Assembly (NCBI GenBank): GCA_014905635.1
Contig: JABVCE010000037.1
Coordinates: forward strand, 186,001-250,000
DNA from: Scenedesmus sp. PABB004
Taxonomy: Eukaryota
Direction: 5' to 3'
DNA length: 64,000 nucleotides
Position numbers and translations under genes: made by a program. Under the pieces are notes generated by a model. That model did not search any database, was not told the origin of the DNA, and saw only the letters and a list, made by a program, of their open reading frames with translations. This document shows positions 1 to 64,000 of the stretch, in pieces. Position 1 is the stretch's first letter, and every line of letters begins with the position of its first letter.

Positions 1-3000
1 GTGTGTGCGTGGGGGGGGGGGGTGCGTGTGGGCGTGGCGTGTGCGGCAGCGGAGGGCGTGTCTGTCAGCCGGGCCAGCGACATCGCGGCGGCACCGCGGC
101 GGCGTCACCGCGGCGGCGGCGCGCCTGGTGCAGCGAGCAGGCGGGCATGTCGGCGGCGCTGTAGTGCGGCTGCAGCAGCGCGCGCTCCCACTGGCTCGCG
201 TCGCCGCCGAAGAACGCGCGCATGAGCGCGCGGCTCAGGTCGGCGAGCGCGGGCAGGCGGGGAATCTCCAGCAGATAGCTGAAGGTCAGCGCGCGCCCCA
301 GGTTGGTCGGCAGCAGCGCGGGGTGGTCTGCGCGGCGGCGCGGCGGGCGTGGACGGCGGGCGGGCGGGCGCGTGGGGCGTGAGGCGTGAGGCGCGGGCGC
401 GGCGGGGCGCGGGCGCGAGGGGGGCGCCGCGCGGCGGCGCGCAGCGCGCGCCGCTCACACGCGCGGCTGGGCCCGAGCACCGCGACGAGCAGGCGGTGCC
501 ACCAGGGGAGGACCAGGATGAATGGCCAGAAGCTCGCCGGCACGCGCGCGTGCACGCCCGCGGGAGACATGAGCACGAGGCGGCGCACGTGGTGCGGCCG
601 CCCCGCCGCCGCGCGGAGCACGCAGTACATGAGCGCGCTCGCGCCGCCCAGGCTGTGCGCGACGACGCGCAGGTCGTACGGCTCGGTCGCGGCGCCCCAC
701 GCGGCACCGCCCGCGGCGCCGCCGCGCGCGCCCGGCGGCGCGCCCGGCGTGCTGCGGCTCGCGCCGGACGCGGACGGCGGGCGCGGCGGCAGCGCCGCGC
801 CGCCGCAGCTCGCACTGCCGCCGGGCGCGCGCGGCGGCGGCGGGTGCGCGGCGCCGGCGGGCGCGGCGGGCGCGCCCCAGTCCACGGGCGGCTCGCCGCC
901 AAAGCCGCCGCCGCAGCCGGACGCGCGCAGCGGCAGGCTGTGGCGCGAGATGCCGAGCACCGCCTGGCTGCTGCGGCTGCGCCGCATGCCGCTGCCGCTG
1001 CCGCAGCTGCCGCCGCTGCTGCTGCGGCTGACGGCGCCGCTGCCGAGCGCCGTCAGCGGCGGCGCGTGCGCCGCCGCGTCTGCGCCGGCCGGCTGCTGCG
1101 CGCCCCCCAGGAATGGGCTCCCGCGCCCTGCTCCTGCGGGCTGCTGCTGCTGTTGCTGCTGCCGCGCGGCCCCGCCGCTGCCGCCCACGGCAGCCGCCGC
1201 CGCGCCCGCAGCGAGCGCGCCCGCAGCGACCGCGCCGGCGGCCAGCGCCGCCGCCGCCGCCGCCGCTGCGCCGCCCGGCTCGTCGGCCGCGTCGGCCGCG
1301 TCCGCCGACTCGCCCAGGCGCAGCGGGCTCTCGACCACCTCTGGTGTGGAGGGCTCCCGCACCTCAGGGATCAGCACCTCCAGCCCCTCGCCCGCGGTGG
1401 GGCCGGCGAGCGCCGCCTCCGTGCCGGCCGCGGGCTGGCGCGGAGGGCCGGCCAGCGGCGACGCGGGGTCGCCGCCGGCGCCGCCGGCGGCGGCGCCGGC
1501 GGCGCCCCAGCCCCGCGGCGCGCTGGGCTTGCCGAGCGCCAGCTGCTCCAGTTGCAGCGGCGGCGGCGCCGCCAGCTCGGCCGGGGCCGGCGCCTGCTGC
1601 TGCGCCTGCTGCTGCGCCTGCTGCTGCGCCTGCTTGCGCCGGCCGCCGACGCCACGGAAGAAGCGCTTCACTGCAGCAAGGCCGCCCCGGCGCCGTGCGG
1701 CGCGGCCGTCGCCGCCCGAGTCCGTGCCGCCGGACGACCCCGCCGAGCCGGCGCGGCCGTACGCCGCGACCGCGGCGTCGATCGCGGCCGCGGCCATGCC
1801 GTCGAGGCGGGAGTCGCTCATGCTCCGCACCAGCGCCCGGTCGCGCCGCAGCCGCCCGCCGAGGCCGGGCACGAGGCCGCCGCGCGGCGGCGGCGCGTCC
1901 GCCGGCCCGGCGGCGCCGGCGCCCGCCGCGGGCCGGGCGCCCAACCCGGTCGCCGACTCGCCCGAGTGCGCGTGCGCCGCGAGCCACGGCGCGCGCGCCG
2001 CCGCGTCTGCGCCGGCGCCGCCCGCCGCGTCTGTGCCGCCCGTCGCCGCGGCGGGGCCGAGCCCCGCCGCGAGCTCGCTGCCGCCGCACTCGCGCGTCTT
2101 GACCATGTGCAGGTGGTCCAGCTGCGCGGGCAGGTCCTGCATGCCGAGCTCGTTGATGCTAAAGCTAAAGTATGCCAGGCCCTGCTTGCTGGGGTCTGGC
2201 GGTGCGCGGGGGCAGTCGTGACCGGTGGCGGCGGACGAGGGCAGCGGCAGACGCGGGCGGCGGGGTCGGCGGCGGGGTGCGCACGTGCGCGGCGTGCCTG
2301 CGCGGCGCGGGTGCGCGGCGCGGCGCGCGCACCCGTCGCGATGCGCGGCGGGTTGCTGCGGCTGCTGCCGAGCCAGACGTCGAAGCCCTGGTCCCACGCC
2401 GCAAACGCCTGGCTGCCGGTCACGCCGCTGGAGACCCAGGTGAGCGGCGTGTCGAGGATGCCATGCAGGAAGAAGGCGACGCGCGCGCAGCCGGGGCGGG
2501 GGATGCGCTCGAGCTGCAGCACGTAGCCGTCGGCCGTGGTCACGCTGTGCAGCTCCAGCGGGTAGCCTGCGGGGCGCCGCGGCGCCGGCGGGGCAGGGCG
2601 GCGGGGCAGGGTTTGGGGGCCGCGCCAGGCCCCGCCTGCAACCCCAGGACCACGCCCGCCGGGCAGGGGCGCGGGCGGGGCGAGGGCGGCGGCGGGGCGG
2701 GGCGCGGCGCGCACCCGCTTTGATGATCATCTGCGCCGCGGGGCTGAGCTGCTCCTCGCCCTCAAACAGCAGCTCCCCGCCGCCGCCCGCGTCGCCGGGC
2801 GCGGCGCCGCCCGCCGGCGCGCCGCCGTCGTCGTGGTTCCAGCGCCCCACGCTGCGCACGCGGCGCAGCGTGAGGCGCGGCAGCGCGGACGAGCCGCGCG
2901 CCGTGCCCAGGCGCAGCTCCGCCTGCAGCGCAGGGGCGGGCGGCGGCGTGAGGGGGCGCGCACGCGCGCGTGCGCGCACAGCCGCTGCGCGCCACGCTGC

Positions 3001-5066
3001 GCTCGCCGCGTTGCCTCGTGGCGCGCGCGCACCATGTCAGCGCCCACGCTCTTGCTGCGCTGCAGCGGGCGCCGCCCGGGCCGCGCGCCGCCCGCGCTGC
3101 CGCCGCCGGCGCGCGCGCCGCCGCCGCCAGCGCCGCCGGCGCCGTCGTCGTCGCCGTCGCTGCTGGCGCTGCTGCTGTCCTCGCCGGACGAGACAAAGCT
3201 GCCGGCTGTCACGCCCGGCGACAGCACCGCTGCGTCGCGCGCCTGCGCCGCCGCCGCGCGGCTCGCGGCCTTGGCGACCGCGGCCGTGGGCGACCCGGGG
3301 CGGGCCTGCCGCCGCCGGCGCCACCAGCGCCGCCGCGCCGCCTCGTCGTCCCCGTCCCCGCCGCCGCCAGCGGCATCCGCGTCCGCGTCGGCGGCCAGGC
3401 GGCGCTGCTGCCGCGCCGCCGCCGCGGCGGCGGGGCGCTGGCGCTGGTGCGGGCGCGTGAGCGTGAGCGCGCGCACTAGCCAGCGCATGGCCTCGAACGC
3501 CGCGGTCACGCACAGCTCGCCGGCGAGGCACAGCTCCTGCGCGCGGCGCGGCGGCGGCGCGCTCAGCAGGGCGGGGCCCGCGGCGCTGCCGAGCGCGCGC
3601 GCGCGGGCGGGCGGGCGGGCAAGCGCGCGCAGCGCCGCGGCCGCGCAGGCACCTCGAGCAGGCCGCGGCGCTTGCTGCCCTCGTGCACGCCGTAGCCGCT
3701 GGGCTGGTCGAACACGATGCTGCGCCGCAGCGCAGCGCCCGCGCCGCGGCCCCGCGCGCCGCCGCGGCCGCCGCCCGCGCCCGGCGGCGCCGGCCCGCTG
3801 CCGTCGCTGCTGGTGTTCGGGCTCGGCCCCGGCGTGCCGGCGGGCGAGGCCCAGGGGCTGACCGCGCCCCACGTCAGGCGCAGCGGCAGCAGCGGCAGCA
3901 GGCACGCGCTGCCTGCCAGGCCGACCGCCCACGCCACGAGGCGCTGCGCCGCGCCGGGCGCGGCCGGTGCGCCGTGCACCGCCGCGCCGCCGCCGCCGCC
4001 GCGGCCGCCGTCGCCGCCGCGGCCGCCGTCGCCGCCGCGGCCGCCGCGGCCGCCGCCGCCGCTCACGGCGCTGCTGCTGCCGGCGCCGCCGCCCTGCAGC
4101 AGGCCTGCCATCGCGCTGAACGACGGCAGCGCCTGCAGCAGCGGGTTGGTGCTGCCGCCCGTCGCCGCGGCGCCCACGGTCGCGCTCGCGCGCGCCGTGC
4201 CCAGGAAGTCGAGCTCAATGCCCCACACCAGCCGCGCCAGCCAGCTGCCCCGCTGCCCACCGCCGCCCGACGGGGACGGCGGCGGCGCGTGCTGCGTCTG
4301 CTGCGGCTGCGGCTGCACATCGAGCGGCGCGGCGCCGCCCCTGCTGCTGGCGCCGGCGCCGCCGCCGTCCAGCAGCTGCTGGGACGGCCCCTCGCTCCAG
4401 CTGATGTGCGGCCGGTGCCCGCCCCCGGCGCGGGCGGCGCCGCCGCCGGCGTCGCTCGAGCTGCGGCGCCGCAGGCCGGAGCGCGGCGCTGCGGCCGCGG
4501 GCGGGCGCGGGCGCGGGTGTGGGCGCGGGTGTGGGCACGGGTGTGGGCGCGCGCACGGCGCGGCGCGCCGCCGGCCGCCGGGCGCGCGCACCTGCGCGTG
4601 GCGGCGGCGGGCACTGCGCCGCGAGCACCGCGTTGAGCGTCGACGTGCGCTCCTCGCGCCACCAGCTGTGCCAGGCCTCCTGCTGCTGCCACGTCGCGCG
4701 CAGCGAGGCGCGGTAGTTGGCGTCGCCGAGCGCGAGCGCCCACGCGCACGCGCCGTTGATCAGCCGCGTCGCCGAGACGAAGAACTCCCGGACGAACAGC
4801 TTCAGGCTCTCCTCCCAGGCGGACAGGAAGCCCTCGTCCAGCCAGTCCACGAGCGGGCCGACGCTGTGTGCAGCGGTGCGGAGGCAGCGGCGGCGGCGGT
4901 GGCGGCGGCGGCGGCGGCGCGCGCGGTGTGAGGGCCCGCCCGCCTGCCGCCCGCGCCCCCGAGCCCCGCAATCCGCCGCTCACGTGCGGGCGTGGAGGCC
5001 CTCCGCCGCGGCGAGCAGCAGGCCGAGCAGCAGGGCAAGGGCCTGCCGGGCCGTGCCGCCCCACAT
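1..5066 (-). CDS. Multi-exon alpha/beta-hydrolase lipase (gastric/lysosomal acid lipase-like, Abhydro_lipase family); 3' end lies beyond the window
   Basis: ATG at 5066 gives MWGGTARQALALLLGLLLAAAEG, followed by a gtgag donor. Exons encode GYPLELHSVTTADGYVLQLERIPR, FFLHGILD, AFAAWDQGFDVWLG, YFSFSINELGMQDLPA and the nucleophile elbow AHSLGG (~640-660). Confidence 0.88.
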
Positions 5067-5554
5067 GGCGCCCGCGCGACGCCCTTCACTCCCGCATGAC
5101 GCCTCCGGTCACCGCCCGGGCAGCAGCGGGCGCGATGATGGGGCGGCGCGAAGGTGTGCGCGGCCGCCCCGACTAGCTAGCAGCTAGCGCAGGCGAATCG
5201 CGGTGCGGACGCTGCTGGTCACGGTGTGGCGGTCAGCCGAGAAGCGAATGGCGGCTGGCGAGCTGCGCAGCCCTGCGCGGCCGCCGGCGGCGGTTGCGTT
5301 TGACAACGCCGTGATCGGCGTCGCAGCGGCAAGGTCACGCGCTGCGCGAGTGGAGTGGAGTTGCAATTGCCAGGACCGAGCGCGGGACGATCACAGCCAG
5401 CCGCCCCTCAGCCGCCGGCAACTTTGCGTGCTCCCGCGCCCGCCTCGGTCGCCGCCGCCTTGCGCCGGCCCTCGCGATCCATCTCGCGCCGGCGCTCCAG
5501 GCTGGCGTGGCAGCTGCGCTTGCCGTCCTCAAAGCACTCTGATCGCGTAATCGC

Positions 5555-8500
5555 TCACCCGCCGGCGGTCGACCCCGCGTCCGAGCCGCCGCCCTCCTCG
5601 TCGCCCCCGCCCGCGCCCGACGCCGACACGCTGCCGGCGCCGCTGCCGGCGTCGCTGCCGGCGAGGGCCAGGGCCGCCGCCGCCGCCGGGGCCTCGCTGT
5701 CGCCGCCGCCCTCCTCCCCGCGGCCGCGGCAAAGGCGAGCGGCGTGCCGCGCTCCGCGCCGTCGCGCTGCCACGGCGCGGCGGGCTGCGCGGTGAACCAG
5801 GCGTCGTGGCCGCCGGGCGGCAGCCCCACGGGCGTGCCCCAGCTGACGGCGGTGCCGGTGCTCGCCGCGCGGCCCGCGCTGCCGCCGGCGCTGGCAGCGC
5901 TGCCGGCGCCGCCGCTCTCGCTCGCGGCGGCGCCGCTGTCGGCGCGGCCGGGCGCGGGGCTGCCGGGCACGGGCGGCGGCAGGAACGCCTCGCCGACGCT
6001 GCTGCCGCCCGCAAACGCGGGCGGCGCGCCCCGCCCGCCGCGCGACGCGGCGGCGGGGGGCTCCGGCAGCTGGCTCAGGTCCAGGCGCGGCACGCCGACG
6101 AGCGCGCGCACCGCCGCAGGGCGCGCGGGCGAGCGCGCGGCGCCGCCCCAGGGCAGCGGCGAGCCGCCCGCGGGCGAGGGCGCGCCGCTCGCGCCCGCGC
6201 TGCTGCCGGGGCTGCCGCCGTCGCCGGCGCCGCCGCCGCGGGGCGGCGCGGGGGGCGTGAGCCCGACGGGCGACATCTCAAACATCAGCCCCGCGCTCGC
6301 GGCGCTGCCGGGCGCGGCAGGGCTGGCGGCGCCGCCGCCCGCGGCGCCGGCGGGCGTGGACGGCGCGGCGCTGCCGGCGGGCGAGCCCCGCGCCGGCGGC
6401 GACGCGGCGCCGTCCGTGCCGGGGCCGGGCGCCGGGGCCGGGCGCGTCCAGAAGTGCGGCGTAGGCGGCGTGTCGGCGTCGAGGCCGGCGCCACCCTCCG
6501 GCTGCAGCGCCTCCAGGTCCACGCCGCCGGGGCGGCCGCCGGCCGCGGCGACGCCCGCCATCAAGGCGTGACCCGACGCCGCCGCTGCGGCCGCCGCCCC
6601 GGGGCCGCCAGGCGCCGCCACGCCGTTGCTGCTGCGGAGCGACGACGCGCCCTCCGCAAAGCTCGCCGGCGCGGCGTCGCCGTCCGAGCCCGGCTCCTGC
6701 CCCGCCTCGCCGGCGCCGCTCGGGCCCTCCGTCAGCCCGTCCGCGAGCATCGAGCCCCCGCCCGCCGCGGTGCGCGGCGCGGTGCGCTCCGGAAGGCAGG
6801 TGAAGAACGCGCCGCTGCCGTCCTCGCCGCCGTCGTCGCCGCCGTCGGCCTCACCGCCGTCGGCCTCGCCGCCGTCGTCGTCGTCGCCGTCGGAGTCGTC
6901 GTCGGCGCCCGAGCCGCTGCCGGGCTCGCCGTCGCCGCCGTGCTGCTGCAGCGCCGCCGCCGCGGCCTCGATGACGCCGGCAAGCTGCTCGCTGTCGCCG
7001 TACAGCAGCGCCGCGTCAGCCATGCGCCCCAGCACCTCCAGCGCGGCGGGCCCGGGCACCGCCGCGGCGCCCGGGGACCCGGGCTCGCCGCCGGCGCCCA
7101 TGCCGGCCGGCCAGTGCGCGCCGGCCGCCGCGGTCAGGCTGTGCGCGGGCGTCGACGCGGGCGTGCGGGGCAGCGGCGCGCTGCCGCCGCGCGTGGGGCT
7201 GCGCGCCGCGCGCGGCACGGAGCGCGCACCGCTGGCGCCGCTGCCGGGCGCCGCGCCGCTGGTGCTCGAGGCCGGCGACGCCGCGGGCTGCTTCCCCGGC
7301 GCGCCCGACTGCGCCTCCTCGCCGTCCTCGCTGTCGCCCGCCGCCGCGAGCTGGCTGAAGTCGATGCGCCGCCCCCGCGGCGGCGAGCTGGCCGACGGCG
7401 ACGGCGCCGCCGCGGCCGCGGCGTCGGCGGGGCCGGCCGCCGCCGAGCCGGTCGCGGCAGAGTCCGGCGCCGCCGGCTGCGCGCGGGCGCCGCCGCTGGC
7501 CTGCGACGCGGCCGCGCTGCGCGAGCGCGCCTCGTCGCCGCTGCTGCCGGGCTGCGAGCCGCTCCCGCTCGCGCTGGCGCTGCCCTTGGCGTCGATGCCG
7601 AGGCTGGCCAGCAGCGCCGCGTCGGCGGGGCAGAGCGCCAGCGTGGCGCGCGAGCCGGCGGAGCTCTCGACCAGCGGCGCGGCCAGGCGCTGCGCGGCGG
7701 CAGCGAGCGCCGCCTCGGCCGCCTCCACGTCTGCGGGCGGGCGCGGCGGCGCCGCGGGTCGGCGCCCGCACGGCGCACGCAGGGCGCGGCCGCCGCCGTG
7801 AGGCCGCGGGGCGCCGCCAGCGCGGCGCGCACCCTTTTCCGCCTGCGCCGCGGCCGCGCTCGGCCCGGGGCGGTCGCGGCCGAGCTGCGCCGACAGGGCG
7901 GCGAGGTCTGCCACAGCGCGCGCGAGCGCGGCGCGCACGCCCACGACGCCGCGCAGCCCCGCGGCGACGTCCCCGCGCAGCGAGGCCAGCTGGTTTTGGA
8001 GGCCCTCGTGCTGCGAGCTGCGCGCGTGCGCGCGGCGCGCGCAGCGGTGTGGGGTCGTCGCCGGCGTGCGCACGCCACCGGCGCCGCCCCGCGCCGCCGC
8101 CGCGCTTGGCGCACCGCGCAAGGCTAGCATCGGCTGTGCTCAGCGCGGCCAGCTTCTGCGCCTCTGCCGCGCCGTGCCGGCTCTCGTCCAGCTGGCCGTG
8201 CAGCCCCTGCGCGCACACGGGCAGCCGGGCAGCAGGGCGTCGCGCGCGGGCTGCGGCGGCAGCGGCGGCGGCGGCGGCGGTCGCAGCGGCGGCGCGCGGG
8301 GGTGCGAGCGCACCTGCAGCAGACCGCGCAGCTGCTCCGCATCCTCCTGCATCTGATCCAGCTCCGCCGCTTGGCGGTCGTAGTCGGCCTGCGGCGGCGC
8401 GGCCAGGGGCCGCACGAAGGGACCGGCGAGTGAGCGCGCGGCGCCAGGAGCTGCGCGGGCGGGGCGGCGCTCAGATCCGCCGCCGCTGCGGCGCGCACGC

Positions 8501-10924
8501 GCCTGCAGCGCCGCGAGGCTGCGCTGCGCCTCGCCCAGGAGTGCCGCCTGCTCCTGGCTCGCAGCGGCCTGCTGGCGGAGCTCCAGCAGCCGCGCAGCCG
8601 CGTCGCCGGCGTCGCGCTCGGCTGCCTCCGCCCTGCGCCGGCGCGCGGCCGGCGCGGCGGGCAGGTCGGGCCCGGCGCGGCGCGCGGCGCGGGGCGCCTC
8701 GACGCCAGGCGGGCCGCCCGGGGCGAGAGCCGCCGCGCGCCGCCAACGCACCGCTCCTGCGCCAGGGCCAGATCGCCCTGCGCCGCCGCCAGGTCGCCGC
8801 GCAGGGACGCCACCAGCTCTGCGAGCTCGCCGGCGCGCTCCTAGGCGGGGCGGCGTAGCGGGTCAGGGCGTCCACAGCAGGTGCGCGTTCGCTCGCGGGC
8901 GCGTGCGTGCGTGTCACCGCCGCCCGCGCGCGACCGCGCCGCGCGCGCACCTGCAGCGCGCTCTCGCCCTCCTGCGCCTCCACCGCCGCGAGGCGCTTGC
9001 CCGCCGCGGCGAGGCCGTCCCCCTTGGCCTTGAGCGCGGCGGCGAGGCCGGCGTGCTGCTGCGCGCGCTCGGACGCCTCCACGGCCTCGAGCCGCTCCCG
9101 CGCCGCGGCCAGCGCCTCGCGCGCCTCCGCCAGCTGCGCCTCCAGCTCGGGCACGCGCGCGTCGGCCGGCGCGCCCGCGGCCGTGCCCGCCGCCTCGCCG
9201 CCCGCGCGCTGCTCCAGCGCCTGCGTCAGCGCCGCAAGGTCGCCCTCCAGCTCAGACAGCGCCGCGGCGGCCGACGCCTGCTGTGCCAGCGGCACCGCCA
9301 ACTGCTCCAGCTGCGCCGTGAGTGGCGCGAGCTCCTGCAGCGCCGCCAGCGCGCCGCGCGCCTGCGCGGCGCTGCTGTCCGCCTCGGCGCGGGCGGCCGC
9401 GAGCTGCGCCTGCGCCTCCCGCGCCTGCGCGGCGCTGCCGTCCGCCTCGGCGCGGGCGGCCGCGAGCTGCGCCTGCGCCTCCCGCGCCTGCGCGGCGCTG
9501 CCGTCCGCCTCGGTGCGGGCGGCCGCGAGCTGCGCCTGCGCCTCCCGCGCCTGCGCGGCGCTGCCGTCCGCCTCGGCGCGGGCTGCCGCGAGCTGCCCCT
9601 CGAGCTCCTGCTCCGCCGCGCCGCGGGCAGCGAGCTGGGCCCGCAGCTGCTCCAGCGCCTGCTCCGCCGCTGCGCGCCCCGTCTCCGCCTCCTGCATGGC
9701 GGCGGCGGCGGCGCGGTCGGCGTGCAGCGGCCCCGGCCCGTGCGCCCGCGCTTGCGCGTGGCGGCGGCGCCCCGCCCGCGCCCGCAGCTCACCGCCGCCG
9801 CCGCCTGCGCGCCGCCCAGCTGCACCTCCAGCGCCGCCGTCGCCGCCTCGGCCGCGCCGGCGCGCCCCGCCGCGGCCTCGGCGCCGGCGCGCGCCTCCGC
9901 CAGCTCCGCCCGCACGCCCTGCAGCTCCGCCTGCGCGGCCGCGGCCGCCAGCTGCGCCGCCTTCTCGGCAGCGGCCGCAGCCTCGGCGGCAGCCTGCCGC
10001 TCAACCGCCGCCGCCGCCTGCGCCGCCTCTGTCGCGGCCTGCGCCGTGGCTGTGGCCGCCCGCGCCTCGCCCAGCTGCGCATCGCGGTCCTGCAGGCTGG
10101 CCGTCGCCTCCGCGAGCCCCGCCCTGCGCGGGCGGCGGCGGCCGCGTCGTCGGCGGTGGCGTTCGGCGCCCCTGGCGCTCGCCCGGCGCCGCCGCCGGCG
10201 CGCGGGCGCGCGCGCGCGCGCACCTGGCGCGCGGCAGCTCCTCGAGCAGGCCGCTCAGCTGCGCCACGCGCGCCTCGAGCTCCTGCGTGCGCACGAGCTG
10301 CTGCAGATACTTGACGTGCTCCTCGTCCCGCTCCTGCGGCGGCGGCAACGGCAACGGCGGGGGCGCGCGTGGCGTCGGCGCGCGTGGCGCGGGCGCGCGT
10401 GGCGCGGGCGCGCGTGGCGCGGGCGCGCCGCCGCGCGGCGCGGCGGGACGGGACGGGCGGCCGGCGCCGCGGCGGCGGCGGCGGCGGCCGCGCGGCCCGC
10501 ACCCGCTCCGCGGCCGCCCGGCCGTCGCGCAGGTCGACCACGTCCGCGGCGGCGGCGCGCAGCTCCGCGATTGCCCGGCCGTCGGCGTCGTGGCGCGCGT
10601 GCAGGCGCTTGATCTCCTGGACGAGCTTGTCGGTGTCGGAGCGGTTGAGCGCGAGCCGGCCCCTGCGCGCGCGGGCGAGGCCAGGGCGCGTCAGCGGCAG
10701 CGGCAGCGCCGCCGCGAGCGGCGCCTGTGGCGGCTGGATCACGCACGCCGCGCGCGCGAGCTGCGCAGGGTCCAACGCCCGGCAGGCGATCCGGGTGGCC
10801 GCGGCGCCCGCCGGCGCCGCCTGGGGTCGAGGGCGCGCGCCGCTGCCGCCGCCGCTCCGCGCGCGCACTTGGTGTCCTTCAGCTCCTTCTGCGCCGCCCG
10901 GAGCGAGTTCCGCAGCTCCTCCAT
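5555..10924 (-). CDS. Multi-exon coiled-coil protein with a long low-complexity C-terminus; function unknown
   Basis: MEELRNSLRAAQKELKDTK from ATG 10924. Heptad-rich exons (LALNRSDTDKLVQEIKRL, ERDEEHVKYLQQLVRTQELEARV, ADYDRQAAELDQMQEDAEQLRGLLQ) are bounded by GT/GC-AG sites. The 3' end is approximate. Confidence 0.65.
9357..9597. repeat. 63-bp coding tandem repeat, ~4 copies (QLAAARAEADGSAAQAREAQA)
   Basis: Near-identical units with period 63 are visible in the DNA and in ORF 8471..9697. Confidence 0.9.
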
Positions 10925-11229
10925 GCTCTGAGGGGTCTTCAGGCCGAGCGCCTCGGTGTGTTCAGGCCGCTGCGCGGCAGCAGCGGGGCCGCGCAATTCT
11001 TCTCGCGGCCCGATCTGCCTCCCGGCGCCGCGGGGCGCCCGCCATCCGCTCACCTGATCGGAGGCGTCCCGGGCGTCCCGGGAGTCGCCTCGCATGGAGC
11101 GCAGCGGCCCCCACATCTCGCCGGCCGCAGCTGCCGGGCGCTGCTGCCGCACGTGCGCCGCCCGCTGCCTCCGCCACGGCCGCCGCCACTGCCGCCGCCA
11201 CTGACACCGCCCTGCTGCTGGCGCTGCAG

Positions 11230-12283
11230 CATTAGCGGCGGGCCCAGGTTTCAAAAACGCGGCCGGGGTTTGGCCCAAGCCCCACCGCGCGCGGCGCCCT
11301 CCGTCCGGCCGCGCCCTTTCACGCCGCCGGCCGCCGGGCCGGCCGGGTGGGGGAGCCGGCGCCGGGCGACCGCGCGCCCGCCCCCCGCCCGCCCGCCCCC
11401 ACCGCCCAGCCGCCGCGAGCGCCGCCCGCGTGCTGGGCGCCCAGCACGGTGAGCGCCGCCGCGCCGCCGCCGGGCGCCGCCGCGTGCACGCGCGCAGGCC
11501 CGTGCTCGTGTATCGCGCAGTCGGCGAGCGCCAGCTGGGGTGGCGGGCTGGCCGCCCGCTGCCGGCCGGGCGAGCGGCAGCGGCTCCGGCCGCACGGTGG
11601 CGACGGCTGGTCGCCGGCGGCGCCGGGCGAGCCGCTGCGCGAGGGCGGGCTGAGGGTGAACCGCGGCAGCTGCGGGCGGCAGTGGTGGCGGCGTCGGCGC
11701 CGGCGCGCGGCACACAGCGCTGGGCGGCGCACCGGCGCGAGCGGCGCCGCCGGCCCCGGCGCACCTGCTGCAGCTCCGCCGTGCGCAGCTTCTCGTGCAG
11801 CCGGCACGTCAGCGTCTGCCTCGAGCCCACGAGGGCCTCGGGCCCAGCAGCGGGGTCTGCCGTCAACGGCGCAGCAGGCGCAGGCACGCCGCCCGCGCGC
11901 CGCGCGCCCGCGCCCGCGGTCGGGCTGGCGCGCCCGCTCCCGCCCGCGGGCCAGGGCGCAGCTGCCACCGCGGCCGCGTCGGCGCGGCCCGCCAGCCGCC
12001 GGCGGGCCGACTGCCGCAGCACCTCCGCTGCGCGCGCAGACGGGGCGGCGCCGACGGGGCGTGCGTCGCCGCACGCGCGGGGGCGGCGCCGCCGCGCGCA
12101 GCCCGCTCTTGGTGTTGCCCGTCCTGCTCACCGAGCGCCGCGTGCTCGTCCGCGTCCAGCGCCTCGCCCACCTGCGCCAGCAGCTCGCCGCAGGGCCCGC
12201 TGCCGCCATGCAGCGACTTGACCCGGTCCAGCGCGCGCAGCAGCCCCCGCGGCACGCCCGTCTGCTGCGCCAGCCGCCCGGCC

Positions 12284-12329
<46 letters not shown>

Positions 12330-12672
12330 TCGCCTCGGACGAGCTGCTGCCGGTGGTGCTGACGCTGCTGCGCTGCGCGCGCGCCTCCTCGTCCGCGGCT
12401 GCGGCAGGCGGGCAGGGGAGGCGGCACTAGTCGCTGAGGGCTCGCCGCCCCGGGGCTGCGCCGCCGCGCGCCCCGCGCGCGCGCCCACCCCGGTGCGCCG
12501 CCTCGTCCGCCGCTTTGCGGCCGGCCTCCTCGGCAATCGCGACCACCTGTCGCCGCCGCCGCCGCCGCGCGGGCCGCGCAGGTGAGACCCCCCCCCCCCC
12601 CCCCCCCCCCGCGGCTCAAGGCCCCCAGATGCGCGGGTCAGGGCCCCCGCTGCGGGGCCCGCCGCGCAGCTC

Positions 12673-12707
<35 letters not shown>

Positions 12708-12892
12708 GCCGCCGCCGCGCCTGCGTGGTCGCGTCCCTGTCGCCGGCGATGAGGGCCGCCATGAGCCGCTTGCGCCGGTACGCCGTGGCCAGCAGCGCAA
12801 ACGGGACCTGCCCGCCGCCGGCGGCGCCGCCGCTCCCGGGCTCGGCCGCCGCGGCCGCCTTGCGCTCCGCGAGCTTTGCGAGCGTGCTGCGC

Positions 12893-12924
<32 letters not shown>

Positions 12925-13517
12925 CACTGCATGCCCCGCCGTGTGATGGGACGCGTCGCACCCCCGGTCACGCCCCCTGCGCGGCTGTGTGGCTGACGTG
13001 GCCATATGGGTCGCCGCCCTCATGAGGTGATCACCTGGTCATGATTTGAATGAACTCCAGGAACTCCACCTGGCCGCTGCCGTCGGCGTCCACCTCGGCC
13101 AGCAGCGCCTCCGCCTCCGCCTTGCGCACGCGCAGGCCCAGCAGCTGCCGGCGTTGCGCAACGCCCGCATGCAGGCGCGGAGCGGCGCGGCAGCAGGCGT
13201 CGGCGCGCGCGCGGCCGGCAGCCAGCACGCGCAGCGCACAGCCAGCATGCGCGCGGGGGCGGGGCCCATCGGCGGCGGACCTGGAACGCGGCGCCGAGCT
13301 CGTCCGCGTCGATCGCGCCCGAGCCGTCGGCGTCCATGAGCTCGAAGCACTCCTGCAGCTGCTGCTTCTGCTCCGCGCTGAGCCGCGGGCGCAGCGACTT
13401 GCCGCGCTTGCGCAGCCACGCCGCGACGTGCACCGCCGTCAGCGCGTCGTGCTCGCTGAGCGTCTTGGCGAGGCTGGGCGCGACCGCGCCCGCGGCGCCG
13501 CCGGCGCTGCGTGCCAT
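11230..13517 (-). CDS. EF-hand (calmodulin/centrin-like) protein with a C-terminal extension
   Basis: ATG 13517. LSAEQKQQLQECFELMDADGSGAIDADELGAAFQ spliced to LLGLRVRKAEAEALLAEVDADGSGQVEFLEFIQIMT gives two canonical EF loops. Later exons include VPFALLATAYRRKRLMAALI. The 3' end is uncertain. Confidence 0.75.
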
Positions 13518-14025
13518 ATGCTGCCCTGGGCGGTGCCACGCTTCAACGCTCGTCCGCCCGCCCGCCGCCCGCTCCGGCCGCCGGCGCGCCGCGCGCCTGC
13601 CGGCGTGCGTGCAGTCCAGGCAGTTGCCGGCGGAGCTGACGGAGGCGGAGCCGCGGGCGGCCGCCCGGCAGGCTCGCGCGCGGTCAGCAGCGGCGGCGAG
13701 CTGAGCGTCGGCGCGCTCGTTGGCGACGGCGCCGGGGGCTCGGGGCTGCGTCGCGCGGGTGCGTCCTGCGGCAGCGACGGCCCGCGTCGCTGACCTGCGG
13801 GCTGGGCATTTGGAGAGGCTTTTCGCCGGCGCTTGAACCGCCAACTTGACCACGGGCGAACGTGCGCGCGCGTCGCACCGCGCCCGCCTGGCCACGCTCA
13901 CCAGACCCGCGCCCTCACCAACACCTGTCCGCGCCGCTCCCGAAGCCCGGCCCATCGCCCACGATCGCAGCCCGGCAGCTCGTCCATCTCTCGTGCCCCC
14001 AACAACGGCCCCGCACCGCGCAGCG

Positions 14026-15022
14026 ATGAAGCGCACCACCCGGGAGTTCTGCGCGTCGTTTGAGCAGCAGCTCAAGGCCGTCAGGCCGCAGACGGGTGCG
14101 GCGCGGCGGCGGCGGCGGCAGCGAGAGCTTGAGCTCAACAACGCACCGTGGCGCCGCTCGCTCGGCGCGCCCGACCCCCCGCCGCCGCGGCCGTCCGCTC
14201 GCGCAGTCAATCCCTTTGCGCTGATGATGGAGGCGGCGGCGCACCAGCACCACGAGCAGCCGCACGAGCCGCAGCAGCGGCAGCACGCGGCGCGCCCGCT
14301 CCGCGCGCGCGGGTGCCACGGCGCGGTCGTCCCCTGCGCGCACTGCGGGTGCGGCCTGGCCGAGCGCGGTGCGGCGCTCTGCTTCGCCTGCAAGGGCGTG
14401 TACTGCGCCAGCTGCAGCGTGGCCAACTACGACGCGCGCGAGGACCGCGTGTTCTGCCTCGACTGCTTTTCGGACGGCGGCGGCGGCGTGAGTGGCGGGG
14501 GCCGGCGCGGGAGCTGCGCGCGCGCGCGGCAAACAGAAGCCAGCGTCGACGCCCACGCAGCGCGGGAGGTCGGCCCCGGCGCCTGACCCCCCCCCCCCCC
14601 CCCCCCCCCCCCCGCCGCTGCGCCGCGCCGCCATGCCGCAGTCGCCCGCCTGCTGCGCGTCGGACGCGCTCGAGCTCGGGGGCGGCTTCGACGCGGCGCA
14701 CGCCGACACGCCCGGCAGCGGCGCGGCGGGCAGCGGCGGCTCCCGGGGCAGCCTCATGCGCGCGTGCAGCCGCGCCGCGTCGGCGGCGGCCGCGTCGATG
14801 GCGGCGGCGGGCGGCGGCACGCCGTTTGGCAGCAGCAGCCTCGGCGGCGCCGGCGCGGGCGGCGCCGGCGCGCTCGCCTGGGACGGCGCAGCCTCGGCCT
14901 CCCCGCTCGGGCGCGGCGGCGCGGCAGCGCTGCTGGCGACGTCGCCGGTGATGCCGTTTATGGGTGCCTGCACCGACGGCTACGTCGGCCTCGCCGCGCG
15001 CGTCGTCGGGGCGGGCTACTGA
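14026..15022 (+). CDS. Siva-like Cys-rich zinc-finger protein, 3 exons
   Basis: MKRTTREFCASFEQQLK...; exon 2 has CAHCGC...CFACKGVYCASCSVANYDAREDRVFCLDC; a phase-0 intron (~14488-14641) leads to exon 3, which ends in TGA at 15022. Confidence 0.65.
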
Positions 15023-15336
15023 GTCGGTGGCAGCGCAGCAGCTGGTCGGGCGCGGGCGGCGCGGTTTTGCTTGCTGGGCCCTGGTAACAGGGGCGGCGTG
15101 CTGTCGCGTGCTGAGAACGCGAGCTCCCGAAGCTCCAGCGCCCGGGCAGCGTCAGGGAGTGCTGGGCAGGCCTGGCGACAGCGCGCCATCCATGCCCGCG
15201 CCCTCCCTCGCACCAGCCACGCGATCGTCAGCGCCAGGGCTGCAGTTTCGTCTCTTGAAGCTTAAAGCCACACGCACGTGCGCTGCGGCGCTCGGCGCGC
15301 AGGCGGACTGCGGCCACCACCAACGCCGCGCCCGGC

Positions 15337-15651
15337 ATGAATAAGCGCGACGGGTTCAAGGTGCAGCAGTGCTACGGCACCTGCCGCACCGACGCCGCGC
15401 CGCCGCGGCCGCTGCTGTTCAACCGCGATGTGAACGCGGCGGCCAACATTGCCGCGCTGGGCCTGGCGCAGACGTTTGTGGGCGCGACCGCGGCGGGCGC
15501 GGCCGCGGCGGCCGGGGCGGCGGCCGGGGCGGCGGTCGGCGCGGGCGCGGCGGGCGCGGGCGGGGCGGGGCGGGGCGGCGGGGGCGAGCTCACGCCGCCC
15601 CAGTCTGACGGCGACGATATGGATTGGGAGCCAGGCGCGGGCGGAAGTTGA
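15337..15651 (+). pseudogene. C-terminal fragment of a TnpB/Fanzor-like RuvC nuclease
   Basis: KVQQCYGTC...LLFNRDVNAAANIAALG matches the zinc-ribbon half plus (D/N)RDxNAAxNI RuvC-III motif of TnpB/Fanzor. There is an in-frame stop upstream at 15256 and no RuvC-I/II was seen. Confidence 0.7.
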
Positions 15652-15950
15652 GTTTGAGGTCCCGAGGTCGGAGGTCCGAGGTCCCAGCCGTCGCCGCCGC
15701 CGGGGCGCGCGCCCCGGCGGCGGCCGGTGCCCGGTCGCGGCGGGTGCCGGGCTTGAATGGGTTTGAGCGGCGCCTGCGTCCGAGTTGCTCAGGACCTGCC
15801 TGCGCGTCTGCTCATGTGTGGTGTGTGTGCGGCCAACGACCGTGTGCACAGCAGCACGCTGCGCCCTCGCGGGGCGTCCCGCCGGGACGCCCGACGCGTC
15901 TGGGGGCAAGCGGCCCCAGGCGTCACACACGTGTGTGTGTGCGGGGTTAA
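15652..15950 (+). ncRNA. Candidate omegaRNA scaffold (structured RNA at the element's 3' end)
   Basis: Perfect 32-nt palindrome at 15693-15724; 9-bp stem GGGCGTCCC/GGGACGCCC at 15872-15892; stem GACGC-CTGGGG...CCCCAG-GCGTC at 15893-15924. All lie downstream of the Fanzor-like ORF. Confidence 0.4.
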
Positions 15951-16334
15951 TAAGAACACCAGCAGGCCACCTGAACAAGGTGTGCTGGCCGCGCCCGGGT
16001 TTTGCCGTCGTGCTGCTGTTGGAGCCTGCCTGCTGGTGGCGGCCGCGCCTCGCGCGGCCGTTCAGAAGTCGCGCGCTCCTAGTGCGTTGCGGTGCCCGGT
16101 GCAGGGCTGCCCAGCGAGCCCCGGGGGCAGCTACGCCTTCGGTTGTGTAGCAACGCCGCAGCAGCGGCGACCGGCGCGCCGCGGGCCTGGCAGCTCGCTG
16201 AGGCTGCTGCTCCCCCGCGACACACACAGGTCCAGGAGCGCCGGTCGCCGCGGCTGCTGGGCGCTGTGTTGTTGCTCAGCCTCCCGCTGCTGCTCGCCGC
16301 GGGAGCTGACGACGCGTGCGCCGCGGCTCCCGCC

Positions 16335-17587
16335 ATGCTGCCCACGCTCTTCATCCCGCACGGCGGCGGCCCCCTCCCGGTGCTGGGCTCGCCCTGCCAC
16401 GCCGCGCTCTCGCCGGCGCTCGCGGGCCTCCCGCGCCGCCTGCCGACGGCGCCGCGGTCCATCCTGCTCGTGTCGGCGCACTGGGAGGTGCGGCCCCGCG
16501 GGCGGCCGCAGCTCGCTGGCGCCGCCGACACCGCCCCTGTCGACGCACGCTCGCGCACGCGCACGCGCGCGGCAGGAGGCGGAGCCAACGCTCACGTCGA
16601 GCGCGGCGCCGTCCCTTGTCTACGACTACGCTGGCTTCCCTCCTGCAGCATACGAGCTGACCTACCCCGCCCCGGGCAGCCCCGAGCTCGCGCAGCGCGC
16701 GGCGGCGCTGCTGCGGTGCGCGCCCGCGCGCCCGCGCGCGCGCCGCGCGACAGGCCCGCGAGAGGCCCGCCCGCGCGAGCCGCCGCCGCCGCCGCCGCCG
16801 CGGCGCAGGGGCGCGGGCTTTGACGCCCGCCTGGACGCGGCGCGCGGCCTCGACCACGGCGCGTACGTGCCGCTGCTGCTCATGTGGCCAGACGCGGAGC
16901 TGCCGGTGGTGCAGCTGTCGCTCAAGGCCGGGCTGGACCCCAAGGCACGCGCGCAGCGCGGCGCGGCCACGCGCGGCGCGCCCCTGGCCAGAGCTCTCGC
17001 TGCGGCCGTGCCGGGCACCGCCGCGGCCGGCCCCCGTCACGCGCACGCGCGCCCCCTCGCGCGCCGCCCGCCCGGCGTCAGGAGCACCTGGCGATGGGCG
17101 CCGCGCTCGTGCCGCTGCGGTCCGAGGGCGTGCTGCTGCTGTGCAGCGGAATGAGCTTCCATTCGATGCCGGTGCTCGGGCGCGGCATGGGCCGCCCGCC
17201 CGCGGCCGGCGCCGGGCGCGCGCTGCCCGGCCAGGTGCGCGGCGGCACGGCGCGGCGGCGCCCGCCGGCCACGCGTGGCGGCGCTGGCTGACCGCCGCAC
17301 TGTGCCGCCCGCCGCCTGCGCAGGAGTTCAACTCCTGGCTCCTCGGCGCGTGCCGGGCGGCGCCGGCGGAGCGGCGCGCGCTGCTGGCGGGCTGGGAGCG
17401 CGCGCCCGGCGCGCGGCAGGCGCACCCGCGCGAGGAGCACCTGCTGCCGCTCATGGTCGCCGCGGGCGCGGCGGGCGCCGACCCGGGCGCCGTGCTGTGG
17501 GACGGCGAGGCGATGGGCGCCGCCGTCTCGGCGTTCGGCTTTGGCGAGTTCGTCAGCGCGCCTGAGAGCGTGAGCGAGCGCGTGTGA
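16335..17587 (+). CDS. DODA: Extradiol ring-cleavage dioxygenase, LigB / 4,5-DOPA dioxygenase family, 5 exons
   Basis: PTLFIPHGGGP, LLVSAHWE, VYDYAGFP, YPAPGSPELA, RGLDHGAYVPL, PVVQLSL, SGMSFH, AHPREEHLLPL. Confidence 0.92.
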
Positions 17588-17905
17588 GCGTGTCAGCGCC
17601 TGCGAGCGTGTGTGCGTGAGCTCGTGAGCGTGAGAGCGCGAGCTCGCTCGAGCTCTCCGAGGTTGTCCGACCTCGAACCCCGCGCGTGTTGCTCGTGAGG
17701 GCTGGCAGCGCAGCCGTATGTGCCATCGACAATTCAGCTTGACGCACGAGCAGCCGTGGCAGCCGTCGAGCGCCACGCGCGCGAGCCAGCGCCCTCGAAG
17801 CACGCATCCAACTGTCGACGCTCGCGCCAGAGCGAGCGCGCCACAGAGCGAGCGTGGAGCTGTCCCTGAGCACCATCTTAAGCTCCTCGGGCAGTCGAGA
17901 CGTCC

Positions 17906-18400
17906 ATGCCAGCCATTCGGGCGCCGCTGCTGCTGGTGGTGGCGCTCCTGGCAGCAGCGCGCTGCAGCGCAGCCGCCGAGGCTGCCGCGCCGCCCCAGCA
18001 GCAGCAGCAGCAGGCGCAGAAGCAGCAGAAGGCGCAGCAGCAGCAGCAGCAGGCGCCGCCGCTGCGCCGGGGCAGCGGCCCCCCGATGCCTGTGTGAGCG
18101 CCGCCCCGCCGCGCGCGGCGGCCGCCGCCCGCCGCCGGCTGCCCCGCCGGTGCCGAACAGCGCCGCCCACCGCCCGCCGCCGCCTCCGGTAGGTACGGCA
18201 ACTGGTGCGGCCCCAACTACGGCAAGGGGACGCCGATCGACGCGCTGGACCGCTGCTGCGAGACCCACGACCGGTGCTACGACGCGAAAGGCTACTTCTC
18301 CTGCGGCTGCGACCGCGCCATTGTGGCGTGCGCCAATCGGTGCGGCCAGGCGCCAGCCGGGGCCAGCATGCGGGGCCCCGCCGCCGCGCCGCGAGCAGCC

Positions 18401-18434
<34 letters not shown>

Positions 18435-18583
18435 CCCGCGCCCGCAGGGTGAGCTACGCCGCCAGCGACCTGCTCCGCCGCGGCGTGCGCGCGGCGGTGG
18501 TGAGCTACTTTGAGAACACAGCCTGCCGCTGCGGGGGGCCGGGCCGGGCGTGGACCGCGCCCGTGCGCGCCAGCGCGTGCTGA
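17906..18583 (+). CDS. Secreted phospholipase A2 (small sPLA2), 3 exons
   Basis: Signal peptide [22 protein letters not shown]. Exon 2 (~18193-18339) reads [29 protein letters not shown]...CGCD, i.e. the Ca2+ loop and the catalytic His-Asp. Confidence 0.9.
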
Positions 18584-19033
18584 GCAACGGGCCGCGCTGT
18601 GCAACTCGCGAGTGTTGCGGCCGCCGCCCGGCACGCCGCCGCCGCGGCGGCGTGCACCAGAGCCCTGGCTGGGCGTGCGCCGGCAGTCCCGCACCACGCT
18701 CGGCGCGGGCGCGCAGGCGCGCGGCGCCCGCTCCAGCGCGCGCTGCCTGCCAGCAGCGAGCCAGGCTGGCCACCCGCGGGCGACCCCCGCTGCATGCCGC
18801 CGCCGCGGCGCAGCGCGCCAGAGCTCTGCCCGAGCTCGCGCCGGCAGTCCCACGCCGAGCTGGGCCGCGCGCGTCGGGCCCGGGGGGCGGCGAGCGGCGG
18901 CGGCGCAGCGCCGCGGCGCGCGTGACGGCCGGCGCCAAGCCCCGCGCGCCCGCGCCCGCCCGGCACCTTCGTGTGATCTCATCACACGCACGAGCAGCCC
19001 GAGCTGCTCGCCAGCCCCTCGCAAGCAGGCGCA

Positions 19034-19703
19034 ATGGCTGTCGCGGGGAAGAGCGCCGCTCGGCGCGCGGCGGCCGCGACGCGCGGCTCGCACAGCTCGG
19101 TGGCGCGCCCCGGCGCGCCCCTGGCGCGGCGCAGCGACGGTGAGCGTCGGGACGCCGGGCATCGAGCCCCCGCGCCGCGCCTGCGCCGTCGCGCGGGCTG
19201 GCCGACGGCGGATTGGCTCCCCAGGTCGCGTGGCCGCATCCCGGCGCGGCCCCGCGGTTGCGGGCGGCCGCGCCGGCCGGCAGGCGCCCGCCGCCTGGCG
19301 GTCGCGGTCGCGGGCCTTGGGCGCCGCGCACGCGCCCCGCCCGGGGCCGCGCGCCGGCGCGGACGGCGCCGTGAGCCGCGCCGCGCCATCCCACGTGCCC
19401 GCCCCGCCGCCGCGCGCCGCGCCGCCGCCGCAGCTGCTGTGGCCCTCGCGCGCCGCGCCGCGCCCGCGCCCGGCGCCGCGCCGCCGGCGGCCGCGCGCCG
19501 CAGCCTGGCCTGCCGCGTGGCGGCCGCTGAGGGTGAGCGCGGCGCCGCGGGGCGCCCGACGGGCCGCCGGCCGCTCGCGGCGCGCTGCGGCGGCGCCGCC
19601 CACACGTGCGCGCATGCTGCCGCGCCTGTGCCGCGCCGCAGCGCCGCCCGCGGCCGCCGCGGGCGCCAGCGACAGCGTGACGCGCGACGACGTGCGCAAC
19701 ATC

Positions 19704-19744
<41 letters not shown>

Positions 19745-20418
19745 GCGGGCGGCAGGCGGCCGCGGCGGCGGCGGGCGGCGGGGCGGGCGGCAGCAGCGCT
19801 GGTGGCAGCGCAGCCGCGGCATCAGCTGTCACGCCCCGCGCTGCACGGCCTGCCGCGTCTGACGTGACAGCTGATGCCGCGGCCGCGCTGCGGTCGCGGC
19901 AGCACCGCTCCGCCGCGCGCGCGCCGCCGCCGAGGTCAGGGCCCGCAGCGAGCGCCTGACGCACCCGCGCAACCCCCGCCCCCTCGCCCGCCCGCCCAGG
20001 TGGACGCCATGCTCAAGCAGTCCAAGGTCTTCCGCGACAACCAGGCACAGACGGTGCGCGCGGCAGCGTGGCGACCCGGGCGGCGGCAGCAGCGCGGCGG
20101 CGGGCGGCGCTGGCGCGGCAGCGTGGCCTTTTGGTGGCGGCAGGAGCGCAGCGGCAGCGCGGCGGCGGTGGCAGCGCCGGCGGCGCGGCGGCGGCGGCGG
20201 CAGCGGCGGCGGCGGCGGCCGACCGCCCGCCCGCCCTCGCGCCGGCCGCCCGCCCGGCAGGTGCGCGTGATGGACAGCAACGCGCTGGAGCGCGAGCGCG
20301 GCATCACCATCCTCGCCAAGAACACCGCCATCAGGTGCGCGGGCGGCAGCGGCGGCAGCAGCGGTAGTCGCAGCAGCGGCGGCGGCGGCGGCGGCGGCGG
20401 CGCAGCGGCGGCCGTGCG

Positions 20419-20482
<64 letters not shown>

Positions 20483-20483
20483 G

Positions 20484-20555
<72 letters not shown>

Positions 20556-21481
20556 CCCCCCCCCACCTTCTCTCTCCCGACGCGCTCACCCAATGCGCCC
20601 AATGCGCGCCCAATGCACCCCCCACACACACTGTGCACTCCCTCTTAGGTACAAGGGCGTGAAGATCAACGTCATCGACACCCCCGGCCACGCCGACTTT
20701 GGGGGCGAGGTCGAGCGCGTGCTCAACATGTGCGACGGTGAGGCAGCGCCGGCGAGGAGCCCTAGGGCAGGTGGAGGCGGCGGCTCGGGGAGGGAGGCCG
20801 GCAGGGTGCAGGGCAGGCGGGCGAGGCCTCGAGCGCGTGCTCGGCGTGCGCGGTGGGGAGGGCTGAGGAGGGCGTCCACGTGGCGTGCCTCGCACGCGCC
20901 ATGTCATCTGCCACGCCTCGCCCCAAGAGAGAGGCACGGCGCGCAGACAGCGTGGCGCGTGCGAGGCACGCCGTGTGGACGGCATGGGCAGGGAGGGCTG
21001 CAGGGAGGCGGGCAGGGCGGCGAGGCCTGCAGCGCGTGCTCAGGCCGCGTGGCGGCGAGCCCCAGCGAGGAGCGGCGGCGCTGCAGGGCGGAGCGGCGGC
21101 CGGCCGGGCGTGCGGGGCCGCGGCCGGCCGCCGCACGCACCTGGCCGCCGCACGCACGCAGCCGGACGCATGCGCCCGCTGCGCCGCCGGCCGGGCGCAC
21201 GCGCGCGCCCGCCCAGGGCCGCCCCCGCGCCGCCGCCGGCGCCGCCAGGCGTGCTGCTGCTGGTCGACTCTGTCGAGGGCCCCATGCCCCAGACGCGCTT
21301 CGTGACCAAGAAGGCCCTCGCCCTCAACAAAAAGGCGCGGCGGCGCGGCGCGCTGTTCGCACCAGCGCGCGGCGCGGCGGCCGCCGCGGTGCTGCCGCGC
21401 GTGGCGCGGCGGCCGCAGCGAGCGGAGCGGGCCTCGCCGGCTCACACAGCCCTCCCTCCCTCTCTCTCTCTCTCTCTCTCC

Positions 21482-21517
<36 letters not shown>

Positions 21518-24500
21518 CCCTCTCTCTCTCTCTCTCTTTCCGCCCTCTCTCACCTCACTGCGTCCCCCCCTGCCCCCGCGCCTGCCCCCCAGGTGGTGGT
21601 CGTGGTGAACAAGATCGACCGCCCCGCCGCGCGGCCCGACTGGGTTGTCGACGCGACGTTCGAGGTGCGCCCCTCGGGGGCGCCGCGCCCGCGCCGGGGC
21701 ACCGCGGCCCCGCCCCGCCTCGCGGCCGCGCACCCCGCGGCCACGCCCCGCGCCGCGCAGCCGCGCAGCACACCGTGCAGCTGCCGTTGCGCCGCCCCGC
21801 GCCGTGCGCCGCGCCGCCGCGCCTCGCTCCTCCCTGCTGCCGGTGCCCGCGCCCCCAGCACCCTCCTGGGCCCCCACGCCTCTCTCAGAACCCCCACGCC
21901 GCTGGACCGCCGCCCCCGCCGCAAAACCCCGCCGCAAAACCGCGCCGCAAAACCCCTGCCGCAGCTGTTCATGGACCTGGGCGCCAACGACGAGCAGTGC
22001 GACTTCCCGGTCGTGTATGCGAGCGGCGTCAACGGCATCGCCGGCACGGCGGCCGACGCGCTGTCGGAGGACCTGCAGCCGCTCTTCGAGGCGATTGTGC
22101 GCGAGGTGGGCCTGGGCCTGGGCGGGCCCACGGGGGTTTAAGCGCGCGGGGGTTTAAGCGCGCGGGGTTGGGGCCGCGGGGCGCGCGCGGGGGCTTCAAA
22201 CGACGCGCGCGTGGGCGCTCCTCCCCTCCTCCTCGCCGACACGCGCCGCACTCGCCCTCCCCCTCACACCCCGCCCACGCCCTCCGCCCCGCGCCGCCGC
22301 CGCGTCGTCGCCGCGGCCGCCAGGTCGGCGCGCCCGTGGTCGCGCCGGAGGCGCCGCTGCAGATGCTGGTGACCAACATTGACTACGACGAGCACAAGGG
22401 CCGCATCGCCATCGGCCGCGTCTCAGCCGGCACCATCCGCAAGGCCCAGCCGGTGCGTGTGGTGTTTTTTTTTTGGGGGGGGGGGGGGGAGGCTGCGAGT
22501 GGCGGGCGGGGCTGCGCGGGCCGCGCTGCGCGTATGTGCGCGCGGGGCGCCGACGCGCGCCCGCCCGCCCGCGCCCGGCCGCAGGTCTCGCTGTGCAGCA
22601 GCCTTGAGCCCGGCCGCGTGCGCCAGGGCAAGGTGCGCGCGCCGCGCCGCTGCGCCCTCTCTCCCGCCCTCCCTCCCTGCTTCCCTCCTCCAGCCCTCTC
22701 CGCCAGCCTGCCCGCGCGCCCCTGAACCCTGTTTGACGCCCTGCCCAACCCCATTCAACCGGCACATCCTCAACCCCGCCGCCCCACCCCGCCAGGTCGC
22801 GGAGCTGTTTGTGTACGACAACTTCAGCCGTGTGCCGGTGGAGGAGGTGCAGGCGGGCGACATCTGCGCGCTCACGGGCATACAGGACATCGGGGTGCGC
22901 GCGCAGGGTTTAGGGGCTCGCCGCGCGCGGGGTTGAGGGGCCGAGGGGTTAAGGGGCTGCTGAGGGCGTAGGGGTCGCGGCGGGGCGCGGGGCCGGCCAG
23001 ACCGGGGCGGGAGCGGCGGCGCGGGACGGCGGCGGCGGCTGACGCGCGCCGCGCTGGCCTGCCGCGCTGTGCGCAGATCGGCGAGACGCTGTGCAGCCGC
23101 GACGCGCCGGTGGCGCTGCCGACGATCAAGGTGGAGGAGCCGACGGTCGCGATGACCTTCAAGGTGCGGCTGGCTGTGGTGATTGTGGGGGGGGGGGGGG
23201 GGAGGTGCTGCGTGCGCGGCGGCTGCGTGCGCGGCGGCTGCGTGCGCGGCGGCTGCGTGCGCACAGCAGCCCTGGTGATGGCGCCCGCCTCGCCTCTCAC
23301 CCCCTCTCCCCTCCGTCCAACCCTGAATGCCCCTGCTCACCCCCCCCCCCCCCAAAAAGGTCAACACGTCGCCGTTTGCGGGCAAGGAGGGCAAGTTTGT
23401 GACCTCGCGCAACATCAAGGACCGCCTCGACCGGTGCGCCGCCCCTCCTCCTGCGCCCACCCTCCCTCCTGCGCCGGCCCGTCCCAAACACTCACTCACT
23501 CACTCCCTCACAACTCACTCACTCATTTATTTATTCACTCACTCACTCACTCGCTTACTCACTCACTCACTCACTCACTCACTCACTCACTCACTTACTC
23601 ACTCTCACATACCACCACCAACCCCCGCGTGCCGCGGCCGCCCCGCACGCAGCGAGCTCGAGCGCAACCTCGCGATGAAGGTGGAGCCGGGGGAGACGGC
23701 CGACGCGTTTGTCGTGAGCGGGCGCGGCACGCTGCACCTGGGCATTCTCATCGAGTCGATGCGCCGCGAGGGCTACGAGTTTGAGATCGGCCCGCCCAAG
23801 GCGCGCCCGGGGTTTAAGCAGCGGCGCGGGGTTTTTGTTGCGGCGGGGCTTTGCACGGCGCACGAGGCTCTGGGCGGCGGGGCCTCGCGCGCGCGCTCCT
23901 CCGCGCCCGGCCCCCGGCCTGCCGCCGCGCCCCACCGCCGCCCCTCTCGCCCGTTGCTCCCCCACTGCCGTCCCCAACACCCCGCCCCAATCCTCGCCCC
24001 CTAAAACCCTACCTCCAACCCCGCGCAGGTCATCACGCGCGAGGTCGACGGAGTCAAGTGCGAGCCGTACGAGGAGGCGGTAGTGGAGGTGCCCGAGGCC
24101 TACGTCGGCTCCGTCGTGGAGCTCTTTGCGGCGCGCAAGGGCGAGATGCAGGACATGCAGCCCAGCATCGAGGTGCGTGGCAGGGGGGTTTAAAGGGTTT
24201 AGGGGGTTGACGGTTTAGGAGGTTGAGGGCTGAGAAAGCAGGATGCATGCGGCGTGGCGCGTGGGGCGCAGGCGGCGCGCCGAGGGTGCCGCCGCGCACG
24301 CCGTCGGCTTGACACACCACGCGTGTGGCGAGACCTGCCGCGCGCGCCCCCGCCTCACGCCTGGCCCCCGCGCTGCCCGCCCGCCCGCGCGCCTAAACCC
24401 CGCCTGCAGGGCACGACGCGGCTGACGTTCAAGGTCGCGACGCGGGGCCTGCTGGGGCTCAAGAACGCGCTGCTCACCGCGACGCGCGGCCTGGGGCTGC

Positions 24501-25660
24501 TCAACACGCTCTTCGACTCGTACAGGCGCGGCCCGATTGATTTAGCGGGACTGATCGAGTTCGTGGGTTATCGGGGCGTGGCTGTTGTCTGGCCGATGCG
24601 AGCCCTCGCACGTCATTGCTGCCGCACCCCCCCCCCCCCCCCGACCGCCACCCCTGCCCCGCGACCTACGGCACGACCCTGGTCGCACCCCCAACCCACA
24701 CAGGCCTGTCGCGGGCGAGATCAGCATGCGCGAGAACGGCTCCCTCATCGCCTTTGAGACGGGGCAGGTCACTGCGTATGCGATCGAAACCGCGCAGGAG
24801 CGGGGGCAGCTCTTCGTGCGCCCCGGCGACCAGGCGCGTGGGCGCGCGCGTGCAATTGCGCGGCCGTGCACTGCCATATGCGTGCGCGCGACGCCGCCGC
24901 GCCGCGGCTCTTCTCAACCCCAAAACCCTCAACCCTCGCCCCTAAACCCCGCGCCCCTCCCGCACCACCCCCCAGGTGTACGAGGGCCAGGTCGTGGGCG
25001 TGGCCAACAAGAGCGGCGACCTCAAGCTCAACGTGGCCAAGGCCAAGGCGCTCACCAACATGCGCGCGAGCCAGTCGGAGAAGCGGGTGCGTGCGCGTGC
25101 GTGTGTGTGCGGGTGTGCGAGTGTGTGTGTGTGTGTGGGGGGGGGGGGCAGGCGGCGAGCGGCCGGCGGCGGCGCCGTCACACACGTGCAGAGCATTCCT
25201 CGAAGCACGCGCCGCCGCCACCGCCGCCCTTGCTCCCCGCCGCCGCACGCGCCGCCGCCCACGTGCCGCCGGCCGCGCTGCCCCGCGCGCAGGTCGCGCT
25301 GGACGAGGCGCGTGTGATGGGCCTGGACGACGCGCTGGAGTACATCACCGACGACGAGCTCGTGGAGGTGCGGTGGCTTGTTGCTTGCAGGGTTAAGGGT
25401 GGCTAGGGGGCTAGGGTTTAGTGGGCAGGCATGTGTCAGGGTTTAGGGGTCAGCAGGAGATTCGGGGGGACGCACGCGCCGCCGCGCGCGGCGTGGGGGC
25501 GGCGGGCACGGGGCCCAGGGGCGCGACGGCGCGCGCGGCCGCTGGCGCCCCGCTCTGCCCCACGCCGTCGCTGCTGCCCGCCCGCGCGCGCGCGCAGGTG
25601 ACGCCGCAGAGCATCCGCATCCGCAAGGATCCCTCCGCCAAGCCCAAGGCGCGCCGCTGA
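19034..25660 (+). CDS. typA: Plastid-targeted translational GTPase TypA/BipA (SVR3 homologue), many exons
   Basis: Transit-peptide-like N-terminus; [109 protein letters not shown]. Confidence 0.96.
20423..20551. repeat. (CT)n microsatellite in a TypA intron (another at ~21460-21550)
   Basis: Directly visible. Confidence 0.95.
23490..23605. repeat. (TCAC)n microsatellite in a TypA intron
   Basis: Directly visible. Confidence 0.9.
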
Positions 25661-26165
25661 GCGCCGCTGAGCGCGCAGGCGGCGGCGGCGGCGGCCGGCG
25701 CGGCATGTTGCGCCGCGCTCGGCCCCGCTCCTGCTGGTGGTGTGTGAGAGGGCGAGCTGTGGCGCTGTGTGTGCGTGGTGTCGAGCTGGCGCCGGGCGAT
25801 GCGCTGCTGGGGGATTGCCCACGCACGTCGGCGGAGGCTGGGCGTGGGCGCAGGCGCGCGTGTGTCCCTGCGCTGCGCGCGGCGCGCGCGCCGCTCGCGG
25901 TGCGCCTGAGCGAGGGCCGCCGCGCGGGCGGCGCCATTGGCTGCTGCGCGGTGTGCGAGAGCGAGCGAACGCGCGGGCGGCTGCCCTGGCGCGCCGGTGA
26001 AAGCGGCGCTCCGGAGCATCCGTTCCCTCCGCGCACGCAGCGCGCGCGTCCAGCACGCAGCGCCGCGCCCGCCGCCAGCCAGCATGGTCAGCCAGCGCGC
26101 GAGCCTGCCGCTGTGCGCTCTGCGCGGCAGCACGTCTCAACAGTACCAGAGTTACATGGCTCCAT
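25622..26165 (+). repeat. Copy 1 of a diverged direct duplication (TypA last codons plus 3' UTR)
   Basis: Matches 33445-34040 by eye, e.g. GGCTGCCC(T/C)GGCGCGCCGGTGAAAGCGGC and GATGCGCTGCTGGGG. Confidence 0.85.
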
Positions 26166-26836
26166 GGGGCCCGTGAAGCACACAGGGGGGGGGGATGTTG
26201 TTGAGAGATCAGGGATTGTGCGATGGACGTGTCGGTGCCCAGCGCGTGCTGCGCGGCAAAGCACAATCTTGCAACAGCATGACATAAGAGGCCAAAGGAG
26301 CAGCAGCAAACCCGACAGGTCATGCAATGATGAGGAACAACCAAGGCGGTGGCTTGGCTGGGCCCGGCGGGGCACCAGGGTCGCTGCCAGCGTGCCGGCA
26401 CTCCTCGGTCGCGCGCAGCGTAGCGCAGGCAGGTCCCCGCGCGTGCGCGGCGCCACACACAAGAGCTCGCAGGCTTTTCGTAAACACCCGCTCCCGGCGC
26501 TTGACACACGCGCCACCGCGGTGGTGCGGCCGTAGGCCCACGCGCACGCGCGCGACAGTCATCGTCCCTCCCACCCAGGCGGGATTGAGAAGATCAGCGG
26601 GCAACAAGCTGGCTCATGGCATGAAGAGAAGGGCCCCGTGCATCGATGGCAATGCATCGAGCGTGCATGGCGGTGTTCAGCCGCTGCCCCGCCGCGCGGT
26701 CATTGCCGAGGGCCTGGGCGGCGGCACACTGCGCACAAAACAGTGCGGCAAAGAACCAATAAAGAATAGCGTCAATAATGCCTTGTGCGGGTCAAGAGTG
26801 GGATATCAATACAGCTCCACAGGGCAGCGCGTCCTC

Positions 26837-29800
26837 TCACACAGCCGCAGTGAGTGTGAAGAGGCGACTCCGGCCTAACGGCCCTCCCGCGGTGCCAACG
26901 CCATCGTCAAACATGCGGATGATACAGTTGGCCGTGCCCGGCGAGCTGACAAGCCCTGCATAAAAGGTCACGTTGCACGTGGTAGAGGTGGTTGACTCAC
27001 AGGTCACTGCTCGGCGGCGCACGGTGTTGGCGGGGCCGGTGCGGCAGCGGGCGGCCGGGGGCGGGCGTCCGGGTGAGGAAGGCGGTGCGGTGCGGCGCGG
27101 CGCGCGGTGGCCAGGGCAGAGGGGCGCACGGGGGCGGCGGCGGCGCGCGGGGCAAGCTGCGCCACGCGCCGAGAGCCACGCGCCGCGTGCCATGCGCCAC
27201 GCGCTACGCGCCGCGCGCCCTGTCGCCCTTATCTGATGCTCGCCCCTGCGCACACCCACCGGTTATGAAGTTTGTGTATTCAGAGTGCGTGTTGCATGCC
27301 GTGGTGATGTTGGCCGTGGGGAAGGTCTGCCCGGGGTCGTTGGGGGTGCGGGCATACACAAATGCAGAAATCGTTGTGGACACGCCCTGTATGATGCTCA
27401 CCGAGCTGGTGCTCAGGAAAAAGCTCGGCTGCGTGTTGACTGCGGCGCGCACGAGCCGGGTGGCAGGCGGACGGGCGGGCGGGCGGCGTTCAGCAATGAG
27501 GAAGGCATGCACGCACAGGGGCGTAGGGCAGTGGCGCGCGCCGCCGCCGTTGCGCTCGGCACGGAGAGCGGCGGCCCTGCCGCAGCGCGGTCGCCGAGCA
27601 GGCTGCCCCAGCCTAGCACAGCGCGCGGGGTGGGGGGTGCATCGGTGCCGGCGCCGCGCGCTTGCCACCATTGCCAGGCCACGGAGGCTGCCGGGCGGCC
27701 GCAGCACAACCGTGTACTGCCTGGTGTGACGCGGCGCTGCGCTGTCTCCCCGCACAAGCCGCCAGCGCGCGCGGCCCGCTCACCTGGCAACGACGCCGTG
27801 ATGGTGAAGCTCTGCATACTGGAGCCCGTGCCGCCACTGGTGCCGGCGCCGTCGTCAGTGGCCGTGACGTTGCAGTTGGTGGTGCCGCTGCTGCTTGCAG
27901 TGAAGGCCAGGTCGTATTGGGCAGAGCTGAGGGTCAGGCTCGGGGCGCTGCTGAACGTCACGCCCGCCTCGCATGACACGTTGACGCCACTGATGGTCTG
28001 GCCGGCATCGTTGGCGTCGACGCAGATGACGAATCTAGGCAGGGACAGGGCGGTCCCAGATGTGGCAGCGATGGTGGTGCTGCTTAACGAGAAGCTTGGC
28101 GCTGTGTTGGCAGGCAGGGCACACGCACCATTTGACTGCACGGCCCAGGTGCCAGTGGCGCCATCACACACGGCAGTCGGAGCCGTGCCGCTGGCTGGCG
28201 CGACACACACGCCCTGGCAGGTGGCGCCAGCCGCGCTGCTGGGGCAGGCGGACCCGGACCAACCAGAGTTGGAGCTCGTGAGTTGCAGCCCCACTGGCAC
28301 GGTCGCAGGGCAAGGCACTGCCAGGCGGTACGCGGCGTGGCAGCAGTGAGTGCTGAGAGGGCTGAGGCATGGGCAGCTGCACAGCTGGTTGGCCACCGCA
28401 GTGCGTTCTGCTGCATGGCTCCCGTACTTACGCTGGCAGCTCGCGTTTGTCGTCACAGACCAGACGCCCAGGGCGTTGCACGAGGCCACCGGTGCTGTGC
28501 CACTGCTGCCGCCGGTGCAGGTGCCGGTGCACGTCGCGACCGCCACCGCGGTGCTGCACAAACCAGGCCAGGCAGCGTTGGTGCCAGCGGGTGGGAGCGT
28601 GCCGCAGGGCACAATGACCACTGCGGGGCGGCAAAAGGGCAGTGCCAGCGACAGCTGTTGGCGTGGGTGGCAGCGCGGTGCCTTTGTCCAGCTGGCCCGG
28701 CCCGCTCACCTGGCAACGACGCCGTGATGGTGAAGCTCTGCATACTGGAGCCCGTGCCGCCACTGGTGCCGGCGCCGTCGTCAGTGGCCGTGACGTTGCA
28801 GTTGGTGGTGCCGCTGCTGCTTGCAGTGAAGGCCAGGTCGTATTGGGCAGAGCTGAGGGTCAGGCTCGGGGCGCTGCTGAACGTCACGCCCGCCTCGCAT
28901 GACACGTTGACGCCACTGATGGTCTGGCCGGCATCGTTGGCGTCGACGCAGATGACGAAGCTAGGCAGGGACAGGGCGGTCCCAGATGTGGCAGCGATGG
29001 TGGTGCTGCTTAACGAGAAGCTTGGCGCTGTGTTGGCAGGCAGGGCACACGCACCATTTGACTGCACGGCCCAGGTGCCAGTGGCGCCATCACACACGGC
29101 AGTCGGAGCCGTGCCGCTGGCTGGCGCGACACACACGCCCTGGCAGGTGGCGCCAGCCGCGCTGCTGGGGCAGGCGGACCCGGACCAACCAGAGTTGGAG
29201 CTCGTGAGTTGCAGCCCCACTGGCACGGTCGCAGGGCAAGGCACTGCCAGGCGGTACGCGGCGTGGCAGCAGTGAGTGCTGAGAGGGCTGAGGCATGGGC
29301 AGCTGCACAGCTGGTTGGCCACCGCAGTGCGTTCTGCTGCATGGCTCCCGTACTTACGCTGGCAGCTCGCGTTTGTCGTCACAGACCAGACGCCCAGGGC
29401 GTTGCACGAGGCCACCGGTGCTGTGCCACTGCTGCCGCCGGTGCAGGTGCCGGTGCACGTCGCGACCGCCACCGCGGTGCTGCACAAACCAGGCCAGGCA
29501 GCGTTGGTGCCAGCGGGTGGGAGCGTGCCGCAGGGCACAATGACCACTGCGGGGCGGCAAAAGGGCAGTGCCAGCGACAGCTGTTGGCGTGGGTGGCAGC
29601 GCGGTGCCTTTGTCCAGGCCTCGCCTGGCCGCCGAGCGCACCTGGCGGCCATGGGCAGTCACCCTCATTGCAGTCTTGCTGCTTCGTGGTGCCCGCGGCG
29701 TGAGGGCACTCCTTGCCGCCAAACTGGGCCTCAATGGTCACATTCCACGTTGCGGTGATGCTGCCTGGCCCGCACGTCATGCTGCAGGTCGCGCCCACCG

Positions 29801-32556
29801 TGGACCAATCACCGACGCAGTCGATTGGGCAGGGCGCCTCGTTGCAGTCAAGCACGACCGTCTGGCCGTCCGCCACGCACTGGCCGCCGCCGTTTGACGC
29901 GGGGGCTGCGGTTGATCAGGCGGCGAGCTTGCCGTGAGCACGCAGCAGCCCCGCGCAGCGCGAGAGCCAGGCGCGGCCGCTGCGCCCAGGCCGTGCGTGC
30001 TGCCTCGCCACGGTGCACCGTGGCCCCCCACTCACTGGTGATCTTGAAGGTAAGGTTGCGCTCACCAGGGCCGCACTGCTTGCTGCAGGCGCCGACCAGC
30101 CACATGCCGGTGCAATCCTGGGGACATGAGGCCGTCGTGCTGCAGTCGACGGGCGTGTTGCTGGCGACGTACAGGCGCTCAGAGGGGAAAACAAAGGTTA
30201 TCTGGTTGCCGCCGGGTTCGGGCGCGCCCTGCATCAGCTGGCAATCAAACGTGCCCTGGGAGACGTCTGCGCTGGCGGCACCGCTCAGGCGCAAAGCAAT
30301 AACTGCAACGCAGGGCAGCGAGGTACGCGCCTTGCACGCGGCCACGCAGTCGTCAAACCGCACGCCCTCCAGCGGCGGGTGGTTGATGGGCGCACCCAGG
30401 CTCTGGTCGGGGGCCAACGAGAAGACGGCGCCCAGCAGCGTGGGCGACGACGCCGGCCGTGCCGCGCGCAAGCGGCGGCCGCTCTGGGCGGTGCCGGCAG
30501 AGACGTAGCTGGGAATAAAGAGTTTGCTGGGGCTGGTGGCCGGCGCGCTCTGCGGCGCAGCAGGGCAGCAGGGCAGCGGGGTAGAACGTCAGGTCAGGGA
30601 ATGTTGAGCGGATTGGTGGCTAGTGGCTGCATGATGCGCAGGCAAACGCCGCCCACCTCGAGCAGCAGCTCGCACCAGCCGCTGGTGCCAAACCTGTGCC
30701 CAGAGAGGCAGCAGCGGTGCGTGATCAGCGGGCAACATGCCGCAGCTAGCAGGCACCAGACCACGCGGCTGCCTGCAGCTGCGCCCGACCACGCTCACCT
30801 GGCAAAGATGCATTTGGCGCTGGCAACGCAGGCGGCAGTGCAATCTGCGGCTGTGCTGGCCGCCGGAATGGGCGTCACGGGGATGTTGGTGCTGTTAATG
30901 TCACGGCCGGACAGGGTCTGCGCCTCCTGGGCGCACTGCTCAAGCGCCGTGGAGCCCGCAGGCGACACGAAGCTGGCCGGGCAGTGCTTGCAGGCCCCCG
31001 CCTGCTCTGCGTCGTTGTAGCTGTTGATCGCGCACAGCGTGCAGCCGGCGCCAGCGGGCAACAGGTCGCCGTAGCCTAACAGGCAGAGGGAGCACTGCGA
31101 GAGGCTGCTGGAGGTGGTGCCAGGCGTCGTGCTGCCAGCGGGGCAGGCAGTGCAGTTGACGCCAACGCCCCCAGGCGACCAGAAGCCCTTGGCACAGGCT
31201 TGGATTGCGTTGCCGCTGGCACTGCCGTAACCAGGCGGCAAGACAGGCGCAGTGGCCTCGGCTGCGGCAGGACAGCGGATAGTGCCCGTGAGCAGCGCAT
31301 AGCGCACACCAATGGTGCGGCTCGGTGGCAGCCAGTAGCGGCGCTCACGTGTGCACTCGTTTGCCGAGGCGGCACCCTGGACCTTGGTGGTGGTGCCAGC
31401 CGGGCACGCGGTGCAGCGCCTGGCTGAGTTGTAGCCGGCGCTGAAGCTGCCCTTGGGGCAGGGTGCAGCTGTGCCGCGCTTGCCATCGACGAAATAGCCT
31501 GGCTCCACCAGGCACGCCTTGGGCCCAGCGTTGGGCAGCGCGGAGCCAGGGCTGGCGCCTGGAACCTGGTCAGCTGTCACCATGTTGAGCGGGCTGCGAC
31601 GGCGGGGGCGGCGGTGCTGCTGAGCATTGGCGGGCGGGCATGCAGCGCACACAACGGCGCAGTGGACCGGCACCCGGGCTGGCTCTCTCACCAGGGAATG
31701 CACGCGACCACCTGCTTGCGCGAGTGCGTGCTTGTGACGCGGCCGTACGTGCCGTTGCGGCACGGCAGCACCATCATTTCGCCGCCCACGAGCACAGTGC
31801 CTGGGCCGCGAATAGAGGTGCGGTGCGTGAGCGGTAGATGCTGTGCGGCACGACGCTGACCAGTGCGGCAGCCTCGGGGCGCGCGCAGCAGCCTTGGGCC
31901 ACACGCATCCGCCTGAGGCGCGAGCCAGGCGCAGCAGCAGCTGGGGGCCACGCTCCGGCCGCACCTGTGCCCGGCGGGAAGCTGCAGGCCCTGTGGCTGG
32001 CCGCGCCGCCGTCAGTCAAGAAGCCGACCCCGCAAGAGCGGCAGGGCTTGACGTTCCACCCCGCTTTGAACCAGCCCACACGGCACTCCTGTGGTTCGCC
32101 GCCTTGCAGCAGCTCCCAGCCGGGCGCGGCCCCTGCAGCGGCGGCAACAGGCCGATGGGCGGTGGGCGGATCAGCCCATGAGCGCGTGCGCGCGCCCAAC
32201 CCCACACCGCCAGCGCCTGCTAGCATCATCGGGCGCCTGCGCGCTGGCTGCGTGTGCGCGCGGGGCCGCGGCTCACTGCAGTCGCCGGCGTCGCGCGCCC
32301 CCTTGTGGCGCGTGGCCACGATGTCCCGCGGGTATGTGCGGCTGCAGGGCGTCGGCGCGACCGCGCCGCCCGGGCAGAAGAACGGGAGCGTGCACGGCGC
32401 GCACACGCCTGCGCCGCGGTCCAGGAAGGTGCCCGGCTTGCAGGGCTCGGCCATGGTGTAGGCGCCAGCGGCAGCCGCGGCGCTGCACCACAGCGCCAGC
32501 GCTGCCGCCAGCGCCACGGCCAACGCACGGGCGGAGCCGCCACCGCTGCGCTCCAT
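26837..32556 (-). CDS. Large secreted Cys-rich mosaic protein: signal peptide, GCC2/GCC3 (ephrin-receptor-like) repeats, PAN/Apple-like and TSP1-spondin modules, and three Ig/cadherin-like repeats
   Basis: MERSGGGSARALAVALAAALALWCSAAAAAG; CPKGSFSAGYNSARRCTACPAGTTT; CPIDCVGDWSTVGATCSMTCGPG...AQFGGKECP; ANTAPSF...TATDDGAGTSGGTGSSMQSFTITA. Exons are joined by GT-AG introns. A single-gene model is assumed. Confidence 0.72.
27772..29617. repeat. Near-perfect 926-bp-period tandem duplication (27772-28691 and 28698-29617)
   Basis: Identical ORFs offset by 926 (28060/28986, 28084/29010, 28164/29090); one visible difference, GAATCTAGG vs GAAGCTAGG. Confidence 0.95.
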
Positions 32557-33444
32557 GCCTGCTGGTCGGTGGGAGCTCCGAGCTAGCTCCCGCGCGGCCT
32601 CCTGCGGCAGCACGGGGCGGTGAATGAATGGGGATCCCTGCACGCCGCCGCGAGTGCAGCAGCCAGCGCAATCCACATAACCGCTCTAGTTTGGCGCACC
32701 CGCAGTCAGCGGCCTCGCGCGCCGGCAGGATGGACCGGAGCGGCCTGTCGATGCGATGGGCCCGCAGCGCGTGCGCGGATGGCTAGGCCGCTGCGGGTTG
32801 ATTCGTGGACGTGCAGTGGGTTGGAGCATTGGCGGGCAGCTGATGCGGGCGGAGGAAGGCGCGGCATTGTGATTTTTCAGCCCAACTTCGTGACAGAGTT
32901 CGCACGCGCCAGGTGCGCCAGCTCGGCCTCGCAGGCCGGCCCGGCAGGGCCATCGCAAACGAGCGCAGCACATCAGGAAGACTTGTGGCCGTCCCGACCG
33001 GCGGCGTGCGGCGTGCGTGGTGCCGCAACGCACAGATGAACACAGGGAAAGGAGGGGGGGGGGGCTCACAACGGCGAGCGGCTCCACCCATGCGCGGCAG
33101 GCTGTTCGCGGCGTCGTGTCGCTGCCTCGTCTATGCCCCGGCAGCAGGCTGCTCTCGTGCGAACGCGGGAGTGGCCACCCCCGTGTCGCGGTACACGGCA
33201 GCGGCGCCCCGCGGGTGAAGTAGGCGCCCATCAAGCGCACGCCTGGGAGGGTCTGTTCCATGGCGCAGGGTAGCTCTCGCGTCGGTCGTGCTGCTTGCTC
33301 TCGCCGCTCGGTGCGACGCCTGCGCGCCACCCTAGTACCCGCGCCTCCGCAGCGCATACACCTGGCGACACTCTGGCCACCCCCCGCCGGCCAGCCAGAC
33401 CTCGCGTGAGCGCTCGAGTGACCGCTGCCCGGCGTTCCTCGCAG

Positions 33445-34040
33445 CGCAAGGACCCCTTCGCCAAGCGCAAGGCGCACCGCTGAGCGCGCGGGCGGCGGCG
33501 GCGGTGGCGGCTGGCCGGTGTGGCGTTGCTCCGTGCATGGCCACTCCTGCTGGTGCGTGAGAGGGCGAGCTGGCTGCGTGTGCGTGCTGTTAAGCTGGCA
33601 CCGGTGGATGCGCTGCTGGGGATTGCCCGCAGCAACCTGCCAGAACGACACCAGGCTCGCGGCGCTGGTGGGTGTTGGCTTAACCGCGCGGGTGCCTGCG
33701 CTGCGCGCGGCGCGCGCCGCGCTCGCAGTGCGTCTGAGTGAGGGCCGCCGCGCGGGCGGTGCCATTCGCTGCTGCTGCGCGGTGTGCGAGAGCGAGCGAG
33801 CGCGCGGGCGGCTGCCCCGGCGCGCCGGTGAAAGCGGCACTCCGACGCCGGCCGCTCGAGCGTCGCCGCGGCGGGGGAGCCGGCCGCCGCCCAGCGCGGC
33901 CAGCGCGATGAGTGCGTGAGAGCCTGCGGCGGTCGCACGCGCCGTGGAAAGGAGCCGGTTGTGCCGCGCGCAGAACGCGGTGGTGCTACTGTCTTTTTCG
34001 GTGACACTACGCGCGCCGCCCCAGAGTACATGGCCCTCTG
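33445..34040 (+). pseudogene. Copy 2 of the duplication: orphan TypA C-terminal fragment plus 3' UTR
   Basis: Encodes RKDPFAKRKAHR* versus Typ[13 protein letters not shown], followed by sequence homologous to the TypA UTR. Confidence 0.8.
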
Positions 34041-34396
34041 CAGCTTAGGCCTCCACGACACACTTCGCCAGTCCACGCCGGCCAGCCAGACCGCGCGCGA
34101 GCGCGTGAGTGACCGCAGGGCACTGCGCGGCATTCCGACCGCTGCAGCGCCCGCCCGCCGCGAGGGAGTCCGTCTCGCGAGCGCACTGATCGATCGCGCC
34201 TTGCCGCACGGCGCCGCTCGGCGCTTTTGTCGCGTGCAGCACTCGCGGCAGCTCCGTGCAGCGCGCGGCGCGGGCGCCAGCGGCCGCCACGCCAGTGGCG
34301 GCCCGATCTCCCCACAAGACGGCTGGGCACCGCGCGAGCAGGCGCCTGGCTGCGCTGAGCCGACGCAGCGCGGCGGCACCTGCAGCGACGGCGCCG

Positions 34397-37300
34397 ATGC
34401 GCGCCCGCCAGCGCCCCTGGGCGGTGCTGGCCCTGCTGGCGCTGCTCGTGGGCGTAGCAGCAGGCTCACCTGACGCGGGTGGGCTGCCGCGGCCGGCACA
34501 GCAGCGCGCCGCAGCACACGCGCTGCCGCGGCACCAGGGGAGCTGCCTTGCGCCCGCCGCTGCCCCACCGCGCCACACCGCCGCGCCGCGCCGCCGCAGC
34601 CTCCACCTTTGTCGACGCCCCTGCGGCATCTGGGTACCAGCAGCAGCTGCAGCGGGAGAGCTTTGCCGCCGCCACGGCGGCGGCCGCGGCGGCCGCCGCC
34701 GCGTCGCCGTCGCGGGCGCGGCTCGCCGCCTACAGCCTGCCGCCGCTGCCGGCGGGCGGTGAGGACGGCAGCTACGTGTCCACCTCATCCATCGCCTACA
34801 AGGCCCGCAGCCAGACGTCCGCGGCGCAGCCCGCGCCCGCGCGCATGCCCGGCACGCCGCGCGGCGCGGCGGCGCCAGGTGGCGTGGGGGCTGCCCCCGT
34901 GACGCCGGGCAGCGGTGCGGGGCGGCCGGATGTCGTGGTCCCGCCCGCGATGCTGCCGGCGGCCGCGGCGTTGGCGGGCCGCGGCGGGCCCGGCGGCGCG
35001 GGCGGCGCCGGCGACGGCAGCAAGGTGGTGATGGCTGCCAAGGAGGGCGGCACCGCAGGTGCAGCGCCACCCGCCGCGCAAGCCTGCGTGCCCGGCCCGG
35101 TCAGGGCGGCGTGCGCCCGCGCCCACGCCGCCCTGCACCTTCCGCCGCCGCAAACGCGCGCAGCCCGCCAAGAGGGCCCCGACGACGACGACCCGGACGG
35201 CAAGGAGGAGCCGTTGAATGCAGATGACGAGGGGGTGGACGACGAGGAAGAGGCGCCGCCCACGCCAGCGGCGGCCAGCGCGCCCGCGCGCGCCGCCGCG
35301 GCCGCGCAGCCGCCCGGGTCGCCCACGCCTGCGCCCGCACCAGCTGCGCCGGCCGCGCCGGCAAGCCCCGCGCCGGCGAGCCCCGCGCCGGTGAGCCCCG
35401 CGCCGGCGAGCCTCGCGGCAGCGAGCCCGGCGCCGACGAGCCCGGCGCCGGCGAGCCCGGCGCCGGCGAGCCCAGCGCCGGCGAGCCCAGCGCCGGCGAG
35501 CCCGGCGCCGGCGAGCCCAGCGCCGGCGAGCCCGGCGCCGGCCAGCCCGGCGCCGGCGAGCCCGGCGCCGGCGAGCCCGGCGCCGGCGAGCCCGGCGCCG
35601 GCGAGCCCGGCGCCGGCGAGCCCAGCGCCGGCGAGCCCGGCGCCGGCCAGCCCGGCGCCGGCGAGCCCGGCGCCGGCGAGCCCGGCGCCGGCGAGCCCCG
35701 CGCCGGCGAGCCCAGCGCCGGCCAGCCCGGCGCCGGCGAGCCCCGCGCCAGCGAGCCCAGCGCCGGCCAGCCCGGCGCCGGCGAGCCCCGCGCCAGCGAG
35801 CCCCGCACCTGCGAGCCCGGCGCCGGCGAGCCCCGCGCCCGCCCGGGTCGAGGTGACCGCCAGCTATGCCAGCCCCGCGCCCGCGGGCGCCACGCCCGGC
35901 GCGGGCGCGCAGCCCCAGGTGGACGAGTCGGACGACGTGACAGATGACGAGGGCGACTCGGCTCAGCCAGCGCGCGGCACCGCCGCCGCGCCGGCGCCGG
36001 CGGCCGCGCCCAACCCGTCGGCGCCGCCCACCACGCCCGTGGCGCCGCCCGTCCGCGCCGTGCCGCTCGGCCCGGCGCCGCGCGTAGTGGTGCTCGAGAA
36101 CAGCACCAGCGTTGCCGTGGCCAACGCCAGCGTGACCACGGTGCGCCAGGTGACCGTGACCAACGTGACGACCACGACGACGGTCTCCACAACGCAGGTG
36201 CTCACCACCACCACCAGCACCGACGGCGACGGCAACGGCGCCGCGCCGCCGGTGTCAACCATGGTGGCAACGCCGAGCGGCGGCGCCGGCGGCGCGGCGA
36301 CGGCCAAGCCCTCGCTCGGGCCCGTGGAGATGCCGCCGCCCAGCCCCGCCGCGGGCGGCGCCGCAGCGGCGGCTCCCGCGGCCCGCGCCGCATCCGCGGC
36401 GCCGCGCGCGCCCGCGGTCGCGGCCGCGCCCGCCGAGGCGATCGTGCCCAACCCCGCGCCCTGGGTGTTCCGGCAGCCGGGGGCCAAGGGCAACATCACT
36501 CTGGGCGTCATGATGCCGCTGCAGGGCTCGCAGGTGCGTTCGGCTTCATGAAGCGCGCACGCGTGCGCCCGACCGGCCCCGCCGGCGCGTGCGCCGCGGG
36601 CCAACGCCCCGCCGCGTGCCCCGCCGCCGCGTCCGCGTCCGCGCCCGCAGCGCATCGCCGGGGAGGCGGCCGTCGTCGGCGTGCGCATGGCGATCACGGA
36701 CCTCGCGCCGAAGCTGCTGCCCGGGCTCGACGTGGTGCTGGACATCGCCAACAGCCGCTGCAAGGACATCCCAGCATTCAATGCGATGACCGCCCTCGCC
36801 GACGCCAAAGTCGGTGCGCGCGGCGGCGCGGGCAGCGGAGGCCTGGCCGCGGGCGGGCGGCGCCCGTGGGGCGCGCGGCCCGAGTGTGCGCGGCGCGCGC
36901 GCCGTCAACGCCGTGCCGAGCCCTGCCCGCGCCGCTCCGGCCCGCGCCGCCGCCGCCACCGCACGCGCGCGCGCGCGCCCGCAGCCGGCGTCGTGGGCGA
37001 GTTTTGCTCCTCAGCCTCTGTCGGCGCGGCGGGCGTGGCCAATGCGCGCAAGGTGCCGCTCATCAGCCCCGCCTCGACCTCGCCCTCGCTCAGCCAGGCT
37101 GACTACTTCTTCCGCACGGTGAGCCGCGGGGCTGAGCGAGGCCGAGTGTGGCTGAGTGCGGCTGAGCGAGGCCGAGTGGGGCCGAGCAAGGCCGGGCTGG
37201 GCAGAGCAAAGCCGAGCTGAGCAAGGCTGAGTGAGGCCGATCGAGCCCGGGCGGGGCGCCGAGCTGGGCCGGCCCCCTCCCCGCCCGCAGCCACCAAACA

Positions 37301-38740
37301 ACGCGCCCCGCGCCGCGCCGCGGCGCGGCGCCGCGCCCGCCGCCCGCCGCCGCGCAGGTCCCGTCCGACCGCTACCAGGGCGTCGCGGCGGCCAAGCTCG
37401 TCGCGCGGCGCGGCGCGCGCGTGGTGGGCCTGGCGTACGAGGACAATGCATACGGCTACGGCCTGGCCTTCAACTTCATTGCCGGCTTCACGAACGGCGC
37501 GCGGCGCGGGAGCGGGACCGGGAGCGCGGCGCGGCACGCGGGACACACGCGGCGCCCGCGCGCGGGCGGCCGAGCACGGGGCTCGGCCGACCCCTGCCGC
37601 CGACCCCCGCCGCCGCCCGCCCGCGCCGTCCCGCCACGCCGCCGCCGCCGCGCAGCCGGCGGCAGCGTGCCGGTTGTGTACTCGTTCAAGAGCGGCGAGG
37701 CCAACGCGACGGACGCGGTCGACAAGATGCTGTTTGGGCGCAAGTACAAGCGCCCGCCCATCCAGGCCGTGTTCATTGCCACCAACGACCTCCGCTTTGT
37801 CTCAGGTGCGGCCGGCCAGCCGGCGCTGGGGCCGGCCCAGCCCGGGGCTCCGCCGCACCCCCGGGACAGTTGTGCTCCGCCGCACCCCGGCGCGCGCGCT
37901 CACGCCGCGCCGCCGCCGTTGCTTCGCGCGCCGCCGTGGCAGACTTTGCCGCGGCCGCGGTCGCTGCCAAGCTCGACCTGCCCCTGTATGGCGGCGACTC
38001 AACGTCCGATGCGACGGTCTGGTCCAACCTCGCGCAGGCGGCGAGCCCCGCGGCCGCGCAGAGCGCGCTGGGCACCTTTATCTCCACCCTGCCCGCGCCC
38101 GGGCCCGACAGCTTCGCACAGGCGCGGCGGCGGCGGGGGCGGCAGCGGTGGCGGCCGGGCCGGGGCGCTCTGGGGCGGTTGAGCGCTCTCGGGTGGTCAG
38201 GCGGCCAGGGCTGGCGGGTCGGGTGACGGCCGCGGCCTGCGCGCGCCGCCGGCTCCCCTGCCGCCGGCCGCCCGCCTGGCCCCCTTAACCCTGGTCGTTT
38301 GCCTGGTCGCAGGCGTTTGCCAAGTTCAGCCCCGGCACCACGTACCAGTCATTCTCTGCGCAGGCCTACGACGCGACGGACGCGCTGCTGCGCGCGCTCG
38401 CGGCGGCGGGCCCGCCCTTCGCCGGGCCCGCCGTGGTGGCGGCGCTGCAGAAGCAGAAGTTTGAGGGTGCGCGCCGCGCCGCGGCCGTGGCCGCGGCCGG
38501 CTGGCCGCGGCCGGCTGCCTGCGCCGCGCGCGCGCCGGCGCCACGCGCGCGCGCCGACGCCGACGCCGGTGCCGCGCGCCCCGCCCCGCCTCCGCCGCGC
38601 CGCCAGGCATGACGGGGCCGGTCGAGTTTGATGCCTTTGGTGACCTGCGCCCCCACGCCAAGGCGTACGCGTGGACGCAGTTCGACCCCAAGACCGGCCA
38701 GCCCGTGGTCAAGGGCCTCGCGCCGTTTGAGAGACGCTGA
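34397..38740 (+). CDS. Secreted protein with an HRGP-like (ASPAP)n stalk and a type-1 periplasmic-binding (LIV-BP / ANF-receptor-like) domain
   Basis: Signal [46 protein letters not shown]...[68 protein letters not shown]; stop at 38740. Confidence 0.85.
35361..35840 (+). repeat. 15-bp coding tandem repeat GCGAGCCCGGCGCCG (ASPAP), ~30 copies
   Basis: Directly visible in the DNA and in ORF 34479..36551. Confidence 0.95.
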
Positions 38741-39022
38741 GCCGAGCTGGACCGAGCTGAGCCTGACCGAGCTGAGCCTGCAGCATGCCGCTGGCACGGC
38801 ACCGCCGCTGCCGCCCACCGACCCTGACGACGCACACGGCGCGACGCGCCCATTCACTGGGCGGCTTCTGACCGCGGCTGGAGGAGGCGGACCGGGGGGG
38901 CTGGGTGCACAACATGTGAATAAGCGCGGTTGCTGGTGCTGGCGCTGGCCTGGCCTGCGCGTGGACTGACCATCGGTCACGCATGCCCTCGAGATGAAAC
39001 TGGAAACTGCTCGTTCCTTGCC

Positions 39023-40430
39023 TCACCCCGACCCCGCGCCCGCCGACGTCGCTGCCTCGGCCGCCTCGGCCTGCAGGCGCTTGCACACGGCCTTGTGCCC
39101 CGCCCGCCAGTACGCTTTGTGGCAGGCAGGCCCGCACACGCGCACCACGCAGCAGCCCGAGCACACGCAGCTCGAGCCGCGCGCCAGCGCCGCCTCGCTC
39201 AGGCCCGCCAGGTTGGCGCAGGCCGGGTTGGAGCACGCGCTGCGCAGCGGCAGCGCGCCGGACACCGCGCCGCCCAGCGCGGCCAGCTGCGCAGCCAGCG
39301 CCGGGCCGACAGCCGTGCGCAGCACATCCAGACACTCTGCTGCGTCGCCGCCGCCCTCTCTAACCGTCTGCAGGTGCTCCCGCGCTGCTGCAAGCGCGTC
39401 GCTCGCCGCCGTCGCCTGCTCCACCAGGGGCGCCAGCACCAGCGGCGGCAGCAGGCGCGCGCCGAGGCCGCTGGCGCTGCTGCCCGCCTGGCCGGTCACC
39501 GCTGCTGCGGGGCCGCCCTCCGCGAGGCGGGGCAGGGACGCGGCCAGCCAGTCCACGCTCGCCTGCGGTCGTTGAGAGCGGCAGTCAGGATGCTGGAGGT
39601 GAAATCGGCGCTGCCAGCATCTGAGCCGATGTCAGGGCCGGCCTCTGCGCCAGCCGGCGGCGCCAGCACCCGCCCTGCCAGCGCGAGGGCGCGCCGCCAG
39701 CGCCAGCCAGGGCGCCAGCTCGTCACAGCCGACACTGCCGCTGCCGCGATCCGCGGCGAGGGCGGCCAGCGCTGCGCCGAGCGTGGCGCCCGCCTGCCCC
39801 GCCGTGGCTGATGCAGTGCTGACAATGACAGAGACCGATGATGCTGCATGAAGCTTGCTCGTTGTCAAGTCAGCAAGCGAGGCGTCCAGCTCCGCTGCCA
39901 GCGGCCCAGCGGCGGCCACCAGCGCTGACCGCAGGCCTGCGCGGTGCGGGGCGGCGAGCTGGCAAACCGTCTGTCGGGCAGCGCCAGCTCAGTGTGCTGC
40001 TGGCCCGGCCGCGCCCGGGCGCGCCACCCACCCTGCTAGCGCAGCTGCTGCAGCAGTGCCTCCTTGTCGCTGCCGCGTGGGAAGACTGCCATGTTAATGT
40101 GCACAGCCAGCGCCCTCAGCAGCCCCGCCGCGAACGCGGTGTTGGGTCTGTGCCGCCCGCCGCCTGGCTCCGCCAGCAGCGCCAGGCCGCGCACTGCCGC
40201 GCGGCCAACCAGTGGCAGCACGCGCAGCACGGCCGGGCCGCAAAGCCGGCAGGGTCGGGCGCCGGGGCTGGCTCCCACTGCTCCCACGCTGCCACCATGC
40301 GTGTGCAAGCATGGTCAACGGCGGTCGCCAGCGCCCCGAACGCCGCCAGGTCGGGCGCCGCCGCCGCGCGCTCCAGCAGCGCCGAGGCCTCCGCCGCCCG
40401 GCGCCGGTCGGCGGCGTTGCCGCGCGGCAT
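39023..40430 (-). pseudogene. Degenerate MYND-type zinc-finger gene, copy 1 (frameshifts, internal deletion)
   Basis: CSNPACANLAGLSE...CSGCCVVRVCGPACHKAYWRAGHKAVCKRL. Coding similarity to copy 2 is split over several frames (ORFs 40116, 40036, 39632, 39023). Confidence 0.75.
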
Positions 40431-41054
40431 GCTGCGCACCGCGGGGGCTGCGGGGAGCAGGGAGTCAGCACAGCAGCGGTCGGCGGGCAGGGGCAGGGGC
40501 GTGAGCAGTGGCCTGCCGCGCGATGCGGCGCGACGCCGCGGCGGCGGAGCAGCTGCGCGCGCCCTCGCCGGCCTGCCGCCTCACGTCGCACGCCGCGCTG
40601 CAACACACACCCGATAGGCTGCGAGGGCAGGCACGCCGGCCAGCGCGCGGGGCGCGCAGGCGTGGGGAGCAAAGGGAATCAGGCTGCAGGCGGCCCTGGG
40701 CGTGGCGTGGGCGTGGGTCTGGCGGGGCTTGGCAGTCGGGGCCTCAAAGATCTGGCGGTGGCGCAAGGCGCGGGGCGCGCAGGCGCGGCACTGGGCCGGG
40801 GCGGCCGCAGGCACCGGCGGCGGCGCTGCTGCCGCTGCTGCTGCGGCGCGGGCGCCGGCTGGCAGCGCAGGCGCGTGTGTGCCTGCGGGCGCGTGTGGCC
40901 CTGAGGGTGATCGGCGCGGCGGGCTCAGGATGAACAGCGCTGCGAACGCCGCGCCGGAAAACCACCGCCGCCGCGTCGGCCCGGGCCCGCTCTGCGTTTG
41001 ATTGACAGGCCCAGCGCTGCCCCGATCAGTACTGCCAGCCCGGCTCCTTCAAAC

Positions 41055-44000
41055 ATGATGCTCAGCCGGGGCCGCGCGCCTGGGGTCGCGGGCAACGCCC
41101 GCAGCGCGCGGGCCCGCGCCGCGCGCTGGGGCTGCGCGGGCGCGACGCACGGCGCGGCGCGTCGGGTCGGCCGGAGCACGCATGACACCTCCGCGCGAGC
41201 GCAGGTGGATGCGCGGCGGTGCTGCGCAGCAGCTGCTGCCGCTGTCCACAGCCCTGCCTGCGCGCCGCGCAGGCCGCCGATGCGGCAGCCGTGGAGGGCA
41301 GCGCGGAGGAGCTGGTGCCGCGGCTGCCGCCCGCAGCGGGGCCGGTCATGGTGCGCGGCCGCCGCGGCGTCGGCGCGCTTGGGCGGCCCTGCCGAGCGCG
41401 GCGTGCGCTCGCCGGCCCCGCCCAGCCGCGCCGCCGCGGCCGCCGCCCCCGCCGCCGGCGCTCCCCGCGCGCAGGTTTGGTTCAAGCACGACCTGCGCGT
41501 CGGCGACCACCCGGGCCTGCTCGCCGCGCTGCGCTCCGGCGGGGAGGAGGCACTGGTGGTCCCCTTTTTCTGCCTCGACCCTGACCTCTACTGCTCCCTC
41601 GCCCTCACGCCCGCGGGGCCCGCGAGTGAGCGCGCGCGCCGCCCCGGGGGCGGCGGCGGCGGCGGCGGCGGTCGCGGCGGCGGCGTTTGCGGCTGCGGCA
41701 GCGCCGCCCACGCGCCGCCGACGCGCCGCGCCGCAGCGCTGCTGGCGGCGCTGACGCGGCTGCGAGCCGAGCTGCGCGCGCTCGGGAGCGACCTGGTGGT
41801 GAGGCTGGGCCCGGCGCCGACAACGTGCGCCGCGTTTGCCGGCTTGGCGGGCGTGACGCGCATCGTGACGGAGCGCGAGGCGGAGAGCAGGTGCGGCCGA
41901 CGGGCGCACAGCAAGCAGCGCAGCCGCGGCCAGCAACCAACGGACGGGGGCCCCGACGCCGCGCCGGGCGACGCCGCGCCGGTCGCCACCGCCGCCGCCG
42001 CCGCCGGCGCCAGGTGGCTCGAGGCGTGCCACGGCCTGTCGGACCGGCTCGCCGCGGCCGGCGTGCCCGCGCGCATCACCACCTGGACGGCGCCCGTGTG
42101 GCGGCAGGGCGCCTTCGACCCCAACTTTGGCGCCTGGCGCGAGGCGCGCGGTGAGGCGCTGGACCCGCTCGCCGCGCCGTGCGCGCTGCCGCCGCTGCCG
42201 GCTGGCATCGAGCCGGGCGCGCTGCCGGAGCTGGAGCGGCTGGAGGCGCTGCTCGGCAACTGGCTCGCCGCGGCGCGCCCGCCGAGCGCGCTCGGCAGCC
42301 GGCCCGGCAGTCCCGCGCCGCCCGGCAGCCGGCCGGGCAGCCCGGTGCCGGCGGCGCGCCGCGGCGGCGGCGGCGGCGCGTGGACCGGCGAGCGCGGCGC
42401 GGCGCGCGAGGCGGTGCTCGCTGGCATGCTGTCCGAGCCGGACGCCGCGGCGCACGCGCCCGACGCGCGGCGCATCGCGGAGCTGCTGCTGCTCGCCGGC
42501 GGCGATGCGGGCGGCGGCGCTGGCGCCGGCAGCGGCCCAGACACCGGCGTCGCGGGCACCAGCGGCGGCGGCGGCGTGTCGGCTGAGGACGTCCTGCGAG
42601 CGTACCTGGTGGCTGACGGCATGACGCCGCCCGATGCGCGGCTCGCGTTCATGCGTGGCGCGGTCGCCGCGCTCGAGGGCCCCGCCGCGCCCGGGGGCAG
42701 CTTCCCCGCGCTGCTCGGCCCGCTGGTCGGGCTCGGCGCGCTCTCGCCGCGCCAGGTGCGGCGCGGCGCGCTCGCGGCCGAGGCGGCGCGCTGGGGCGGG
42801 AGGGTTCCGCCGTTTGGGCCCGGCACCGCGACCGGCAGGGCCGCGCTGGACGCGGTGGAGCTGGCGGACTTTCACAGGTGTGTGTTTGTGCGCGCGCGTG
42901 TGCGGCGAGGCGTGCGCGGGCCGAGGGGCGTGCCCGCCGCGACGGGCCGCGGAGCGGTCGCGGCCGCGCCCGCCGCCGCCACCGCAGCCGCCGCCTCGAC
43001 CGCCGCCGCCGCCGCCGCGTGGCAGGCAGCTGGCGGGGCACATCCCCCAGGAGGGCGACGCGCCGCCCGCGCCCGGCGGCGGCAGCCCCGGCGCGACGGG
43101 CAGCTGGGCGGACGCGCCGGTCGCGTCGGCCACGGCGAGCTACGAGGAGGGGCCGGACGGCGTGGAGCAGTGGGGCGTCGCCGACTGGCCGGCCGGCGTG
43201 CCGCGGCGCTGCAGCTGGCGCTGGCGCGGCGCGCTCACAGGTGGGGCGGGCGGGCCCAGGGAGGGGGCGCGCCGCCGCGGCGGCGCGCCGCCGCGCGTCG
43301 CCACCACGCGCCCGCTCGCCCTCGCACGCCCCGCCGCCCCTCCCACGCTCAATCTGCCCCCCCCCCTGCCCCCCCCACACACACACCCAACAGACTATTG
43401 CGTCGTCGAGCCGCCCACCCCCCGCCCCGGCGCGCCCGCCATCGTGCTCGTCCATGGCTTCGGCGCGTTTGGCGACCAGGCGAGCGCGCGCGGCAACAGC
43501 CCCTCGCCGCCGGCCATGCCCACGGCCGCCGCCGCCGCGTCCCGCCCCCCTGACCCCGCAGCCCCCTGAGCCGCCCCCAGCCCTGAGCCCTGAACCCTGA
43601 CCCCCGCCTCGCCCCGCAGTGGCGCTTCAACCTCGGCCCGCTCGCGGCCGCCGGATTCCGCGTCTTTGCGCCCACGCTGCCCGGCTTTGGCCGCAGCGAG
43701 AAGGCGGCGCTGCCGTACAGCCAGAACGCGTGGCGCGACTTTGTGCGGTGCGCGCGTCCGCCGCCGCGCCGCCCCCGCGCGGCGGATCCTCTGCCCACGC
43801 GGTCCCCCGCTCGCCGCCCCTCCTCGCGCACGCTCTCGCGCCCACTCCCTATCTATCTCCCTATCCCACTCCCCCCCCCCACACACACACACACCCACAC
43901 CCACACCCACACGCCCGCACCCACACCCACACCCACCCACGCACACACACACCCCGCACCCCCTCCCACACCCACGCACACACGCGCACACACGCAGCGA

Positions 44001-45546
44001 CTTCCTGGTGTGCGTCGTCGGCGAGCCCGCGGTGCTGGCTGGAAACTCCATCGGCGGCTTCATCGCCGCCAGCACTGCCGCCGACTACGCGCCACTGGTG
44101 GCGGGCCTGGTGCTGGTCAACGCGGCGGGGCCCATCGCGCCCGGCGCAACCGACGACAGCGTCGCGGCCGCGGCGGCCGAGGTGAGCGTGCGGCGCGCCC
44201 GGGCGCCGCCGCCGCGCCGCCGCCGCGCCGCCGCCGCCGCCTGCGTGTGACGCGCGCGCCGCGCCGCGCCGCGTGTTGCGCAGGTCAAGCGCCCGCCGCC
44301 GGCGTGGGTCGTGCGCGGCGCGACGTGGGCGCTGATGACCTACCTCCGCACCAGCATCGCCAAGCAGCTCGCCTGGCTGTGCGTGCTGCTCGGCGCGCGC
44401 GCGCGCGCGCAGCGCCTGCCGCCCACGCGCCCGCACCGCCGCACTCCTCTCCCTGCCGCACCCGCACGCACCTGCCCACCCGCCCACACGCGTCCACCCG
44501 CACCCACCCGCCCGCCTGCACACAGGTACCCAACCAATCCCGCCAACGCCGACGCGTGGCTGGAGGGGGAGATCTACAGGCGCGCTGCACGCCCCCCCCC
44601 CTCCCCGCCGCACCGCGCCGCACCGCGCCGCGCCGCACTCCGCGCCGGCTGAGCCCCCGCGGCGGCGGCGCCGCCGCGGCGCGCGCGGCGCGCGCGCGCC
44701 CCGCCGCCGCCGAGCCCTCGCCGCGCCCGCCGCGCCGCCGTCCCGCCGCCGCGGCGGGCGCAGGGCGTCGTGCGACGCGCGGTCGGCGGACGTCTTTGCG
44801 TCTGTCTTCTACCTCCCCCGCCCCCGCCCGCTCAACTACCTCGTCTCCCGCCTCTTCAAGGGGCCCACCGGTGCGCGCGTGCGCCGCCGCGCCCGCGCCG
44901 CGCCCGCGCCGCGCCCGCGCCGCGCCCGCGCCGGCGCGGGCCCGCGCGGGCCCGCGCCGGCGCCCGTCCGCCGCCGCCGCCGACCGACGGTCCGCACCCG
45001 ACCGCGACCGCGCACGCGCGGCGGCGGTGCGGCGCGGTGCGGGGCTCGCGCAGGCGTGGTGCAGGGCGTGCTGGACCCGCTCAACGACGCCGGCGGCCGG
45101 GCGGCGCTGCTGCGCGAGACCTGCCCGGGCCTGCGCGTCTGGCAGCTGCAGGCGCGCGCGCGCGCGGGGCGCGTGCGGGGCGCAATCACATCGCGGGCCG
45201 CCGCTGCCCCCCCCCCCCCACACACACACACACATACACCCCCCCCCCCCCACACACACACACCCACACACCCACACACACACAAGCACACACCTCGGGC
45301 GCCGCGCGCGCGCAGGCGGGGCACTGCCCGCACGACGAGGTGCCGGAGCAGGTCAACGCGGCGCTGCTGGAGTTTGTGGAAACCATGGTCCTGCAAGGCG
45401 GCGGCGCCGGCGGCGGCGCCGCGCTGGGGGCGCGGCGCGCGGGGCGGCTTCGGCGAGCGCGGCGGCGGGGCAGTGAGCGCGCGGGGAGGCGCGCGGCTGC
45501 AACCGCCGTGTTGGGTGCTGCCGCCTGCCGCGTCGGCCCATGCTAG
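41055..45546 (+). CDS. DNA-photolyase N-terminal-like domain fused to an alpha/beta hydrolase (plant At4g25290-like architecture)
   Basis: VWFKHDLRVGDHPGL and LRAELRALGSDLVVRLG (photolyase N-terminus); IVLVHGFGAFGDQW, APTLPGFGRSEK, LAGNSIGG, QGVLDPL, AGHCPHDEVPEQVN (hydrolase). The stop position is approximate. Confidence 0.85.
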
Positions 45547-46152
45547 AGCGGCTGGCCGCGGCGACGGCCCGTCCGGCAGGCCGCGCGCCGGGCTGCAGAG
45601 AGCCACCGGCGCGCGGCGACCGGGGAAGCGTCGGGGCGGCGGTTCTGGGCGCCCTTGCGCCGCCGCCGCTCCGCTGCGGTGCGGGCTCGCCCGTGTGGCG
45701 CGTCCGCACACACAGGCGCTGGTCGGCGCCCGCGCCACAGCCGCCGCCGCGTGTTCACGCCGCGGCGGCGCCGCCCGCGACCCCGCGACCCCGCCTGGCC
45801 CCGCGCCCGCGCGCCCCGCGCCTTGCTCCAACGCCGACTCTGAGCGGCCCTGACCGCGGGGCTGCGGACGACCCGGGCCCAGCCGCCGCGTGCGGCTTGG
45901 GCGCGCCGCGCAGCGCCGCCGCTGCCTGCGCCGCCCCGCGCGCTGGCCGGGTGCGCGGTGCGGCGCCGCAGCGCCCCTGGCGCCGCTGGGTCGGGCGGCG
46001 GGCGGGCGGCGGGCGCAGAGCAATGCTGCTCCGCCGCACGTGGCCGCGGCGCCGCGCTCGCCGCCCTGCGGCAGGCACCTGCTGCTGCTCACGCTCCTGC
46101 CCGCCGCCTGCTGCTGGCGGGCTCCTGCTCCGCAGCCCCCCGGCGCACACAC

Positions 46153-48871
46153 ATGCCGCGCCCCAACGCCGCCTACCGGCGCCGGGCGGCGGAGGCCTCG
46201 GCGCTGCTGGAGCGCGCGGCGGCGGCGCCCGACCTGGCCGCGTACGGGGCGCTGAGGCCCGCCATGGATCCGTTGTATGACTGCGTCATGGCAGCGTGGG
46301 AGCAGTGGCAGGCAGCCTCGGCACCCGACCCCGCCGGCTTTGCGCCCGACCCGGTCGTGCTGCGCGTGCTGCCGCTGCTGGACCGCGGCGGCGCGGGGCC
46401 TGGCGCTGCTGACGGCGGCGGGCAGCTGGGGGCGCAGCCGGCAGCGCAGCGAGGGTTTTAGGGTTGCTGCTGTCGGCGCTGGGGATGACAGTCAAGCGCG
46501 CAGCCTTCCGGCGCGGCAGCGACAAAGGCGGAGCTGCTGCAGCAGCTGCGCGAGCAGGGTGGTTGCCGCCCCTGGGCGCGGTCGGGCTAGCAGCGCGCTG
46601 AGCTGGCGCTGCCTGACTGACGGCTCACTCGCTCGCTGCCGCCCCGCGCTGCGCAGGCCTGCTGTCAGCGCTGGTGGCCGCCGCTGGGCCGCTGGCGGCG
46701 GAGCTGGAGCAGGACATGCAGGGGCTGGAGGAGCAGCAGCTGGAGGACCGCAGCGGCCTGCGTATCCTAGGCGGCATTTCAAAATCCATCCTGCAACTCT
46801 GGTACGCTCTGGTGGATGCAGAGGCGACGAGGCCCAGCGCCGTGCTGATGGCCCAGCTGGCTCCAATCGCACGGCTCGCTGCTGCGTCGCTGCGGGGGCG
46901 GGTGGTGCATTCGGCTGCCAGCGCCTCCTGCCAGGCCGACGCAGGCGGTACTCAGGCGGTACTGGTACCAGTGCAGGCAAGGCGGTCGCTGCTGTGCGGG
47001 TGATCACTGGGATCGCCAGCATGGCGCTTGCGTGGCTGCAGGAGGACGCACAGGACGGCGGCCCTGGCAGCGAGCTCGCCCCAGCATTGGACGTCGCCGT
47101 CACAGACCGGCACGTGCAGTTCTGTCTGTTCACAACGCTCGCTGCGTCGACGGCCAGCACTGAGCAGCAGCAGGGCGGGAACAGGCCCGCAGGGGCAGCG
47201 GCGGCAGCAGGCGGCAGCGGCCAATTGCGCTGGGGGCGGCCGTGGGGCGGCTGCTGGCGGCGCTGGGTCTCGAGGGGCTTGAAGGACTGCTTGAGCTGCA
47301 GACGTTCAAAGCATTCCTTCCAAGTTGGGTATCAGTTACCCTCATTTTTATGCTCGGGCGCGCTGCCATCGATCAGGGCAGCGACGAGGGGAGCCTGGCC
47401 AGCGCCCACGAGCTCCGCGCCTCGGCGGCGGCGGCGGTCGGCGTGCTCGTGCAGGTGTGTGTGCTCGCGCCTGACCTGCTGGAGCTCAACAATTGCTTGC
47501 ACGCCCTGGTGGCTGCCGTGCGCACTGCAGGGCTGGAGACTGGGCTCGCCTGCCTTGGCGACGCACAAGCAGCGCGCCTGGTGCCCGGCGCGCTGCTGAG
47601 CAGGCTGCAGCGCGCAACCGCTGAGGAGCGGGCGCAGGGCTCTAACCAGCGCTGCGCAGCCACCCTGCTGCGGCTGCTGGCGGAGATGTTCTGCGCAGGT
47701 GGGCGCGTGTGCAGGGCATGGTGGCAGCTGTGTGCCGCAGCTGGCGGTGCTTATGCATGCTCACGCCGCCGCTGCCGCCGACGCCGCCATCACCGCCGCT
47801 GCCACCCCGCCCAGGCCCCACCAAGGCTGTGCTGCTGGTGAAGCTGGCGAAGCAGCAGCCGGGGTCGGCCGCCGCAGGGGCGGAGGCGGCGCTGCGCACA
47901 GCTGCAAACCACCCTCACGCTCAGGTGGCACCGGCTGTGCTGTCGGCGCTGTGCACGAAGCCGTGCGGGCTGCAGCCCACGGCGGCGCTGGTGGCGCTGC
48001 TCACCACGGCCCTCAAGGTGGCGGCCGCGCAGGCCGGCGGCGACAGCGACGCGCGGGCAGCCGCTCTTGCGGCCGCCACCCAGTGCGCAGCCGCGGTGCC
48101 CTGCCTGCTGAGGGACCGGCAGGCGGCCGGCCCCAGCAGCGGCAGCAGCGACAGCAGCACCAGCTACGACGAGCTGGCGCCCTGGCTGGCGCTGGCGGCG
48201 CGCGCCCTGGCGCTGGCGGGGCAGGTGCTGGCGCCGCCAGCTGGCGCGGACGCCGGCCCTGCCGTCGGCTCACATGCTGGCAGCGCCGAGTTCGTCCCCG
48301 GCAGCCTTACCGCCGCTCTCAGCGACCTGCAGGCGGGCGCGGACTGGCTGGCAGCTTCCCTGCCCCGCCTCGCGGAGGGCGACGCCGCAGCAGCGATGAC
48401 CGGCCAGGCGGGCAGCACCGCCAGCAGCCTCGGCGCGCGCCTGCTGCCGCCGCCTGTGCTGGCGCCCCTGGTGGAGCAGGCGGCGGCGGCGAGCGAGGCG
48501 CTGGCGGCCGCGCGGGAGCGCCTGCAGGCCGCTGGGCCGGGCAGCGGCAATGCAGCGGAGCGGCTGCCCGCGCTGCGCACGGCTGTCGGCCCGGCGCTCG
48601 CGGCGCAGCTGGCCGCGCTGGGTGCTGCGGTGTGCGGCGTGCTGCCACTGCGTCGCGCGTGCTCCAACCCCGCCTGCGCCAACCTGGCGGGCCTGAGCGA
48701 GGCGGCGCTGGCGCGCGGCTCGAGCTGCGTGTGCTCGGGCTGCTGCGTGGTGCGCGTGTGCGGGCCTGCCTGCCACAAAGCGTACTGGCGGGGGGGGGGG
48801 GGGGGCACAAGGCCGTGTGCAAGCGCCTGCAGGCCGAGACTGAGGCAGCGAGGGGCGGGGGGCCTGGCTGA
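46153..48871 (+). pseudogene. MYND-type zinc-finger gene, copy 2 (longer, apparently frameshifted)
   Basis: Starts MPRPNAAYRRRAAEASALLERAAAAPDLAA, homologous to copy 1. The MYND motif at ~48655-48835 is interrupted by a 16-G run (48790-48805). Confidence 0.7.
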
Positions 48872-49234
48872 GACGGCTGGCGGCGGCTCGCGTGCGGCTG
48901 TGCAGGCGACGCGCGGGCGCCGGTGCGTGAGTTGAGCGCTGCTGGCGCGTGGCGAGCTGTGACCTCGTGCAGCGCCCGCCGCCGACGCCGCCCGGCCGCC
49001 ATGGCCGCCCTCGCCCGCTTCGCCGTCTGCAGAATGCGCCTGAGGCGGCGGGCGGAAAAGTCAACGGTCAAACTGTCAAACTGCCGCCGCGCCCCGCCGC
49101 GCCCCGCCGCCCGCTGCTCCTGCGCCCGCCGTCGGCGGCCCGGCGCGCACACAGCCTTCCTTCTCGGCTACGTGCAAAGACACACACTCCTCAGGCAGCC
49201 AGCCGCGCAGGCGGGCAGCGGCGCTCGCATCGCG

Positions 49235-49544
49235 ATGTCCGCGTTCACCAGCCTCGAGCTGGGGCGCGACCCCAAGGAGCTGGCGGCGGGAGAGCTGAGC
49301 CTCAAGCACAACCCACTGCTCGTGAGCATCATGGACGGCTGCGAGACGCTCAAGGCGCTGCAGGCCAAGACCAAGCTCACGCCCGAGCACATCGCGGGCG
49401 CCAAGGGCCTGGTGCTGCTCCGCACGGACAAGGTCGGCGGCCCGGCCAGCAGCAGCGCGACCCCCACAGCCCTACCGCCGCTGCGGCGCCCCGCGGGCGA
49501 CCGTGCGCCGCGCAGCGCGTGCCGGCGGCGCGGTCAGCGCTGCT

Positions 49545-49576
<32 letters not shown>

Positions 49577-50692
49577 CCCGCCGCAGATCGGGTTTGGCAT
49601 CTCCGTCACCCAGGGCTACGGCCTGGTGCTGCTGCGTGCCCCAAACGCCCCCAGCGGCTGGTGCGGCGCGGCCACGCGGCGCGGCTGCGCCGGCAAACGC
49701 GACGGCGGCCGCCAGCGCGGCGCAACTGACCGCGCCGCGCCGGCGCCGCGCCAGGTCGGCCCCACTGCCGCTCAAGGTGGACGGCTTCAGCATGGGCGCC
49801 GTGGTGGGATACAGCGAGCAGCACACGCTGCTGCTGCTCACCAGCAACGAGGAGGTCGCGGGCTTTGCCAACGTGCGCCGCCGCGCGCACCATGCCGCGC
49901 CGCCGCCCGCAGCCGCCGTGCCGCCGCCGCCGCTGCTCCGCCTGCAGCTACGTGCGCGCGCGCCGCGCCGCGCCACGACCGCGCGCCCGCGCGCCCGCAC
50001 CCGCACCCCGCACGCGCGGCTCGCAGGACAAGCGCACGATGCGCGTGGGGCTGGACCTCGGGCTGGCGGTGGGCAAGAAGCTGAACGAGAGCAAGGCGCT
50101 GCACGCGGGGCAGCTCAAGAAAGAGGAGCGCGCGGCGGGGGACAAGGCATTCACCGTCAGCAAGTGCGGCCGCGCGCCGGCGCGGCGGCGCCCGCCCGCC
50201 CGCCCGCCCGCCTGCGCGACGCCGCGGCGGCCCCGGCGCGGCGCGGCGTCACGCGCCGCGCAAGCCCCGCGCACTGCGCCAGCACGCTGCGCAGTTGCGT
50301 GCCGCTGCCGTGCCGCCGGCCGCCTAAACCCTGACCCTAAGCCCTGGGGGGTGTGGCAGGGGCTACATCGTGGATGTGAGCCTCAAGGGCACCAGCGTGG
50401 AGCCCGACAGCGACGACATGGCAGCCGCCTACGGCGAGGGCACCACGCCCGCCGACGTGCTGCAGGCGCGCGCGGCGTGGCGCGGCGCGGCACAACGTGG
50501 CCACGCAGCTGCGCGGCGTGGGCATGCGTGCCCCGGCCGCCCCGGGTGGCCGACGCCGGCCGGTCGGCCCACACTCTCGCCGCCGCGCCGCGTGCGCAGG
50601 GGCGAGTGAAGCCGCCGAGGCAGGCGGCGCTGCTGTACAACGCGCTCGCGGCGATCGAAGGGCGCGTCGGCGCGGCGGCGCCGGGCATCTGA
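49235..50692 (+). CDS. Ysc84 / SYLF lipid- and actin-binding domain protein, 6 exons
   Basis: AKGLVLLRTDK|IGFGISVTQGYGLVLLR...GW|SAP, GFSMGAVVG, GYIVDVSLKGTSV...AAYG...DVLQ|GRVKPP...LYNAL. Confidence 0.82.
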
Positions 50693-51320
50693 CCACGCGC
50701 ACGGCGGGGGCGGGCGGTGGCCGAGGGGAGGGGGGATCTAGGGGGGGGGGATCTGTCGGGGCATGCGATGATGGCGGCGCGTGTGCGCGAACCGCGCGGT
50801 CCGGGTGCGTTACAAGTGCGTATAGCGCGGCCCGCCACACCGCGTCGGCCGATGCGGCCCCAGACGGCAGCCGCCTGTCGCGCCACGTGGTGGGCGGCGC
50901 CCGGCGGCCAGACTCGCGCGAGTGCTGTTAAGATGGGTCGTCCATTGCCTGCCGACCGGCGTCAAAACCCCCGTCAGCCAAACCCCAGCCCTCGCCCCCC
51001 AGCGCAGCAAGAAACACACATCGTCAGGCAGCACGGCGCACGCACACGCGCGCACGCGCACAGGCCGCCGCCACAGGGCGCGAGGGGGCGCACACAACGC
51101 ACACAACCCGGCGAGCAACGCAGGCGGCGCACGCACGCGCCGCCCGCAGCGCCGCCTCGCGCGGCCGGCGCCGCAGTCAGAGGCGGCCAGGCGGGCACAC
51201 AACGGATATACGACGCGCGCCGCGCGCGCACAACAGGCAAACGAAAGAGGTGATACGCCCGCGCGCGCCGCCCCACGTGGCGGCGGCGGCGGGCCCTGCA
51301 CGCGCCGCGCGGCGCGCGCC

Positions 51321-54300
51321 TCACTTGGCCGCGAGCTGCAGCGCCTCCGCCTCGGCCGCGGTCTCGCGGTCGGCGCCGCTCGGGAGCTTGCCGACCGGCT
51401 TGCTGTGGTGGTTGGAGGCGAGGGCGCCGTAGAAGATGTACAGCGCTGTGTGTGATTGGGTGTGTGTGTGGGGGGGAGGGGTGGGGGGGGGGGTGTGGGG
51501 GGGGGGGGGTGAGAGAGTGCGAGGGCGTGGAGGGAGGGAGCGCGGCGGCAGGGGCGCACCCGTGACGGCGGCGGTCCACACGCCGAAGCGGATGTACGCG
51601 TCGCGGTCGAGCTGGCCCAGCAGGAAGGTGTTGAGGCCCTGGGTGGGTGGGGGGTGGGGGTGTGTGACAAGGGTTTTAGGGTTGGAGAGGGAGGGGAGGG
51701 GGGAGGTGAGAGGGGGCGTGTAAGAGGGCGAGGCGAGAGCGCGTGCGAGGTGAGAGAGTGTGCGAGGGCGGGGAGGAGGAGGGAGGAGGGAGGAGGGGCC
51801 GGAGGCGGCGGCGTGCGCGGCGCGCGCGGCGCACCACGGACACCGCGGGCACGAAGGGGAAGAGCGGCGCGCCTGCGGGAGGGGAGGGAGCCCGGGGGGG
51901 GGGGGGGGCAGTGAGCAGCCAACAGGTGTCGCGGGGCGCCGCACACAGGCCCCGCGCGCGCGCACGCCCCGCGCGCAGGCCGCAGGGCCTGCGCGCGCGC
52001 AGGCCCCCCGCCGCGCGCAGGCCCCGCGCCGCGCAGGCCGCCGCCGCCGCCGCACCGTAGCTGGCCGGGCGCGTGCCGGACCGGAAGATGGCAAAGAGGG
52101 CAAAGACCGACACCACAAACGCGGCGCCACACACGACCATGCCCACCCAGGCGCCAGGCATGACCCAGTAGAGGATGGTCAGCGCTGCGCGGCGCGGGGG
52201 CGTTAGTTTGGGTGGGTGTTAGTTTGGGTGTTATCTGGGACGTTAACTTTGGCGTTGTCGGTTGACGTTGTGGCAGCGCGCCGAGCGCGCGCGCGAGCCC
52301 GCAGGCCGCGCCGGCGCGGCGGCGGGGTGACGCCCCGCCCAGCCCGCGCGCCCGCAGACGCCGCCCCCGCCGCCCCCCAACCCAGAACCTTGCCGCCGGG
52401 CTCTCACCGACGCAGGAGGCGACCATCACGAACAGCAGCCCCGCGAGCGTCGCGTTGCGGCCGCGCGCGCCGCCGGGGACGTAGCAGCGCTTCCACATCA
52501 GCGCGAGCGCGACGATCCAGAACGCAAAGAGCGTGGAGATGGACACCTGTGGCACGGGCGCAAGGGGCGGTTGTGTTAGTTGTGTTAGTTGTGGACTGTT
52601 AGTTCTGGTTTTCGAGGTTCGACCCCATGTCGCGCGCGAGCACCACGCGCCCGGCCGAGGGAGGGCGCCGGCGCGCACGCGCCGCGCCTCCCGGCGAGCG
52701 CCCCGCGCCCCGCGGCCCCCGCTCGGCTCGCCCGCCCCGTCCCAGGCCCGGCAAAGCCCTGCGCCCTCCCGCCGCAAACCCCTGCGCCGCCGGCGCCGGC
52801 GGCGGCGCACCATGTTGAGCAGCTCGTCAAAGGAGGTGAAGAGGGCGATCACGGCGGTCGCGATGCCGCACAGCCCGGTGGCGACCCAGGGCGTGCCGAA
52901 GCGGGGGTGCACCTGCGGCGCGCGCGTGCGGGCGCGTGTGTGTTCGCGGGCGTGGTGTGTGTGCGCGTGTGCGCGTGTGCGCGTGTGCGCGTGCGCGTGT
53001 GCGTGCGGCGCGTGCGTGTGGGGGGGGGGGGGGGAGGCGAGGCGGGGTGCAGGGCGTGTGGTGCGTGCCGCCGCGGCGCACGCGCCTTGGCGAGGAAGGG
53101 GGCAGCAGGTGCTGCCGCGCGACGGCGGCGATGATGCGCGACACCTGGCCCGCGGAGGGCGCGGGGCGCGGGCGGCGTGCCAGGGTTTGAGGGTCCCACG
53201 GGTTGAATCGGGCGGCGCAGTGCGCGGCGGCGCAGTGCGCGGCGGCGCAGTGCGCGGCGGCGCAGTGCGCGGCGGCGCAGTGCGCGGCGGCGCAGTGCGC
53301 GGCGGCGCAGTGCGCGGCGGCGCAGTGCGCGGCGGCGCAGTGCGCGGCGGGGCGCAGCGCGGGCGGCGCGCCGCGCACCGCAAACATGCCGACGAGCGTG
53401 CCGGTGATGATGCCCAGCAGCGCGCCTGCGCGGCGGGGCGGGGGCGGGGCCGCGGCCAGGGTCGGGCGGGGCGGGGGCGCGGCGGCGCGCGCACACGGCC
53501 CGCCCCCCTGCCCTCGCGCGCCGGCCCGCGCGCCCGCCAAGAGGCTCAAGCCTAAACCCAGCGGCAGCGCCCCGCGCACCGAGCGCCACGATGTAGCGTG
53601 CCCAGTCCATGCCGGCGTATTTGAACGCCGCGGCAAAGCTCGCGCCCTCGGACATCGCCGACAGCGGCACCTGCGGGCACGCGCGTTTGTGGGCAGGTGG
53701 GAGGGTGGGTGGGAGCGTGGGTGGGTGGGTGGGTGGGTGGGTGTGAGGGGAGGGGGTGAAAAGGAGGGCGCGGGGCGGCGGCGTGCGCGCGGTGTGCGCG
53801 CGGGCGGCGCGGTCCCGAGCGCCGCCGCAGCGCAACAACACAAAACCACAAAACTAACACAAAAACCAACACAAAAGCAGCGCCCCGCGCGCACCATCAT
53901 GACGAGCACGGCGGCCATGAGCACGTAGCAGATCGTGACGACGCCGAGCGCGCCGAGGATGCCGAGCGGGAGGTCGCGCTTGGGGTTTTTCACCTCCTCC
54001 GCGCTCGTCGCGACGGCGTCAAAGCCTGGGCGGCGACGGGGACGCGGCGGAGGCCAAGGCGGCGGCGGCACACGTGAGCGCGCTGGCGGCGGCCGCGGCG
54101 CTTGCCGCGGCGGCTTGCCTCAACCCGTGCCCCTGCCTAAGCCCTCATCCCTGAACTCCCAGCCCTGAACCCTCAGCCCTGAACCCTCAGCCCTGAACCC
54201 AGCCCTAAACCCTGAAGCCAGCCCTAAACCCTTGCGCGCACCGATGTATGAGAAGAAGACGATGGCCGCGCCGTTGAAGATGCCCTTGGAGCCTGCGGGG

Positions 54301-56942
54301 CGGGGGAGGAGAGGAGAGGAGAGGGGGGGGGGGGCGTGCGTGAGGAGGAGGGGGCGGCGGCGCGCAGGGGAGCGGGAGGGGAGCGAGAGGGGGAATGAGG
54401 TGCGCGCGGCCTCCCGCGCAGCGCTGCGCCGCGCGCGGGGCTCGCCATAGGGGAAGAAGGGCTGCGCGTTGGCGGGCTTGGCCTTGACAAAGCCCGCCTG
54501 GCGGGGAGGGAGGTGGCGGTGGTGGTGGTGGAGCGGTCAGCGGGCGCGGGCGGGGGCGCGAGCACCGGTGCGCGCCGCGCGCGGCCGCCGCATCGACTCG
54601 ACTCATTGAGTTCAAATCAAACGCGGAAAAACAAGCTAATGTGTTACTAACGCTCACGATGATGATGAAAACGACGAGGACGACGTGGACGATGGTCACC
54701 ACCTGGGCAGGAGGAGGCGTGGGGGAGGGGGGCGGCGCGGCCGGCGCCGGCGTCAGCGCGCGCGCGCCGCCTGCAGCGCCCCGCCGCTGCGGGCCCCGCC
54801 CCCGTCCTGCTGCGAGTGCCTGCCTCGCCCCACACAAGAGGGGTTTCTAACCAGCCGCCGCTGCGCGCGCACCAGGTTGAACATCGCGCTCTCCTTGGTC
54901 CCCAGGATGAGCAGGCAGGTCAGCAGCAGCACCCAGCCAAACGCAAACCTGGGGGCGCGCCGCGGCGGCGGCGACGGCGGCGGCGGCGGCGGCGGCGGCC
55001 GGGCGCGCTGCCGTGAGCGGCGCGCGCGCGCGGACGCGCGCCCCGGCCGAGCCCAGCCCACAGCTCGCCACACGCACGCACGCACGCACGCACGCACGGC
55101 CGGCACACGCGCACGCAGCCAGGCACGCGCACACACGGTCAGGGCCACCACACGCAGCCAGGCACAGTCAGACGCCAGGCACAGTCAGACAGACACGCAG
55201 TCGTACACAGGGTCGCGCGCCGCAGCGCGCGGTCACGCTCACCAGTCGAGCGTGAAGGCCTTGTATGGCGTGACGAGGGAGCCCTCGGGGTAGTTGATGA
55301 GCTGCTCAAAGTACCTGCACGGCGGCGCGGCCGCGACCACGCGGCGGCGCGGCGCGGCGCGGGGGGGCTCAGGGCTCTAGAAGTTCAGGGGCGTCGCCGG
55401 CCGAAGTGCGTCGCCGGCTGGCGTGACAAAAAAATGACGGCGTGACGGCGCGCGCGCGGCCGCTCACGGCGAGAAGCCTCTGATGACGGCGGCGTTGGCG
55501 AGGATGTACTCGAGGATGAGGTTGGCCACCTGCCCCGGGGTTTAGGGCGGCACGGGGCGGCAGGGTTTAGGGCGGCAGGGTTTGGGGCGGCGCGGAGCAA
55601 CGGGGGCCAGCGCGGCGCAGCTGCTGCTGTTGCCGCCGCTGCCGCCGCTGCCGCCGCTGCCGCAGCTGCTGCTGTTGCCGCCGCTGCCGCCGCTGCCGCC
55701 GCTGCCGCCGCTGCCGCCGCTGCGCCGCTGCCGCCGCCGCTGCTGCCGCTGCTGCCGCGGTGGCGCACCGTGATCCAGGCGAGGTACTCGCCAAACACTG
55801 AGGGGGGCGGCGGGGCGGCGGGGCGTGCGTCGTGTGTGGGAGCGCGCGTGGTGTGTGTGTGAGGGGCATGCGCGGGCGGCGCAGCGCCGTGCGCGGCCGG
55901 CGGCCCAGCTGCGGCCACGCGCGCGCGCGCTGGCCGCGGCCCCGCCGCCGCGGCACGAGCCCCACACAGCCGCCCGCCGCGCGCCGCCGAGGGTTTGAAA
56001 GGGGTTAAACCCTGCGCACCGGCGTTGATGTAGGAGTATGCGCCGCCGCTGAGGGGCATGTTGGCAGAAAACTCTGTGGCGGCCGGGCGGGCGGGCGGGC
56101 GCGCCGGGCGCGTCGGCACGGCGGGGGCGGCGGCGGCGAGGTGCGCGGCGCGGCGGCTCACCCGCGTAGCAGAGGGAGCTGAGCAGCGCGCTGATGCCGG
56201 CGACCACAAAGGACAGGATGACGGCCGGGCTGCGCAAAGGGGGGCGAAGGAGAGCGGGGGAGAGCGGAGGGCGGCGTGAGCGGGGAGAGGAGTGCGCGAG
56301 TGCGCAAGAAGCGCGGGGCGCGGGGCGCGGCGTGCGCCGCCGCCGCACCCCGCGTCGGTGGCGGCGACCGCGCCGGTCGTCACGAACACGCCAGCGCCCT
56401 GCGGCGCGGCGGCGGGGCGCGCGGGGCGGCGCGTGATGCGCGGCTCCGCCAGCTGGCGCGGCGCGGCGCGCGGCAGCGGCGCCGTGCGCTGCTGCGCTGC
56501 TGCTTGCAGGACGGCGCGCGGAGGCGGCGGCGCACCAGCATGATGCCGATGCCGATGCAGACGAGGTCGAAGGCACCCTGCGCGGCGCGGCGGCGTTGCA
56601 GCATCGCGGCGGCGGCACCGGCGGTGAGGAGCGGCGGCGGCGTCGACCGTGCGCGCGCGGGAGCGGTCCTCCCCGATCCCGCCAGCCTCCCCGACACGGC
56701 CGCGAGGGGGCCCTGAGCTGCGCAGCAGCGGAGGGGCCCGCAGTGCCAGCGCGGCAGCATCGGCCTCCCGGCCGCACCAGGCAGCGCTTCATCTCGGCGC
56801 CGCCCTCGGCCTTCTGCGCGTTCTGCTCATCGAGGTCGGCCGTGGCAAAGGCGCGCCCCGCGACGATCTTGGGAAACTTGGCCAGCTGCCTGAGGTAGGC
56901 GCCCCCCGAGGGGAAGCCGAACACGGTCTCCGCGAAGCCCAT
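51321..56942 (-). CDS. Cationic amino-acid transporter (APC superfamily, CAT family), many exons
   Basis: EMKRCL|GAFDLVCIGIGIML, GVFVTTG, AVILSFVVAGISALLSSLCY, GGAYSY, GFDAVATSAEEVKNPKRDLPLGI, VSISTLFAF, PLFPFVPA. Confidence 0.93.
53211..53350. repeat. Intronic 15-bp minisatellite (GGCGGCGCAGTGCGC), ~9 copies
   Basis: Directly visible. Confidence 0.92.
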
Positions 56943-58022
56943 GTCGCTCCCGGGACCGGGCGGCGCCGCCGGGCGGCAGCTGGCGCGGGGTGGTGGGCTG
57001 CTGCTGCTGCCGGCGGGCTGCCGGGGCTGCTGCGCGCGGGGAGGCCGCTCCGGGAGCGGGGCGCGATGCGGGAGTGCGACGCGAGGCGCGGGCGGGGCTG
57101 CTGAGGGCAGCGGCGGCGCGGCGCGCCGGTCGCGACGGCGCCGCGGCGGCGGCGTGGTGACGGCAAACCCTGCCGCAGCGAGAGTACCCTCTGCAGCGCG
57201 AGCACCCGAGTTGCCCGGCGCACACGCGATGGCGATGCGTGCGCCACGCCGCCGAGCTGCCGGCGGGCGCCGGCGCCGCCGCCAGCCGCGCGCCGACACG
57301 CGGCACGCCCGGCGCGGCCGCGCGGGCGGCAGCAGCATGCGCTGCTGCGCCCTGAACCCCTGAACCCCTGAATGGTACACCGGCCGAGGCGGCCCCCAAA
57401 AATGCGAGAGATGAGCAGGCCCCCTGCAGCGCGGCGCCGCCCGGGCGCGCGTCACTCTGCACCGTTGAACATCCACGCCAGCACGCGCCGCGCGCCTCCC
57501 ACGGCGGCCGCCCGTCCTGGCCTGCGGGGTGGTGGCGGGCAGGGCGGCGCGGCGCGGGCGGCGTGAGCCGACGACGGCGCCGGGCAGCAGCAGGCATGCC
57601 ACGCCGCGGACCCCAGGCCCGACGGGGCGGGTTGGCGGCCGATGGTGTTTGTTGCGACCAGGCAGTTACTGCACAGTGTGCCTGTCACGCGCGGCCGCAG
57701 ACACAGTGCTGAGAGAACAAATGCAAAAGAAGGAACAGCACGCAGCACAGCACAGCACACGGCACACACCCGCGCGCGCTTGCACAGCGCGGGCGCGGCC
57801 GCCCTGGCCGCGCCAAGTCGACCCACGCACATCCTGCAACCCACGGTGAGCCGCCGCCCACCAGCACCACCACCGAGGCTGCGCGCGCCTACGCCAACGC
57901 GCGCGCAGAGGGGGGGCCGCACGCCCGCGGCCCCAAAACCTCGGTCCGGAGAGGCGGCGCCCCTGTCCGAGCGGCGGGGCTGCTCAGAGCTGCTCAGAGC
58001 TCCTCAAAGCTGGCCAAAATGG

Positions 58023-58309
58023 TCATCGCATCCTGCCGCGCGGCTGCCGCGCCCTGCTGCTGCTGCGGCGGCTGCTGCTGCGGCTGCGCCGCAAACGTGC
58101 CGGCGCGGGCGCTGACACGACTGTGTACGTGCCGCCGCTGCCGCTCCCGCTGCCGCTGCTGCTGCCGCTGCTGCTCCAAACGTCGCCGCTGCTGCTCGCG
58201 CTCGCCGCCTTGGCCCGTGCGCCGAGCGCGGCGCCCGCCGCAGCGACGCCCGCCGGCTGCGGCTCCTTGCCCTGGCTGCTGCTGCTGCCGGGCGCGCGCG
58301 GTGCAGCGT

Positions 58310-58340
<31 letters not shown>

Positions 58341-61300
58341 GGCGGCGGCTGGCGCTGGCGCGCTGCCGCTGTCGCCGCCACCTGTGGCGTGCGCGTGTTT
58401 GGTGTGGGAGGCGGCGTGTGCGGCGGGCGTCAGTGATCGGCCGCCGCTGCCGCGCCGCGTTTGGTGCTGCCGCCGCTGCCGCCGCTGCTGCTGCCGCCAC
58501 CGCCCGCGCGGGCGCGCGCGCGCGATGGCTCGGCGCGCAACCGAAACACAAACACAAAACACAACAGCCACGCAACAGCACATGATGCAGCACGGCCGCG
58601 TGTGCAGGTGTGCGCAGTGCAGGAGCGCGGCCCCGGCCACGCGCGGCGAGTGCGCCGGCGCTCGCGCACGCCAGCCGGCCGGGCGGCCGCCCCACGCCCG
58701 CCGGCAGCCCCTCAAACACCCAGGCGCTCACCTTTGCGCTGCGCGTTGGCGCCCGCAGCCATGCCCACAGCGTCGACCACGCGCGCGCCGCCGGCAGCTC
58801 CGGCGCCCGCAGCTCCGGCGCCCGCCGCTGCGGCGCCCGCCATGGCCACGCTGCCGGCGCCCGCCGCGGCGCCGGCTGGCTGCAGCTGCTGCGCGCCCGG
58901 CTGCTGCTCCGCGCCCGCTCCCGCGCCCGCGCCCGCGGCGCCGCCGCCGGCGGCGCCGCCGCCCTTGCTGGCACTGCCGCCGCTGCTCTTGGCGCCGCCG
59001 GCGCTGCCCGCCTTGGCCGCGCCGCCGGTGCTGCCGCCCTCGCGGCCGGGCGGCGCGGCGCCGCCGCTGCTGCCGTTGGCGCCGCCGTTGGCGCCGCCGC
59101 CGCCGCTGCTGCCGTTGGCGCCGCCGCTGCTGCTCTCCCGGCTGCTGCTGCCCACGGGCACGGCGTCGACGTCGACCGAGTCGACCACCTGCGGCGCGGC
59201 GCGGGCCGCGGCGCGCGCCGCGTCAGCAGCAGCGGACGGCGCGCCGCCGCGCTGCCCCACCGCCGCCCGCGCAGCCCCGCCGCGCGCACAGCCCCGCCCG
59301 CAGCGCCCCGCCGCCCGCGGCGCCCCATCGCCCCGCGCGCAGCCCCATCGCCCCGCGCGCCTGCACGGTGATGGGCATGCCGCCGCCGCCCATGCCGCCG
59401 CCGCCGTAGCGCCCGCCGCCCATGCCCGGCGGCGGGAGCAGGCCGGGCAGCAGGCGCGGGAGCAGCGGGTTGGCCAGCCCGTCGCCCTCGACCTCAAACA
59501 CGGTGCGCGGCTGCGCGAGCTTCGCGCCGTTGCGCTCCACGCAGTCCACAAACGCCAGCAGCAGGTCCTGCGCCGCCGGGTGGGCCGGCGTCGGCGGCGG
59601 CGGAGCCGGCGCGGCCGGCAGCACACGCCCGCGCCGCGCCCCGCGCGCCACAGCAGCCCTGCCCCCGCCCCCCAGGCCGCCCGCCCGCCACGCTCAAGCC
59701 GCCCGCCCGCGTTCGAGCCGCCCGCCCGGCCGCCCGCGTTTGAACGTTTGAACGTGTGAGCGTTTGGACGTTCGAACCGCCGCACCTGCTTGATCGCCAT
59801 GAACGCGTCGCGGTTGCTCGCCTCGCAGTAGAAACTGACGTAGATCTTGACGTCATCAAGGGAGATCTTGTCGAGGAAGACGCGGCGGTGGAGCTTGTTC
59901 ATGATGCGGCCGTCGTTGCGCACGATGCGGCGGATGTCCTGCGCGGCGTGTGTGCAGGTGGGTGTGGGTGGGTGTGGGCGGGTGTGGGGGTGTGGGCGGG
60001 TGTGGTTTGGTGGGAGAGAGGGAGGGAGGGAGGGAGGGCGGGAGGGAGAGAGGGGAGAGAGAGAGAGAGAGGGAGGGAGGGAGGGAGGGAGAGGGAGGGA
60101 GGGCCGCCGCTGCCCCCTCTCCCCTCGGACACACGCACACGCGCGCCCCGCACACGCGCGCCCCGCACACGCGCACGCACACACGCCCGCCGCGCCCCGC
60201 ACACGCGCCCGCGCCCGACGCGGTCCGCGTCCGCGCCTGTATGATCGCGTTGACGCGGTGCACGTCGCCCACGCGCACGCAGAGGTACTCGTGGAAGCGC
60301 CACTCCCGGTTCTTGCGCGAGACGTTGAGCACCGTGTTTTTGCTGAACACGGCGTTGGGGATGACAAACATCTCGCGCTCAAACGACCTGCCGCGTTTGA
60401 ACGGCGGGCGTTTGAACGGCGGCGTTTGAACGGGGGCGGGCGTGCGTTTGGATTGTTTTGGGTTTGGTTTGAGCTTGCGAGGGCGAGTTTGACTCGAGGG
60501 CGAGTGTGCGGGCGGCGCGCGCCCCGCAGCGCCCCGCCGCGCCCCGCCGCGGCCGCGCGCGCCCCGGCCAGCCGTTGTTTGACGCGGCGCGCTGCCGCGA
60601 TTCAAACCCGCGCGCCTCACCGAATGAGCGTGCGGTACCAGCCCACGTCTGTGACGATGCCCTCCACGAGCTGGCCGTTGGGCCGGAAGCACACCTCCTC
60701 GCCCACCTCAAACGGCATCTGCGGCGGCGGCGGTGTGGGTTGATGATGTCGGGCGCAAACGAAGAGAGAGAAGGGGGGAGAGAGGAGGAGGGGGGGGGGC
60801 GCGCGCGCGCGCGCGGCCGCAGCCCCGCCCGGCAAGAGAGCGCGCCCGGCTCAATCGCCCCCGCCGCCTCAAAGCCCCGCCGCCGCCGCCCTAAAACCCC
60901 AAACCCCGGGGCGCGCGCATGCGCCGCACCGTGGTCATGAGCAGCAGGCCGTTCAGCAGGTTCTCGCAGATCTCGCGGCCCGCCAGGCCGATGGCAAGGC
61001 CTCCGATACCTCCGATCGCGAGCACGCTGCGCACCTCCAGGCCGAGCGCCTGCGCGCGGTGGCGGGCAGGCGGCGCGGCGGGCAGGCGGCGCGGCGCGGC
61101 GGGGCGGGGCGGGTCGGCGGCGCCGCGCGGCTCCCGCACGGCTCCGCCCAGCTCCCCCGCCCGCCCTGGCGCTCCCGCGGTTTTACGGAGCCTGTTTAAC
61201 CCCCGCCGGCAGCCACCTGGATGACGAGGACGACAGACACGACGTAGATGCCAAACGTGCCGAGCTTGTCGTATGCCTCCCAGCGCCGCTGGCTCGTCAC

Positions 61301-63047
61301 GTCGCCCTGCATCTCGCACTGCGGCGCGCACACAGTCGCGGACGCGGCGACGACGCGGCGGGGGGAGGGGTAGGTTGTTGGGGGGTGCGCGGGGGCACGG
61401 GCGCGGGGCGCGCGGCTGCCCCAGCCGTGGCGGCGGGCGGGGGGGCGCGCGGCCGCGGCGCGCGGCCGTCGCGGCACGGCGCCGCCGCCGCGGCGCGGCG
61501 CCGCGCCGCGGCGCGCGCGCGCGCGCGCGCGGCGGGCGCGCCTGCCAGGCCTGCTCCTTGCAGAAGCGCGACTTGAGGTTGTACACCACCACCGCCGCGC
61601 CGACGACAAAGCTCATCGACAGCACCGCGCGCACGACGTGCGTCACCGTCGCCTGCGCGGCGCGGGGCGCGCGGGCGCGGCGGGGGTGGGCGCGGGCGTT
61701 TGCTTGCGTGCCCACGAGGGCGCTGCCGGCCCCTCCTCGCGCCTTGGGGACGTTGATGAGCTGCGGCACGAACGAGTCGGCGATGGTGCAGCAGCCGGCG
61801 ATGAAGAGCAGCAGCTCCAGCGGCGAGTACACCTGGCACGCGCGCACGGGCGGTGAGGAGGGGGGGGCGGCGGCGTGAGCGCCGGGCCGCCGCGCGCCTG
61901 CTGCGGCTGCTGCGCCCCGCGGGGCGCGGCCGCGCGACGGCCACGTTCACCACCGCAACACCCTCGCGAGCCAAACGGCACGCAGCGGTCTGCCCGCACA
62001 CGCAGCGGTCTGCCTGCACACGTCACGCCTCCCGCGCACCTCCTTCATCACGTAGTACATCTTGCTCTTGTCCCACTGCACCGGGCTGCTGCTCCAGCGC
62101 GCGAGCACGCGCAGCACGTTGTTCAGCGCGAAGCGCACGAGCAGCAGGCACGCGGTGATGACCAGGAGCTGCCGGAACGCGATCGACCGCGCGATGCGCC
62201 GCACGACCTGGCACCGCGCGCCGGCGCGGCGCGGGGCGCGGCCGGCGGTCGGCGCGGCGCCGCGCGCCGGCTGCTGCCGGCGCCGTCTGCTGCCGGCGCC
62301 GGCCGCTGCTCGGCGCGCGGCGCGCGGCGGGCGGCGGGCGGCGCGCGGCGCGGCGGGCGGCGGACCTTTGCGAACGCGTCGGCAAAGCCCAGGTCGCTCG
62401 TGAGCTGCAGGCTCATCGACGCGAAGAAGAGGCCGCCGAAGAAGAGCAGGCCGAAGATGAGGACGTAGATGGGCTTCAGGCTGAACGGCGCGGGCGGGGC
62501 GCCGCCGGCGCCGCCGGCCGCGTCGGCGCCGCCGCCCGGCGGCGGGCTCGGGCTGCTCGGGCTGCTGCTGCTGCCGCCGCCGGCGCCGGCGCTGCGGGGG
62601 CGGGCGCGGGCGCGGGCGGCGCGTCGTGCGGCGGCGGCGGGGGGCGGGCGCGCGGCGTGGGGGCGCGCGCGCGCCGGAGCAGCGGCGGCGCCGCCGCGCA
62701 GCTGCCCGCATGGCCGCCGTGGGGCGCCGCCGCGGCGGCGCCGGGCTCCCGGCGGCGCCCCCCCGCGGTGCCCCGCGCCCGGCCGGCGCCTGCGCCCACC
62801 TGGGGCCGCCCGCCGCGCCGGCAGGTCCTGCAGAACTGCTGCTACCACCTGCCTGCGCGCCGAGCCTGCTGCCGGCCTCGCGCTGCCCCGGGACGCCTGC
62901 TCGCCGCGGGGGCAGCCCCAGCGGCCGCGGCGCCGGCCCGGCTCGCCGGCGCCCTCGGTGCGCGGCATGCGCGAGCGCGGGCGCCCTACACGTGGGCAGG
63001 CCGCGGCCGGCGCGCGGCAGGGCGCCCCACGCGGGCATGAGCTGCAT
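58023..63047 (-). CDS. MscS-like mechanosensitive channel, probably organellar (MSL2/3-like)
   Basis: SVLAIGGIGGLAIGLAGREICENLLNG, PFEVGEEV, VEGIVTDVGWYRTLIR, FVIPNAVFSKNTVLNVSRK, EWRF. The start (63047) and the last exon are approximate. Confidence 0.9.
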
Positions 63048-64000
63048 GAGGGCCCTCCCGCGGCGCCGTGCTCCCCTCAGGCGCGCGGGGCGGGCATGCT
63101 GCTGCTGCTGCGCCCAGAGTCGTGCTCACGCGGCCGTGCGTGTGCCGGGAAATCGCGCGCGCTGCGTGAGGGCGGGGACTGGGACTGTGGCGGGCGGGCC
63201 AAGCGAGCGGCGCGGAGGACGGCAGCGGCCGCGGTTGAGCAGGGCGTGCGGCGGCGACGCGCGGGGCGTCGCGGCGGGCGTCGTCCTGCGTCCTGCCTGG
63301 TTGCAACCGCTCATCCACTCACCGCCCTGCGTGACTGCCAACTCCAAAGCTCTGCGTCTGCCCGGGCGGCCGCGGCGCCGCGCTTCTCAGCGCGACGCCG
63401 GCGGCCGCGACAATGGAAGGCGCCAATCGAGCGCGAGGTGAACGCTCGGTGGTCGTCAGTCAAGTCCTGCTGTCCGTCTGGCGCCAGGGGGCGCCGCACG
63501 ACGGCGGCGCCCGGCGCCCGGCGCGCCCACCACCCCGAGCAAAGGCGAGCAAGAAGCAGCCTGCCGAACATCAATCGCGGGATCGCGCAAAAACCCCGCC
63601 GCCGCAGCGGCAGGGCGCAAGGGGAAAAGGGGAGAGGGGGCGAAAGAGGGAGAGAGAGAGCAGGCCGGGGGCGCTGCCTCGTGTTCAGGGGCAAGGCAAA
63701 CGGCGGGGCGCGGCTCGCGCGCGCGCGCGGGCGGGCGGGCCTGCGGCAGCACTGAGCTGCACGCCGCGGACGCCTCGCCGCCGCGGCCGCGGCATCGTCG
63801 TCGGCAGCCAGGGGCGCTGCGGCGGCGGCGCACGGACAAACGCGCACGAGAACCAAAAAGAGAGAGAACGCAAGGTTCTGGGCGGCGGGGTGGCGGCACG
63901 AGTGCGCCCCGCCCCGCCCTCCCGTCATATAGTGTACAGCGGCGGCGCCCCGCCGCGCGCCCGCGGTGCGCCAATTGCGCCGCGGGCGGCGGCGGGGGCG

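Follow-up and report, generated by a model that had tools for sequence, protein, structure and literature searches.

TnpB and Fanzor proteins share a long defining motif, D-X(125,275)-[TS]-[TS]-X-X-[C4 zinc finger]-X(5,50)-RD, in the formulation of Bao & Jurka 2013 (PMC3627910). The closest described case to the locus reported here is the set of truncated, 3'-biased Fanzor1 copies that the same account places in green and red algae. The CRe-1/2/3 elements of C. reinhardtii (CrFNuc, Fanzor1c) belong to the Helitron2 type and carry the TnpB-type gene in a eukaryotic nucleus (PMC3627910, PMC10530073). Fanzor1 elements in this alga are described as often 5'-truncated with their 3' ends intact (PMC3627910). 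The published description of the CRe type includes a variable 7-19-bp duplication right after a T-rich tetranucleotide and a 3' hairpin with an asymmetric terminal repeat. The guide RNA of CRe-1/2/3 is encoded after the ORF and 3' pieces outnumber intact genes (PMC3627910, PMC10530073); for C. reinhardtii, 20 extra guide-RNA copies are reported beyond the six nuclease copies (PMC10530073). TTAA is given as a target-adjacent motif of a different family member, GtFz1 (PMC10432273). Prokaryotic and phage TnpB proteins (IS200/IS605, IS607) are matched by PF07282, PF01385 and PF12323 and carry NRDVNAAxNI followed by x-x-LGL near the C-terminus, with a short tail behind it. Transposons of the piggyBac type use a TTAA target and have CCC...GGG ends, and we know of no report of a Fanzor on a TTAA-targeting (piggyBac-type) element.

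The window, which is the whole 64-kb stretch of DNA that was analyzed, has a G+C content of ~78% throughout. Domain search of its ORFs detects split, intron-bearing eukaryotic genes; by this gene set and by the algal transposon proposed in the sequence-only reading, the organism is probably an alga. The nuclease-gene fragment sits in a non-coding gap of 1312 nt (15023-16334) between two plus-strand genes. The sequence-only reading had reported a short ORF containing CYGTC...NRDVNAAANI with an in-frame stop upstream, and both are present by direct reading and in the ORF listing. The peptide encoded by the frame contains KVQQCYGTCRTDAAPPRPLLFNRDVNAAANIAALGL, and an ATG at 15337 within the frame leaves 104 codons. 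The coordinates of the features at the locus are collected in Table 1. At 78% GC, frames as long as this one often stay open, and GCN/GGN repeats resembling those in the tail of the frame are found throughout the window.

Table 1. Features of the fragment, its flanks and the remainder of the window
Feature	Position	Strand	Evidence or remark
Upstream gene	ends at TGA 15020-15022	+	third-position GC 0.88-0.98
In-frame TGA closing the frame immediately upstream of the fragment	15256-15258	+	direct reading, ORF listing
Open frame, 130 codons plus stop	15259-15651	+	stop at 15649-15651; direct reading, ORF listing
Left TTAA, proposed as an element end	15262-15265	.	counts, shuffles
Coding-type GC by codon position, approximate extent	15300-15630	+	sliding windows
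CYGTC, two cysteines spaced C-x3-C	15370-15384	+	direct reading
NRDVNAAANIAALGL, assigned as RuvC-III catalytic-helix motif of TnpB/Fanzor/Cas12	15421-15465	+	motif statistics and profiles
Ala/Gly-rich low-complexity tail, GCN/GGN repeats	15481-15600	+	repeats
Four tandem GAGGTC(C/G)(C) units	15656-15685	+	start 5 nt after the stop codon; direct reading
Perfect 32-nt GC palindrome, 16-bp stem	15693-15724	.	42 nt after the stop
Non-coding block on the 3' side of the fragment	15756-16153	.	freshwater metagenome contigs, DNA and RNA libraries
Right TTAA	15947-15950	.	within the block that is continuous in relatives' contigs
LigB-type dioxygenase gene	ATG at 16335	+	coding-phase signal from near 16200
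Gene pieces: TypA/BipA, LigB-type dioxygenase, EF-hand protein, lipase			
Other matches: photolyase, amino-acid permease, ANF-receptor domain, Msl2/3 (weak)			

The string NRDVNAAANI at 15421-15450 corresponds to the C-terminal RD within the RuvC-III helix (RDxNAAxNI). NRDVNAAxNI is seen once in the window. Chance expectations calculated from the window's six-frame residue frequencies (N 0.7%, I 0.6%, D 1.6%) are ~1e-9 for the six-frame translation of the window and ~2e-6 per 100 Mb of equal composition, and for a loose family pattern the figure is 1.1e-5 per window. A back-translated pattern was used to retrieve 88 stretches carrying NRDVNAAxNI from IMG/VR. PF07282 (Cas12f1-like TNB, formerly OrfB_Zn_ribbon) matched the viral ORF around the motif at E <= 0.001 in 86 of these 88, the two others being fragments of 49 and 35 aa, and most of the PF07282-matching ORFs also match PF01385 and PF12323. 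Inspection by eye found the layout C..C...R.W.C..C...NRDVNAAxNI in all 88 stretches. Many of the viral carriers continue with L-x-LGL, and the fragment continues with AALGL.

A TnpB model was built from 46 non-redundant sequences drawn from 61 full-length viral ORFs of at least 320 aa and was run unfiltered over the 973 six-frame segments of the window. The frame 15259-15648 was the sole match, with an E value of 1.7e-5 that is inflated at the motif because the training sequences were selected for it; the next-best segment had E = 2. The model aligns FNRDVNAAANIAALGLAQTFVGATA, 25 residues, to its positions 347-371 of 385. No curated profile in Pfam or NCBIfam scored above its threshold for the fragment. 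Pfam did not return the TnpB family for pieces of 130, 74 and 48 aa; for a 23-aa piece PF07282 was the sole family listed (E 0.14). NCBIfam returned nothing relevant. PHROGs listed two 'transposase' families, phrog_506, matched at its C-terminus with E 0.08-0.16, and phrog_12300, with E 1.1; these matches are weak, and unrelated PHROGs families score in a similar range. The Pfam and PHROGs listings lend independent but weak support. A phmmer search of PDB with 74 and 25 aa found nothing at E <= 10. DUF3482 reached 20 bits on the Ala-rich part, below its cut-off, and was discarded as compositional. In the profile comparison suggested by the sequence-only reading, the purpose-built model was positive and the curated profiles stayed below threshold. 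The rarity of the motif, the identity of its viral carriers and the model match identify it, at the level of sequence, as a genuine TnpB/Fanzor RuvC-III helix, as had been proposed.

Relatives of the fragment were sought in several collections. Among 1.84 billion representative proteins, phmmer found no relative, and its four matches were long tandem-repeat proteins that were read as repetition. A word-indexed protein search gave 695 candidates among 'longer' proteins, none at E <= 0.01, and 229 among proteins of 'near' lengths, none at E <= 1. Plasmids searched by tblastn gave nothing at E <= 10. Pattern matches numbered 102 in viral contigs, 592 in metagenome contigs and 581 in prokaryote genomes, and none of them was confirmed. 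The exact 14-residue motif string, back-translated, occurred 0 times in prokaryote genomes of 185,579 species, and metagenome contigs contained 0 exact matches to a 26-nt word taken from the downstream block. The absence of relatives from these collections is evidence neither for nor against an intact family in the organism.

The recognizable TnpB part amounts to ~25 residues. The C4 zinc finger preceded by [TS]-[TS]-X-X is absent from the frame, which has two cysteines only. The zinc ribbon that had been described ahead of the motif is not borne out, since the cysteines are spaced C-x3-C and not C-x2-C as in the family, and PF07282 aligned only at the last 11 of its 60 positions (50-60) with 12.8 bits against a cut-off of 26.3. 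CYGTC is aligned by neither the TnpB model nor Pfam and lies 12 residues before NRD (14 before RD); it may be what remains of the second zinc knuckle. A first knuckle was not found in the frame 15259-15651, and the in-frame stop stands 55 codons before the motif. RuvC-I/II (PF01385) was absent from the 181 ORFs of at least 200 aa in the window, which also contained no TnpB, transposase or Helitron domain, and the TnpB model had no further match below E = 2 in any frame. Missing from the whole 64-kb window are RuvC-I, RuvC-II, a complete zinc ribbon and the RNA-/DNA-binding N-terminal half. Because the zinc ribbon is incomplete and RuvC-I/II are lacking, only the last element of the family's long defining motif is represented. 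The earlier statement that only the C-terminus of the nuclease was kept agrees with these searches, as no other TnpB part is present in the 64 kb. The segment from ~15300 to 15651 is interpreted, with a probability of about 0.7, as a dead remnant of a TnpB/Fanzor-type RNA-guided nuclease gene, truncated to its last ~105-115 codons. Such a remnant is predicted to have no nuclease activity; it would be a derivative of the TnpB/Fanzor family and not a working member.

The fragment retains a coding signal in the ORF frame. Third-position GC is ~0.94 within 15300-15630 and ~0.70-0.76 in all phases of the flanks. Over 15337-15480, GC by codon position is 0.65/0.48/0.92, with G or C at 44 of the 48 third positions (P = 0.002 against the local value of 0.74). 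Equal periodicity occurs in only 115 of the 5322 windows of 144 nt across the whole 64-kb stretch. The phase signal is absent on either side of ~15300-15630, and no signal links the fragment to the upstream gene.

The fragment resembles CRe-1/2/3 in being a TnpB-type gene copy in a eukaryotic nuclear genome, and by description it is truncated in the same way as the CRe copies that are often 5'-truncated or internally deleted and keep the 3' part (PMC3627910, PMC10530073). Features of the CRe type that were not found at this locus are the T-rich target tetranucleotide, the asymmetric terminal repeat and a clear duplication. With prokaryotic and phage TnpB it shares the motif, the following LGL and the position of the motif near the C-terminus before a short tail. 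Only ~25 residues align with these proteins, however, and the fragment has neither the C4 zinc ribbon nor RuvC-I/II, resides in a eukaryotic host and has host codon usage. Assignment to Fanzor and not to bacterial or viral TnpB has the eukaryotic host and the codon usage as its only basis.

The sequence-only reading had delimited a mini-element, 15262-15950, by TTAA on both sides. TTAA is present at 15262 and 15947 and is a rare 4-mer, with 20 occurrences in the window against 5.3 in shuffles, and none of the 100 shuffles reached 20. The gap 15023-16334 contains 2, and 0.28 are expected; at least 2 occurred in 3.2% of 2000 dinucleotide shuffles, in a comparison made post hoc. The excess in the gap is mildly unusual, and the rarity of TTAA is not decisive. 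The imperfect inverted ends that had been reported are at chance level. The best match between the ends consists of 12 nt of CA/GT repeat, contains one mismatch and is shifted out of register by 4 nt. Its local score is 19; of 5000 random pairs spaced 689 nt apart, 31% score as high, and among 7506 GC-matched pairs the share is 8.4%. In register, the ends agree at 13 of the first 20 bases, 4 of which come from the palindromic TTAA itself. When the left zone was compared with three candidate right ends, the inverted repeats in each case scored at the random-pair median, and no second copy of the element lies within the 64-kb window. Like a piggyBac-type element, the segment has TTAA on both sides and a right end reading ...GGGG-TTAA, but its left end, TTAA-AGCC, differs and its terminal inverted repeats do not exceed chance.

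Contigs of freshwater metagenome runs were compared with the locus over 13000-18000. The runs share parts of the locus, and none contains more than 0.23 of the sampled words. Contigs of run X1 cover 14876-15104, 15310-15478 and 15780-16152. The second of these has 3 differences, of which one is listed, 15354 G>C, a synonymous change (GGG>GGC). The right TTAA is spanned unbroken by X1 (15780-16152), X2 (15756-16153) and X6 (15852-16002). It is intact in X2, changed from TT to CC with a 2-nt loss in X1, and affected in X6 by four base changes in and beside it. These unbroken contigs argue against 15947 as an end. Because they probably represent this same locus in related organisms, they are also compatible with an old insertion. 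An empty site was sought in relatives and no 15262>15950 joint is among the joints listed, all of which have sides of 21-35 nt within GC repeats and are of an unreliable kind; the missing joint says little because metagenome cover is patchy. The matches of four runs, two of which are RNA libraries, end at 16152/16153. This stop could be a real boundary or an artefact of the adjoining GC-rich repeats.

Two transposon models bear on the extent of the unit. One takes 15262-15950 as a non-autonomous transposon that duplicated its TTAA target, has imperfect inverted ends and kept the nuclease tail and the right end. TTAA on either side of the fragment (P = 0.032 for two in the gap) fits this model, as does the in-register agreement of 13 of 20 end bases, the highest among the window's 36 TTAA pairs (range 5 to 12). 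The model is nevertheless quite improbable. The end match is 12 nt of CA repeat, out of register, with a score equalled by nearly a third of random pairs, there is no further copy in 64 kb, and the joint 15262>15950 is absent among those listed. Relatives' contigs cross the right TTAA, which is altered in two of the three, and the block extends 200 nt beyond it. TTAA also has 0 occurrences in the main text of Bao & Jurka 2013 (PMC3627910). The TTAA sites are most likely not element ends, and the proposal that boundaries fall there finds no support in the three contigs that run through the right site. The other model is a 5'-truncated Helitron2-type Fanzor1 insertion like Chlamydomonas CRe-1/2/3, running from ~15330 to ~16150-16153, flanked by the 9-bp duplication CAACGCCGC and having 15756-16153 as its guide-RNA region. 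The 9-nt direct repeat lies at 15321 and 16151. Its right copy falls exactly where the matches of the four runs stop, and its left copy is found near the start of the coding signal, 8 nt ahead of the ATG. RNA-library contigs from two studies cover 15756-16153, and published algal Fanzor1 copies are described as 5'-truncated, with 7-19-bp duplications and a guide RNA in the 3' UTR (PMC3627910, PMC10530073). A repeat of this length is expected by chance, however: by estimate the two zones should share ~3 repeats of 9 nt, and 3 of at least 9 nt were found. The supposed duplication follows CCAC and not the T-rich tetranucleotide described for CRe (PMC3627910), the X1 contig match starts at 15310, upstream of the supposed insertion start, and there is no significant terminal inverted repeat. 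The contig ends can also be explained by the low-complexity GC repeats beside 16153, and the Helitron2-type insertion is considered unlikely.

The remaining alternatives concern the nature of the frame itself. A living exon or small gene, whether a domesticated piece or one that serves the upstream gene as an alternative last exon, would account for the intact frame, its ATG, the host-type third-position GC of 0.92 and the synonymous nature of the one listed difference at 15354 in a relative's contig. A pyrimidine-rich tract followed by AG immediately before 15261 would also suit an exon. Set against these points, no splice joint into the frame is among the joints listed, RNA-library depth over the frame is at most 1.2 and no coding-phase signal joins it to the upstream gene. 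No similar protein of any length was found in the collections searched, and the length of the frame is ordinary at this base composition. A living exon is accordingly judged very unlikely. The identity of the motif and the following LGL to phage and bacterial TnpBs could instead point to a horizontally acquired scrap of bacterial, phage or giant-virus tnpB that does not descend from a resident Fanzor. Prokaryotic and viral proteins and contigs match nothing outside the motif, however, the exact 14-residue string is missing from the genomes of all 185,579 species, and the spacing between cysteine and NRD is 12 residues (14 to RD) in the fragment and 2-4 in the phage TnpBs inspected; such an origin is held to be very unlikely. 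That the motif arose by chance in GC-rich DNA would agree with the silence of the curated profiles, but it is next to excluded by the ~1e-9 occurrences expected per window and by the TnpB identity of 86 out of the 88 ORFs that carry the 10-mer.

In the favored interpretation, a nuclease-gene remnant, the fragment would derive from a transposon-borne Fanzor copy, a long-standing resident of the genome, that was truncated at its 5' end or suffered an internal deletion. A long-neutral relic should no longer show a coding signal; the retained, extreme third-position GC of host type therefore means that the loss was fairly recent or that the piece is still read. A recent cut-off from a genome-adapted gene is the more likely of the two because no splice joint enters the frame, RNA-library depth is low and no similar protein was found. 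Strong codon bias and an uninterrupted frame of 130 codons would also fit a still-translated piece. Relics of this kind, truncated Fanzor copies in algal genomes, are already described. We infer the parent family, since relatives of the fragment were not found in the collections searched. A more specific and unlikely proposal is an undescribed, very divergent Fanzor lineage of an ultra-GC-rich freshwater alga, with intron-bearing intact copies elsewhere and 15756-16153 as an unusually long guide-RNA scaffold reaching to the right end.

The fragment alone matters little, because it is predicted to be unable to cut DNA and similar algal truncations have been described since 2013. Its modest value is to flag a past or present Fanzor-type element with a tail that has no match in protein collections of very large size, and the full assembly could therefore yield a divergent RNA-guided nuclease encoded by a host-adapted, extremely GC-rich gene. 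The 10-residue motif is trustworthy as a family marker even where curated profiles are silent. Flanking 4-mers and the 'inverted ends' formed by a CA repeat are not trustworthy as transposon ends.

The block at 15756-16153, covered by the RNA-library contigs, could be the 3' part of an element, where the guide RNA would be encoded, or could belong to the sequence upstream of the next gene. A retained guide-RNA region downstream of the fragment is possible by analogy, because the guide RNAs of algal Fanzors are described as lying in the 3' UTR and outnumbering the genes (PMC10530073). Rfam searches of 14500-16800 and 15640-16200 gave no credible family; mir-9014 (25.9 bits against 63) and Proteo-phage-1 (17.1 against 42) were set aside as sub-threshold chance matches. 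The fold z-scores of the downstream region are -2.6 and -2.7 on the two strands. Perfect stems of at least 12 bp occur at 10 loci in the window and those of at least 16 bp at 3 loci, and the palindrome at 15693-15724 is among both.

The non-coding block 3′ of the truncated TnpB/Fanzor-type nuclease tail is matched by contigs from four freshwater-metagenome runs, two of which are RNA libraries, each from a different study. All contig matches to the block stop in common at 16152/16153, and at position 16117 the window carries an A where all four matching runs have a G. The block has no match to any Rfam family. It may be the 3′ end or guide RNA of the putative Fanzor-bearing transposon from which the nuclease tail would derive, the upstream region of the LigB-type dioxygenase gene, or another RNA. 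The right copy of the direct repeat CAACGCCGC falls at the same place as the shared end of the contig matches and the left copy closely precedes the ATG of the nuclease tail. A direct repeat of this length is at chance level; the placement of the two copies is suggestive. Since the window has 10 loci that carry perfect palindromes with stems of at least 12 bp, the palindrome behind the nuclease ORF may be a habit of this genome and not a signal.

Features 3′ of and flanking the nuclease tail
Feature	Window position	Remark
Direct repeat, 9 nt	15321-15329 and 16151-16159	CAACGCCGC
GAGGTC(C/G)(C) unit in four tandem copies, followed by a perfect GC palindrome of 32 nt	15656-15724	directly 3′ of the ORF stop
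Non-coding block	15756-16153	matched by metagenome contigs

Third-codon-position GC across the whole window is 0.94-1.0 in real exons (e.g. 14492-15022 and 16335-16500) versus ~0.70-0.76 in non-coding DNA. In this genome, reading frames and the ends of exons can be told from the phase of GC alone. For the LigB-type gene, the coding-phase signal starts ~75-130 nt 5′ of the gene's only ATG (16335). This upstream stretch (16200-16334) has no visible ATG, its frame encodes a hydrophobic leader-like sequence (…LLGAVLLLSLPLLLAAG…), and an acceptor-like CAG|G site lies near 16228. The real start of the gene may be in an upstream exon.

The gene upstream of the nuclease tail encodes a stretch that is rich in cysteine and includes four C-x2-C pairs (14280-14480, + strand; …CAHCGCG…CFACKGVYCASC…CLDCF…); it has no Pfam match at E ≤ 0.001. 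Nearby, on the strand opposite to this stretch, an EF-hand frame (~13280-13360) overlaps long open frames on both strands. The second-best match of the TnpB model, a profile built from viral TnpB ORFs, is non-significant (17699-17866, + strand; E = 2) and aligns a zinc-ribbon-like stretch (…SKHASNC…ERAWSCP) 2.3 kb 3′ of the nuclease tail; it is most likely a chance match. Ephrin-receptor-like and TNFR-type cysteine-rich repeats at 30798-32685 on the − strand (PF07699, E = 1.5e-16) are part of a large extracellular repeat protein gene.
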